Translations under genes and position numbers: made by a program | The notes under the pieces: generated by a model | Database searches by the model: none | What the model saw: the letters and a program-made list of their open reading frames with translations, nothing else | What the model was told of the DNA's origin: nothing | NCBI RefSeq assembly: GCF_003334785.1 | Contig: NZ_QOWV01000015.1 | Origin: Escherichia coli | Lineage (GTDB): Bacteria > Pseudomonadota > Gammaproteobacteria > Enterobacterales > Enterobacteriaceae | DNA length: 64,000 bases | Reading direction: 5' to 3' (one strand) | Shown here: positions 1-64,000 of the stretch, one piece after another | How positions within the stretch are numbered: the first letter of the stretch is position 1 | Layout: each line of letters opens with the position of its first letter

Positions 1-241
1 AGAAAATATCCGGCGGGTTCCGGAGCGCCAGTCTGTAGGTTTATCCATCAATAGAACTCCGTCTAATTTAGAAGGAGCTCTAATTTAGTCTGCAAGGAGC
101 AGGTGTTACAGACGGCATTGGCTTTACGCTTACAGACCGGGTTATGCAGCCACGCGTAGAACCCGGCCCGGGCGACATCCAGTACCCGACACATTGTCAT
201 CACACCCCATACAGTGCGGTGCTCATTGATAAAGCGGTACT

Positions 242-526
242 TCAGTAGGGCTCCCTTGCAAAGTACCGCGCGGCCTTTTTCAGGATATCCCGTTCTTCTT
301 CGGTACGTTTTAGCTGCGCCCGTAGTTTCAGGATCTCGCTTTTGGCTTCCAGTAAATCCCGGGCATGCTGCTCGCTGTTATCCGGTTTGATAGCCCGTAG
401 CCACTTGTAGAGGCTGTGGGCAGAAACGCCCAGACGGTGAGATACTTCGGCAACGGAATAACCGCGTTCCGTTATCTGTCGGACGGCTTCTTCCTTAAAT
501 TCAGGTGTAAATCGTGGTGTGCTCAT
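242..526 (-). mobile_element. IS3-family transposase OrfA (helix-turn-helix N-terminal ORF, 94 aa); downstream orfB appears disrupted
   Basis: Translation has the typical IS3-family OrfA architecture (HTH then leucine-zipper-like C-terminus ending KKAARYFA). Reverse complement of ~130-241 encodes an OrfB-like N-terminus (KYRFINEHRTVWGVMTMCRVLDVARAGFYAW) that hits stops in all frames near position ~75-115. Confidence 0.75.
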
Positions 527-809
527 ATGCTCCCCCCTATACTCAAACTATAGGGCAGGATCGTCTACCGGGGTGGGGTCAGTCCATTACTAACTGACAG
601 TTGTACCGAATACTGGGGGCAGGTCAAGCGCTTTAGCTTGTGTGGCAACAACCTCCTTTACAGGACCAGGTAGACGATTACCCTCTGCTGTTTCTGTGCT
701 CAACGCAATCTACGGCTATCCATTTTCTGCCAGTGGTTGCAAAGACGACCATTCAACGTCAGCAAAGTTTCGCAATGCACTGCTATGTAACTCATTGATC
801 CTACGTAGA

Positions 810-865
810 ATTTAAAATCCCTCGGCGTTCGCGCTGTGCGGGTTCAAGTCCCGCTCCGGGTACCA
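810..865 (+). other. 3' fragment (anticodon loop to CCA end, ~56 nt) of tRNA-Leu(UAA), leuZ-type; probable attachment-site remnant
   Basis: Sequence atttaaaatccctcggcgttcgcgctgtgcgggttcaagtcccgctccgggtacca matches the 3' part of E. coli leuZ as I recall it; the preceding bases do not form the tRNA 5' half. Confidence 0.75.
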
Positions 866-908
866 TGGGAAAGATAAGAATAAAATCAAAGCAATAAGCA
901 GTGTCGTG

Positions 909-933
909 AAACCACCTTCGGGTGGTTTTTTTG
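909..933 (+). terminator. Rho-independent terminator (original tRNA operon terminator)
   Basis: GC hairpin accacc-ttcg-ggtggt followed by a T7 run. Confidence 0.7.
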
Positions 934-1060
934 TGCCTGCAACTTGTCGTTACACTCTCCTTAATTTTTAATCACCAGCAAAGCCACTCAAAAAGTATCT
1001 CTGATACGGACCGGCATGTAAGATAGGTGCTGGCGAGTTGAGATCCACAAGGAAAAGCGT

Positions 1061-1726
1061 ATGAAAACGGGACCGTTAAACGAAAGTGAGTTGGAATGGC
1101 TGGACGATATTCTGACCAAATACAACACTGACCACGCCATCCTTGATGTGGCGGAGCTGGACGGTTTATTGACGGCGGTGTTGAGTTCTCCGCAAGAGAT
1201 TGAACCGGAACAGTGGCTGGTTGCCGTGTGGGGTGGGGCTGACTATGTGCCGCGCTGGGCGTCAGAGAAAGAGATGACGCGCTTTATGAATCTGGCTTTT
1301 CAACATATGGCCGATACCGCAGAGCGTCTGAACGAATTCCCGGAGCAGTTTGAGCCGTTATTCGGCTTGCGAGAAGTTGATGGCAGCGAGCTGACGATTG
1401 TTGAGGAGTGGTGCTTTGGCTATATGCGGGGCGTGGCACTTTCTGACTGGTCAACGTTGCCCGATTCGTTAAAACCAGCGCTGGAGGCGATTGCGCTGCA
1501 CGGTACTGAGGAAAACTTCGAGCGGGTAGAGAAAATGTCGCCAGAAGCGTTTGAAGAGAGCGTAGATGCCATTCGACTGGCGGCGCTTGATCTACATGCG
1601 TACTGGATGGCGCATCCGCAGGAAAAAGCTGTTCAGCAACCGATCAAAGCAGAAGAGAAACCGGGGCGTAACGATCCTTGCCCGTGCGGTAGTGGTAAGA
1701 AATTTAAGCAGTGCTGCCTGCATTAA
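1061..1726 (+). CDS. yecA: YecA, UPF0149/SEC-C motif metal-binding protein
   Basis: 221-aa ORF ending in the SEC-C Zn-finger motif [13 protein letters not shown]; position next to leuZ and tyrP as in K-12. Confidence 0.93.
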
Positions 1727-1787
1727 GAGGTCAAATTGGGTGTCAGCGTTAATTCTGGCACCCAATAAGGAATTTGAGGCTATCTGA

Positions 1788-2999
1788 TCACCCCACTTCT
1801 GGTAACAACCCTGCCGCAATCAAAAATTGCACGCCAATCACAGCAATACCACAGAGAAACACCACCACCAGCGCCGGACGACCACCTTTCACCCGGTAAC
1901 CCGCCTGAGGATTGTGCTTTCTGCTTTGCCAGGTCAACAGCGAAGGGATAATCAATGCCAGTACCGCCAGCGCCACACCGGCGTAACCCAGCGCCATCAC
2001 AAATCCTCGTGGATAAAACAGTGCAAACGCCAACGGCGGCAGAAAGGTAATTGCACCAGTTTGCAACCGTCCACCAACGGTATTTGAACGCTGAAATAAA
2101 TCAGCCAGATAATCAAATAAGCCTAACGCAACGCCGAGAAATGACGTGGCGAGGGCTAAATCAGCAAATAAATGCACTGCCAGCTCAACATGCGGAGAGG
2201 CCACCATTTCGCGTAATGCCTGTAACAGCCCGTTTAATCCGGCATGATTAGCCAGCAATCCCATAAAGGTTGTTGAATCAATGCTGCCAAGCGTTGCCAC
2301 CTGCCAGAAAATATATGCCACCAGGGGGATCGCACTACCGGTTATAAACACCCAGCGTAGCTTACGAACGTTGCCATCCATATAGCTGACAATACTCGGC
2401 ACGCTACCGTGAAAACCAAATGAGGTAAAAATCACCGGGATTGCTGACAGAGCCAGCCCCTGTTGCAACGGCAGGGTTAAAAGATTCACTTTGTGAATAT
2501 GCGGTAGCAGCAATACCAGCATCACCACCAGAAAAATAATTTTGGCGCTGAACAGAAAACGGTTAAATAAATCGACCAGCGATGTCCCGACACAAACCAC
2601 GCCACCGGCAACAAAAGTGAACAACAGCACGCCAGCGGTTGCCGACATTGAAATACCTGTCCAGTCGCTGATGCTGGAGGCCAACAATTCACCGGCACCG
2701 CTGATGTATGCCGCAGTCAGAGCATACATTAAGAACATCATACTGAAGCCCGTCAGCCATTGACCGTAGCGTCCCAGATAGCGTTTTGCCAGCGTGCCCA
2801 GACCGGTATCTGCCGGAACATGCTGGTACACCTCCAGCAGTAATAGCGCCGTGTAGCACATCAACGCCCAAAGCCCAATCAACAAGATTAACGTAACGCT
2901 AAAACCAACACCGGCCGCAGCCAGCGGCATTGCCAGCATGCCAGCGCCAATTGTGGTTCCCGCCACGATAAAAACACTTCCCAGGGTTCTGTTTTTCAC
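1788..2999 (-). CDS. tyrP: Tyrosine-specific transport protein TyrP
   Basis: 403-aa polytopic membrane ORF recognised as TyrP; conserved synteny. Confidence 0.93.
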
Positions 3000-3077
3000 G
3001 CTTTCTTCTGTCCTGACGATCTTTATGAGTGATATCTGCGGCGCAGGTTAAGGCATAACGGCTTCTTCGTCAAACCG

Positions 3078-3110
3078 ACGTTACATATGGTGTAAATATA
3101 AATGTACAAT
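3078..3110. promoter_or_regulatory. TyrR box(es) in the tyrP promoter
   Basis: tgtaaatataaatgtaca at 3091-3108 matches TGTAAA-N6-TTTACA with one mismatch; adjacent weaker half-sites. Confidence 0.6.
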
Positions 3111-3190
3111 AAAAAGCATTCAGTCCTGCGCTGGCGCAAAGTCTTCATAAGCGGCAATCGCTACGCTAGGCTTTTTTTTGAGGAGGAACG

Positions 3191-3430
3191 ATGGACTCTA
3201 TTCACGGTCATGAAGTGTTAAATATGATGATTGAATCAGGCGAGCAATATACGCATGCCAGTCTGGAAGCTGCGATTAAAGCGCGTTTTGGTGAACAGGC
3301 ACGTTTTCACACCTGCTCGGCAGAAGGGATGACAGCGGGAGAGCTGGTGGCGTTTCTGGCAGCAAAAGGCAAATTTATACCTTCAGAAGAAGGTTTTTCG
3401 ACCGATCAGAGTAAGATTTGCCGTCACTGA
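3191..3430 (+). CDS. yecH: Uncharacterised protein YecH
   Basis: 79-aa ORF recognised as YecH; position between tyrP and ftnA. Confidence 0.85.
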   Translation: MDSIHGHEVLNMMIESGEQYTHASLEAAIKARFGEQARFHTCSAEGMTAGELVAFLAAKGKFIPSEEGFSTDQSKICRH

Positions 3431-3432
3431 TT

Positions 3433-3460
3433 TGAAACGGCGGCAGAAACCTGCCGCCGG
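3433..3460. terminator. Bidirectional hairpin terminator between yecH and ftnA
   Basis: Inverted repeat cggcggcag-aaac-ctgccgccg between convergent genes. Confidence 0.6.
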
Positions 3461-3466
3461 AGAGCA

Positions 3467-3964
3467 TTAGTTTTGTGTGTCGAGGGTAGAGAGTTCTTTG
3501 TCGATAAAATACAGACCTTCGCCGCTTTTGCCTGCCAGGCTTAATTTATCAATAATCGATTTGAACAGTTTCTCTTCTTCATGCTGCTCAGAAACATACC
3601 ATTGCAGGAAATTAAATGTTGGGTAGTCCTGATTGGTCATTGCTGCATGAGCCAGTTCGTTAATTTTCTGGGTGATTAATTGTTCGTGTTTATAGGTTTC
3701 CTGGAATAATTCATCAAGTGAGGAATATTCAGCAAACGGAGATTCAACGGTATTAATACGCGGTAAATTGCCGGTATCAGTCAGATAATCAAACAGACGC
3801 TGCATATGCGTCATCTCTTCCTGGGCGTGACGGCGCAGGAACGCGGCAGCACCTTCGAAGGTATGATAGCTGCACCAGGCGCTCATTTGCTGATAAAGCA
3901 GTGAAGAGTACAGTTCCAGGTTCATCTGCTCATTAAGTTTTTCAATCATTTCTGGTTTCAGCAT
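3467..3964 (-). CDS. ftnA: Ferritin FtnA (iron storage)
   Basis: Translation [15 protein letters not shown]... (165 aa from the internal ATG of the 170-aa ORF) recognised as FtnA. Confidence 0.95.
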
Positions 3965-4135
3965 GATAGTGCTCCACAAAGGTTATATTTGTTGCTGTGG
4001 CGTCACTATAATTTGTTATTTTATTATTTGCAAAAGGTAAAATATAAACTTCAATTATTAAAAATACGAATGGGAATAAAACGCATTACCGCTATTTATT
4101 TAATCAGCGAAGATCCCCCTCGCTGATTAAAACAT

Positions 4136-4459
4136 TTAGAGAAAGACAGGGAAGGCGGAATGATGGCACTGATATGACAAAGTGAATTCCGTATTCAAAC
4201 ATAAGGAACCCGCAAAAAGGCTACAGTTGCCTACTGGCTGACCAAAGGGGATCGCGTGGGTATAGCCTTCCTGCTGGCATGCGCGATCGGCGATCCCGCG
4301 ACTGACATAATGATCGGTATGGGCATGCTGCAAAAAAGCCTGGTCATAAACCAACCGTACAATACCTGTTGCCGCGTCAACTTCGCTCACATGGGCCTGG
4401 CGAGTAACCGTACACCCCGCCAGCGTTATTAATGAAAGAGTCAGAATCAGAAGTCTCAT
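4136..4459 (-). CDS. yecR: Lipoprotein YecR
   Basis: 107-aa ORF with lipoprotein signal (LAGC lipobox); recognised as YecR. Confidence 0.88.
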   Translation of the reverse strand: MRLLILTLSLITLAGCTVTRQAHVSEVDAATGIVRLVYDQAFLQHAHTDHYVSRGIADRACQQEGYTHAIPFGQPVGNCSLFAGSLCLNTEFTLSYQCHHSAFPVFL

Positions 4460-4623
4460 GGTCCAGCCAGAAGAGTAAGAGAAAGCACTATTTTACGCGT
4501 TACAGCGCTGCGACAATGGCCGGAAAAGACGCCTGGCAGGCGCTATTTCTTGCCATCTGTAGGTGTCAGAAATGGGGGGGTTGTTTTTTGATTATCATTT
4601 TTATAACATTAAAGGGGTATTTA

Positions 4624-4639
4624 TGTGATTTGCATCACA
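4624..4639. promoter_or_regulatory. CRP binding site (azuC promoter)
   Basis: Perfect TGTGA-N6-TCACA (tgtgatttgcatcaca) about 90 bp upstream of the azuC start. Confidence 0.7.
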
Positions 4640-4721
4640 TAAAGATTGATTTTTGTGATGGTTGTCATATTATAAGCGCAAAGACAATAACACCTGTATA
4701 ACAAATGGTCGGAGTGCCGCG

Positions 4722-4808
4722 ATGAAACTGCGCAAAATCCTGAAAAGTATGTTCAATAACTATTGCAAGACGTTCAAAGACGTACCGCCAGGCAATATGT
4801 TCCGATAA
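4722..4808 (+). CDS. azuC: Small protein AzuC (28 aa)
   Basis: ORF translates to MKLRKILKSMFNNYCKTFKDVPPGNMFR, matching the AzuC small protein; too short for the supplied ORF track. Confidence 0.85.
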   Translation: MKLRKILKSMFNNYCKTFKDVPPGNMFR

Positions 4809-4810
4809 CA

Positions 4811-4838
4811 AAAAACCTGCTCCGGCAGGTTTTTTTGT
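4811..4838 (+). terminator. Rho-independent terminator after azuC
   Basis: Hairpin cctgctccgg-caggttt followed by a T-run. Confidence 0.7.
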
Positions 4839-4922
4839 GTCCTGATGACGGTGGATGTGACTATCGCTGAAGATGTGAAGTCGCTACTATAACGGCTTTC
4901 AAAATGCTATCAGGAGTTTACG

Positions 4923-5174
4923 ATGTCCCAGCCGCTGAATGCCGATCAGGAACTGGTTTCTGATGTGGTTGCTTGCCAGTTGGTTATCAAACAAATTCTG
5001 GATGTTCTCGATGTAATCGCGCCCGTTGAAGTTCGTGAAAAAATGTCCAGTCAGCTGAAGAATATCGACTTTAGTAACCATCCCGCCGCCGCAGACCCGG
5101 TCACCATGCGGGCAATCCAAAAAGCCATCGCGCTGATTGAACTCAAGTTTACCCCACAGGGTGAATCCCATTAA
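4923..5174 (+). CDS. yecJ: Uncharacterised protein YecJ (DUF2766)
   Basis: 83-aa ORF recognised as YecJ; followed by a hairpin terminator at ~5175-5210. Confidence 0.88.
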
Positions 5175-5252
5175 AAAAACCGCTGCTTCAAACAGATGAG
5201 GCAGCGGTTTCTCAAAACCTTCATCGGCGCAATGCATTAGCGCCGATGATGA

Positions 5253-5756
5253 TCAATGCAGCTGGTGTGACACGACATTCAGAACATGTTGGTCGGTCTG
5301 CACAGGGCACATACCCGCAAGTTTCGCACTGCGCACTTCATCAAGAATGGTTTGCAGCAACAGACCATCATGCTGCTGTTCTTTTTCCAGATCGCGCAGG
5401 AAATTGACGGTTGAATCATCATTCAGTTCTTTCGCTTCATCGGCTAACTGTGCCAACGTACTAGAACGTTGCTCGTATTCTTCCATCGTTTTTTGGAACA
5501 GTTCTTCCAGAGAGTTCAGTTTTTCACCGGGAACATCAATGGCTTTAACGATGGGGGTAGCGCCGACACTCTTCATAAAGTTAAACATGCGCATCATTTG
5601 GGTCACATTACTCTGTGCCTGGGCGCGAAGGAAAGTGGCGGTGCCGTTCAGACTCTGTTCAGAACACCAGTTACTCAGGTGAAGGTAGAGATTGGATGCG
5701 TAAAACTCGCGGTTCATTTGAGAGTTGAGTTTGAGAAGCATTCCAGCGGTTGCCAT
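5253..5756 (-). CDS. ftnB: Ferritin-like protein FtnB
   Basis: 167-aa ORF recognised as FtnB (YecI); ferritin fold. Confidence 0.92.
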
Positions 5757-6552
5757 ACCTAATATCCTTATATCCAGAAGTGGAGAGGTGCAAGATAAAT
5801 CAAAACACCATAATTACTGTTTGCAGAATAATTCCTTTCTGCCGGTCCGAAATGTGATCGTGGAGTCAATTCTGACGATGATCTGAAATAAGAATAACGT
5901 CTGAACGGGTATAAGAAAATGCTTAAATCATCAAGTTTATATATTTTTACATTTCATTGATGAAATCAATGTAACTGCAATGAATTTTAATGATAGTGCT
6001 TTTTGTATCTTGTTGATATTAATCAATGAATTTGAATTCATGATGAAATGATGATTTTATAAAAGGTTTTTTCATTTTTGCGAGATGGCTCTCATTATAC
6101 GTGTTCTGTTAATTAATGAGCACAGTGATAATTAATGGCGAAATGAATGGCGTGCATTTTCCACATCTTTGAGTTGCGGTTATTACACCATTTCAAAAAC
6201 TCAACGCCAGGTAATGCGGCCTATTGACTGGTTAAAAAGAAGACATCCCGCATGGGTACCAAAGACAACAAGGATTTCCAGGCTAATCTTATGGATTAAT
6301 CTGCTGTGCATTCGACAATTTGTCTGACAAATTGGCTTTCCCTTATGTCTTTTCCCGCTAAATTTATGCACGTTCTCACTGTAATTCTGCGATGTGATAT
6401 TGCTCTCCTATGGAGAATTAATTTCTCGCTAAAACTATGTCAACACGGTCACTTATCTTTTAGTTAAAAGGTAATGCTTTGTTTTCCGATTAATTTAACG
6501 AATGTCATTCGTTTTTGCCCTACACAAAACGACACTAAAGCTGGAGAGAACC

Positions 6553-7542
6553 ATGCACAAATTTACTAAAGCCCTGGCAGCCATTGGTCTGGCAGCCGTT
6601 ATGTCACAATCCGCTATGGCGGAGAACCTGAAGCTCGGTTTTCTGGTGAAGCAACCGGAAGAGCCGTGGTTCCAGACCGAATGGAAGTTTGCCGATAAAG
6701 CCGGGAAGGATTTAGGGTTTGAGGTTATTAAGATTGCCGTGCCGGATGGCGAAAAAACATTGAACGCGATCGACAGCCTGGCTGCCAGTGGCGCAAAAGG
6801 TTTCGTTATTTGTACTCCGGACCCCAAACTCGGCTCTGCCATCGTCGCGAAAGCGCGTGGCTACGATATGAAAGTCATTGCCGTGGATGACCAGTTTGTT
6901 AACGCCAAAGGTAAGCCAATGGATACCGTTCCGCTGGTGATGATGGCGGCGACTAAAATTGGCGAACGTCAGGGTCAGGAACTGTATAAAGAGATGCAGA
7001 AACGTGGCTGGGATGTCAAAGAAAGCGCGGTGATGGCGATTACCGCCAACGAACTGGATACGGCACGTCGCCGTACAACGGGTTCTATGGATGCGCTGAA
7101 AGCGGCCGGATTCCCGGAAAAACAAATTTATCAGGTACCTACCAAATCTAACGACATCCCGGGGGCATTTGACGCTGCCAACTCAATGCTGGTTCAACAT
7201 CCGGAAGTTAAACATTGGCTGATCGTCGGTATGAACGACAGCACCGTGCTGGGCGGCGTACGCGCGACGGAAGGTCAGGGCTTTAAAGCTGCCGATATCA
7301 TCGGCATTGGCATTAACGGTGTGGATGCGGTGAGCGAACTGTCTAAAGCACAGGCAACCGGCTTCTACGGTTCCCTGCTGCCAAGCCCGGACGTACATGG
7401 CTATAAATCCAGCGAAATGCTTTACAACTGGGTAGCAAAAGACGTTGAACCGCCAAAATTTACCGAAGTTACCGACGTGGTGCTGATCACGCGTGACAAC
7501 TTTAAAGAAGAACTGGAGAAAAAAGGTTTAGGCGGTAAGTAA
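6553..7542 (+). CDS. araF: L-arabinose ABC transporter periplasmic binding protein AraF
   Basis: Translation from MHKFTKALAAIGLAAVMSQSAMA (signal peptide) gives 329 aa recognised as AraF; RBS ggaga upstream. Confidence 0.96.
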   Translation: MHKFTKALAAIGLAAVMSQSAMAENLKLGFLVKQPEEPWFQTEWKFADKAGKDLGFEVIKIAVPDGEKTLNAIDSLAASGAKGFVICTPDPKLGSAIVAKARGYDMKVIAVDDQFVNAKGKPMDTVPLVMMAATKIGERQGQELYKEMQKRGWDVKESAVMAITANELDTARRRTTGSMDALKAAGFPEKQIYQVPTKSNDIPGAFDAANSMLVQHPEVKHWLIVGMNDSTVLGGVRATEGQGFKAADIIGIGINGVDAVSELSKAQATGFYGSLLPSPDVHGYKSSEMLYNWVAKDVEPPKFTEVTDVVLITRDNFKEELEKKGLGGK

Positions 7543-7611
7543 TTTGCCGGAAAAATTCCCCTCTGCATGATGCAGAGGGGGTGTGAACGACCAGTGATTC
7601 ACGGAGACGTT

Positions 7612-9126
7612 ATGCAACAGTCTACCCCGTATCTCTCATTTCGCGGCATCGGTAAAACGTTTCCCGGCGTTAAGGCGCTGACGGATATTAGTTTTGACTG
7701 CTATGCCGGTCAGGTTCATGCGTTGATGGGTGAAAATGGCGCAGGAAAATCAACTCTCTTAAAAATCCTCAGCGGCAACTATGCGCCAACCACGGGTTCT
7801 GTAGTGATTAATGGGCAGGAAATGTCCTTTTCCGACACGACCGCAGCACTTAACGCGGGTGTGGCGATTATTTACCAGGAACTGCATCTCGTGCCGGAAA
7901 TGACCGTCGCGGAAAACATCTATCTCGGCCAGCTGCCGCATAAAGGCGGCATTGTGAATCGCTCATTGCTGAATTATGAGGCGGGTTTACAACTTAAACA
8001 TCTTGGTATGGATATTGACCCGGACACGCCGCTGAAATATCTCTCCATTGGTCAGTGGCAGATGGTTGAAATCGCCAAGGCGCTGGCGCGTAACGCTAAA
8101 ATTATCGCCTTTGATGAGCCAACCAGCTCCCTTTCTGCCCGCGAAATCGACAATCTTTTCCGCGTTATTCGTGAACTGCGAAAAGAGGGGCGGGTGATCT
8201 TATACGTTTCTCACCGTATGGAAGAAATATTTGCCCTCAGCGATGCCATCACTGTCTTTAAAGATGGACGTTATGTCAAAACCTTTACCGATATGCAGCA
8301 GGTTGACCACGACGCGCTGGTGCAGGCGATGGTCGGGCGCGACATTGGCGATATCTACGGCTGGCAACCTCGTAGTTATGGCGAGGAGCGCCTGCGTCTT
8401 GATGCTGTGAAAGCACCAGGCGTGCGTACGCCAATAAGTCTGGCGGTTCGCAGTGGTGAAATTGTTGGGCTGTTTGGTCTGGTAGGGGCGGGGCGTAGCG
8501 AATTAATGAAAGGCTTGTTTGGCGGGACGCAAATCACCGCCGGTCAGGTTTATATCGACCAACAGCCGATCGATATTCGTAAACCGAGCCACGCCATTGC
8601 CGCAGGCATGATGCTCTGCCCGGAAGATCGCAAAGCGGAAGGCATTATTCCCGTGCACTCCGTTCGCGACAATATCAACATCAGTGCCAGACGTAAACAT
8701 GTGCTCGGCGGTTGTGTAATCAACAACGGTTGGGAAGAAAACAATGCCGATCACCACATTCGTTCGCTCAACATCAAAACGCCGGGCGCTGAGCAACTGA
8801 TCATGAATCTCTCAGGCGGAAATCAGCAAAAAGCCATTCTGGGCCGCTGGTTATCGGAAGAGATGAAGGTCATTTTGCTGGATGAACCTACGCGCGGCAT
8901 TGATGTTGGCGCTAAGCACGAAATATATAACGTAATTTATGCGCTGGCGGCGCAGGGTGTGGCGGTGCTGTTTGCCTCCAGCGACTTACCTGAAGTCCTC
9001 GGCGTTGCCGACCGGATTGTGGTGATGCGCGAAGGTGAAATCGCCGGTGAATTGTTACACGAGCAGGCAGATGAGCGTCAGGCACTGAGCCTTGCGATGC
9101 CTAAAGTCAGCCAGGCAGTTGCCTGA
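7612..9126 (+). CDS. araG: L-arabinose ABC transporter ATP-binding protein AraG
   Basis: [17 protein letters not shown]... with two ABC cassettes (Walker [10 protein letters not shown]); 504 aa. Confidence 0.96.
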
Positions 9127-9140
9127 GTAAGGAGAGTATG

Positions 9141-12493
<3,353 letters not shown>

Positions 12494-12499
12494 GAGCGG

Positions 12500-12928
12500 T
12501 TAATCTCCCGTAAGTGGAACTAACAGCACATCGACCTCACTTGAGGCAATCACTCTTTTCGCCGAGCAGGATGCTCGCGAAAAGAAACTGTGATTGTGAT
12601 TACCGCAAATCACCAAATCGAAATGATGTTTGTGACATACTTCCAGAATATGTTCGCTTAACTCACCGTAGGCAATAAACGTCTTGTCAACGGGATACCC
12701 CGCATCCTGAATTAACTTATCAAGAAAGCTTTGCGTTTCTTCCTGCATCACGCTGCGTAAATCTTCAAGCATCGGCGCGGCTAATTGATTGTACATTTCC
12801 GGGTCGGAAGCGAGAGTAATTAAACTGATGTGTCCCTTTACTGGCCTGGCGATAGATACCGCTTTTGCCAGCAGTTGCTGACTTTCCGGTGTAACCGCAA
12901 CAGCGACAAGAATATTGCTATAGCTCAT
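12500..12928 (-). CDS. uspC: Universal stress protein UspC
   Basis: 142-aa ORF recognised as UspC; convergent with otsA. Confidence 0.93.
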   Translation of the reverse strand: MSYSNILVAVAVTPESQQLLAKAVSIARPVKGHISLITLASDPEMYNQLAAPMLEDLRSVMQEETQSFLDKLIQDAGYPVDKTFIAYGELSEHILEVCHKHHFDLVICGNHNHSFFSRASCSAKRVIASSEVDVLLVPLTGD

Positions 12929-13429
12929 AACCTGTTCCTTATTCTGTGAACTTCAGGTGACATTAAAGCTTTACTCCTAATGGAGAAACGACGCAATCCC
13001 AACTCGGTCAAACAGGTAAATATTAGTCTGATTATTAGTAAAGACAATTAATCAATCACTCCCGGTGATCATATAATTTCAAATGTAATTATAAGAAAAT
13101 AGTGTACTGATTCTCCGCATTAAACAGTGGTTAATATATGCAAAACATTTTATTAACATTAAGTTGATTGTTGCCTTTCTTTGTATTTAATTAGTTTGTT
13201 GTGCGGTAAGTGTCTGTTTAAAAATAGCTTATCTGGTATTGCATGAAAGTGATTATTTATAGCAGATGATTATTTACGGTGTGTTATTTTAACTGTGCGC
13301 AACATCCCATTTCGATTATTCCTGTTTCATTTTTGCTTGCTAGCGTAGCGAAAAACTTTTTAACAGATTGAAATACACCCAAAACAAAAGTATGGCTTAT
13401 GCATTTATGTTAAGTAATTGAGTGTTTTG

Positions 13430-13445
13430 TGTGATCTGCATCACA
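13430..13445. promoter_or_regulatory. CRP binding site of the flhDC promoter
   Basis: tgtgatctgcatcaca is a perfect TGTGA-N6-TCACA, ~260 bp upstream of flhD in an AT-rich regulatory region. Confidence 0.75.
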
Positions 13446-13706
13446 TATTATTGAAAATCGCAGCCCCCCTCCGTTGTATGTGCGTGTAGTGACGAGTACA
13501 GTTGCGTCGATTTAGGAAAAATCTTAGATAAGTGTAAAGACCCCCTTCTATTTGTAAGGACTTATTAAACCAAAAAGGTGGCTCTGCTTATTGCAGCTTA
13601 TCGCAACTATTCTAATGCTAATTATTTTTTGCCGGGGCTTCCCGGCGACATCACGGGGTGCGGTGAAACCGCATAAAAATAAAGTTGGTTATTCTGGGTG
13701 GGAATC

Positions 13707-14057
13707 ATGCATACCTCCGAGTTGCTGAAACACATTTATGACATCAACTTGTCATATTTACTACTTGCACAGCGTTTGATTGTTCAGGACAAAGCGTCCG
13801 CTATGTTTCGTCTCGGCATAAATGAAGAAATGGCGACAACGTTAGCGGCACTGACTCTTCCGCAAATGGTTAAGCTGGCAGAAACCAATCAACTGGTTTG
13901 TCACTTTCGTTTTGACAGCCACCAGACGATTACTCAGTTGACGCAAGATTCCCGCGTTGACGATCTCCAGCAAATTCATACCGGCATCATGCTCTCAACA
14001 CGCTTGCTGAATGATGTTAATCAGCCTGAAGAAGCGCTGCGCAAGAAAAGGGCCTGA
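13707..14057 (+). CDS. flhD: Flagellar master regulator subunit FlhD
   Basis: [24 protein letters not shown]... (116 aa); an in-frame GTG at 13698 would add 3 residues. Confidence 0.96.
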
Positions 14058-14059
14058 TC

Positions 14060-14638
14060 ATGAGTGAAAAAAGCATTGTTCAGGAAGCACGGGATATTCA
14101 GCTGGCAATGGAATTGATCACCCTGGGCGCTCGTTTGCAGATGCTGGAAAGCGAAACACAGTTAAGTCGCGGACGCCTGATAAAACTTTATAAAGAACTG
14201 CGCGGAAGCCCACCGCCGAAAGGCATGCTGCCATTCTCAACCGACTGGTTTATGACCTGGGAACAAAACGTTCATGCTTCGATGTTCTGTAATGCATGGC
14301 AGTTTTTACTGAAAACCGGTTTGTGTGATGGCGTCGATGCGGTGATCAAAGCCTACCGTTTATACCTTGAACAGTGCCCACAAGCAGAAGAAGGACCACT
14401 GCTGGCATTAACCCGTGCCTGGACATTGGTGCGGTTTGTTGAAAGTGGATTACTGCAACTTTCCAGCTGCAACTGCTGCGGCGGCAATTTTATTACCCAC
14501 GCTCACCAGCCTGTTGGCAGCTTTGCCTGCAGCTTATGTCAACCGCCATCCCGGGCAGTAAAAAGACGTAAACTTTCCCAGAATCCTGCCGATATTATCC
14601 CACAACTGCTGGATGAACAGAGAGTACAGGCTGTTTAA
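14060..14638 (+). CDS. flhC: Flagellar master regulator subunit FlhC
   Basis: 192-aa ORF with the Cys cluster (CNCCGG...CSLC) typical of FlhC. Confidence 0.96.
14569..14595 (+). promoter_or_regulatory. Sigma-28 (FliA) class III promoter for motA operon / MotR leader
   Basis: TAAACTTT-N11-GCCGATAT closely matches the FliA consensus TAAAGTTT-N11-GCCGATAA; lies inside the flhC 3' end. Confidence 0.65.
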
Positions 14639-14662
14639 CTGATACGGTGTGGTGCAACATTC

Positions 14663-14697
14663 CAGCAGCGGTAACGACGTACCGCTGCTTTTTTTTG
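14663..14697 (+). terminator. Hairpin terminator after flhC, in the motA 5' leader
   Basis: cagcagcggtaacgacgtaccgctgc followed by a T8 run. Confidence 0.7.
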
Positions 14698-14764
14698 CCC
14701 CAATCGCGCGTTAACGCCTGACGACTGAACATCCTGTCATGGTCAACAGTGGAAGGATGATGTC

Positions 14765-15648
14765 GTGCTTATCTTATTAGGTTACCTGGTTGTTCTCGGT
14801 ACAGTTTTCGGCGGTTATTTGATGACCGGTGGAAGCCTTGGAGCACTCTATCAACCCGCTGAACTGGTGATTATTGCCGGTGCAGGGATTGGGTCGTTTA
14901 TCGTCGGCAATAATGGCAAAGCGATTAAAGGCACGCTGAAGGCGCTGCCGTTGCTGTTTCGTCGCTCCAAATACACCAAAGCAATGTATATGGATCTGCT
15001 GGCTCTGCTTTATCGGTTGATGGCGAAATCGCGGCAGATGGGGATGTTTTCGCTGGAACGTGATATTGAAAATCCCCGTGAGAGCGAGATCTTCGCCAGC
15101 TACCCACGCATTCTCGCGGATAGCGTCATGCTTGATTTTATCGTCGATTATCTGCGCCTGATTATCAGCGGTCACATGAACACCTTCGAAATCGAAGCCC
15201 TGATGGATGAAGAGATTGAGACGCACGCAAGCGAGGCAGAAGTCCCGGCGAACAGTCTGGCGCTGGTCGGGGACTCACTTCCGGCGTTTGGTATTGTCGC
15301 GGCTGTAATGGGGGTCGTTCACGCGTTAGGTTCAGCCGATCGTCCTGCCGCCGAGCTGGGGGCGCTTATCGCACATGCGATGGTGGGGACTTTCCTCGGC
15401 ATTTTATTGGCTTACGGATTTATTTCCCCATTAGCGAGTGTTTTACGTCAGAAAAGCGCCGAAACCAGCAAAATGATGCAGTGCGTCAAAGTCACTCTGC
15501 TTTCTAATCTGAACGGTTACGCACCGCCTATCGCCGTTGAGTTTGGTCGCAAAACGCTCTATTCCAGCGAACGTCCGTCGTTTATTGAACTGGAAGAGCA
15601 TGTGCGTGCGGTGAAAAATCCGCAACAACAGACGACAACCGAGGAAGC

Positions 15649-15652
<4 letters not shown>
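14765..15652 (+). CDS. motA: Flagellar motor stator protein MotA
   Basis: GTG start; [20 protein letters not shown]... 295 aa. Confidence 0.96.
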
Positions 15653-18544
<2,892 letters not shown>

Positions 18545-18564
18545 ATGAGTAAAAAGGTAACAAT

Positions 18565-19068
18565 ATGACCGGTATGACGAATGTAACAAAGCTGGCCAGC
18601 GAGCCGTCAGGCCAGGAATTTCTGGTATTTACCCTTGGTGATGAAGAGTACGGTATTGATATCCTGAAAGTGCAGGAGATCCGTGGCTACGATCAGGTAA
18701 CACGGATTGCGAACACGCCAGCGTTTATCAAAGGCGTCACGAATCTGCGCGGCGTTATTGTGCCGATTGTTGACTTACGAATTAAGTTCAGCCAGGTGGA
18801 TGTGGACTATAACGACAACACGGTAGTTATCGTCCTGAATCTCGGACAGCGGGTGGTCGGCATCGTGGTTGACGGCGTCTCAGACGTGCTTTCATTGACG
18901 GCGGAGCAAATTCGTCCGGCACCGGAATTTGCCGTGACGCTTTCAACAGAATATCTCACTGGACTGGGCGCACTGGGCGACCGGATGTTGATTCTGGTGA
19001 ACATCGAAAAACTGCTGAACAGCGAAGAGATGGCGCTGTTAGATAGCGCGGCGTCAGAAGTGGCGTAA
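18565..19068 (+). CDS. cheW: Chemotaxis coupling protein CheW
   Basis: 167-aa ORF recognised as CheW. Confidence 0.96.
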
Positions 19069-19095
19069 TTCTCCCGATTTCCTCAATTGAAATGA

Positions 19096-19125
19096 ACCCG
19101 ATGATCTGCGCATCGGGTTTTTTAT
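19096..19125 (+). terminator. Rho-independent terminator after cheW
   Basis: Hairpin cccgatg-atctgcg-catcggg followed by a T-run. Confidence 0.7.
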
Positions 19126-19154
19126 TTCAATTTCGCGGCGGGTGGCATCAGCAA

Positions 19155-19181
19155 TAAAGTTTCCCCCCTTCTTGCCGATAA
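19155..19181 (+). promoter_or_regulatory. Sigma-28 (FliA) promoter of the tar-tap-cheRBYZ operon
   Basis: TAAAGTTT-N11-GCCGATAA, an exact consensus match, 32 bp upstream of the tar start. Confidence 0.85.
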
Positions 19182-19212
19182 CGAGATCAACTTGTTTTCA
19201 GGAAGGTGCCTT

Positions 19213-20874
19213 ATGATTAACCGTATCCGCGTAGTCACGCTGTTGGTAATGGTGCTGGGGGTATTCGCACTGTTACAGCTTATTTCCGGCAGTCTGTTTT
19301 TTTCTTCCCTTCACCATAGCCAGAAGAGTTTTGTGGTTTCCAATCAATTACGGGAACAGCAGGGCGAGCTGACGTCAACCTGGGATTTAATGCTGCAAAC
19401 GCGCATTAACCTGAGTCGTTCAGCGGTGCGGATGATGATGGATTCCTCCAATCAACAAAGTAACGCCAAAGTTGAATTGCTCGATAGCGCCAGGAAAACA
19501 TTGGCGCAGGCAGCGACGCATTATAAAAAATTCAAAAGAATGGCACCGTTACCTGAAATGGTCGCTACCAGTCGTAATATTGATGAAAAATATAAAAACT
19601 ATTACACAGCGTTAACTGAACTGATTGATTATCTAGATTATGGCAATACTGGAGCTTATTTCGCTCAGCCAACCCAGGGAATGCAAAATGCAATGGGCGA
19701 AGCGTTTGCTCAGTACGCCCTCAGCAGTGAAAAACTGTATCGCGATATCGTCACTGACAACGCAGATGATTACCGATTTGCCCAGTGGCAACTGGCGGTT
19801 ATCGCGCTGGTGGTGGTATTGATTCTGCTGGTGGCGTGGTACGGCATTCGCCGTATGTTGCTTACTCCGCTGGCAAAAATTATTGCTCACATTCGCGAAA
19901 TCGCCGGTGGTAACCTGGCGAATACCCTGACCATTGACGGGCGCAGTGAAATGGGCGACCTGGCGCAGAGCGTTTCACATATGCAACGCTCTTTGACTGA
20001 CACCGTCACTCATGTCCGCGAAGGTTCAGATGCCATCTATGCCGGTACCCGTGAAATTGCGGCGGGCAACACCGATCTTTCCTCCCGTACTGAACAGCAG
20101 GCATCCGCGCTGGAAGAAACTGCCGCCAGCATGGAGCAGCTCACCGCGACAGTGAAGCAAAACGCCGATAACGCCCGCCAGGCCTCGCAACTGGCTCAAA
20201 GTGCCTCCGACACCGCCCAGCACGGCGGCAAAGTGGTGGATGGCGTAGTGAAAACGATGCATGAGATCGCCGATAGTTCGAAGAAAATTGCCGACATTAT
20301 CAGCGTTATCGACGGTATTGCCTTCCAGACTAATATCCTCGCGCTGAATGCCGCGGTTGAAGCCGCGCGTGCGGGTGAACAGGGCCGTGGTTTTGCCGTG
20401 GTGGCGGGTGAAGTGCGTAATCTTGCCAGTCGCAGCGCCCAGGCGGCAAAAGAGATCAAAGCCCTCATTGAAGACTCCGTCGCACGCGTTGATACCGGTT
20501 CGGTGCTGGTCGAAAGCGCCGGGGAAACAATGAACAATATCGTCAATGCTGTCACTCGCGTGACTGACATTATGGGCGAGATTGCATCGGCATCGGATGA
20601 ACAGAGCCGTGGCATCGATCAAGTCGCATTGGCGGTTTCGGAAATGGATCGCGTCACGCAACAGAACGCATCGCTGGTGCAGGAATCAGCTGCCGCCGCC
20701 GCTGCGCTGGAAGAACAGGCGAGTCGTTTAACGCAAGCGGTTTCCGCGTTCCGTCTGGCAGCCAGCCCACTCACCAATAAACCGCAAACACCATCCCGTC
20801 CTGCCAGTGAGCAACCACCGGCACAGCCACGACTGCGAATTGCTGAACAAGATCCAAACTGGGAAACATTTTGA
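19213..20874 (+). CDS. tar: Methyl-accepting chemotaxis protein II Tar (aspartate/maltose)
   Basis: [22 protein letters not shown]... 553 aa, HAMP and MCP signalling domains, C-terminal NWETF pentapeptide. Confidence 0.96.
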
Positions 20875-20919
20875 CGAGTATTTACTAACGCGGTCATTGC
20901 CGCCTGATGGGGAGCGTTG

Positions 20920-22521
20920 ATGTTTAATCGTATTCGAATTTCGACCACGCTGTTTTTAATTTTGATTCTCTGCGGGATCTTGCAGATTGGCAGTAACGGC
21001 ATGTCTTTTTGGGCATTTCGCGACGATTTGCAACGACTGAATCAGGTCGAGCAGAGCAATCAGCAACGTGCGGCATTAGCGCAAACTCGGGCGGTAATGT
21101 TACAGGCCAGTACCGCGCTGAACAAAGCGGGCACTCTGACGGCACTTAGCTATCCGGCGGATGACATTAAAACGTTGATGACGACGGCGCGCGCCAGTCT
21201 GACGCAATCCACCACGCTGTTTAAAAGTTTTATGGCGATGACTGCGGGCAACGAGCACGTCAGGGCATTGCAAAAAGAGACGGAGAAAAGTTTTGCCCGC
21301 TGGCACAACGATCTCGAACATCAGGCGACCTGGCTTGAAAGTAATCAACTTTCGGATTTCCTCACTGCGCCGGTGCAGGGATCACAGAATGCGTTTGACG
21401 TTAACTTTGAGGCCTGGCAGCTGGAGATCAACCATGTGCTGGAAGCCGCCAGTGCGCAAAGCCAGCGTAACTATCAGATTTCGGCGCTGGTGTTTATCAG
21501 CATGATTATTGTTGCGGCGATCTACATCAGCAGTGCGCTGTGGTGGACGCGCAAGATGATTGTTCAACCACTGGCCATTATCGGTAGCCATTTTGACAGC
21601 ATTGCTGCGGGTAATCTGGCGCGTCCGATTGCGGTATATGGTCGTAATGAGATTACCGCCATTTTTGCCAGCCTGAAGACCATGCAGCAGGCTTTGCGTG
21701 GGACGGTGAGTGATGTGCGTAAGGGAAGCCAGGAGATGCACATTGGTATCGCGGAGATTGTCGCAGGCAATAACGATCTCTCAAGCCGTACCGAACAGCA
21801 GGCGGCATCGCTGGCACAAACGGCCGCCAGTATGGAGCAATTAACCGCCACGGTAGGGCAAAACGCCGATAACGCACGACAGGCGTCGGAACTGGCAAAA
21901 AATGCCGCGACAACGGCGCAGGCGGGCGGTGTTCAGGTCAGTACCATGACTCACACCATGCAGGAGATCGCCACCAGCTCGCAAAAAATTGGCGACATTA
22001 TCAGCGTTATCGACGGCATTGCTTTCCAGACCAATATTCTGGCCCTGAATGCAGCAGTGGAAGCGGCTCGCGCCGGAGAGCAGGGGCGTGGTTTTGCGGT
22101 AGTGGCAGGTGAAGTGCGCAATCTTGCCAGCCGTAGCGCGCAGGCAGCAAAAGAGATCAAAGGGCTGATCGAAGAGTCAGTCAATCGTGTCCAGCAGGGT
22201 TCGAAACTGGTGAATAACGCCGCCGCGACCATGATCGATATTGTCAGTTCGGTGACCCGCGTGAACGACATTATGGGAGAAATTGCCTCTGCGTCGGAAG
22301 AACAACAGCGGGGGATTGAGCAGGTTGCACAGGCTGTCAGCCAGATGGATCAGGTGACTCAGCAGAACGCCTCGCTGGTAGAAGAAGCGGCGGTGGCAAC
22401 GGAACAACTGGCGAATCAGGCCGACCATCTTTCGTCGCGTGTGGCGGTATTTACCCTTGAAGAACATGAAGTAGCACGACATGAGTCGGCGCAGTTACAA
22501 ATTGCGCCAGTGGTATCCTGA
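20920..22521 (+). CDS. tap: Methyl-accepting chemotaxis protein IV Tap (dipeptide/pyrimidine)
   Basis: MFNRIRISTTLFLILILCG... 533 aa; lacks the NWETF tail, as expected for Tap. Confidence 0.95.
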   Translation: MFNRIRISTTLFLILILCGILQIGSNGMSFWAFRDDLQRLNQVEQSNQQRAALAQTRAVMLQASTALNKAGTLTALSYPADDIKTLMTTARASLTQSTTLFKSFMAMTAGNEHVRALQKETEKSFARWHNDLEHQATWLESNQLSDFLTAPVQGSQNAFDVNFEAWQLEINHVLEAASAQSQRNYQISALVFISMIIVAAIYISSALWWTRKMIVQPLAIIGSHFDSIAAGNLARPIAVYGRNEITAIFASLKTMQQALRGTVSDVRKGSQEMHIGIAEIVAGNNDLSSRTEQQAASLAQTAASMEQLTATVGQNADNARQASELAKNAATTAQAGGVQVSTMTHTMQEIATSSQKIGDIISVIDGIAFQTNILALNAAVEAARAGEQGRGFAVVAGEVRNLASRSAQAAKEIKGLIEESVNRVQQGSKLVNNAAATMIDIVSSVTRVNDIMGEIASASEEQQRGIEQVAQAVSQMDQVTQQNASLVEEAAVATEQLANQADHLSSRVAVFTLEEHEVARHESAQLQIAPVVS

Positions 22522-22539
22522 AGTGATTGAGAAGGCGCT

Positions 22540-23400
22540 ATGACTTCATCTCTGCCCTGTGGGCAAACGTCTTTATTGTTACAGATGACCGAGCGCCTGG
22601 CGCTTTCCGACGCGCATTTTCGGCGGATAAGTCAATTGATCTATCAACGAGCCGGGATCGTTCTGGCTGACCATAAACGCGACATGGTTTACAACCGACT
22701 GGTTCGTCGTTTGCGTTCGCTGGGACTGACGGATTTCGGTCATTATCTGAACTTGCTGGAATCTAATCAGCACAGCGGTGAGTGGCAGGCGTTTATCAAT
22801 TCGCTGACCACGAATCTGACGGCATTTTTCCGTGAGGCACACCATTTCCCTCTGCTCGCGGATCACGCACGTCTCCGTTCTGGCGAGTATCGCGTATGGA
22901 GCGCGGCGGCTTCGACCGGCGAAGAGCCATACAGCATTGCGATGACGCTGGCTGACACATTGGGCACCGCGCCCGGACGCTGGAAAGTGTTTGCCAGCGA
23001 TATCGACACCGAAGTGCTGGAAAAAGCCAGAAGCGGTATTTATCGCCATGAAGAGTTGAAAAACCTGACGCCGCAGCAACTGCAACGGTATTTCATGCGA
23101 GGGACGGGACCGCATGAAGGGCTGGTACGCGTGCGTCAGGAGCTGGCGAACTATGTTGATTTTGCCCCGCTGAATCTACTGGCGAAACAGTACACCGTGC
23201 CGGGGCCGTTTGATGCGATCTTCTGTCGTAACGTCATGATCTACTTCGATCAAAATACCCAGCAGGAGATTTTGCGCCGCTTTGTTCCGCTCCTTAAACC
23301 CGACGGATTGCTGTTTGCGGGTCACTCTGAAAACTTTAGCCACCTTGAGCGCCGCTTCACGCTGCGTGGTCAGACGGTGTATGCGCTAAGTAAGGATTAA
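22540..23400 (+). CDS. cheR: Chemotaxis methyltransferase CheR
   Basis: 286-aa ORF recognised as CheR. Confidence 0.96.
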
Positions 23401-23402
23401 CG

Positions 23403-24856
<1,454 letters not shown>

Positions 24857-24866
24857 GGATGCGACT

Positions 24867-25511
24867 ATGATGCAACCATCAATCAAACCTGCTGACGAGC
24901 ATTCAGCTGGCGATATCATTGCGCGCATCGGCAGCCTGACGCGTATGCTGCGCGACAGTTTGCGGGAACTGGGGCTGGATCAGGCCATTGCCGAAGCGGC
25001 GGAAGCCATCCCCGATGCGCGCGATCGTTTGTACTATGTTGTGCAGATGACCGCCCAGGCTGCGGAGCGGGCGCTGAACAGTGTTGAGGCGTCACAACCG
25101 CATCAGGATCAAATGGAGAAATCAGCAAAAGCGTTAACCCAACGTTGGGATGACTGGTTTGCCGATCCGATTGACCTTGCCGACGCCCGTGAACTGGTAA
25201 CAGATACACGACAATTTCTGGCAGATGTACCCGCGCATACCAGCTTTACTAACGCGCAACTGCTGGAAATCATGATGGCGCAGGATTTTCAGGATCTCAC
25301 CGGGCAGGTCATTAAGCGGATGATGGATGTCATTCAGGAGATCGAACGCCAGTTGCTGATGGTGCTGTTGGAAAACATCCCGGAACAGGAGTCGCGTCCA
25401 AAACGTGAAAATCAGAGTTTGCTTAATGGACCTCAGGTCGATACCAGCAAAGCCGGTGTGGTAGCCAGTCAGGATCAGGTGGACGATTTGTTGGATAGTC
25501 TTGGATTTTGA
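24867..25511 (+). CDS. cheZ: CheY-P phosphatase CheZ
   Basis: [22 protein letters not shown]... 214 aa from the internal ATG of a 224-aa ORF. Confidence 0.95.
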
Positions 25512-25519
25512 TTTGTATT

Positions 25520-25600
25520 GCCTGATGTGGCGTGACCACGTCATATCAGGCGGTCTGATAAGGCGATGACGCCGCATCCGACAAACGCACACTATGCTTG
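25520..25600. repeat. REP (repetitive extragenic palindrome) element(s)
   Basis: gcctgatgtggcgtga...ataaggcgatgacgccgcatccgaca is a typical REP palindrome. Confidence 0.6.
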
Positions 25601-25712
25601 ATGTGTGGCAGCAAAAGCCCTAAATCCCACCTGTTTTGCCCCTTACTCAAACCATTGAACGCTTTGCGCTCTGGCATCATTTACGCTTAATACTCTTTCC
25701 AGGATTGGCGAC

Positions 25713-26861
25713 GTGTCTGACGAGAGCGACGACAAAACAGAAGCCCCCACACCTCACCGACTAGAAAAAGCGCGGGAAGAGGGGCAAATCCCGCGTTCCC
25801 GTGAACTGACTTCACTGCTGATTTTGCTGGTGGGCGTTAGTGTTATCTGGTTTGGCGGTGTGTCGCTGGCCCGTCGATTGTCGGGCATGCTCTCCGCTGG
25901 GCTGCATTTTGATCACAGTATTATCAATGACCCGAATCTGATCCTCGGGCAGATTATTCTGCTGATCAGAGAAGCCATGCTGGCGCTGCTACCGCTGATT
26001 AGCGGCGTGGTGCTGGTGGCGCTCATTTCTCCGGTTATGCTGGGGGGGCTGGTATTTAGCGGAAAATCCTTGCAGCCGAAGTTTTCCAAACTCAACCCGC
26101 TACCGGGCATAAAACGGATGTTCTCGGCTCAGACTGGCGCGGAGTTGCTTAAGGCAATTTTGAAAACCATCCTGGTTGGTAGCGTGACGGGGTTTTTTCT
26201 CTGGCATCACTGGCCGCAGATGATGCGCTTAATGGCCGAGTCTCCGATTACCGCCATGGGTAATGCGATGGATTTGGTAGGGCTATGCGCACTGCTGGTG
26301 GTGCTTGGTGTCATTCCAATGGTGGGATTTGACGTCTTTTTCCAAATCTTCAGCCACCTGAAAAAGCTGCGAATGTCGCGGCAGGATATTCGTGATGAGT
26401 TCAAACAAAGCGAAGGCGACCCCCATGTTAAAGGACGGATCCGTCAGATGCAGCGAGCTGCCGCACGGCGTCGGATGATGGCCGATGTGCCGAAAGCGGA
26501 TGTCATTGTCAATAACCCGACCCACTATTCGGTAGCGTTGCAGTATGACGAAAACAAAATGAGCGCACCGAAAGTGGTCGCTAAAGGTGCAGGGCTGGTC
26601 GCGCTGCGCATTCGTGAAATCGGCGCTGAAAATAACGTCCCGACGCTTGAAGCGCCGCCGCTGGCGCGAGCGCTGTATCGACATGCGGAGATTGGTCAAC
26701 AAATCCCGGGTCAACTGTACGCCGCGGTGGCGGAAGTGCTGGCCTGGGTCTGGCAACTGAAACGCTGGCGTCTGGCTGGTGGACAGCGTCCTGTACAACC
26801 TACTCATCTTCCGGTGCCGGAAGCCCTGGATTTTATTAACGAGAAACCGACCCATGAGTAA
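25713..26861 (+). CDS. flhB: Flagellar export apparatus protein FlhB
   Basis: GTG start; MSDESDDKTEAPTPHRLEKAREEGQIPRSRE... 382 aa with NPTH autocleavage motif. Confidence 0.96.
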   Translation: MSDESDDKTEAPTPHRLEKAREEGQIPRSRELTSLLILLVGVSVIWFGGVSLARRLSGMLSAGLHFDHSIINDPNLILGQIILLIREAMLALLPLISGVVLVALISPVMLGGLVFSGKSLQPKFSKLNPLPGIKRMFSAQTGAELLKAILKTILVGSVTGFFLWHHWPQMMRLMAESPITAMGNAMDLVGLCALLVVLGVIPMVGFDVFFQIFSHLKKLRMSRQDIRDEFKQSEGDPHVKGRIRQMQRAAARRRMMADVPKADVIVNNPTHYSVALQYDENKMSAPKVVAKGAGLVALRIREIGAENNVPTLEAPPLARALYRHAEIGQQIPGQLYAAVAEVLAWVWQLKRWRLAGGQRPVQPTHLPVPEALDFINEKPTHE

Positions 26862-28932
26862 TCTGGCCGCGATGCTGCGCCTGCCCGCAAACCTGAAATC
26901 GACACAATGGCAGATCCTTGCCGGACCGATTTTGATCCTGTTGATCTTGTCGATGATGGTGCTGCCACTGCCCGCATTCATACTCGACCTGTTGTTTACC
27001 TTCAATATTGCCTTGTCGATCATGGTGTTGCTGGTGGCGATGTTTACCCAGCGCACGCTTGAGTTTGCTGCGTTTCCGACCATTTTGTTGTTTACCACGC
27101 TGTTGCGTCTGGCACTTAACGTGGCTTCAACCCGTATCATTTTAATGGAAGGGCATACCGGCGCAGCGGCGGCAGGGAAGGTGGTTGAAGCGTTCGGTCA
27201 CTTCCTCGTTGGTGGCAATTTCGCTATCGGTATCGTGGTGTTTGTCATTCTCGTGATCATCAACTTTATGGTCATTACCAAAGGTGCCGGGCGTATCGCA
27301 GAAGTGGGTGCGCGCTTTGTTCTCGATGGTATGCCGGGTAAGCAGATGGCGATTGACGCCGACCTTAACGCCGGATTGATTGGTGAAGATGAGGCGAAAA
27401 AACGCCGCTCCGAAGTCACTCAGGAAGCCGATTTTTACGGCTCAATGGACGGGGCAAGTAAGTTTGTTCGCGGCGATGCCATCGCCGGGATCCTCATCAT
27501 GGTCATTAACGTTGTCGGCGGGTTGCTGGTCGGCGTGCTGCAACATGGCATGAGCATGGGACACGCGGCGGAAAGTTATACGCTATTGACCATTGGCGAC
27601 GGTCTGGTGGCACAAATTCCGGCGCTGGTGATTTCTACCGCCGCGGGGGTCATCGTTACGCGTGTCAGCACCGATCAGGATGTTGGCGAGCAGATGGTGA
27701 ATCAGCTTTTCAGTAACCCAAGCGTTATGTTGTTAAGCGCCGCCGTGCTCGGTTTGCTCGGCCTGGTGCCTGGAATGCCGAACCTGGTATTTTTGCTGTT
27801 CACGGCGGGATTGCTCGGGCTGGCCTGGTGGATACGCGGGCGCGAACAAAAAGCGCCTGCCGAACCCAAACCGGTAAAAATGGCAGAAAATAATGCTGTA
27901 GTCGAAGCAACGTGGAATGATGTGCAGCTGGAAGATTCCCTGGGAATGGAAGTAGGCTATCGGCTGATCCCGATGGTCGATTTCCAGCAGGATGGTGAGT
28001 TGTTGGGCCGTATACGCAGTATCCGCAAGAAATTTGCCCAGGAGATGGGATTTCTGCCGCCAGTGGTGCACATTCGCGACAATATGGATCTGCAACCTGC
28101 CCGCTATCGCATTTTGATGAAAGGCGTGGAGATAGGCAGTGGTGATGCTTATCCGGGGCGCTGGCTGGCGATTAACCCTGGAACCGCTGCCGGGACGTTA
28201 CCTGGTGAGGCGACCATCGATCCGGCATTTGGCCTGAATGCTATCTGGATTGAAAGTGCGCTAAAAGAACAGGCGCAGATTCAGGGGTACACCGTGGTTG
28301 AGGCCAGCACGGTGGTGGCAACGCATCTTAACCACCTCATTAGCCAGCATGCCGCAGAGCTGTTTGGTCGTCAGGAGGCGCAACAGCTGTTGGATCGCGT
28401 CGCCCAGGAGATGCCAAAGCTGACGGAAGATCTCGTTCCTGGCGTCGTCACGCTCACCACACTGCATAAAGTGCTGCAAAATCTCCTCGATGAAAAAGTA
28501 CCGATTCGCGATATGCGCACCATTCTCGAAACGCTGGCGGAACATGCGCCCATCCAAAGCGATCCACATGAATTAACCGCCGTCGTGCGCGTGGCGTTGG
28601 GACGGGCGATTACCCAGCAGTGGTTTCCTGGCAAAGATGAAGTCCATGTTATTGGCCTCGATACACCGCTGGAACGTTTGTTACTACAGGCGCTGCAGGG
28701 CGGGGGAGGACTGGAGCCAGGGCTGGCGGATCGTTTACTGGCGCAAACTCAGGAAGCGCTATCCCGTCAGGAGATGCTGGGTGCGCCGCCAGTATTGTTG
28801 GTGAACCACGCGCTGCGACCATTATTGTCTCGCTTCCTGCGCCGCAGCTTGCCGCAGTTAGTGGTCCTGTCGAATCTGGAACTGTCTGATAACCGACATA
28901 TCCGCATGACGGCGATAATTGGCGGCAAATAA
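26854..28932 (+). CDS. flhA: Flagellar export apparatus protein FlhA
   Basis: MSNLAAMLRLPANLKSTQWQILAGPIL... 692 aa, overlapping the flhB stop. Confidence 0.96.
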   Translation: MSNLAAMLRLPANLKSTQWQILAGPILILLILSMMVLPLPAFILDLLFTFNIALSIMVLLVAMFTQRTLEFAAFPTILLFTTLLRLALNVASTRIILMEGHTGAAAAGKVVEAFGHFLVGGNFAIGIVVFVILVIINFMVITKGAGRIAEVGARFVLDGMPGKQMAIDADLNAGLIGEDEAKKRRSEVTQEADFYGSMDGASKFVRGDAIAGILIMVINVVGGLLVGVLQHGMSMGHAAESYTLLTIGDGLVAQIPALVISTAAGVIVTRVSTDQDVGEQMVNQLFSNPSVMLLSAAVLGLLGLVPGMPNLVFLLFTAGLLGLAWWIRGREQKAPAEPKPVKMAENNAVVEATWNDVQLEDSLGMEVGYRLIPMVDFQQDGELLGRIRSIRKKFAQEMGFLPPVVHIRDNMDLQPARYRILMKGVEIGSGDAYPGRWLAINPGTAAGTLPGEATIDPAFGLNAIWIESALKEQAQIQGYTVVEASTVVATHLNHLISQHAAELFGRQEAQQLLDRVAQEMPKLTEDLVPGVVTLTTLHKVLQNLLDEKVPIRDMRTILETLAEHAPIQSDPHELTAVVRVALGRAITQQWFPGKDEVHVIGLDTPLERLLLQALQGGGGLEPGLADRLLAQTQEALSRQEMLGAPPVLLVNHALRPLLSRFLRRSLPQLVVLSNLELSDNRHIRMTAIIGGK

Positions 28933-29324
28933 TGAGAACCTTATTAGCAATATTATTGTTTCCGCTGCTGGTGCAAGCCGCCGGGGAGGGGATGTGGCAG
29001 GCAAGTAGTGTAGGAATTACGCTAAATCATCGCGGTGAGTCGATGTCGTCTGCGCCTCTTTCTACGCGACAACCTGCTTCAGGATTGATGACGCTGGTAG
29101 CGTGGCGTTATCAGCTTATCGGCCCGACACCTTCAGGACTGCGGGTTCGCTTGTGTTCGCAATCTCGTTGTGTCGAATTAGAGGGGCAGAGCGGAACCAC
29201 CGTGGCCTTTTCCGGTATAGCGGCAGCAGAACCGTTGCGATTTATCTGGGAAGTGCCTGGCGGTGGGCGGTTAATTCCGTCGCTGAAAGTACAACGTAAT
29301 GAAGTGATTGTGAATTATCGCTGA
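28932..29324 (+). CDS. flhE: Flagellar protein FlhE
   Basis: 130-aa secreted ORF overlapping the flhA stop. Confidence 0.94.
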   Translation: MRTLLAILLFPLLVQAAGEGMWQASSVGITLNHRGESMSSAPLSTRQPASGLMTLVAWRYQLIGPTPSGLRVRLCSQSRCVELEGQSGTTVAFSGIAAAEPLRFIWEVPGGGRLIPSLKVQRNEVIVNYR

Positions 29325-29382
29325 AGGACAAAAAAAATTACGCGCTCGCGAGTATGTTTAATAACTCAGTGAAAAAGGCTGG

Positions 29383-29429
29383 ATGTTTTGTTGCAATCAT
29401 TTATCAGGAATAGATTGCAACAAAACATG
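29383..29429. terminator. Perfect 16-bp inverted repeat (probable bidirectional terminator) between flhE and yecT
   Basis: atgttttgttgcaatc ... gattgcaacaaaacat with a 15-nt loop between convergent genes. Confidence 0.55.
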
Positions 29430-29444
29430 CCAAAAATATGTGAA

Positions 29445-29954
29445 TTATCCTCTTGTCAAAGGGCTTGGATAAAAATCTTCAGAGTTACGGTATAGCTGCA
29501 ACTGGCGAGTTCGCGTATTGGTCTGTATGATCATACATGAGAGCCATTCTGATTCAGAATAAGGGTCACTTAAATCCTGAACGTCCTCATTTGAAAGGAT
29601 TAATTCACATTCTTTGTCCCTAAAATCCAGCCAGGCTCGCTGTGATTTTTTAAGCAAGTTAAGTTGTTCGGTATCAGGTTTTTTTACACCTGTGCGTGGC
29701 ACTTGTTCTATATAACGATAAGCTTCACCATAGGCTTTATTTAATTGCGCATCGACGAGATTGTATTCTTGTCGCAGGCATGATTTGATCACGTTAACGT
29801 CAGTATCATCATCTGAATTTTTTTGCCAACAATCTTTGATGGCTGAAATGTCATGGTCGTTTACTATAACCGTATCTTCTGCGTAAGCCTGGCAAGAGAT
29901 AATGCCTAATGTTAATACAAGAAATTTAAACACTGCGGTATTCCTTAAATTCAA
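29445..29954 (-). CDS. yecT: DUF1311-family (LprI-like) secreted protein YecT
   Basis: 169-aa ORF with N-terminal signal peptide, recognised as YecT; exact start not verified. Confidence 0.8.
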   Translation of the reverse strand: MNLRNTAVFKFLVLTLGIISCQAYAEDTVIVNDHDISAIKDCWQKNSDDDTDVNVIKSCLRQEYNLVDAQLNKAYGEAYRYIEQVPRTGVKKPDTEQLNLLKKSQRAWLDFRDKECELILSNEDVQDLSDPYSESEWLSCMIIQTNTRTRQLQLYRNSEDFYPSPLTRG

Positions 29955-30109
29955 CCGTTATCGTTTCCCTGGGGCCGGATATTACGCTTCTGGCCTCTTA
30001 TCCAACAGTGAGAAAACAATGGCATGTCCATTTTCAGAATACATTTAGATGGCAATAAAAAAGCCTGATCAGGTAACCCTGATCAGGCTTTACTCTCACG
30101 AAAAATCGA

Positions 30110-31843
30110 TTACATACGCTCTACTGTCTCAATACCCAGCGTATCCAGACCCAGCTTTAGCGTCTTCGCTGTCAGTTGTGCCAGTTTCAGACGGCTGTTA
30201 CGCACTTCTTCGTTTTCTGCGCTGAGGATCGGGCAGTGCTCGTAGAAGCCAGAGAACAGACCAGCCAGATCGTACAGGTAAGCACACATCACATGCGGCG
30301 TGCCTTCACGGGCAACCACGGTGAGGGTTTCTTCAAACTGCAGCAGGCGAGCTGCCAGTTGCGCTTCACGATCTTCACGGATGATTACCGGAGCTGCAGC
30401 CAGTTGCTCTTCGTTAATTTCTGCCTTACGGAACACGGACAATACACGCGTGTAAGCATACTGCATGTATGGCGCGGTATTACCCTCAAACGCCAGCATG
30501 TTGTCCCAGTCGAAGATGTAGTCCGTGGTGCGGTTTTTGGAGAGATCCGCATATTTCACCGCACCAATACCAACCGCGTTAGCCAGTTTTTCCAGCTCGT
30601 CGGCTGGCATATCCGGGTTCTTTTCTGCCACCAGACGGCGTGCACGTTCCAGGGCTTCATCCAGCAGATCGGCCAGTTTCACTGTACCACCCGCGCGGGT
30701 TTTGAACGGTTTGCCGTCTTTACCCAGCATCATGCCGAACATGTGGTGTTCCAGCGGTACGGATTCCGGTACATAGCCTGCTTTACGGACGATCGCCCAT
30801 GCCTGCATCAGGTGTTGATGCTGACGGGAGTCGATGTAATACAGCACGCGATCGGCATGCAGTGTTTCATAACGATATTTCGCACAGGCGATATCAGTGG
30901 TGGTGTAGAGATAGCCGCCATCTTTCTTCTGAATGATCACGCCCATCGGTTCGCCTTCCTTGTTTTTAAACTCATCAAGGAATACAACGGTCGCCCCTTC
31001 GCTTTCTACTGCCAGACCTTTGGCTTTGAGATCCGCCACAATTCCTGGCAGCATTGGGTTGTAGAGGCTTTCGCCCATCACGTCATCACGGGTCAGCGTC
31101 ACGTTGAGACGATCGTAAGTGATCTGGTTCTGCGTCATGGTGATGTCGACCAGTTTGCGCCACATCTCGCGGAAATATTCGTCACCGCTTTGCAGTTTTA
31201 CCACGTAGTTACGTGCACGCTCGGCAAACTCTTCATCTTCGTCGTAATGCTTTTTCGCATCGCGGTAGAAACCTTCAAGGTCAGCCAGCTCCATTTCACC
31301 GGCGTTTTCCTGCTGCTGCTTTTCCAGCCATGCAATCAGCATACCGAACTGAGTGCCCCAGTCGCCGACGTGGTTTGCGCGAATCACTTTGTGACCGAGG
31401 AACTCCAGAGTACGCACTGCTGCGTCACCAATAATGGTAGAGCGCAGGTGACCGACGTGCATCTCTTTCGCCACGTTTGGCGCAGAGTAGTCAACCACAA
31501 TGGTCTGTTTTTCTGGCGTAGCAACACCGAGACGATCGGACGCCAGCGCCTGCTGAACATGTTCAGCCAGGAATGCCGGATCAAGGAAAATGTTGATAAA
31601 GCCTGGACCGGCGATCTCAACTTTGCTGGCGATACCGTTAAGATCCAGATGAGTCAGCACCTGCTCTGCTAATTGTCGCGGTGCCATACCCAGTTTTTTA
31701 GCAACTGCCATCATGCCGTTAGCCTGATAGTCGCCGAACTGAACTTTTGCTGACTGACGAACCTGCGGTTCGCAATCCGCAGGCGCGCCTGCCGCAATCA
31801 TGGCCTGACGGACTTTTTCTGAGAGAAGAGCCTGAATATTCAC
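30110..31843 (-). CDS. argS: Arginine--tRNA ligase ArgS
   Basis: 577-aa ORF with class I HVGH motif (EMHVGHLRS) and KMSK-like region; hairpin plus T-run terminator at ~30050-30092. Confidence 0.97.
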
Positions 31844-32058
31844 CGGAATACCTTACATTGATGAAGCGAGCAAAAATTGCCCGCACCAGTTAAAGAAATT
31901 AGGGCGGGAGTATACTGCAAATGGCTGTTTTCGTCAGCAACGTGCGCGTGGCGTATTGCCGTTTTCACTATTGCATCAGAAGCGGCGTGAAATCAGCGGT
32001 TGGTTGGCACAGGGCAACAGGGTAAATTAACGCTTTTACTGAAAGACGAAGAGTGATT

Positions 32059-32625
32059 ATGGCGAACTGGCAATCTATCGACGAGCTGCAGGATATTGCA
32101 TCGGATTTACCGCGATTTACCCACGCATTAGATGAACTTTCCCGCCGTCTGGGGTTGAATATCACTCCGCTGACTGCCGATCACATTTCTTTGCGTTGCC
32201 ATCAAAACGCCACTGCTGAACGCTGGCGTCGCGGGTTTGAACAGTGTGGCGAGCTTTTGTCAGAAAATATGATCAATGGCAGACCGATTTGTCTGTTTAA
32301 ATTGCATGAACCGGTACAGGTTGCGCACTGGCAGTTTTCTATTGTGGAGCTACCGTGGCCCGGGGAAAAACGTTACCCACACGAAGGTTGGGAACATATT
32401 GAAATCGTTCTGCCGGGTGATCCAGAAACGCTGAATGCCCGTGCGCTGGCATTGCTTTCTGATGAAGGACTCAGCCTACCGGGGATCTCAGTGAAAACCA
32501 GTTCGCCAAAAGGTGAGCATGAGCGATTACCGAATCCGACGCTGGCGGTCACCGATGGCAAAACAACTATTAAGTTTCATCCGTGGTCCATTGAAGAGAT
32601 CGTTGCCAGCGAGCAGTCGGCGTAA
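32059..32625 (+). CDS. yecM: Uncharacterised protein YecM (VOC-like fold)
   Basis: MANWQSIDELQDIASDLPRF... 188 aa. Confidence 0.9.
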   Translation: MANWQSIDELQDIASDLPRFTHALDELSRRLGLNITPLTADHISLRCHQNATAERWRRGFEQCGELLSENMINGRPICLFKLHEPVQVAHWQFSIVELPWPGEKRYPHEGWEHIEIVLPGDPETLNARALALLSDEGLSLPGISVKTSSPKGEHERLPNPTLAVTDGKTTIKFHPWSIEEIVASEQSA

Positions 32626-32629
32626 TTAA

Positions 32630-33385
<756 letters not shown>

Positions 33386-33772
33386 TTTTTACCGTTGCAT
33401 CATGTCGCCCAATATGATGCTTGCTCGTACCAGGCCCCTGCAATTTCAACAGGGGCCTTTTTTTATCCCTGAGCAGTATAAAAAACGAACGATAACCGTG
33501 ATCTGTTGAGCGGGTGACAGTGCGCATAGCGTTGTGCTAAAAATATTTTTTATATTCACATTGATTATGGGATTTAAATTGCTAAAACTGATAAATATAT
33601 ATTCTAAATAGCAACTGGGTTATTCCTTAGCAATTAATGATTACATTGTAATAAATCATATTCTTTATCGATTATTTCAGGCAGTGTTGTGCCGAGTTAT
33701 GCAAGCGGTTAATTCGTTGTGTATTTAATTATACAATGATTTCGGTGTTCTGGAATTTATTTAGAGGAATCT

Positions 33773-34873
33773 ATGCGAGGGAAAAAACGCATTGGGTTAT
33801 TGTTTTTGCTGATAGCGGTTGTGGTTGGTGGCGGCGGGTTATTGCTGGCGCAAAAAGCCTTACATAAAACGTCGGATACAGCATTTTGCCTTTCCTGCCA
33901 CTCGATGAGTAAACCTTTTGAGGAATATCAGGGAACTGTCCACTTTTCGAACCAGAAAGGGATACGTGCGGAATGTGCCGATTGCCATATTCCAAAGTCA
34001 GGGATGGATTATTTATTTGCTAAATTAAAAGCATCTAAAGATATTTATCATGAATTTGTTAGCGGCAAAATAGACAGTGACGATAAGTTCGAAACTCATC
34101 GCCAGGAAATGGCCGAAACAGTATGGAAAGAATTAAAAGCAACTGACTCTGCAACGTGCCGTAGTTGCCATTCTTTTGATGCCATGGATATTGCCTCGCA
34201 AAGTGAATCTGCGCAGAAAATGCATAACAAAGCACAAAAGGGCGGCGAAACCTGTATCGATTGTCATAAAGGCATTGCCCATTTTCCGCCAGAAATAAAA
34301 ATGGATGACAACGCGGCGCATGAGCTGGAAAGTCAGACCGCTACTTCAGTGACTAATGGCGCACATATTTATCCTTTCAAAACTTCTCGCATAGGCGAGC
34401 TGGCTACCGTGAATCCTGGTACCGATCTCACCGTCGTTGATGCCAGTGGCAAACAGCCGATCGTTCTGTTGCAGGGTTATCAAATGCAGGGCAGTGAAAA
34501 CACGCTCTACCTGGCGGCAGGTCAACGGCTGGCGCTAGCCACATTAAGTGAAGAAGGTATCAAGGCGCTCACGGTAAACGGGGAATGGCAGGCTGACGAA
34601 TACGGCAATCAATGGCGTCAGGCGTCTTTACAGGGTGCGCTTACCGATCCCGCATTAGCGGACCGTAAACCGCTATGGCAATACGCTGAAAAACTTGACG
34701 ATACCTATTGCGCTGGTTGTCATGCCCCTATTGCCGCCGACCATTACACCGTCAATGCGTGGCCGTCCATTGCCAAAGGAATGGGGGCACGAACCAGCAT
34801 GAGCGAAAACGAACTGGACATTTTAACGCGGTATTTCCAGTACAACGCCAAAGATATTACCGAGAAACAGTGA
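33773..34873 (+). CDS. torY: Pentahaem c-type cytochrome TorY (NapC/NirT family)
   Basis: 366-aa ORF with multiple CxxCH haem motifs (CLSCH, CADCH, CRSCH, CIDCH, CAGCH). Confidence 0.95.
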
Positions 34874-34897
34874 TCCTCGTTGATCAGGGAGGAAGTT

Positions 34898-37327
34898 ATG
34901 ACATTAACAAGACGTGAATTTATTAAACACAGCGGTATTGCCGCTGGAGCGCTGGTGGTGACATCGGCAGCACCGCTACCCGCATGGGCAGAAGAGAAGG
35001 GCGGTAAAATCCTCACCGCGGGACGCTGGGGAGCGATGAACGTAGAAGTGAAGGACGGCAAGATTGTTTCTTCGACAGGCGCGCTGGCGAAAACCATACC
35101 GAACTCCTTACAGTCTACGGCGGCGGATCAGGTACACACCACGGCGCGTATTCAGCATCCGATGGTGAGAAAAAGCTATCTCGATAATCCACTGCAACCG
35201 GCGAAAGGTCGAGGCGAAGATACCTATGTACAGGTGAGCTGGGAACAAGCATTAAAACTGATTCATGAGCAACACGATCGTATTCGTAAAGCTAACGGAC
35301 CATCGGCCATTTTTGCCGGATCTTACGGCTGGCGCTCTTCTGGCGTGTTGCATAAAGCGCAAACCTTACTGCAACGTTATATGAACCTCGCGGGCGGTTA
35401 TTCCGGGCATAGCGGCGATTATTCAACCGGGGCAGCACAGGTGATCATGCCGCATGTGGTCGGTTCTGTAGAGGTGTATGAACAGCAGACCTCCTAGCCG
35501 CTGATTCTGGAAAACAGCCAGGTTGTGGTGCTGTGGGGGATGAACCCGCTGAATACCTTAAAAATTGCCTGGAGCAGTACCGATGAGCAAGGGCTGGAAT
35601 ACTTCCATCAGCTGAAAAAATCTGGCAAACCAGTGATTGCCATTGATCCTATCCGCTCCGAAACCATTGAGTTCTTTGGCGATAATGCCACCTGGATCGC
35701 GCCGAATATGGGCACCGACGTGGCACTGATGTTAGGGATTGCGCATACCCTGATGACACAAGGCAAACACGATAAAGTGTTCCTTGAAAAATACACCACC
35801 GGGTATCCGCAGTTTGAAGAATATCTGACAGGTAAGAGCGATAATACTCCGAAGAGCGCGGCCTGGGCGGCGGAAATTACTGGCGTACCGGAAGCGCAGA
35901 TAGTCAAACTCGCTGAACTGATGGCGGCGAATCGCACAATGCTGATGGCAGGCTGGGGAATTCAGCGCCAGCAATATGGTGAACAGAAACACTGGATGCT
36001 GGTGACGCTGGCGGCGATGTTAGGGCAGATTGGTACACCGGGCGGCGGTTTTGGTTTCTCTTATCATTACTCCAATGGTGGCAACCCGACACGTGTTGGC
36101 GGCGTGCTGCCGGAAATGTCTGCGGCGATTGCCGGACAGGCCAGCGAGGCCGCTGATGATGGCGGAATGACGGCGATTCCTGTTGCCCGTATCGTCGATG
36201 CGCTGGAAAATCCTGGCGGCAAATATCAGCATAACGGTAAAGAGCAAACGTATCCGAATATCAAAATGATCTGGTGGGCGGGTGGCGGTAACTTTACCCA
36301 TCACCAGGATACTAATCGTCTGATTAAAGCATGGCAGAAACCGGAGATGATCGTCGTTTCTGAATGCTACTGGACCGCAGCTGCTAAACATGCAGATATC
36401 GTATTACCGATCACCACATCGTTTGAGCGCAATGACTTAACGATGACCGGTGATTACAGCAACCAGCATATTGTGCCGATGAAGCAGGTTGTTGCTCCGC
36501 AATTTGAAGCGCGAAACGATTTTGATGTGTTTGCCGATCTTGCGGAATTACTCAAACCTGGCGGAAAAGAGATCTATACCGAAGGTAAAGATGAAATGGC
36601 GTGGCTGAAATTTTTCTATGATGCCGCTCAGAAAGGTGCCCGTGCGCAACGCGTGACTATGCCGATGTTTAATGCCTTCTGGCAGCAAAATAAACTGATC
36701 GAAATGCGCCGCAGCGAGAAGAACGAACAGTACGTTCGTTATGGTGATTTCCGCGCCGATCCGGTGAAAAATGCGCTGGGTACGCCAAGCGGCAAAATTG
36801 AGATTTACTCCAAAACGCTGGAAAAATTTGGCTATAAGGATTGCCCGGCACACCCAACCTGGCTTGCGCCTGATGAGTGGAAGGGTACCGCCGACGAGAA
36901 GCAGTTGCAGCTTCTGACCGCACATCCGGCACACCGTTTACATAGTCAGCTTAACTATGCGGAACTGCGTAAAAAATATGCGGTTGCAGATCGTGAACCA
37001 ATCACTATTCACACCGAAGATGCTGCTCGCTTTGGTATTGCGAATGGTGATCTGGTGCGTGTGTGGAACAAACGTGGTCAGATTCTGACAGGCGCGGTGG
37101 TGACTGACGGGATCAAAAAAGGCGTGGTATGCGTGCATGAAGGTGCATGGCCAGATCTGGAAAATGGCTTGTGTAAAAACGGCAGTGCGAACGTGTTAAC
37201 GGCGGATATCCCCAGCTCGCAGCTGGCAAATGCCTGTGCCAGTAACTCTGCGCTGGTGTATATCGAAAAATATACGGGCAATGCGCCGAAGTTAACGGCG
37301 TTTGATCAGCCAGCTATTCAGGCATAA
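34898..37327 (+). pseudogene. torZ: torZ (bisZ) TMAO/biotin-sulfoxide reductase, interrupted by an in-frame TAG at 35495-35497
   Basis: Two same-frame ORFs (34880-35497, 35525-37327) together encode a full-length molybdoenzyme with Tat signal ([21 protein letters not shown]); they are separated only by TAG where TGG (Trp) is expected. Confidence 0.8.
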
Positions 37328-37375
37328 GAAGTGAATAGCGCCCGGAAACGGGCGCTGAGGTTATGCAAACGTAAA

Positions 37376-37482
37376 GCTGCCTGATGCGCTATGCTTATCA
37401 GGCCTACATAGTCCCTGCAATATATTGAATTAGCAAGGTTTTGTAGGCCGGATAAGGCGTTCACGCCGCATCCGGCAGTAAT
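37376..37482. repeat. REP/BIME elements downstream of torZ
   Basis: gcctgatgcgctatgcttatcaggcctaca and gtaggccggataaggcgttcacgccgcatccggca are canonical REP palindromes. Confidence 0.7.
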
Positions 37483-37491
37483 ACCAGACCT

Positions 37492-39639
<2,148 letters not shown>

Positions 39640-39691
39640 ACAAACTCCCTTTAAAATGGCCGATTGCACCTGTCTATGATAGGTGGCAAAT

Positions 39692-40510
39692 TCAGAAAAG
39701 AGAAGATTGCTGTGGAATAGCCGGAACTGCTCCGATCTCTGGAAGCGTTTTACGTAAGTCTTCCCACAGGGTATGTACCAGTTCCGGGGCCTGGGCAATA
39801 TCTGGCGTATGTAAAAAAAGATAAGGCGTAGTGGTCTGATGCCACTGCGCTAATTTCTGTAACCAGACCTGAAATAATTCCCGGTTTTGCGTCATATCAT
39901 CACTACCGATAAAACGGATCAGCGGATTTGTCGCCGTCAGTACAGCATGTACCGGAACTTTAGGTTTTTTTCGTTGAGCGTCGCGAATAGCTTCACTGTG
40001 TGGACATGCTGCATGAACCGGGCGGCTGTCTAAAATCACCCGATTAACGCCGCGCTGATGTAAACCGCGATTAAGCGTTTGTTCCTCTTCCCCTTTGGCG
40101 AAAAACTGTGGATGGCGGACTTCCACACCATAATTAAATTCGCCAGGGAGAGAATCGAGAAAATTCCAAAGCGCAGGCAGCTCCCGTGGGCCGAATGTGG
40201 CAGGCAGTTGCAGCCAGTATTGCCCAATGCGCGGAGCCAACGGTGACATGCGGGTCAAAAATTCAGTCACTAAATCATCGCAATGCCGTAATGCTGCCTG
40301 ATGCGAAATGGTCGCCGGAAACTTAAAACAGAAGCGGAAGTCATCTGTGGTCTGCTCACGCCAGCGCAGGACAACCTCGGGTTTCGGCAGGGCGTAAAGC
40401 GTGGTGTTGCCCTCCACGCAGTTAAAGTGGCGGGCATACTCTTCAAGGCTGGTGATCCCCAACCGCACCCATTTAGGATGCGACCATTGCGGTAGACCGA
40501 TGTAAATCAT
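39692..40510 (-). CDS. yecE: DUF72-family protein YecE
   Basis: 272-aa ORF recognised as YecE. Confidence 0.9.
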
Positions 40511-41073
40511 AACGCGTGAAGGATCTCTTCCACACTGCGCACACGGGCGATGCGTGGGTAGATATGGTTGATGCTGTTATTGTGCTGCTCGGCGCTGGCG
40601 GCACTACAGGCGTCTTCGGCAATCACCAGATTAAAGCCAAGTTCCCAGGCATTGCGGGCGGTGGATTCAACACCGATATTGGTCGAGATCCCACATAACA
40701 CTATTGTATCGATACCTCGGCGGCGTAATTGCAACTCCAGATCCGTACCGTAAAACGCACCCCACTGACGTTTGATGATTTCGATATCACTGTCAGTTGC
40801 ACCTAATGCAGCTGGATGTTGCCACCAGTTTTCGGGCAACACTTTAGCGGGGGAGGGGGCATCAACCGGCTGTTTTAATGCTTCGGCGTAATCGGCAGAC
40901 CAGCCAACGCGCACCAGAAACACGGGCTGACCGCTGGCGCGAAATTTCGCCGCCAGCTTCCCGGCGCGATTAACTACCTCATCGGCAGTATGTGGACCAC
41001 CGGCAAAAGGTAAGATGCCTTCTTGTAAATCGATCACCACCAACGCAGTGGTTTTAGCATTAAGTTCAAGCAT
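40507..41073 (-). CDS. yecD: Isochorismatase-family hydrolase YecD
   Basis: [17 protein letters not shown]... 188 aa from the internal ATG of a 199-aa ORF. Confidence 0.9.
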
Positions 41074-41382
41074 GCTGACTCCTGAAAAAACAAAATCGTG
41101 CCTCACACCTTAATGCGATTAGCCGATGGCGGAACGACAAATTTTGTTAATTTTTATGAGTTCGGGCAACACCTTTATAGCAAACTGGCGTAGAGTCTGA
41201 TTTCAGGCCCGATATAAAGTGGTAACGAGGCGTTCCAGCGCGGGCCAGGCTCTTACGGTGCGGCAGAATTTCCAGTATAATAGCCGCCTTTTTTCATTCA
41301 GTTGTGACATACAGCTAACGCTGCGACTTGGTCACCTGCGCAGCAGGGGGCATCCGCCGGCAGCTAAGTTAAGGGATATCTC

Positions 41383-43155
41383 ATGCGTACAGAATATTGT
41401 GGACAGCTCCGTTTGTCCCACGTGGGGCAGCAGGTGACTCTGTGTGGTTGGGTCAACCGTCGTCGTGATCTTGGTAGCCTGATCTTCATCGATATGCGCG
41501 ACCGCGAAGGTATCGTGCAGGTATTTTTCGATCCGGATCGTGCGGACGCGTTAAAGCTGGCCTCTGAACTGCGTAATGAGTTCTGCATTCAGGTCACGGG
41601 CACCGTACGTGCGCGTGACGAAAAAAATATTAACCGCGATATGGCGACCGGCGAAATCGAAGTGCTGGCGTCCTCGCTGACTATCATCAACCGCGCAGAT
41701 GTTCTGCCGCTTGACTCTAACCACGTCAACACCGAAGAAGCGCGTCTGAAATACCGCTACCTCGACCTGCGTCGCCCGGAAATGGCTCAGCGCCTGAAAA
41801 CCCGCGCTAAAATCACCAGCCTGGTGCGCCGTTTTATGGATGACCACGGCTTCCTCGACATCGAAACTCCGATGCTGACCAAAGCCACGCCGGAAGGCGC
41901 GCGTGACTACCTGGTGCCTTCTCGTGTGCACAAAGGTAAATTCTACGCGCTGCCACAATCCCCGCAGTTGTTCAAACAGCTGCTGATGATGTCCGGCTTT
42001 GACCGCTACTATCAGATCGTTAAATGCTTCCGTGACGAAGACCTGCGCGCTGATCGTCAGCCTGAATTTACTCAGATCGATGTGGAAACTTCTTTCATGA
42101 CCGCGCCGCAAGTGCGTGAAGTGATGGAAGCGCTGGTGCGTCATTTGTGGCTGGAAGTGAAGGGCGTGGATCTGGGCGATTTCCCGGTAATGACCTTTGC
42201 GGAAGCAGAACGCCGTTATGGTTCTGATAAACCGGATCTGCGTAACCCGATGGAACTGACCGACGTTGCCGATCTGCTGAAATCTGTTGAGTTTGCAGTA
42301 TTTGCGGGGCCGGCGAACGATCCGAAAGGCCGTGTTGCCGCTCTACGTGTTCCGGGTGGCGCATCGCTGACCCGTAAGCAGATCGACGAATACGGTAACT
42401 TCGTTAAAATCTACGGCGCGAAAGGTCTGGCTTACATCAAAGTTAACGAACGCGCGAAAGGTCTGGAAGGTATCAACAGCCCGGTAGCGAAGTTCCTTAA
42501 TGCAGAAATCATCGAAGCCATCCTGGATCGTACTGCCGCGCAAGATGGCGATATGATTTTCTTCGGTGCCGACAACAAGAAAATTGTTGCCGACGCGATG
42601 GGCGCACTGCGCCTGAAAGTGGGTAAAGACCTTGGTCTGACCGACGAAAGCAAATGGGCACCGCTGTGGGTTATCGACTTCCCGATGTTTGAAGACGACG
42701 GTGAAGGCGGCCTGACGGCAATGCACCATCCGTTCACCTCACCGAAAGACATGACTGCTGCAGAACTGAAAGCTGCACCGGAAAATGCGGTGGCGAACGC
42801 TTACGATATGGTCATCAATGGTTACGAAGTGGGCGGTGGTTCAGTACGTATCCATAATGGTGATATGCAGCAGACGGTGTTTGGTATTCTGGGTATCAAC
42901 GAAGAGGAACAGCGCGAGAAATTCGGCTTCCTGCTCGACGCCCTGAAATACGGTACTCCGCCGCACGCAGGTCTGGCATTCGGTCTTGACCGTCTGACCA
43001 TGCTGCTGACTGGCACCGACAATATCCGTGACGTTATCGCCTTCCCGAAAACCACGGCGGCAGCGTGTCTGATGACTGAAGCACCGAGCTTTGCTAACCC
43101 GACTGCACTGGCTGAGCTGAGCATTCAGGTTGTGAAGAAGGCTGAGAATAACTGA
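41383..43155 (+). CDS. aspS: Aspartate--tRNA ligase AspS
   Basis: 590-aa ORF recognised as AspS (class II aaRS motifs). Confidence 0.97.
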
Positions 43156-43272
43156 TATGACTCAAATACACGAAATCATTCGCGTTGCATCAAGGCGGCA
43201 ACTGAGTGAACTCCCATGAGCATAGATAACTATGTGAATGGGATGAGCGAAGGCAGTCAACGAAGAGGCAGC

Positions 43273-43725
43273 GTGAAGGATAAAGTGTATAAGCGTCCCG
43301 TTTCGATCTTAGTGGTCATCTACGCACAAGATACGAAACGGGTGCTGATGTTGCAGCGGCGTGATGACCCCGATTTCTGGCAGTCGGTAACCGGCAGCGT
43401 GGAAGAGGGTGAAACCGCGCCGCAAGCTGCCATGCGCGAAGTAAAGGAAGAGGTCACCATTGATGTTGTCGCTGAACAACTGACCTTAATTGACTGTCAG
43501 CGCACGGTAGAGTTTGAAATTTTTTCACATTTACGTCATCGCTATGCGCCGGGCGTGACGCGTAATACGGAATCATGGTTCTGTCTTGCGCTCCCGCACG
43601 AACGCCAGGTAGTCTTCACTGAACATCTGGCTTACAAGTGGCTTGATGCGCCTGCTGCCGCGGCGCTCACTAAGTCCTGGAGCAACCGGCAGGCGATTGA
43701 ACAGTTTGTAATTAACGCTGCCTGA
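43273..43725 (+). CDS. nudB: Dihydroneopterin triphosphate diphosphatase NudB
   Basis: GTG start giving [15 protein letters not shown]...; Nudix box [20 protein letters not shown]; 150 aa. Confidence 0.93.
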
Positions 43726-43753
43726 ACAGGCAGGGCTATCTGGAGATATTTTT

Positions 43754-44494
43754 ATGGCAGGTCATAGTAAATGGGCCAACACCAGACATCGTAAAGCTGC
43801 GCAGGATGCTAAGCGCGGTAAAATCTTCACTAAAATCATTCGTGAGCTGGTAACCGCGGCTAAGCTGGGCGGTGGCGATCCGGACGCTAACCCGCGTCTG
43901 CGTGCAGCAATTGATAAAGCACTGTCTAACAACATGACCCGCGACACACTGAACCGCGCAATTGCACGTGGTGTGGGCGGTGATGATGATGCAAACATGG
44001 AAACCATCATCTACGAAGGTTACGGTCCTGGCGGCACGGCAATCATGATTGAATGTCTGTCTGACAACCGCAACCGTACCGTTGCTGAAGTGCGTCATGC
44101 ATTCAGCAAATGTGGCGGTAACCTCGGTACTGATGGTTCCGTAGCTTATCTGTTCAGCAAAAAAGGCGTGATCTCCTTCGAGAAAGGCGATGAAGACACC
44201 ATCATGGAAGCAGCACTGGAAGCAGGTGCTGAAGACGTTGTGACCTATGATGACGGCGCGATTGATGTCTACACTGCATGGGAAGAAATGGGTAAAGTGC
44301 GCGACGCTCTGGAAGCGGCAGGTCTGAAAGCAGACAGCGCGGAAGTTTCCATGATCCCGTCTACCAAAGCTGATATGGATGCAGAAACCGCACCGAAACT
44401 GATGCGTCTGATCGATATGCTGGAAGATTGCGACGACGTGCAGGAAGTTTACCATAACGGTGAAATCTCTGATGAGGTCGCAGCGACTCTCTGA
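43754..44494 (+). CDS. yebC: YebC/PmpR-family transcriptional regulator
   Basis: [27 protein letters not shown]... 246 aa. Confidence 0.96.
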
Positions 44495-44528
44495 TGAGGC
44501 CTGCTAAACAGCAAAACGGAGACGCGTG

Positions 44529-45050
44529 ATGGCTATTATTCTCGGCATTGATCCGGGTTCGCGCGTGACCGGCTACGGCGTCATCCGCCAGGTAGGTAGG
44601 CAACTGTCCTACCTGGGTAGCGGATGCATACGCACCAAAGTGGATGATTTACCGTCTCGTCTGAAACTCATCTATGCGGGCGTGACGGAAATCATCACCC
44701 AGTTCCAGCCTGATTATTTCGCCATTGAACAAGTCTTTATGGCAAAGAACGCTGACTCAGCCCTGAAACTGGGCCAGGCGCGCGGCGTGGCGATTGTGGC
44801 GGCGGTGAATCAGGAGTTGCCGGTATTTGAATATGCTGCACGTCAGGTGAAGCAAACGGTGGTGGGTATTGGTAGCGCCGAAAAAAGCCAGGTGCAGCAT
44901 ATGGTCCGCACCTTGCTGAAACTGCCCGCTAATCCACAGGCGGATGCCGCTGATGCGTTGGCGATTGCCATCACCCACTGCCACGTTAGTCAGAATGCGA
45001 TGCAGATGAGCGAATCGCGGCTGAACCTGGCGAGAGGGCGACTGCGTTAA
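44529..45050 (+). CDS. ruvC: Holliday junction resolvase RuvC
   Basis: [18 protein letters not shown]... 173 aa. Confidence 0.96.
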
Positions 45051-45051
45051 G

Positions 45052-45654
45052 TTATACCGCCTCGGTCAGTTCCGGCTGAGGCGTTTCCACTCCCTCCGCA
45101 TGAATCAACACCAAACCCGGATGATGCCACAAACTGGCTGGCGTAACGGTTTTACGCTCCCACGGAATAGAACCCAGGAACCAGAATTTCCAGAAAGTGA
45201 GTTTTGCATTCGGATTGCTATTTAACAATTCTCCAAACGTCTCTATTTCACCCACCGGAATACATAGCGCTTCTTTATAAATATCAAAAACAAATTTTGA
45301 ACAGAACTGGCGCGAAGATTCGTATTTAAAACCGGTGTGGTAAAGTTTGCGTAGCCGGGAGGGAACCTGTTCAACAATTCGTTGTTTTTGTTGTTCTGTC
45401 AGCCCAGCGTCTAATCGCTTTATAGCATAGCGTTGATTAGAAGAACGTTTAATAAAACGAGATAGCGTGGTGATGGTTGAAAGGGGGACCCGGCTTTCTG
45501 CAACCAGGAAGTCTTCACCGTTATGACCGATAATGATCCCGACGTGATTACTCCAACAATTTGATGCAGCTGATATTTGACCAAATAAGGCAGCACCTAT
45601 ACATGTAAAGGCGATATCTCCAATTTCATATTCAGCAGGGTAATTAATATTCAC
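45052..45654 (-). CDS. yebB: DUF830-family protein YebB
   Basis: ORF recognised as YebB; GTG at 45654 gives 200 aa, while the open frame extends to an ATG at 45753 (233 aa). Confidence 0.8.
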
Positions 45655-45861
45655 GTTGTCATTCCATTGAAATAGATACGAATATACGTAATAGCATAAA
45701 AAATTTATTTTTTCAGGAGGCGCAATGTATATTTTTATTACGCATTTTTTCACTGAATATGTAATATTAAAATATTTGCTTCCAAAATAACCTGTAGAAT
45801 AAATTATACTGTGCCATTTTTCAGATCATCGAGACACCTCGCAAGTTTTCTTCATCCTTCG

Positions 45862-45877
45862 CTGGATATCTATCCAG
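45862..45877. promoter_or_regulatory. LexA (SOS) box of the ruvAB promoter
   Basis: ctggatatctatccag fits CTG-N10-CAG, ~50 bp upstream of ruvA. Confidence 0.75.
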
Positions 45878-45928
45878 CATTTTTTTATCATACAGCATTA
45901 TCTTTGATTCATTACGCAGGAGCGTCAT

Positions 45929-46540
45929 GTGATAGGCAGACTCAGAGGCATCATCATTGAAAAACAACCCCCGCTGGTGTTAATTGAAGTGGGCGGCGTA
46001 GGCTATGAAGTGCATATGCCGATGACCTGTTTTTATGAACTCCCTGAAGCGGGACAGGAAGCGATCGTTTTCACCCACTTTGTGGTGCGTGAAGACGCGC
46101 AGCTGCTGTACGGTTTTAACAATAAACAAGAGCGCACGTTGTTCAAAGAGTTGATCAAAACCAACGGCGTCGGCCCGAAGTTGGCGCTGGCGATCCTCTC
46201 CGGAATGTCAGCGCAGCAGTTCGTTAATGCCGTTGAGCGTGAAGAAGTGGGGGCGCTGGTGAAACTGCCGGGTATTGGCAAAAAAACCGCCGAACGCTTG
46301 ATTGTTGAAATGAAAGACCGATTTAAAGGTCTGCATGGCGATCTCTTTACGCCAGCCGCCGACCTGGTACTCACATCACCTGCCAGCCCGGCAACCGACG
46401 ATGCTGAACAGGAAGCGGTTGCCGCGCTGGTGGCGCTGGGCTATAAACCACAAGAAGCAAGCCGCATGGTGAGCAAAATCGCTCGCCCTGACGCCAGCAG
46501 TGAAACATTAATTCGCGAAGCCCTACGCGCCGCGTTATGA
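45929..46540 (+). CDS. ruvA: Holliday junction branch-migration protein RuvA
   Basis: GTG start; [28 protein letters not shown]... 203 aa. Confidence 0.96.
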
Positions 46541-46545
46541 GGTAA

Positions 46546-47559
<1,014 letters not shown>

Positions 47560-47561
47560 GT

Positions 47562-47885
47562 CGGATTGGTCGCTCGCACCGCATCCGAAATTGGCAGTGT
47601 GCCTGATGCGACGCTATTCGCGTCTTATCCGGCCTACCAGAGATAGCGAACCGTAGCTCGGATAAGGCGCTCGCGACGCATCCGACATTGGCAGTGTGCC
47701 TGATGCGACGCTATTCGCGTCTTATCCGGCCTACGAGAGATAGCGAACCGTAGGTCAGATAAGGCGCTCGCACCGCATCCGACATTGGCAGTGTGCCTGA
47801 TGCGACGCTGTTCGCGTCTTATCAGGCCAGCCAGAGATAGCGAACCGTAGGTCGGATAAGGCGCTCGCGCCGCATCCGACAAATG
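47562..47885. repeat. BIME/REP cluster (about three tandem ~100-bp units)
   Basis: Repeated units of cgcatccgacattggcagtgtgcctgatgcgacgct(a/g)ttcgcgtcttatc(c/a)ggcc...agagatagcgaaccgtagg with small variations. Confidence 0.85.
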
Positions 47886-47899
47886 TGTTCAGCGATAGA

Positions 47900-48685
47900 T
47901 TAGCTGGCCTGCTTTTTCATCATACTGAGAATAAATAACAGTGCCGCACATAGCACCACCGACGGACCCGCCGGCGTATCGTAAACCGCGGAAAAGGTTA
48001 AACCGCCAGTCACTGCCACCATCCCCACCAAAACAGCGACACCAGCCATCTGTTCCGGCGTGCGGGCAAAGCGACGCGCAGTAGCAGCAGGAATAATCAG
48101 CAACGAAGTAATAATCAACGCACCGACAAATTTCATCGCTACACCAATCGTCAATGCCGTCACCAGCATCAACAACAATTTCACTCGCTGTAATTTCACA
48201 CCATCAACAAACGCCAGATCCGGGCTTATCGTCATTGACAGCAAATTGCGCCATTGCCAGAACAAAATAGCCACCACGATGACCACGCCAATCGCAATAG
48301 AGATGAGATCTTCTGGCGTCACTGCCAGCAAATCACCGAACAGGTAAGCCATCAAATCAACACGAATATTAGACATCAGACTCACGACCACCAGGCCCAG
48401 CGACAGGGCACTGTGCGCCATAATCCCTAATAACGTGTCGATCGCCAGCTGTGGACGCTTCTCCAGCCATACCAGACCGCCCGCCAGCAGCAGCGTAACG
48501 GCAATCACCGCATAGAATGGATTCACGTCCAGCAACAAACCAAACGCGACGCCAAGTAATGAGGCATGAGCCAGCGTATCACCGAAATAAGACATACGAC
48601 GCCAGACTACAAACGAACCCAGCGGACCCGCGGCACAGGCGAGCATGATCCCGGCTAACCAACCGGGAAATAATAATTCAATCAT
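47900..48685 (-). CDS. znuB: Zinc ABC transporter permease ZnuB
   Basis: 261-aa polytopic membrane ORF recognised as ZnuB. Confidence 0.95.
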
Positions 48686-49437
48686 GAGCGATCATTTCCC
48701 CGACGCAAAACAATTCGTCCCTGTAAATCGTGACGATGGTTATGATGATGGCGATAGATACCCAGTTGTTCAGCACCACGAGGACCAAACATTGAAATAA
48801 ACTCCGGATGCAGGGAAACAACTTCCGGTGTGCCGGAACAACAAATGTGGTGATTCAGGCACAGCACTTCATCGGTTTTTGCCATCACCAGATGCAGATC
48901 GTGAGAAACCATTAAAACGCCACAATCCAGTTCACGACGCAGTTGGTCAATAAGGTCATATAACGCCACCTGGCCATTTACATCCACGCCTTGAGTGGGT
49001 TCATCCAGCACTAATAATTGCGGGCGATTTAACAATGCTCGCGCTAATAGTACACGCTGCGTTTCGCCACCAGAGAGCTTTTGCATCGGTGCGTTAATCA
49101 GGTGCCCGGCCTGGACACGTTTCAGTGCAGGCAAAATATCTTCTTTATGTGTACCAGGGCGTAAGCGTAAAAAACGGTTTACGGTCAGTGGCAACGTGGT
49201 GTCGAGATACAGCTTCTGCGGTACATAGCCGATGCGCAGTTTTCCGTTGCGCTTGATAACCCCTTCATCGGGTGTTACCAGCCCGAGCACTATCCGTACC
49301 AGTGTCGACTTACCTGCGCCATTTGGCCCAAGTAAAGTCAAAATTTTTCCAGGTTTAAGTTCCAGCGACACATCAGAGAGGACGCGGCGTTGGCCAAAAG
49401 AAACCGAGACATTTTCCAGGGAAACCAGACTTGTCAT
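48682..49437 (-). CDS. znuC: Zinc ABC transporter ATP-binding protein ZnuC
   Basis: 251-aa ORF with Walker [10 protein letters not shown]. Confidence 0.95.
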
Positions 49438-49463
49438 GTTAATTTTAGTCTTGCAGTAGTCAT

Positions 49464-49486
49464 GAAATGTTATAATATCACACTTC
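49464..49486. promoter_or_regulatory. Zur box in the divergent znuA / znuCB promoter
   Basis: gaaatgttataatatcacactt matches the Zur operator palindrome. Confidence 0.75.
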
Positions 49487-49515
49487 TCATATTCATTACG
49501 ATGATTGGTCGCATT

Positions 49516-50448
49516 ATGTTACATAAAAAAACGCTTCTTTTCGCAGCATTATCCGCCGCTCTCTGGGGAGGTGCAACACAGGCCGCAGATGCCGCCGTTG
49601 TCGCTTCGCTTAAACCCGTTGGGTTCATCGCTTCTGCCATTGCTGATGGTGTAACAGAAACGGAGGTTTTACTGCCTGACGGCGCTTCTGAACATGATTA
49701 TTCACTGCGTCCATCGGATGTAAAACGCTTACAGAACGCGGACTTAGTCGTTTGGGTTGGCCCGGAGATGGAAGCGTTTATGCAAAAACCGGTAAGCAAA
49801 TTACCAGAAGCGAAGCAGGTAACGATTGCGCAGCTTGAAGATGTGAAACCGCTACTGATGAAAAGTATTCACGGCGATGATGATGATCACGACCACGCGG
49901 AAAAAAGTGACGAAGATCACCATCACGGCGATTTCAACATGCATCTTTGGCTTTCCCCAGAGATAGCGCGGGCTACAGCGGTTGCAATCCATGGAAAATT
50001 AGTGGAACTTATGCCGCAAAGTCGAGCCAAACTTGACGCCAACCTGAAGGATTTTGAGGCACAATTAGCCTCAACCGAAACGCAGGTTGGTAACGAGCTC
50101 GCGCCGCTCAAGGGGAAAGGTTATTTCGTTTTTCACGATGCTTACGGCTATTTCGAAAAACAGTTTGGACTGACACCGCTTGGTCATTTTACCGTTAACC
50201 CTGAGATTCAACCTGGCGCGCAGCGTTTACATGAAATAAGAACACAGTTGGTTGAGCAAAAAGCAACCTGCGTTTTTGCTGAGCCACAGTTCAGGCCAGC
50301 GGTCGTTGAGAGCGTCGCACGAGGGACATCCGTTCGTATGGGAACGTTGGATCCCCTGGGGACGAATATCAAACTGGGTAAAACAAGCTATTCAGAATTC
50401 CTGAGTCAATTAGCCAACCAGTATGCGAGCTGCCTGAAAGGAGATTAA
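49516..50448 (+). CDS. znuA: Zinc ABC transporter periplasmic binding protein ZnuA
   Basis: [23 protein letters not shown] signal peptide; His/Asp-rich loop ([21 protein letters not shown]); 310 aa. Confidence 0.95.
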
Positions 50449-50463
50449 TGAGGAAGTGATTAC

Positions 50464-51786
50464 GTGCAACAGATAGCCCGCTCTGTCGCCCTGGCGTTTA
50501 ATAATTTACCGCGACCACACCGCGTTATGTTGGGGTCGCTCACCGTTCTTACTCTGGCCGTCGCTGTCTGGCGGCCTTATGTTTATCACCGTGATGCCAC
50601 GCCAATTGTCAAAACCATTGAGCTGGAACAGAACGAAATTCGTTCGCTCTTACCTGAAGCCAGTGAGCCGATTGATCAAGCTGCACAAGAAGATGAAGCC
50701 ATTCCCCAGGACGAACTGGATGACAAAATCGCCGGTGAAGCGGGCGTGCATGAATATGTTGTTTCCACTGGCGATACGCTAAGCAGCATTCTCAATCAGT
50801 ATGGTATTGATATGGGTGATATCACCCAACTGGCTGCGGCCGACAAAGAATTGCGTAACCTGAAAATCGGTCAACAACTCTCCTGGACATTAACCGCGGA
50901 CGGCGAACTGCAGCGCCTCACCTGGGAAGTGTCTCGTCGTGAAACCCGAACCTATGACCGTACTGCCGCTAACGGTTTTAAAATGACCAGCGAAATGCAG
51001 CAAGGAGAGTGGGTTAACAATCTGCTGAAAGGTACCGTCGGGGGAAGCTTTGTTGCCAGCGCCAGAAACGCCGGTTTAACCAGCGCCGAAGTGAGCGCAG
51101 TGATTAAAGCCATGCAGTGGCAAATGGATTTCCGCAAACTGAAAAAAGGCGATGAATTTGCGGTGTTAATGTCTCGAGAAATGCTTGATGGTAAACGTGA
51201 GCAAAGCCAGCTGCTGGGCGTACGTTTGCGTTCAGAAGGTAAAGATTATTACGCTATCCGCGCTGAAGATGGCAAATTCTACGATCGTAACGGTACTGGT
51301 CTGGCGAAAGGATTCTTGCGATTCCCGACGGCGAAACAGTTCCGTATCTCGTCTAACTTTAACCCGCGTCGTACTAATCCGGTGACCGGTCGCGTTGCAC
51401 CACACAGAGGTGTTGATTTCGCCATGCCGCAGGGTACGCCAGTGCTTTCAGTGGGTGACGGTGAAGTGGTGGTTGCCAAACGCAGTGGCGCAGCAGGTTA
51501 TTATGTGGCTATTCGTCATGGTCGCAGCTACACCACGCGTTATATGCACTTGCGCAAGATTCTGGTGAAACCGGGACAGAAGGTGAAACGTGGCGACCGT
51601 ATCGCGCTTTCCGGTAATACCGGACGTTCAACCGGGCCGCATCTGCACTATGAAGTATGGATAAACCAGCAGGCCGTAAACCCGCTGACGGCAAAACTGC
51701 CGCGTACCGAAGGGCTGACCGGCTCCGATCGTCGCGAATTCCTGGCGCAGGCCAAAGAGATTGTGCCGCAGCTACGGTTTGATTAA
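50464..51786 (+). CDS. mepM: Murein DD-endopeptidase MepM (YebA), LysM + M23 peptidase
   Basis: GTG start; 440-aa ORF recognised as MepM. Confidence 0.94.
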
Positions 51787-51905
51787 TTAACATCCATTCG
51801 CAGCCGGTACGCAGTCAGTACCGGCTTTTTTTATTTGGTGCGGGGCAAGTTGCGCCGCTACACTATCACCAGATTGATTTTTGCCTTATCCGAAACTGGA
51901 AAAGC

Positions 51906-52877
51906 ATGGAAACGAAAAAAAATAATAGCGAATACATTCCTGAGTTTGATAAATCCTTTCGCCACCCGCGCTACTGGGGAGCATGGCTGGGCGTAGCAGC
52001 GATGGCGGGTATCGCTTTAACGCCGCCAAAGTTCCGTGATCCCATTCTGGCACGGCTGGGACGTTTTGCCGGACGACTGGGAAAAAGCTCACGCCGTCGT
52101 GCGTTAATCAATCTGTCGCTCTGCTTTCCAGAACGTAGTGAAGCTGAACGCGAAGCGATTGTTGATGAGATGTTTGCCACCGCGCCGCAAGCGATGGCAA
52201 TGATGGCTGAGTTGGCAATACGCGGGCCGGAGAAAATTCAGCCGCGCGTTGACTGGCAAGGGCTGGAGATCATCGAAGAGATGCGGCGTAATAACGAGAA
52301 AGTTATCTTTCTGGTGCCGCACGGTTGGGCCGTCGATATTCCTGCCATGCTGATGGCCTCGCAAGGGCAGAAAATGGCAGCGATGTTCCATAATCAGGGC
52401 AACCCGGTTTTTGATTATGTCTGGAACACGGTGCGTCGTCGCTTTGGCGGTCGTCTGCATGCGAGAAATGACGGTATTAAACCATTCATCCAGTCGGTAC
52501 GTCAGGGGTACTGGGGATATTATTTACCCGATCAGGATCATGGCCCAGAGCACAGCGAATTTGTGGATTTCTTTGCCACCTATAAAGCGACGTTGCCCGC
52601 GATTGGTCGTTTGATGAAAGTGTGCCGTGCGCGCGTTGTACCGCTGTTTCCGATTTATGATGGCAAGACGCATCGTCTGACGATTCAGGTGCGCCCACCG
52701 ATGGATGATCTGTTAGAGGCGGATGATCATACGATTGCGCGGCGGATGAATGAAGAAGTCGAGATTTTTGTTGGTCCGCGACCAGAACAATACACCTGGA
52801 TACTAAAATTGCTGAAAACTCGCAAACCGGGCGAAATCCAGCCGTATAAGCGCAAAGATCTTTATCCCATCAAATAA
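51906..52877 (+). CDS. lpxM: Lipid A myristoyltransferase LpxM (MsbB)
   Basis: 323-aa ORF recognised as LpxM; followed by a hairpin terminator and REP at ~52880-53005. Confidence 0.95.
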
Positions 52878-53007
52878 AAAAGCCTCTCGCGAGGAGAGGC
52901 CTTCGCCTGATGATAAGTTCAAGTTTGCTTCAGAATATTCGAAATCTGTTGAACTATCATTGAACTGTAGGCCGGATGTGGCGTTTTCGCCGCATCCGGC
53001 AACGTAC

Positions 53008-54450
53008 TTACTCTACCGTTAAAATACGCGTGGTATTAGTAGAACCCACGGTACTCATCACGTCGCCCTGGGTGACAATCACCAGGTCACCAGACATCAA
53101 GTAACCTTTATCGCGCAGCAGATTAACCGCTTCGCTGGCAGCTGCTACGCCGTCATTAGCGCTATCAAAGTGCACCGGCGTAACGCCACGATAGAGAGCA
53201 GTCAGGTTCAGCGTACGTTCATGGCGCGACATGGCGAAAATTGGCAGACCAGAGCTGATACGGGAGGTCATCAGCGCGGTACGACCCGATTCGGTCATGG
53301 TGATGATCGCCGTAACGCCTTTCAGGTGGTTAGCTGCGTACATTGCTGACATGGCAATAGCTTCTTCCACATTGTCGAACTGAACGTCCAGACGGTGTTT
53401 AGAAACGTTGATGCTCGGGATTTTTTCCGCACCCAGGCAAACGCGCGCCATGGCTGCAACGGTTTCTGACGGATACTGCCCAGCGGCAGTTTCTGCAGAC
53501 AGCATCACAGCGTCAGTACCATCCAGAACGGCGTTTGCTACGTCCATGACTTCTGCACGCGTCGGCATCGGGTTAGTAATCATTGACTCCATCATCTGGG
53601 TCGCCGTGATTACCGCTCGGTTTAGCTGACGCGCACGACGGATCAACGCTTTCTGAATGCCGACCAGTTCCGGGTCGCCAATTTCCACACCGAGGTCGCC
53701 ACGTGCAACCATTACCACGTCAGAGGCGAGGATGATGTCATCCATTGCATCCTGGCTGCAAACGGCTTCCGCACGTTCAACCTTGGCAACAATTTTCGCA
53801 TCACATCCTGCATCGCGTGCCAGGCGACGGGCATAGTTCAGATCTTCGCCACAGCGTGGGAAGGAGACAGCCAGGTAATCTACGCCAATCAACGCCGCAG
53901 TCTTAATGTCTGCTTTGTCTTTTTCGGTCAGCGCTTCAGCCGACAAACCGCCGCCAAGTTTGTTGATACCTTTATTGTTGGAGAGGGGACCACCGACGGT
54001 GACTTCGGTGAACACTTTCATGCCCTGAACTTCCAGTACTTTTAACTGGACGCGACCATCGTCCAGCAGCAGGATGTCACCAGGCACGACGTCAGCAGGC
54101 AGGCCTTTGTAGTCGATACCGACTTTTTCTTTGTCGCCTTCACCTTTACCCAGGTTGGCGTCGAGCAGGAATTTATCCCCAATATTGAGGAAAACTTTGC
54201 CTTCTTTAAAGGTGGATACACGGATTTTGGGCCCCTGGAGGTCACCCAGAATAGCCACATGACGCCCCAGTTTTGCGGCAATCTCACGAACTTTATCCGC
54301 GCGCATTTTGTGATCTTCAGGCGAGCCGTGAGAAAAGTTCATACGTACAACGTTGGCACCCGCCGCGATAACTTTTTCAAGATTATTATCGCGATCTGTT
54401 GCTGGGCCTAACGTGGTAACGATTTTTGTTCTGCGAAGCCTTCTGGACAT
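53008..54450 (-). CDS. pykA: Pyruvate kinase II PykA
   Basis: [19 protein letters not shown]... 480 aa from the internal ATG of a 527-aa ORF. Confidence 0.96.
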
Positions 54451-54577
54451 GTAATACTCCGTTGACTGAAACAACCAGGTGTTGCTTGAACATGAAATCC
54501 GAATGAAATAACGCCGCGATGGCGATAAATTAATCTCATTCGGATGTCGTATAAGATTAGGACAGTGACAGTCGTTT

Positions 54578-55447
54578 TTAGCGATCGTCACTTAAATTAA
54601 GTAACTGCTTATCAAAACGCGATTCCTTCAGCGCTTCCTTGACCCGCTTCAAGTTATCTCTGAATTTTGCACCGCGTCGCAAAGTAAATCCTGTCGCCAG
54701 CACATCTATCACGGTCAGCTGTGCAAGTCGAGAAACCATGGGCATATAAATGTCAGTATCTTCCGGTACGTCGAGGGTAATTGCCAGCGTTGCTTCCCGG
54801 GCGAGCGGGGTACCCGCAGAGGTGAGGGCAATCACCATTGCGTCGTTTTCGCGAGCCAGCTGCGCCAGCTCGACCAGATTTTTTGTTCTTCCAGTGTGAG
54901 AAATCAGCACCACCACGTCTCCGTCGCTACAATTCATACAACTCATGCGTTGCAGCACAATATCATCGGAGTACACCACCGGAACATTAAAACGAAAGAA
55001 CTTATTCATCGCATCGTGGGCAACGGCGGCTGAAGAGCCTAATCCGAAAAAGGCGATTTTTTTTGCCTGAGTGAGCAAGTCGACGGCGCGGTTGATGGCA
55101 GATTTATCCAGTGAATGACGGACATGATCGAGCGTTGCCATTGCGGACTCAAATATTTTCCCTGTGTATGATTCAACGCTGTCATCTTCATTGACGTTGC
55201 GATTAACATAGGGAGTGCCATTCGCCAGACTCTGTGCCAGATGAAGTTTAAAATCAGGAAAACCGCGCGTGTCCATGCTGCGACAGAAACGATTCACCGT
55301 CGGTTCGCTAACATTGGCTTCCAGTGCCATAGCAGCAATACTCGAATGGATCGCGTTATCGGGCGAAGCCAGAATGACCTCGGCAACTTTGCGCTCTGAT
55401 TTGCTCAAATGTTCCAGCTGAGACTGGATTTTTTCCAGCATATTCAT
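54578..55447 (-). CDS. hexR: RpiR-family transcriptional regulator HexR (YebK)
   Basis: 289-aa ORF with HTH and SIS domain; divergent from zwf. Confidence 0.93.
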
Positions 55448-55784
55448 GATGTAAAGAGACTCACGGGTAATGACGATTTCCGCACTGAAAGAAATCGAAA
55501 TGCAGTTTTGTCAGATATTACGCCTGTGTGCCGTGTTAATGACAAAAGCAGATAAAAAAGTTGTTATTTTTTTTCATAACATGATCAGTGTCAGATTTTT
55601 ACCGAATGGAAAACGATGATTTTTTTATCAGTTTTGCCGCACTTTGCGCGCTTTTCCCGTAATCGCACGGGTGGATAAGCGTTTACAGTTTTCGCAAGCT
55701 CGTAAAAGCAGTACAGTGCACCGTAAGAAAATTACAAGTATACCCTGGCTTAAGTACCGGGTTAGTTAACTTAAGGAGAATGAC

Positions 55785-57260
55785 ATGGCGGTAACGCAAA
55801 CAGCCCAGGCCTGTGACCTGGTCATTTTCGGCGCGAAAGGCGACCTTGCGCGTCGTAAATTGCTGCCTTCCCTGTATCAACTGGAAAAAGCCGGTCAGCT
55901 CAACCCGGACACCCGGATTATCGGCGTAGGGCGTGCTGACTGGGATAAAGCGGCGTATACCAAAGTTGTCCGCGAGGCGCTCGAAACTTTCATGAAAGAA
56001 ACCATTGATGAAGGTTTATGGGACACCCTGAGTGCACGTCTGGATTTTTGTAATCTCGATGTCAATGACACTGCTGCATTCAACCGTCTCGGCGCGATGC
56101 TGGATCAAAAAAATCGTATCACCATTAACTACTTTGCCATGCCGCCCAGTACTTTTGGCGCAATTTGCAAAGGGCTTGGCGAGGCAAAACTGAATGCTAA
56201 ACCGGCACGCGTAGTCATGGAGAAACCGCTGGGGACGTCGCTGGCGACCTCGCAGGAAATCAATGATCAGGTTGGCGAATACTTCGAGGAGTGCCAGGTT
56301 TACCGTATCGACCACTATCTTGGTAAAGAAACGGTGCTGAACCTGTTGGCGCTGCGTTTTGCTAACTCCCTGTTTGTGAATAACTGGGACAATCGCACCA
56401 TTGATCATGTTGAGATTACCGTGGCAGAAGAAGTGGGGATCGAAGGGCGCTGGGGCTATTTTGATAAAGCCGGTCAGATGCGCGATATGATCCAAAACCA
56501 CCTGCTGCAAATTCTCTGCATGATTGCGATGTCTCCGCCATCTGACCTGAGCGCAGACAGCATCCGCGATGAAAAAGTGAAAGTACTGAAGTCCCTGCGC
56601 CGCATCGACCGCTCCAACGTACGCGAAAAAACCGTACGTGGGCAATATACTGCGGGCTTCGCCCAGGGCAAAAAAGTGCCGGGATATCTGGAAGAAGAGG
56701 GCGCGAACAAGAGCAGCAATACAGAAACCTTCGTGGCGATCCGCGTCGACATTGATAACTGGCGCTGGGCCGGTGTGCCATTCTACCTGCGTACTGGTAA
56801 ACGTCTGCCGACCAAATGTTCTGAAGTCGTGGTCTATTTCAAAACACCTGAACTGAATCTGTTTAAAGAGTCGTGGCAGGATCTGCCGCAGAATAAACTG
56901 ACTATCCGTCTGCAACCTGATGAAGGCGTGGATATCCAGGTACTGAATAAAGTTCCTGGCCTTGACCACAAACATAACCTGCAAATCACCAAGCTGGATC
57001 TGAGCTATTCAGAAACCTTTAATCAGACGCATCTGGCGGATGCCTATGAACGTCTGCTGCTGGAAACCATGCGTGGTATTCAGGCACTGTTTGTACGTCG
57101 TGATGAAGTGGAAGAAGCCTGGAAATGGGTAGACTCCATTACTGAGGCGTGGGCGATGGACAATGATGCGCCGAAACCGTATCAGGCCGGAACCTGGGGA
57201 CCCGTTGCCTCGGTGGCGATGATTACCCGTGATGGTCGTTCCTGGAATGAGTTTGAGTAA
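55785..57260 (+). CDS. zwf: Glucose-6-phosphate 1-dehydrogenase Zwf
   Basis: 491-aa ORF; active-site motif RIDHYLGKE. Confidence 0.97.
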
Positions 57261-57285
57261 TATCTGCGCTTATCCTTTATGGTTA

Positions 57286-57302
57286 TTTTACCGGTAACAT
57301 GA
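57286..57302. promoter_or_regulatory. GntR operator-like palindrome in the edd promoter
   Basis: ttttaccggtaacatga resembles the GntR operator ATGTTACCGGTAACAT. Confidence 0.55.
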
Positions 57303-57494
57303 TCTTGCGCAGATTGTAGAACAATTTTTACACTTTCAGGCCTCGTGCGGATTCACCCACGAGGCTTTTTTTATTACACTGACTGAAACGTTTTTGCCCT
57401 ATGAGCTCCGGTTACAGGCGTTTCACTCATAAATCCTCTGAATGAAACGCGTTGTGAATCATCCTGCTCTGACAACTCAATTTCAGGAGCCTTT

Positions 57495-59306
57495 ATGAAT
57501 CCACAATTGTTACGCGTAACAAATCGAATCATTGAACGTTCTCGCGAGACTCGCTCTGCTTATCTCGGCCGGATAGAACAAGCGAAAACGTCGACCGTTC
57601 ATCGTTCGCAGTTGGCATGCGGTAACCTGGCACACGGTTTCGCTGCCTGCCAGCCAGAAGACAAAGCCTCTTTGAAAAGCATGTTGCGTAACAATATCGC
57701 CATCATCACCTCCTATAACGACATGCTCTCCGCGCACCAGCCTTATGAACACTATCCAGAAATCATTCGTAAAGCCCTGCATGAAGCGAATGCGGTTGGT
57801 CAGGTTGCGGGTGGTGTTCCGGCGATGTGTGATGGTGTCACCCAGGGGCAGGATGGAATGGAATTGTCGCTGTTAAGCCGAGAAGTGATTGCGATGTCTG
57901 CGGCGGTGGGGCTGTCCCATAACATGTTTGATGGTGCTCTGTTCCTCGGTGTATGCGACAAGATTGTCCCAGGTCTGACGATGGCAGCCCTGTCGTTTGG
58001 TCATTTGCCTGCGGTGTTTGTGCCGTCTGGACCGATGGCAAGCGGTTTGCCAAATAAAGAAAAAGTGCGTATTCGCCAGCTTTATGCCGAAGGTAAAGTG
58101 GACCGCATGGCCTTACTGGAGTCAGAGGCCGCGTCTTACCATGCGCCGGGAACATGTACTTTCTACGGTACTGCCAACACCAACCAGATGGTGGTGGAGT
58201 TTATGGGGATGCAGTTGCCAGGCTCTTCTTTTGTTCATCCGGATTCTCCGCTGCGCGATGCTTTGACCGCTGCCGCTGCGCGTCAGGTTACACGCATGAC
58301 CGGTAATGGTAATGAATGGATGCCGATCGGTAAGATGATCGATGAGAAAGTGGTGGTGAACGGTATCGTTGCACTGCTGGCGACCGGTGGTTCCACTAAC
58401 CACACCATGCACCTGGTGGCGATGGCGCGCGCGGCCGGTATTCAGATTAACTGGGATGACTTCTCTGACCTTTCTGATGTTGTACCGCTGATGGCACGTC
58501 TCTACCCGAACGGTCCGGCCGATATTAACCACTTCCAGGCGGCAGGTGGCGTACCGGTTCTGGTGCGTGAACTGCTCAAAGCAGGCCTGCTGCATGAAGA
58601 TGTCAATACGGTGGCAGGCTTTGGTCTGTCTCGTTATACCCTTGAACCATGGCTGAATAATGGTGAACTGGACTGGCGGGAAGGGGCGGAAAAATCACTC
58701 GACAGCAATGTGATCGCTTCCTTCGAACAACCTTTCTCTCATCATGGTGGGACAAAAGTGTTAAGCGGTAACCTGGGCCGTGCGGTTATGAAAACCTCTG
58801 CCGTGCCGGTTGAGAACCAGGTGATTGAAGCGCCAGCGGTTGTTTTTGAAAGCCAGCATGACGTTATGCCGGCCTTTGAAGCGGGTTTGCTGGACCGCGA
58901 TTGTGTCGTTGTTGTCCGTCATCAGGGGCCAAAAGCGAACGGAATGCCAGAATTACATAAACTCATGCCGCCACTTGGTGTATTATTGGACCGGTGTTTC
59001 AAAATTGCGTTAGTTACCGATGGACGACTCTCCGGCGCTTCAGGTAAAGTGCCGTCAGCTATCCACGTAACACCAGAAGCCTACGATGGCGGGCTGCTGG
59101 CAAAAGTGCGCGACGGGGACATCATTCGTGTGAATGGACAGACAGGCGAACTGACGCTGCTGGTAGACGAAGCGGAACTGGCTGCTCGCGAACCGCACAT
59201 TCCTGACCTGAGCGCGTCACGCGTGGGGACAGGACGTGAATTATTCAGCGCCTTGCGTGAAAAACTGTCCGGTGCCGAACAGGGCGCAACCTGTATCACT
59301 TTTTAA
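57495..59306 (+). CDS. edd: Phosphogluconate dehydratase Edd
   Basis: 603-aa ORF recognised as Edd (ILVD/EDD family). Confidence 0.96.
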
Positions 59307-59342
59307 GACGACAAATTTGTAATCAGGCGAGAGAAAACTCTG

Positions 59343-59984
59343 ATGAAAAACTGGAAAACAAGTGCAGAATCAATCCTGACCACCGGCCCGGTTGTACCGG
59401 TTATCGTGGTAAAAAAACTGGAACACGCAGTGCCGATGGCAAAAGCGTTGGTTGCTGGTGGGGTGCGCGTTCTGGAAGTGACTCTGCGTACCGAGTGTGC
59501 AGTTGATGCTATCCGTGCTATCGCCAAAGAAGTGCCTGAAGCGATTGTGGGTGCCGGTACGGTGCTGAATCCACAGCAGCTGGCAGAAGTCACTGAAGTG
59601 GGTGCACAGTTCGCAATTAGCCCGGGTCTGACCGAGCCGCTGCTGAAAGCTGCTACCGAAGGGACTATTCCTCTGATTCCGGGGATCAGCACTGTTTCCG
59701 AACTGATGCTGGGTATGGACTACGGTTTGAAAGAGTTCAAATTCTTCCCGGCTGAAGCTAACGGCGGCGTGAAAGCCCTGCAGGCGATCGCGGGTCCGTT
59801 CTCCCAGGTCCGTTTCTGCCCGACGGGTGGTATTTCTCCGGCTAACTACCGTGACTACCTGGCGCTGAAAAGCGTGCTGTGCATCGGTGGTTCCTGGCTG
59901 GTTCCGGCAGATGCGCTGGAAGCGGGCGATTACGACCGCATTACTAAGCTGGCGCGTGAAGCTGTAGAAGGCGCTAAGCTGTAA
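59343..59984 (+). CDS. eda: KDPG / KHG aldolase Eda
   Basis: 213-aa ORF recognised as Eda. Confidence 0.96.
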
Positions 59985-59989
59985 AAGTC

Positions 59990-60020
59990 AAAATGCCCGA
60001 TCGAGGATCGGGCATTTTTG
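59990..60020. terminator. Hairpin terminator between eda and purT
   Basis: aatgcccgatc-gag-gatcgggcatt followed by tttt. Confidence 0.7.
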
Positions 60021-60039
60021 TAGCGTTTTTTTGCCGGGT

Positions 60040-61218
60040 TTAACCCTGTACTTTTACCTGTCCGGCGGCGTGCTTCGCGCGCTCAATGGCGTCAACAACA
60101 CTCTCAGCGGTCGCCAGCGCAACACCCAGACGACGGTTGCCATCAATTTCCGGCTTACCAAATAAACGAATCTGCAAATCTGCGCCTACGGCATTCTGCA
60201 CATTATCAAACGTGACATTCTGACTGGTCAGTTGTGGCAGAATAACGGCAGAAGCTGCAGGACCATACTGACGGATCCCGCCAACCGGAAGTCCGAGGAA
60301 GGCACGTACATGCAGGGCAAACTCTGAGAGATCTTGAGAAATTAACGTCACCATCCCGGTATCATGTGGACGAGGGGAGACCTCACTGAAAATCACCTCA
60401 TCACCACAGACAAACAGCTCGACACCAAACAGACCATAACCGCCCAGTGCCAGCACCACTTTACGGGCAATCTCCTGCGCACGTTCAAGGGCAAGCGGGC
60501 TCATTTGCTGTGGTTGCCAGGATTCACGGTAGTCGCCATCTTCCTGGCGATGACCTACCGGTGCACAGAAATGGACGCCATCCACCGCGCTGACGGTTAG
60601 CAAGGTAATTTCGAAGTCAAACTTAACGACGCCTTCAACAATTACGCGGCCCGCTCCGGCGCGACCGCCTTGCTGAGCGTACTTCCATGCCTGAGCAAGT
60701 TGCTCTGCAGAACGAATAAACGTCTGCCCCTTGCCGGAAGAGCTCATCACCGGTTTTACAATGCAGGGATAGCCAATGTCAGCAACCGCCTCGCGGAAAA
60801 GGCTTTCGCTATCGGCAAAACGATAAGTGGAAGTGGGCAGCTGCAGCTCTTCTGCCGCCAGGCGACGGATACCCTCGCGATTCATCGTTAATTTCGTTGC
60901 GCGAGCGCAGGGGACAACATTCAGTCCTTCCTCTTCAAGTTGGATCAGCATATCGGTGGCAATAGCTTCGATCTCCGGCACGATATAATGTGGTTTTTCC
61001 AGTTCAACCACACGGCGTAATGCATCACCATCAAGCATATTAATGATATGGGAGCGATGCGCGACATGCATGGCTGGTGCGTCGGCATAGCGATCGACAG
61101 CAATCACCTCTACGCCGAGACGCTGACACTCGATTGCCACTTCTTTACCCAGTTCACCGGAGCCTAATAACATCACGCGAGTTGCTGCCGGACGCAGCGC
61201 AGTGCCTAATAACGTCAT
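60040..61218 (-). CDS. purT: Formate-dependent GAR transformylase PurT
   Basis: 392-aa ATP-grasp ORF recognised as PurT. Confidence 0.96.
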
Positions 61219-61254
61219 AACGAATATCCCCTGATTAATTCCGCGCGCAGTATA

Positions 61255-61272
61255 AACGAAAACGTTTGCGCG
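61255..61272. promoter_or_regulatory. PurR box in the purT promoter
   Basis: cgaaaacgtttgcgcg; its reverse complement CGCAAACGTTTTCG matches the PurR operator consensus. Confidence 0.7.
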
Positions 61273-61314
61273 TGTCTTTATTGCTGATGTTGATTTCTCA
61301 ACCGAAAAGAAATA

Positions 61315-61334
61315 TACTGTATAAAATCACAGTT
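61315..61334. promoter_or_regulatory. LexA (SOS) box of yebG
   Basis: tactgtataaaatcacagtt = CTGT-N8-ACAG, immediately upstream of yebG. Confidence 0.8.
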
Positions 61335-61351
61335 ATTATGAGAGGCTGCAA

Positions 61352-61642
61352 ATGGCGGTTGAAGTTAAATACGTAGTCATTCGTGAGGGCGAAGAGAAAA
61401 TGTCGTTTACCAGCAAAAAGGAAGCCGATGCTTATGATAAAATGCTTGATACGGCGGATCTGCTTGACACCTGGCTGACAAATTCTCCAGTGCAAATGGA
61501 AGACGAGCAACGTGAAGCCCTTTCGCTATGGCTGGCAGAACAAAAAGATGTGCTGAGCACCATTCTGAAAACCGGCAAATTACCGTCCCCACAGGTCGTC
61601 GGTGCTGAATCCGAAGAGGAAGATGCCTCACACGCGGCCTGA
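61352..61642 (+). CDS. yebG: DNA damage-inducible protein YebG
   Basis: 96-aa ORF recognised as YebG. Confidence 0.92.
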   Translation: MAVEVKYVVIREGEEKMSFTSKKEADAYDKMLDTADLLDTWLTNSPVQMEDEQREALSLWLAEQKDVLSTILKTGKLPSPQVVGAESEEEDASHAA

Positions 61643-61660
61643 AGCAACTTGCGCTCCTGA

Positions 61661-62065
<405 letters not shown>

Positions 62066-62391
62066 TGGCTTCTGATAATTCGATTGACCGTTGGCGGATG
62101 CGGCGCGAGTGCCTTGTCCGCCCCAGAACGCACCACAATCGTAGGCCTGAGAAGACGCAACAGCGTCGCATCGGGCAATCAGCATCAAACAATGCCACTC
62201 AAAACGACAAACTACTTTCACCTAAAATACCCTTATCACCTGATATACAGTAAATACCTTACCTGGCGCGAATTTCTTTGAATAACGGCCTACCGCCCCG
62301 CTTATTTGCGCATCTTTTGTCTCGATATACATTTTCTGACATCCTCATCCGCTATGCTACAGGCACTAAAAATGGTTATTGAGGAGCAAAT

Positions 62392-63051
62392 ATGGCTAAC
62401 TGGTTAAATCAACTGCAATCCCTGCTTGGGCAAAGCAGTTCTTCTACCTCCTCGTCTGCGGATCAGGGATTGGGCAAACTGTTAGTACCAGGCGCATTAG
62501 GCGGACTGGCTGGGCTGCTGGTCGCAAATAAATCAGCACGTAAACTTCTTACGAAATATGGCACCAACGCGTTACTGGTTGGCGGCGGAGCGGTAGCGGG
62601 TACGGTGCTGTGGAATAAATACAAAGATAAAATTCGCGCGGCGCATCAGGACGAACCGCAGTTTGGCGCGCAAAGTACGCCGCTGGATGAGCGTACAGAA
62701 CGTTTGATCCTTGCGCTGGTCTTTGCCGCTAAAAGTGATGGTCATATTGATGCCAAAGAACGTGCGGCAATCGACCAGCAATTGCGTGAAGCCGGCGTGG
62801 AAGAGCAGGGGCGTGTACTCATTGAGCAGGCAATCGAACAACCGCTGGATCCACAACGCCTGGCTACCGGGGTCCGCAATGAAGAAGAGGCGCTGGAAAT
62901 CTATTTCCTGAGTTGCGCGGCTATTGATATTGACCATTTTATGGAACGCAGTTACCTGAATGCACTGGGTGACGCGCTGAAAATCCCCCAGGATGTTCGT
63001 GACGGCATTGAACGCGATCTCGAACAGCAAAAACGCACTTTGGCGGAATAA
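62392..63051 (+). CDS. yebE: DUF533-family inner membrane protein YebE
   Basis: 219-aa ORF recognised as YebE. Confidence 0.9.
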
Positions 63052-63232
63052 TTCCGCTCTCTGGATAGCCTGAAGTTGACTATTTCGGGCTATCCAGAAC
63101 CGCACAGCCATTTGAACAGGTTGATTTTCTCTGTCTGCATAACATTCGATATCCGCGCCATTACCTGTCATCATCTAAGCAATGACGACCCTGTTTCGCT
63201 TGCATCCCCGGTGAGTTTTGCCACCCTTATAA

Positions 63233-64000
<768 letters not shown>

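Follow-up and report, generated by a model that had tools for sequence, protein, structure and literature searches.

The torZ gene of the Escherichia coli DNA analysed here is very probably a young pseudogene, whose premature amber codon (W200*) arose by deamination of 5-methylcytosine at a Dcm site, spread by descent and recurred in one further strain, PK5. In the window (i.e. the whole stretch of 64,000 nucleotides that was analysed) a single G>A change has turned a tryptophan codon within a CCTGG site into TAG, and across complete E. coli genomes nonsense alleles of torZ are found in excess at Dcm positions.

The torYZ locus and its interrupted reading frame

The features of the locus are as follows:
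33773–34873, + strand: torY, an ORF of 366 aa, annotated as WP_001214316.1 in genomes identical to the window
34898–37327, + strand: torZ pseudogene, 809 codons interrupted by one amber codon (from the translation and RefSeq annotation)
34898–35494, + strand: truncated product of 199 aa, with a Tat signal (RREFIK), Molybdopterin_N, about the first quarter of the Molybdopterin domain and the predicted Mo-ligand Ser176
35495–35497, + strand: premature amber codon TAG (W200*), ancestrally TGG, the changed base being 35496 (G>A)
35525–37327, + strand: downstream in-frame ORF with a GTG start, 600 aa, the 3' remainder of torZ

TorY, encoded by the first gene of the torYZ operon, is a pentahaem NapC/NirT-type cytochrome c; it is intact, and WEM25, a close relative with TGG in torZ, carries the same TorY protein as the window. 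The CDS annotated as torZ maps to 34898–37327, which makes the TAG codon 200. Single-frame translation of 34880–37327 gave one internal stop (context ...[21 protein letters not shown]...) in an otherwise intact frame of 809 codons. This agrees with an earlier note on this DNA, which had described two torZ ORFs (34880–35497 and 35525–37327) in one frame, split only by the TAG at 35495–35497, with no frameshift and the remaining gene intact. The torZ genes of the carriers described below likewise show no secondary decay.

In the close relatives WEM25 and ML35 the codon is TGG, and nothing else differs in the surrounding 81 nt. Among solved homologues, H. influenzae TorZ/MtsZ (7l5i, EVYEQQTSW) and the DMSO reductases of Rhodobacter (1eu1 and 4dmr, EVYEQQTAWP) likewise have tryptophan where codon 200 aligns, which bears out the expectation of a tryptophan here in molybdoenzyme homologues. 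The same note had offered to give up its reading if reference proteins lacked this residue and a protein of its own began at 35525; the homologues have it, and the ORF is the remainder of torZ. As a separate gene, 35525–37327 was rejected, as it corresponds to positions 171–770 of TIGR00509, without a Tat signal and without the N-terminal domain, and none of the records inspected annotates a separate gene there.

The N-terminus ([13 protein letters not shown]...) is a twin-arginine signal, and the gene of the partner, torY, lies intact directly upstream. On the intact protein, Pfam places Molybdopterin_N at 40–80, Molybdopterin at 84–550 and Molydop_binding at 670–779; in the window no frame spans all three domains, as the stop stands at codon 200. 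The NCBIfam model TIGR00509 (bisC_fam) has a cut-off of 1017.55 bits, and the intact WEM25 allele reaches 1267.5 bits, while the two torZ fragments of the window score 241.6 and 989.0 bits, both below it. The locus is thus torZ by descent and encodes no TIGR00509 member protein. Ser176, within the truncated product, aligns with Ser147 of 1eu1, which we take to be the Mo ligand.

Termination after 199 residues would cost the protein three quarters of its molybdopterin-binding domain and all of the dinucleotide-binding domain at the C-terminus. Judged from this domain content, the truncated TorZ is presumably inactive, so that no active periplasmic TorZ reductase would be made and TorY would be left without its partner. 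No other gene should be affected, because the operon ends with torZ.

Distribution of the W200* allele

Complete E. coli genomes (5,426) were searched with a 55-nt query able to seed on the A allele only, and the allele was found in exactly 10 of them. The remaining genomes have no A allele or, in about 120 cases, are without this part of torZ, and the wild-type haplotypes examined have TGG; the in-frame stop is therefore not conserved across lineages. In all seven carriers whose annotation was inspected (FDAARGOS_1248, PEC399, VE-F10, JKHS016, LR-64-2, 200112 and PK5), RefSeq describes the gene as a trimethylamine N-oxide reductase TorZ pseudogene with an internal stop.

Nine of the ten carriers form one clade, in which the window is included, with 0–2 SNPs per 17 kb, and between FDAARGOS_1248 and the window there are 5 SNPs in 63 kb. 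Isolates of this main clade come from the USA, Viet Nam, Japan, Ecuador and Mali. It is a very recent, globally spread clone, and together with the internal-stop annotation this upholds the proposal of a recent TGG>TAG nonsense mutation that would inactivate TorZ.

A former Dcm site at codon 200

The feature relevant here, which the earlier note did not mention, is:
35493–35497, no strand assigned: former Dcm recognition site, ancestrally CCTGG and now CCTAG (read directly from the sequence)

The changed base, 35496, is the fourth base of CCTGG and the complement of the inner C in the bottom-strand CCAGG. CCTGG is present in all 11 wild-type haplotypes examined, and CCTAG in the carriers. The carrier FDAARGOS_1248 has intact dcm (WP_001157246.1) and vsr (WP_000786004.1); both genes lie outside the window, and from this near-identical genome the source strain, too, can be expected to possess dcm. 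Four features of a Dcm hotspot mutation were found: an ancestral CCWGG, a C>T change of the inner C (read as G>A), a host that encodes Dcm, and recurrence. The position of codon 200 in a Dcm methylation site would explain why this base changed, and probably did so more than once.

The following course of events is proposed. In the ancestral CCTGG at 35493–35497, Dcm would have methylated the inner cytosine of the bottom strand (5'-CmCAGG-3'), opposite 35496. Spontaneous deamination of this 5-methylcytosine to thymine, rather than a replication error, would have given a T:G mismatch; mismatches that result from deamination of C(5mC)WGG are the substrate of very-short-patch (VSP) repair (PMC2715241). 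A mismatch that escaped Vsr before replication would leave CCTAG on the top strand, by which the Dcm site would be lost and the codon would become a stop. The W200* allele would then have spread by descent in the recent global clone that includes the window, and the same change would, probably, have occurred separately in PK5.

Nonsense alleles across torZ

All 90 G:C>A:T nonsense targets in torZ (7 Dcm and 83 non-Dcm) were probed against the 5,426 complete genomes, with probes that had 24-nt flanks and 4-nt all-mismatch spacers, covered 11 haplotypes and were validated locally. Seven of the 18 Dcm-methylated positions of torZ give amber codons; besides W200, these are:
35519, + strand: Q208, wild type in the window, amber elsewhere
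35571, + strand: W225, wild type in the window, amber elsewhere
35694, + strand: W266, wild type in the window, W266* elsewhere (sequence-verified)
35865, + strand: W323, wild type in the window, W323* elsewhere (sequence-verified)
36305, + strand: Q470, wild type in the window, amber elsewhere
36861, + strand: W655, wild type in the window, W655* elsewhere (sequence-verified)

Every one of the seven Dcm-derived amber sites was found mutated somewhere, compared with 19–20 of the 83 non-Dcm sites (Fisher p 0.9–1.6e-4), and this comparison of sites hit, which rests on 7 Dcm sites, is the only fair test of the scan. Counted by genomes, 75 fall on the 7 Dcm sites and about 43 on the 83 non-Dcm sites, numbers that are inflated by clonal expansion. 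A few rows of the scan are ambiguous among codons 159, 181 and 196, all of them non-Dcm, and the test is unaffected by them. W655* occurs on two haplotypes 69 nt apart. The W266* group consists of 45 genomes; the three of its carriers that were sampled share one haplotype, so this large group may stem from a single event. As Dcm and non-Dcm nonsense alleles have the same phenotype, the excess at Dcm positions points to mutation rate and not to selection.

Selection or neutral loss

It might nevertheless be supposed that the hotspot merely supplies the mutation and that loss of TorZ is adaptive, positive selection having made the W200* clone and the W266* group common. Transition-type nonsense alleles of torZ are present in at least 118 of the 5,426 genomes (2.2%), and some others have IS insertions in the gene; two alleles are found in many genomes across hosts and continents, and probes for two torZ stops matched in a single genome, LR-24. 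Hitch-hiking in successful clones, however, fits these counts equally well, and the Dcm excess itself favours mutation bias. S-/N-oxide reduction in E. coli is served by several redundant enzymes, and expression of torZ is low in the absence of stress (PMC12096835); given this redundancy and low expression, neutral loss is the simpler reading, and adaptive loss is considered unlikely. A related view, that torZ is unusually fragile and that some host-associated clones gain from losing it through mutations at its Dcm sites, is regarded as quite improbable; if true, a favoured loss of TorZ would explain the presence of the W200* clone and the W266* group across continents and hosts.

PK5 and the question of a second origin

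PK5, the tenth carrier, has the TAG on a K-12-type haplotype. It differs from the window at 53 positions in the torZ CDS and at 214 in 17 kb, while many genomes with TGG are, judged from bit scores, only about 2 mismatches away from PK5 over torYZ. With haplotypes 53 nt apart, W200* probably arose twice. Around the TAG, a stretch of 149 bp is the same in PK5 and in the main clade, the first differences on either side being 107 bp upstream and 43 bp downstream from the mutated base; this makes import through a very short recombination tract a formal possibility. The allele would then have arisen once, at an ordinary rate, and reached PK5 by homologous recombination, the Dcm context being a coincidence.

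An imported tract of less than 149 bp would leave no trace, and PK5 shares with several members of the main clade a prophage in yecE, about 4.5 kb away, so these lineages do meet the same mobile elements. Against this, SNPs between the two haplotypes are spaced about 50 bp apart on average, but gaps of 150–400 bp occur elsewhere, and the 149-bp identity is therefore no sign of import. Joint transfer of the allele with the prophage is ruled out, since dozens of positions between the TAG and yecE distinguish PK5 from the window. A coincidence of this kind would, moreover, have had to recur: all seven Dcm amber sites are hit in the scan, against 19–20 of the 83 others, and W655* likewise stands on two separate haplotypes. 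Transfer of a single W200* mutation is thus held to be distinctly improbable, and independent mutation at the Dcm site is preferred for PK5.

Read-through, recoding and sequencing error

The earlier note had also raised the prospect that an amber suppressor could allow the codon to be read through. If a suppressor tRNA or the codon context permitted this, a useful amount of full-length TorZ might still be made; the frame beyond the stop is intact, suppressor alleles exist, and 160 genomes match a suppressor-type anticodon probe. An intact downstream frame is, however, expected anyway in so young a clone, and the stop is not conserved, its A allele being absent from 99.8% of genomes. No tRNA gene was found within the window. 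The suppressor probes covered seven alleles (the trpT, lysT, tyrU-specific and glu classes being outside their scope) and matched the positive controls C600 and DH5alpha; of the 160 matches, the 60 listed are all supE-type laboratory derivatives of K-12 and include none of the ten carriers. Basal read-through of UAG in wild-type E. coli is about 1% or less. These observations lend no support to the suggested read-through, and a functional contribution from it is very improbable.

Recoding of the selenocysteine or pyrrolysine type was rejected as well, because the TAG stands at a conserved tryptophan and the allele is so rare; moreover, E. coli is not known to possess a pyrrolysine system.

A sequencing error that hides a true G and an intact torZ, the alternative which the earlier note had left beside mutation, can practically be dismissed: such errors do most often take the form of one changed base, and the rest of torZ is intact, but the same base was read in ten independently sequenced and assembled complete genomes from various laboratories, hosts, countries and continents, the allele tracks phylogeny (the eight closest relatives of the window over 25 kb are eight carriers) and the site (35489–35500, acc tcc TAG ccg) is no homopolymer. 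This settles the split torZ as a genuine pseudogene and not an error, two genes or a recoding event.

Relation to known systems

Amber hotspots at CCAGG sites, attributed to deamination of 5-methylcytosine, were reportedly described in lacI by Coulondre, Miller, Farabaugh and Gilbert in 1978. The torZ allele resembles them in that the inner C of CCWGG becomes T, a TAG is created and the Dcm site is destroyed. The classic lacI changes, in contrast, are CAG>TAG on the coding strand, obtained in laboratory selections, whereas the torZ change is TGG>TAG, where the methylated base would belong to the non-coding strand, and it occurs as a natural polymorphism that has become fixed in a wild clone.

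On the population scale, Cherry 2018 (J Bacteriol 200:e00371-18, as summarised in PMC9520237) reports that C>T changes are 8-fold more frequent at the inner C of Dcm sites in natural E. coli and Salmonella genomes, with which 7 of 7 against about 20 of 83 sites in torZ is roughly compatible. That study is genome-wide and does not deal with gene inactivation, while the present data are a nonsense-allele series of one gene; our literature search found no paper on a Dcm nonsense-allele series in torZ.

In K-12, TorYZ is reported to be a third reductase system for TMAO and S-oxides (Gon et al. 2000, as cited in PMC12096835). The window shares with K-12 the gene order cutC-torY-torZ with cmoB convergent, and the intact allele is 97.7% identical to K-12 torZ at the DNA level. 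The window differs in that its catalytic subunit ends at residue 199 and the system is predicted to be non-functional. The clone is accordingly predicted to lack S-/N-oxide reduction by TorYZ; as several enzymes are redundant in this function, the physiological cost is probably small.

W200* in torZ is a known phenomenon, an ordinary and already annotated kind of gene loss in E. coli. The RefSeq pseudogenes I6J78_RS11730 (FDAARGOS_1248) and AC13LZ_RS09845 (PEC399) are identical to the window over torYZ and bear the note 'internal stop'; these records give the defect alone, and not the cause, distribution or recurrence of W200*. What the allele series adds is a modest point: as nonsense alleles of torZ are equivalent in phenotype, public genomes show the Dcm hotspot at work in nature, with selection not confounding. 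The same probe approach is usable on other dispensable genes, or on lineages with and without dcm and vsr. In FDAARGOS_1248, ptrB is also annotated with an internal stop, at a position past the end of the window.

A single amber codon in torZ

The locus is the torYZ system of K-12, a third TMAO reductase by published description and one about which less is known than about TorA. TorYZ responds to HOCl, copper and paraquat with a few-fold induction and exists alongside several redundant S-/N-oxide reductases (PMC12096835). Direct reading of window 35489-35500 gives acc tcc TAG ccg, one-frame translation of 34880-37327 contains this single internal stop and no other defect, and the mechanical ORF list holds two torZ pieces in the same frame (34880-35497 and 35525-37327). 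The amber codon described in the earlier note, splitting torZ in frame and leaving the rest of the gene intact, is thus borne out as written. The coding sequence and the domains of the intact protein are:

torZ CDS, window 34898-37327: 809 codons, the stop being codon 200 (W200*); mapped from the RefSeq annotation of identical DNA
Molybdopterin_N: residues 40-80 of intact TorZ
Molybdopterin: residues 84-550 of intact TorZ
Molydop_binding: residues 670-779 of intact TorZ

The tryptophan that the note had placed here in molybdoenzyme homologues is indeed found at the aligned position of H. influenzae TorZ/MtsZ (7l5i) and of both Rhodobacter DMSO reductases (1eu1 and 4dmr). Intact TorZ scores 1267.5 bits on NCBIfam TIGR00509, passing the cut-off of 1017.55 bits, and the 199-residue product scores 241.6 bits. 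What remains in this product is the Tat signal and the stretch aligned to the Mo-ligand serine of 1eu1 (Ser147 there, Ser176 here); of the cofactor-binding domain approximately three quarters are missing, as is the entire C-terminal domain. The downstream 600-aa ORF corresponds to profile positions 171-770, has no signal peptide and, at 989 bits, falls under the cut-off. From these losses and the properties of the downstream ORF, we infer that no active TorZ would be made. The torY gene is intact in the window, and a polar effect on other genes is not expected, since torZ is the final gene of the operon and the downstream cmoB is convergent.

Distribution and descent of the W200* allele

Nine complete E. 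coli chromosomes match the 2.6 kb around torZ at 100% identity. RefSeq classes torZ there as a pseudogene, giving "internal stop" as its note; public annotation already records the defect. A 55-nt query with the A allele at its centre, whose flanks are shorter than the 28-nt megablast word so that only genomes with A can seed, matched exactly 10 of 5,426 genomes: FDAARGOS_1248, VE-F10, PK5, JKHS016, LR-64-2, 200112, PEC399, AST198, OZ121069 and E423. As ten independent assemblies share this base, the sequencing error considered in the earlier note is rejected. Recorded hosts and sources of the carriers include humans, pigs, hospital wastewater and a cloacal swab, and the seven carriers whose records were inspected come from the USA, Viet Nam, Cuba, Japan, Ecuador, Mali and Korea.

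Over 25 kb, the eight closest relatives of the window (100.0-99.9% identity) are all carriers, and the next genome (99.7%) has TGG. Along a colinear 17 kb, five carriers of this main clade show 0-2 differences from the window. WEM25 and ML35, the genomes next in closeness, encode an uninterrupted 809-aa TorZ (WP_033873426.1) with TGG at this codon; within 81 nt around the site their sole difference from the window is the TGG/TAG base. Given 5 mismatches in 63 kb and a divergent stretch in its first 809 bases, the window represents another member of the clone of FDAARGOS_1248, the near-identical reference. Mobile elements vary among clade members but no second lesion was found in torZ of the main clade, so the pseudogene is young and inherited, in support of the recent nonsense mutation proposed in the note.

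Among these elements, ISVsa5 (IS10-like) interrupts yebB (~window 45100) in VE-F10 and, it appears, in OZ121069 and PEC399 as well, and a prophage occupies an identical point in yecE (~window 40030) in PK5, JKHS016, LR-64-2 and probably E423; the window has neither. The five differences from FDAARGOS_1248 lie at 17645, 19725, 22198, 27462 and 56150, none within a CCWGG site. Four are in motility/chemotaxis genes (cheA, tar, tap and flhA), where FDAARGOS_1248 has A or T and the window G or C; at the flhA position (27462), strain 200112 shares the difference.

A probable second origin in PK5

The tenth carrier, PK5, was isolated from a pig in Cuba; it shares the TAG but has a different protein allele at almost every flanking gene. 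Between PK5 and the window there are 89 differing sites in the 4.6 kb of torY-torZ and 214 over 17 kb. With TGG restored, its torZ is the K-12 haplotype, separated by 1 nt from W3110 and by 53 nt from the haplotype of the window, and many TGG genomes are only ~2 mismatches away from PK5. The differences nearest to the mutated base lie 107 bp upstream and 43 bp downstream, and import of the TAG on a tract of <150 bp is formally possible; the simplest reading of these comparisons is that G>A in PK5 would be an independent event.

Dcm context of the mutated base

The ancestral tCC TGG contains CCTGG, a Dcm site (CCWGG), and on the bottom strand (5'-CCAGG-3') the inner cytosine pairs with G35496. 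This cytosine would be methylated by Dcm, and deamination of the 5-methylcytosine to T would leave a T:G mismatch which, if unrepaired before replication, would give CCTAG on the top strand. T:G mismatches in CTWGG/CCWGG are substrates of Vsr very-short-patch repair (PMC2715241). Both dcm and vsr are intact in the carrier FDAARGOS_1248, ~75 kb from torZ. The classical lacI amber hotspots arise by the same deamination chemistry as that proposed here for W200*. The Dcm context adds a mechanism to the interpretation given in the earlier note, and the probable cause it points to is a textbook hotspot; publications already describe such hotspots at work in natural populations.

Immediately upstream of dcm-vsr in FDAARGOS_1248 (6001-7935 of the extracted stretch L012), an IS1 lies between a truncated hchA and a truncated HD-domain gene, and could conceivably affect dcm/vsr expression.

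Nonsense alleles of torZ across E. coli

The torZ gene has 9 CCWGG sites with 18 methylated positions, of which 7 would turn the codon into amber if deaminated (codons 200, 208, 225, 266, 323, 470 and 655); these are among ~90 stop-creating G:C>A:T changes. Genomes were scanned with concatenated 49-mers from 11 wild-type haplotypes, each with one stop change at its centre and set apart by 4-nt mismatch spacers, from which wild-type genomes give no 28-nt seed (checked locally). The full scan revealed 118 genomes with such an allele, and a complementary scan without seven already identified sites (six Dcm sites and Q530*) revealed 45.

Nonsense alleles at Dcm sites of torZ (allele, complete genomes)
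W200*: 10
Q208*: 1
W225*: 1
W266*: 45 (42 listed, the remainder by subtraction)
W323*: 8
Q470*: 5
W655*: 5

All 7 Dcm sites were mutated vs 19-20 of the 83 others (one-sided Fisher p 0.9e-4 to 1.6e-4); by records, the numbers are 75 vs ~43, both inflated by clonal spread. Seven decoded matches were sequence-checked, all of them RefSeq "internal stop" pseudogenes: NADC1036 (W323*), Y5, RM10410 and Z1323CEC0003 (W266*), EA2 and C237-04 (W655*), and 14EC001, a by-catch GAA>TAA transversion conservatively scored as a non-Dcm hit. W655* occurs on two haplotypes 69 nt apart, and this site was therefore mutated at least twice. W266* (CCTGG>CCTAG, equivalent to window 35694) is the commonest torZ nonsense allele; the three genomes sampled share a K-12-type haplotype and may reflect one event. 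Its sources are chickens, humans, swine, crow, opossum and frog.

Because the effect of a stop is much alike anywhere in the gene, the excess at Dcm positions points to mutation rate and not selection. The rate ratio, by our rough estimate of the order of eight or more (hit fraction ~0.24 vs 7/7), is in line with the 8-fold value that Cherry 2018, as summarised in PMC9520237, gives for natural E. coli and Salmonella. No paper on the torZ allele series was found in the literature; the series is an instance of a known phenomenon.

In strain LR-24 (NZ_AP027494.1), probe matches for two stops, Q231* and Q470* (the latter at a Dcm site), suggest that decay went on after the first hit, and in strain A65EC (NZ_CP182331.1) an IS1 interrupts the torYZ region on a K-12-type haplotype, which is another independent route of operon loss.

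Suppression and readthrough

Probes for seven suppressor-type anticodon alleles, built from K-12 W3110 tRNA genes (Gln CUA and UUA, Tyr CUA and UUA, Ser CUA, Leu(leuX) CUA and Leu(leuZ) UUA), matched 160 of 5,426 complete E. coli genomes. The 60 of 160 matches listed are all K-12 laboratory derivatives with a supE-type allele, including, as expected, the positive controls C600 and DH5alpha, and no W200* carrier is among these 60. Within the window and these 60 listed matches, the idea of an amber suppressor acting on W200* finds no support, and nothing suggests readthrough; the intact frame downstream of the TAG is the look of a young pseudogene. At the glnX/glnV locus, some of the listed supE-type K-12 derivatives are labelled as from chicken or mouse gut.

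Other features of the window

ARAGORN found no tRNA gene in the window, as leuZ is reduced to its 3' part (~810-865) by a break inside the gene. Window 1-809, where an IS3-family transposase gene ends, has no match to FDAARGOS_1248; ~69 genomes have the junction in common starting at base 134, and the first 133 bases occur in none. The region 1-890 resembles the border of an island or of an IS-associated insertion at leuZ.

At the other end, ptrB (oligopeptidase B, 63260-64000) runs off the window and is labelled "pseudo, internal stop" in FDAARGOS_1248; no stop interrupts the 741 nt covered here, which places the annotated one past the window's end. A tandem array between ruvB and znuB (47554-47881; a 97-nt unit repeated 3.4 times with 91% match) contains REP-like palindromic sequence of the GCCGGATAAGGCG / CGCCTTATCCGGC type and is probably a BIME/REP cluster.

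Follow-up and report, generated by a model that had tools for sequence, protein, structure and literature searches.

Three classes of BIME are distinguished by their palindromic units and their linkers (Ton-Hoang 2012, PMC3333891). BIME-1 combines a z1 and a y unit with a long L linker that contains an IHF site, and is present as a single copy. BIME-2 is assembled from z2 and y units joined by a short linker and is repeated several times in tandem, the number of copies varying from one strain to another. Atypical BIMEs, the third class, are chimeras. The same paper suggests that TnpA-REP might drive the recombination and amplification of BIMEs. Cleavage by gyrase has been mapped by Topo-seq (Sutormin 2019, PMC6379681), with the result that y units are cut far more often than z2 units, and that inhibition of transcription raises the BIME-2 signal. 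Table DS3 of that study lists the K-12 orthologue of the array that is our subject here, as 'BIMEs2 1947056-1947182, 126 bp, znuB>-<ruvB'. It has two cleavage sites with ciprofloxacin, two with rifampicin plus ciprofloxacin, two with oxolinic acid and none with microcin.

A second described system that resembles our array is REP325 of K-12, the model for BIME-2 and the element from which naRNA4 derives, lying in yjdM-yjdN between two co-directional genes of one operon. It has six units (12 palindromes), the palindromes being called Y and Z2 by Qian 2015 (PMC4550694). According to a 2026 preprint by Harris, REP325 terminates transcription in a partly Rho-dependent manner and stabilises mRNA, while the presence of REPs between convergent genes is associated with higher expression of both.

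The window that we have analyzed is a stretch of 64,000 nucleotides of Escherichia coli DNA. Within it ruvB (46549-47559, + strand) and znuB (47900-48685, - strand) converge on a gap of 340 bases between their stop codons. Both genes appear in the list of ORFs and are annotated by RefSeq in strain 13C1065T, which is 100% identical here, and ruvB was also read in the sequence. A megablast search of 5426 complete E. coli genomes likewise gave ruvB and znuB as the flanking ORFs, with the 851-bp query matching strain 13C1065T at 100% and BL21-AI at 99.3% identity. By Tandem Repeats Finder the region is a single array (47554-47881) with a period of 97, 3.4 copies, 91% matches, 0% indels and a score of 551, and a repeat search returns three in-register copies spaced at 97 + 97 bp with 90-91% identity. 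Seven palindromic units (PU1 to PU7) span 47556-47880, taking up 325 of the 340 bases, and this is the only multi-unit REP array in the window. An earlier note on this DNA had described about three near-identical units of roughly 100 bp at 47562-47885. Its tandem periodicity is real and its boundaries lie within 8 bp of those of Tandem Repeats Finder; the size and number of the units also stand, with 'near-identical' slightly generous for repeats of about 90% identity. Its assignment of the array as REP/BIME is borne out by alignment of the units to the Y and Z2 palindromes.

The array is found at the same position in all 10 of the other unsplit alleles that we examined. Since the same element occupies the same place in each of these, it is not a chance feature. 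A literature search on ruvB, znuB and REP together gave nothing relevant, the ruvB-znuB locus is absent from the RepRanger supplements, and in the supplements of the Harris preprint znuB is found in the expression table only.

REP units of the Y and Z2 types are imperfect palindromes, some 35-38 nt in length, that have mismatches within the stem and a GTAG/CTAC tail that is conserved. The seven units comprise four of Y type (34 nt) and three of Z2 type (38 nt), with the Z2 units in the opposite orientation. They are arranged in the order Y'-Z2-Y-Z2-Y-Z2-Y, with alternating orientation and the GTAG tails facing each other across a 15-nt linker. PU1 (47556-47589, + strand, GTAAGTCGGATTGGTCGCTCGCACCGCATCCGAA) is a degenerate Y-type unit, in which the tail is GTAA instead of the usual GTAG and provides the stop codon of ruvB, the TAA at 47557-47559 lying inside the unit. 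The overlap with ruvB is confined to the last 4 nt of the gene (G plus the TAA stop), and all the other units are extragenic, between ruvB and znuB. In every allele examined PU1 follows the ruvB stop. PU2 (47600-47637, - strand, TGCCTGATGCGACGCTATTCGCGTCTTATCCGGCCTAC in + strand letters with the GTAG tail on the - strand) is of Z2 type, and the same sequence recurs as PU4 (47697-47734, - strand). Between and beyond these lie PU3 (47653-47686, + strand, GTAGCTCGG...GACGCATCCGAC), a Y-type unit with stem mismatches, and PU5 (47750-47783, + strand, beginning GTAGGTCAGATAAGG), also of Y type. The last Z2-type unit, PU6 (47794-47831, - strand), has the best stem and a mutated tail, CTAC having become CAGC. 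PU7 (47847-47880, + strand, GTAGGTCGGATAAGGCGCTCGCGCCGCATCCGAC) is an intact Y-type unit, which on the znuB transcript comes downstream of the znuB stop codon, after a unique 19-nt spacer (AAATGTGTTCAGCGATAGA, 47881-47899).

The linkers are constant throughout the array. The head-to-head linker is 10 nt in length and is ATTGGCAGTG at each of its three positions (47590-47599, 47687-47696 and 47784-47793). The tail-to-tail linker is 15 nt in length, with the form (C/G)AGAGATAGCGAACC; it is CAGAGATAGCGAACC at 47638-47652 and 47832-47846, and GAGAGATAGCGAACC at 47735-47749. We considered a CRISPR-like reading of the repeats and rejected it, because the 'spacers' are constant.

The region folds strongly. 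For 47540-47910 the predicted structures of both strands are far more stable than those of shuffled sequence (z = -5.5 and -6.8), not one of 100 shuffles being as good. Individual hairpin energies across the seven units range from -5.8 to -21.8 kcal/mol, with arms that are 77-86% complementary. The most stable are PU6 (-21.3 and -21.8 kcal/mol for + and - strand RNA respectively) and PU7 (-17.4 and -19.2), with PU2 at -16.6 and -17.1 kcal/mol. PU1 (-10.8 and -10.9), PU3 (-9.3 and -11.0) and PU5 (-5.8 and -15.1) are decayed; these three of the four Y-type units have stem mismatches and form weak + strand RNA hairpins of -5.8 to -10.8 kcal/mol. From this, constraint on the extra units would seem to have been relaxed. 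On the strand that is sense for znuB, PU5 forms a far more stable hairpin than on the other. No inverted repeats were returned with the default 9-nt seed, which is an artefact of the seed; a 6-nt seed recovers the palindromes together with pairing between adjacent units. A scan of the ruvB-znuB gap for promoters and terminators found neither a promoter-like nor an intrinsic-terminator-like site, and at the 3' end of either transcript the REP hairpins are therefore the sole strong structures.

We have compared the units with those of REP325 using blastn-short, taking the Y and Z2 palindromes of the K-12 element as references. The Z units are 92-94% identical to REP325 Z2 (92% for PU2), and PU7 is 87.5% identical to REP325 Y, with PU1, PU3 and PU5 more diverged. 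The Y stem is GTCGG...CCGAC in place of the GCCGG...CCGGC of REP325, so that both sides have changed and pairing is kept. The two arrays have in common the alternation of Y and Z2, a short head-to-head linker, a constant and longer tail-to-tail linker, and a match to the same Rfam model. They differ in tandem period (100 bp for REP325, 97 bp here) and in both linkers, which in REP325 are 11 and 17 nt long (ACGGTGCCGAC and AAATTCCCGCACCCTCC) compared with the 10 and 15 nt of ATTGGCAGTG and CAGAGATAGCGAACC here. They differ too in setting, since our array lies between convergent genes. Inverted REP pairs with GTAG tails are also a point of likeness to REPIN / RAYT (TnpA-REP) systems. The gain and loss of units in register that we describe below is explained equally well by homologous recombination as by TnpA-REP.

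The Y and long Z2 palindromes, together with the short linkers, lead us to read the array as BIME-2, a call for which the linkers were judged by length and against REP325 rather than against the canonical S/s/l/r motif sequences, and for which 'atypical BIME' is the alternative label. As a consequence gyrase is relevant to the array, and IHF is not. Overall the element is very probably a BIME-2-type array situated where ruvAB and znuCB, as convergent operons, share their 3' ends; in it, Y units would engage gyrase, hairpins would block exonucleases and unequal recombination would change the number of units.

The closest described relative is the orthologue in K-12 MG1655, where the gap is 146 bp (NC_000913 1944200-1944345) and contains three units, Y'-Z2-Y, compared with seven here. 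The position, the flanking genes, the overlap of PU1 with the ruvB stop and the family of linkers are all the same, and the last Y unit and 19-nt spacer of K-12 are identical to those of the window. Elsewhere the two differ at a few points, such as the loop TGTTC in K-12 that is TATTC here. The allele of the window thus corresponds to the K-12 array with two additional 97-bp units, each of the form Y-linker-Z2-linker.

The range of alleles was sampled with a query of the flanks only (300 bp from each of ruvB and znuB), taking 60 genomes spread evenly down the ranking of the 5426 complete E. coli genomes. A gap of 144-151 bp was found in 42 of the 60, one of 243-245 bp in four, and the 340-bp gap of the window in five. 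Two further genomes have a 216-bp gap containing a remnant of an IS621 end, and in the remaining seven the flanks were not joined, the gap being split by a large insertion. A separate sample of 40 gave a similar picture, and neither sample (100 genomes in total) included an allele longer than 340 bp. The 340-bp allele is also present in laboratory strains of the B lineage. The statement of the earlier note that the repeat number varies between strains is therefore confirmed, with gaps of approximately 146, 243-245 and 340 bp.

Eleven alleles were read through in full. The differences in length between them amount to whole units of 97 bp, in register, and recombinant units can be recognized. 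One of the 243-bp alleles resembles the 340-bp allele of NDM1 type from which one unit has been removed by recombination between units 1 and 2, and the K-12 allele resembles the same NDM1-type allele with two units removed. The 340-bp allele is carried on flanks that are between 97.2% and 100% identical to those of the window, and the NDM1 version differs at around ten positions. Judged from this divergence in sequence, the long allele is not recent. The most divergent strain sampled, S1-SRL-01-C (L013:401-544), has flanks that are 93.5% identical and three units in the gap, which suggests from the sequences that three units might be the ancestral state. The units of S1-SRL-01-C are strongly diverged in sequence, and its PU1 is a near-perfect palindrome (GTCGGATAAGGC…GCCTTATCCGAC), compared with the degenerate PU1 of the other alleles that were read.

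In 636 of the 5426 genomes the two flanks could not be joined. We examined three of these split genomes from the two samples, and found IS1397 in two and IS621 in one. The families to which these elements belong target REPs (PMC1525189). IS1397, of the IS3 family, lies in the loop of a Z2 unit in SA186 (L005:1007-2657) and in the ST131 strain 5392 (L014:2901-4551); the junctions are …GACGCTGT|TGAACTGCACCCC…GGGGTTCAGTTCA|TGTTCGTC…. A count of IS1397 junctions gave no clean figure, both halves of the junction being repeated elsewhere in the genome. IS621, of the IS110 family, lies at the tail of a Z2 unit in RMDEC465 (L015:1176-2601; …ATCAGGCCT|IS|AC…), with junctions TTATCAGGCCT|TGTATTATCC… and …ACAGTATCT|ACCAAAAG. 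The Z2 tails of the window, which are ATCCGGCCTAC in two units and ATCAGGCCAGC in one, are one or two bases removed from this junction. An ST131-type ruvB flank was present in six of the seven split genomes sampled, and for this reason the split ruvB-znuB gap looks like a clonal marker.

In the 216-bp allele of UTI89 (L004:861-1076) the last Y unit is broken by a 78-nt piece that is inverted and 97% identical to the left end of IS621. It looks like the relic of an earlier IS621 insertion, to judge by this similarity. The 60-nt core of the piece occurs in 2233 of the 5426 genomes, at a median of 5 places and a maximum of 27, and most of these occurrences are expected to be copies of IS621.

What might the array do? 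For the seven-unit allele all of the functional steps are taken by analogy or from the K-12 orthologue. At the level of DNA, and from the cleavage observed in K-12, the Y units would be preferred sites of gyrase binding and cleavage, independent of transcription. At the level of RNA, by comparison with other REPs including REP325, the hairpins would end both convergent transcripts, where they would impede 3'-to-5' exonucleases and reduce the read-through of each into the gene that faces it. The mRNA stabilisation that the earlier note had raised for such arrays is plausible for this one on the same analogy. Lastly, the whole-unit and in-register differences between alleles point to changes in length that could occur when the 97-bp units recombine unequally or slip. 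By the same analogies the two extra units probably only alter the dose of the gyrase and hairpin effects, and they may be neutral.

It is possible, if rather less likely than a functional array, that the element or at least its two extra units have no function, being selfish or neutral REP DNA that is resized by unequal recombination and tolerated. The decay of the internal Y units is consistent with this, as are the loss of the CTAC tail from PU6 and the restriction of some 70% of the sampled genomes to three units. Insertions of IS1397 and IS621 are evidently tolerated, with about 12% of genomes carrying a large insertion in the gap. However, the three-unit core is present in every unsplit allele examined, including the lineage with flanks of only 93.5% identity. 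Moreover the pairing of the Y stem has been preserved despite changes on both of its sides, and cleavage by gyrase has been measured at the K-12 orthologue.

A further proposal, that would add to the main explanation, is that the PU1 hairpin at the ruvB stop stalls terminating ribosomes and lowers the level of RuvB via trans-translation. Ribosomes are reported to stall where a REP lies no more than 15 nt from a stop codon, according to the summary of Liang, Rudd and Deutscher 2015 that is given in PMC12306157. PU1 falls within this distance, since the ruvB TAA lies within the unit at a spacing of 0 nt, while PU7 is 19 nt from the znuB stop. The placing of PU1 at the stop in all the alleles is consistent with the proposal, as is the near-perfect palindrome that it forms in the divergent S1-SRL-01-C. 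Yet in the allele of the window PU1 is degenerate, with several mismatches in its stem and a hairpin of just -10.8 kcal/mol, and we regard stalling by PU1 as unlikely.

More speculative, and slightly less probable again, is the idea that the number of units (three, five or seven) acts as a heritable and strain-specific dial, and that the REP-derived stop codon could couple the output of RuvB to the stability of the PU1 hairpin. If this were true, more Y units would bring more gyrase between the converging operons, and more hairpins would alter the protection of mRNA 3' ends and the extent of read-through. The SOS-regulated ruvAB and the zinc-regulated znuCB operons would then differ in expression between strains of B type and of K-12 type, with promoters and coding sequences unchanged.

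Turning from what the array does to what it is, the units could be read as genes for small RNAs like naRNA4, which would bind HU and condense the nucleoid. The naRNA4 model of Rfam, RF02564, does match all the units on the + strand, and one match, covering PU5 and PU6 (47753-47828, +), scores 61.1 bits and is the sole one above the gathering score of 59.5. But the other three + strand matches fall below this threshold at 37.5-52 bits, and the gap lacks a promoter-like site. The model itself is the 77-nt Y-linker-Z2 unit of REP325, and thus describes BIME-2 units generally. In addition, the Harris preprint, the authors of which include an author of the original naRNA4 report, finds that REP325/naRNA4 gives no measurable compaction of the nucleoid, its action being local to the operon to which it belongs. 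Such small-RNA genes would seem very improbable here. Since the model is a BIME-2 unit from REP325, the match confirms the family of the repeat, and not a small-RNA gene.

Still less probable is a reading as an IHF-binding BIME-1 (RIP/RIB) element. The array does resemble BIME-1, RIP and RIB elements in placing inverted REP palindromes at the 3' ends of genes, and the case for IHF comes from the general statement that some BIMEs bind this protein. A true BIME-1 is, however, a single-copy z1/y pair with a short Z1 unit and a long L linker bearing an IHF site, and all these features are lacking here, where the Z units belong to the long Z2 type, the units are multiple and linkers of 10 and 15 nt join them. 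The structure of the array already refutes this reading. Neither in the gap nor in the whole 64-kb window is there an exact match to the IHF consensus WATCAANNNNTTR. Thus where the earlier note offered IHF or gyrase as the protein partner, gyrase is upheld by the cleavage mapped in the K-12 orthologue, but IHF is not, given the short linkers and the lack of a consensus site.

Finally, there is virtually no likelihood that a protein is encoded by the 82-codon minus-strand ORF at 47634-47882, which is included in the mechanical listing of ORFs but is an artefact of the repeats. It lies entirely within them, and as their period of 97 cannot be divided by 3 the reading frame changes from one unit to the next. 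The ORF also begins with TTG, gives a low-complexity and arginine-rich translation, corresponds to no annotated RefSeq gene in the identical genome and would be impossible in the 146-bp alleles.

Several other features of the window were observed. A BIME-1-like pair is located at 37378-37477 between two convergent ORFs, and in it a linker of 35 nt (ATAGTCCCTGCAATATATTGAATTAGCAAGGTTTT) joins a short unit of Z1 type to a Y unit. The sole match in a blastn-short search with a 30-nt Z1-type consensus query is at 37378-37407. Rfam ES036 (CssrF) matches 37400-37442 on the - strand, which makes this 'sRNA' family largely equivalent to the linker of BIME-1. The zero exact matches to the IHF consensus over the whole 64 kb compare with 2.9 expected from shuffles, a minor difference that is probably not significant. 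Isolated single REP units are present at 25557-25580 (Y), 52967-53001 (Y) and 62141-62177 (Z2). Two Rfam RNAs were found with scores well above threshold, MicL sRNA at 33157-33464 (+, 370 bits) and C0465 RNA at 19088-19165 (-, 112 bits), both of them unrelated to the array.

The correct label for the ruvB-znuB element is consequently a BIME-2 REP array, and not a small-RNA gene, a coding ORF or an IHF site. Automated annotation would mislabel the RF02564 match, and the finding has little importance beyond correct annotation. Earlier work has already described the array and its type, the polymorphism in copy number and the cutting of the K-12 orthologue by gyrase. The gap has been used repeatedly by two different insertion sequences that target REPs. 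Its polymorphism in length, with alleles of 146, 243 and 340 bp and others interrupted by an IS element, could serve as a simple typing marker. The array is a tidy example of the known behaviour of BIME-2 elements, in its gain and loss of units in register and in the cleavage of its K-12 orthologue by gyrase.
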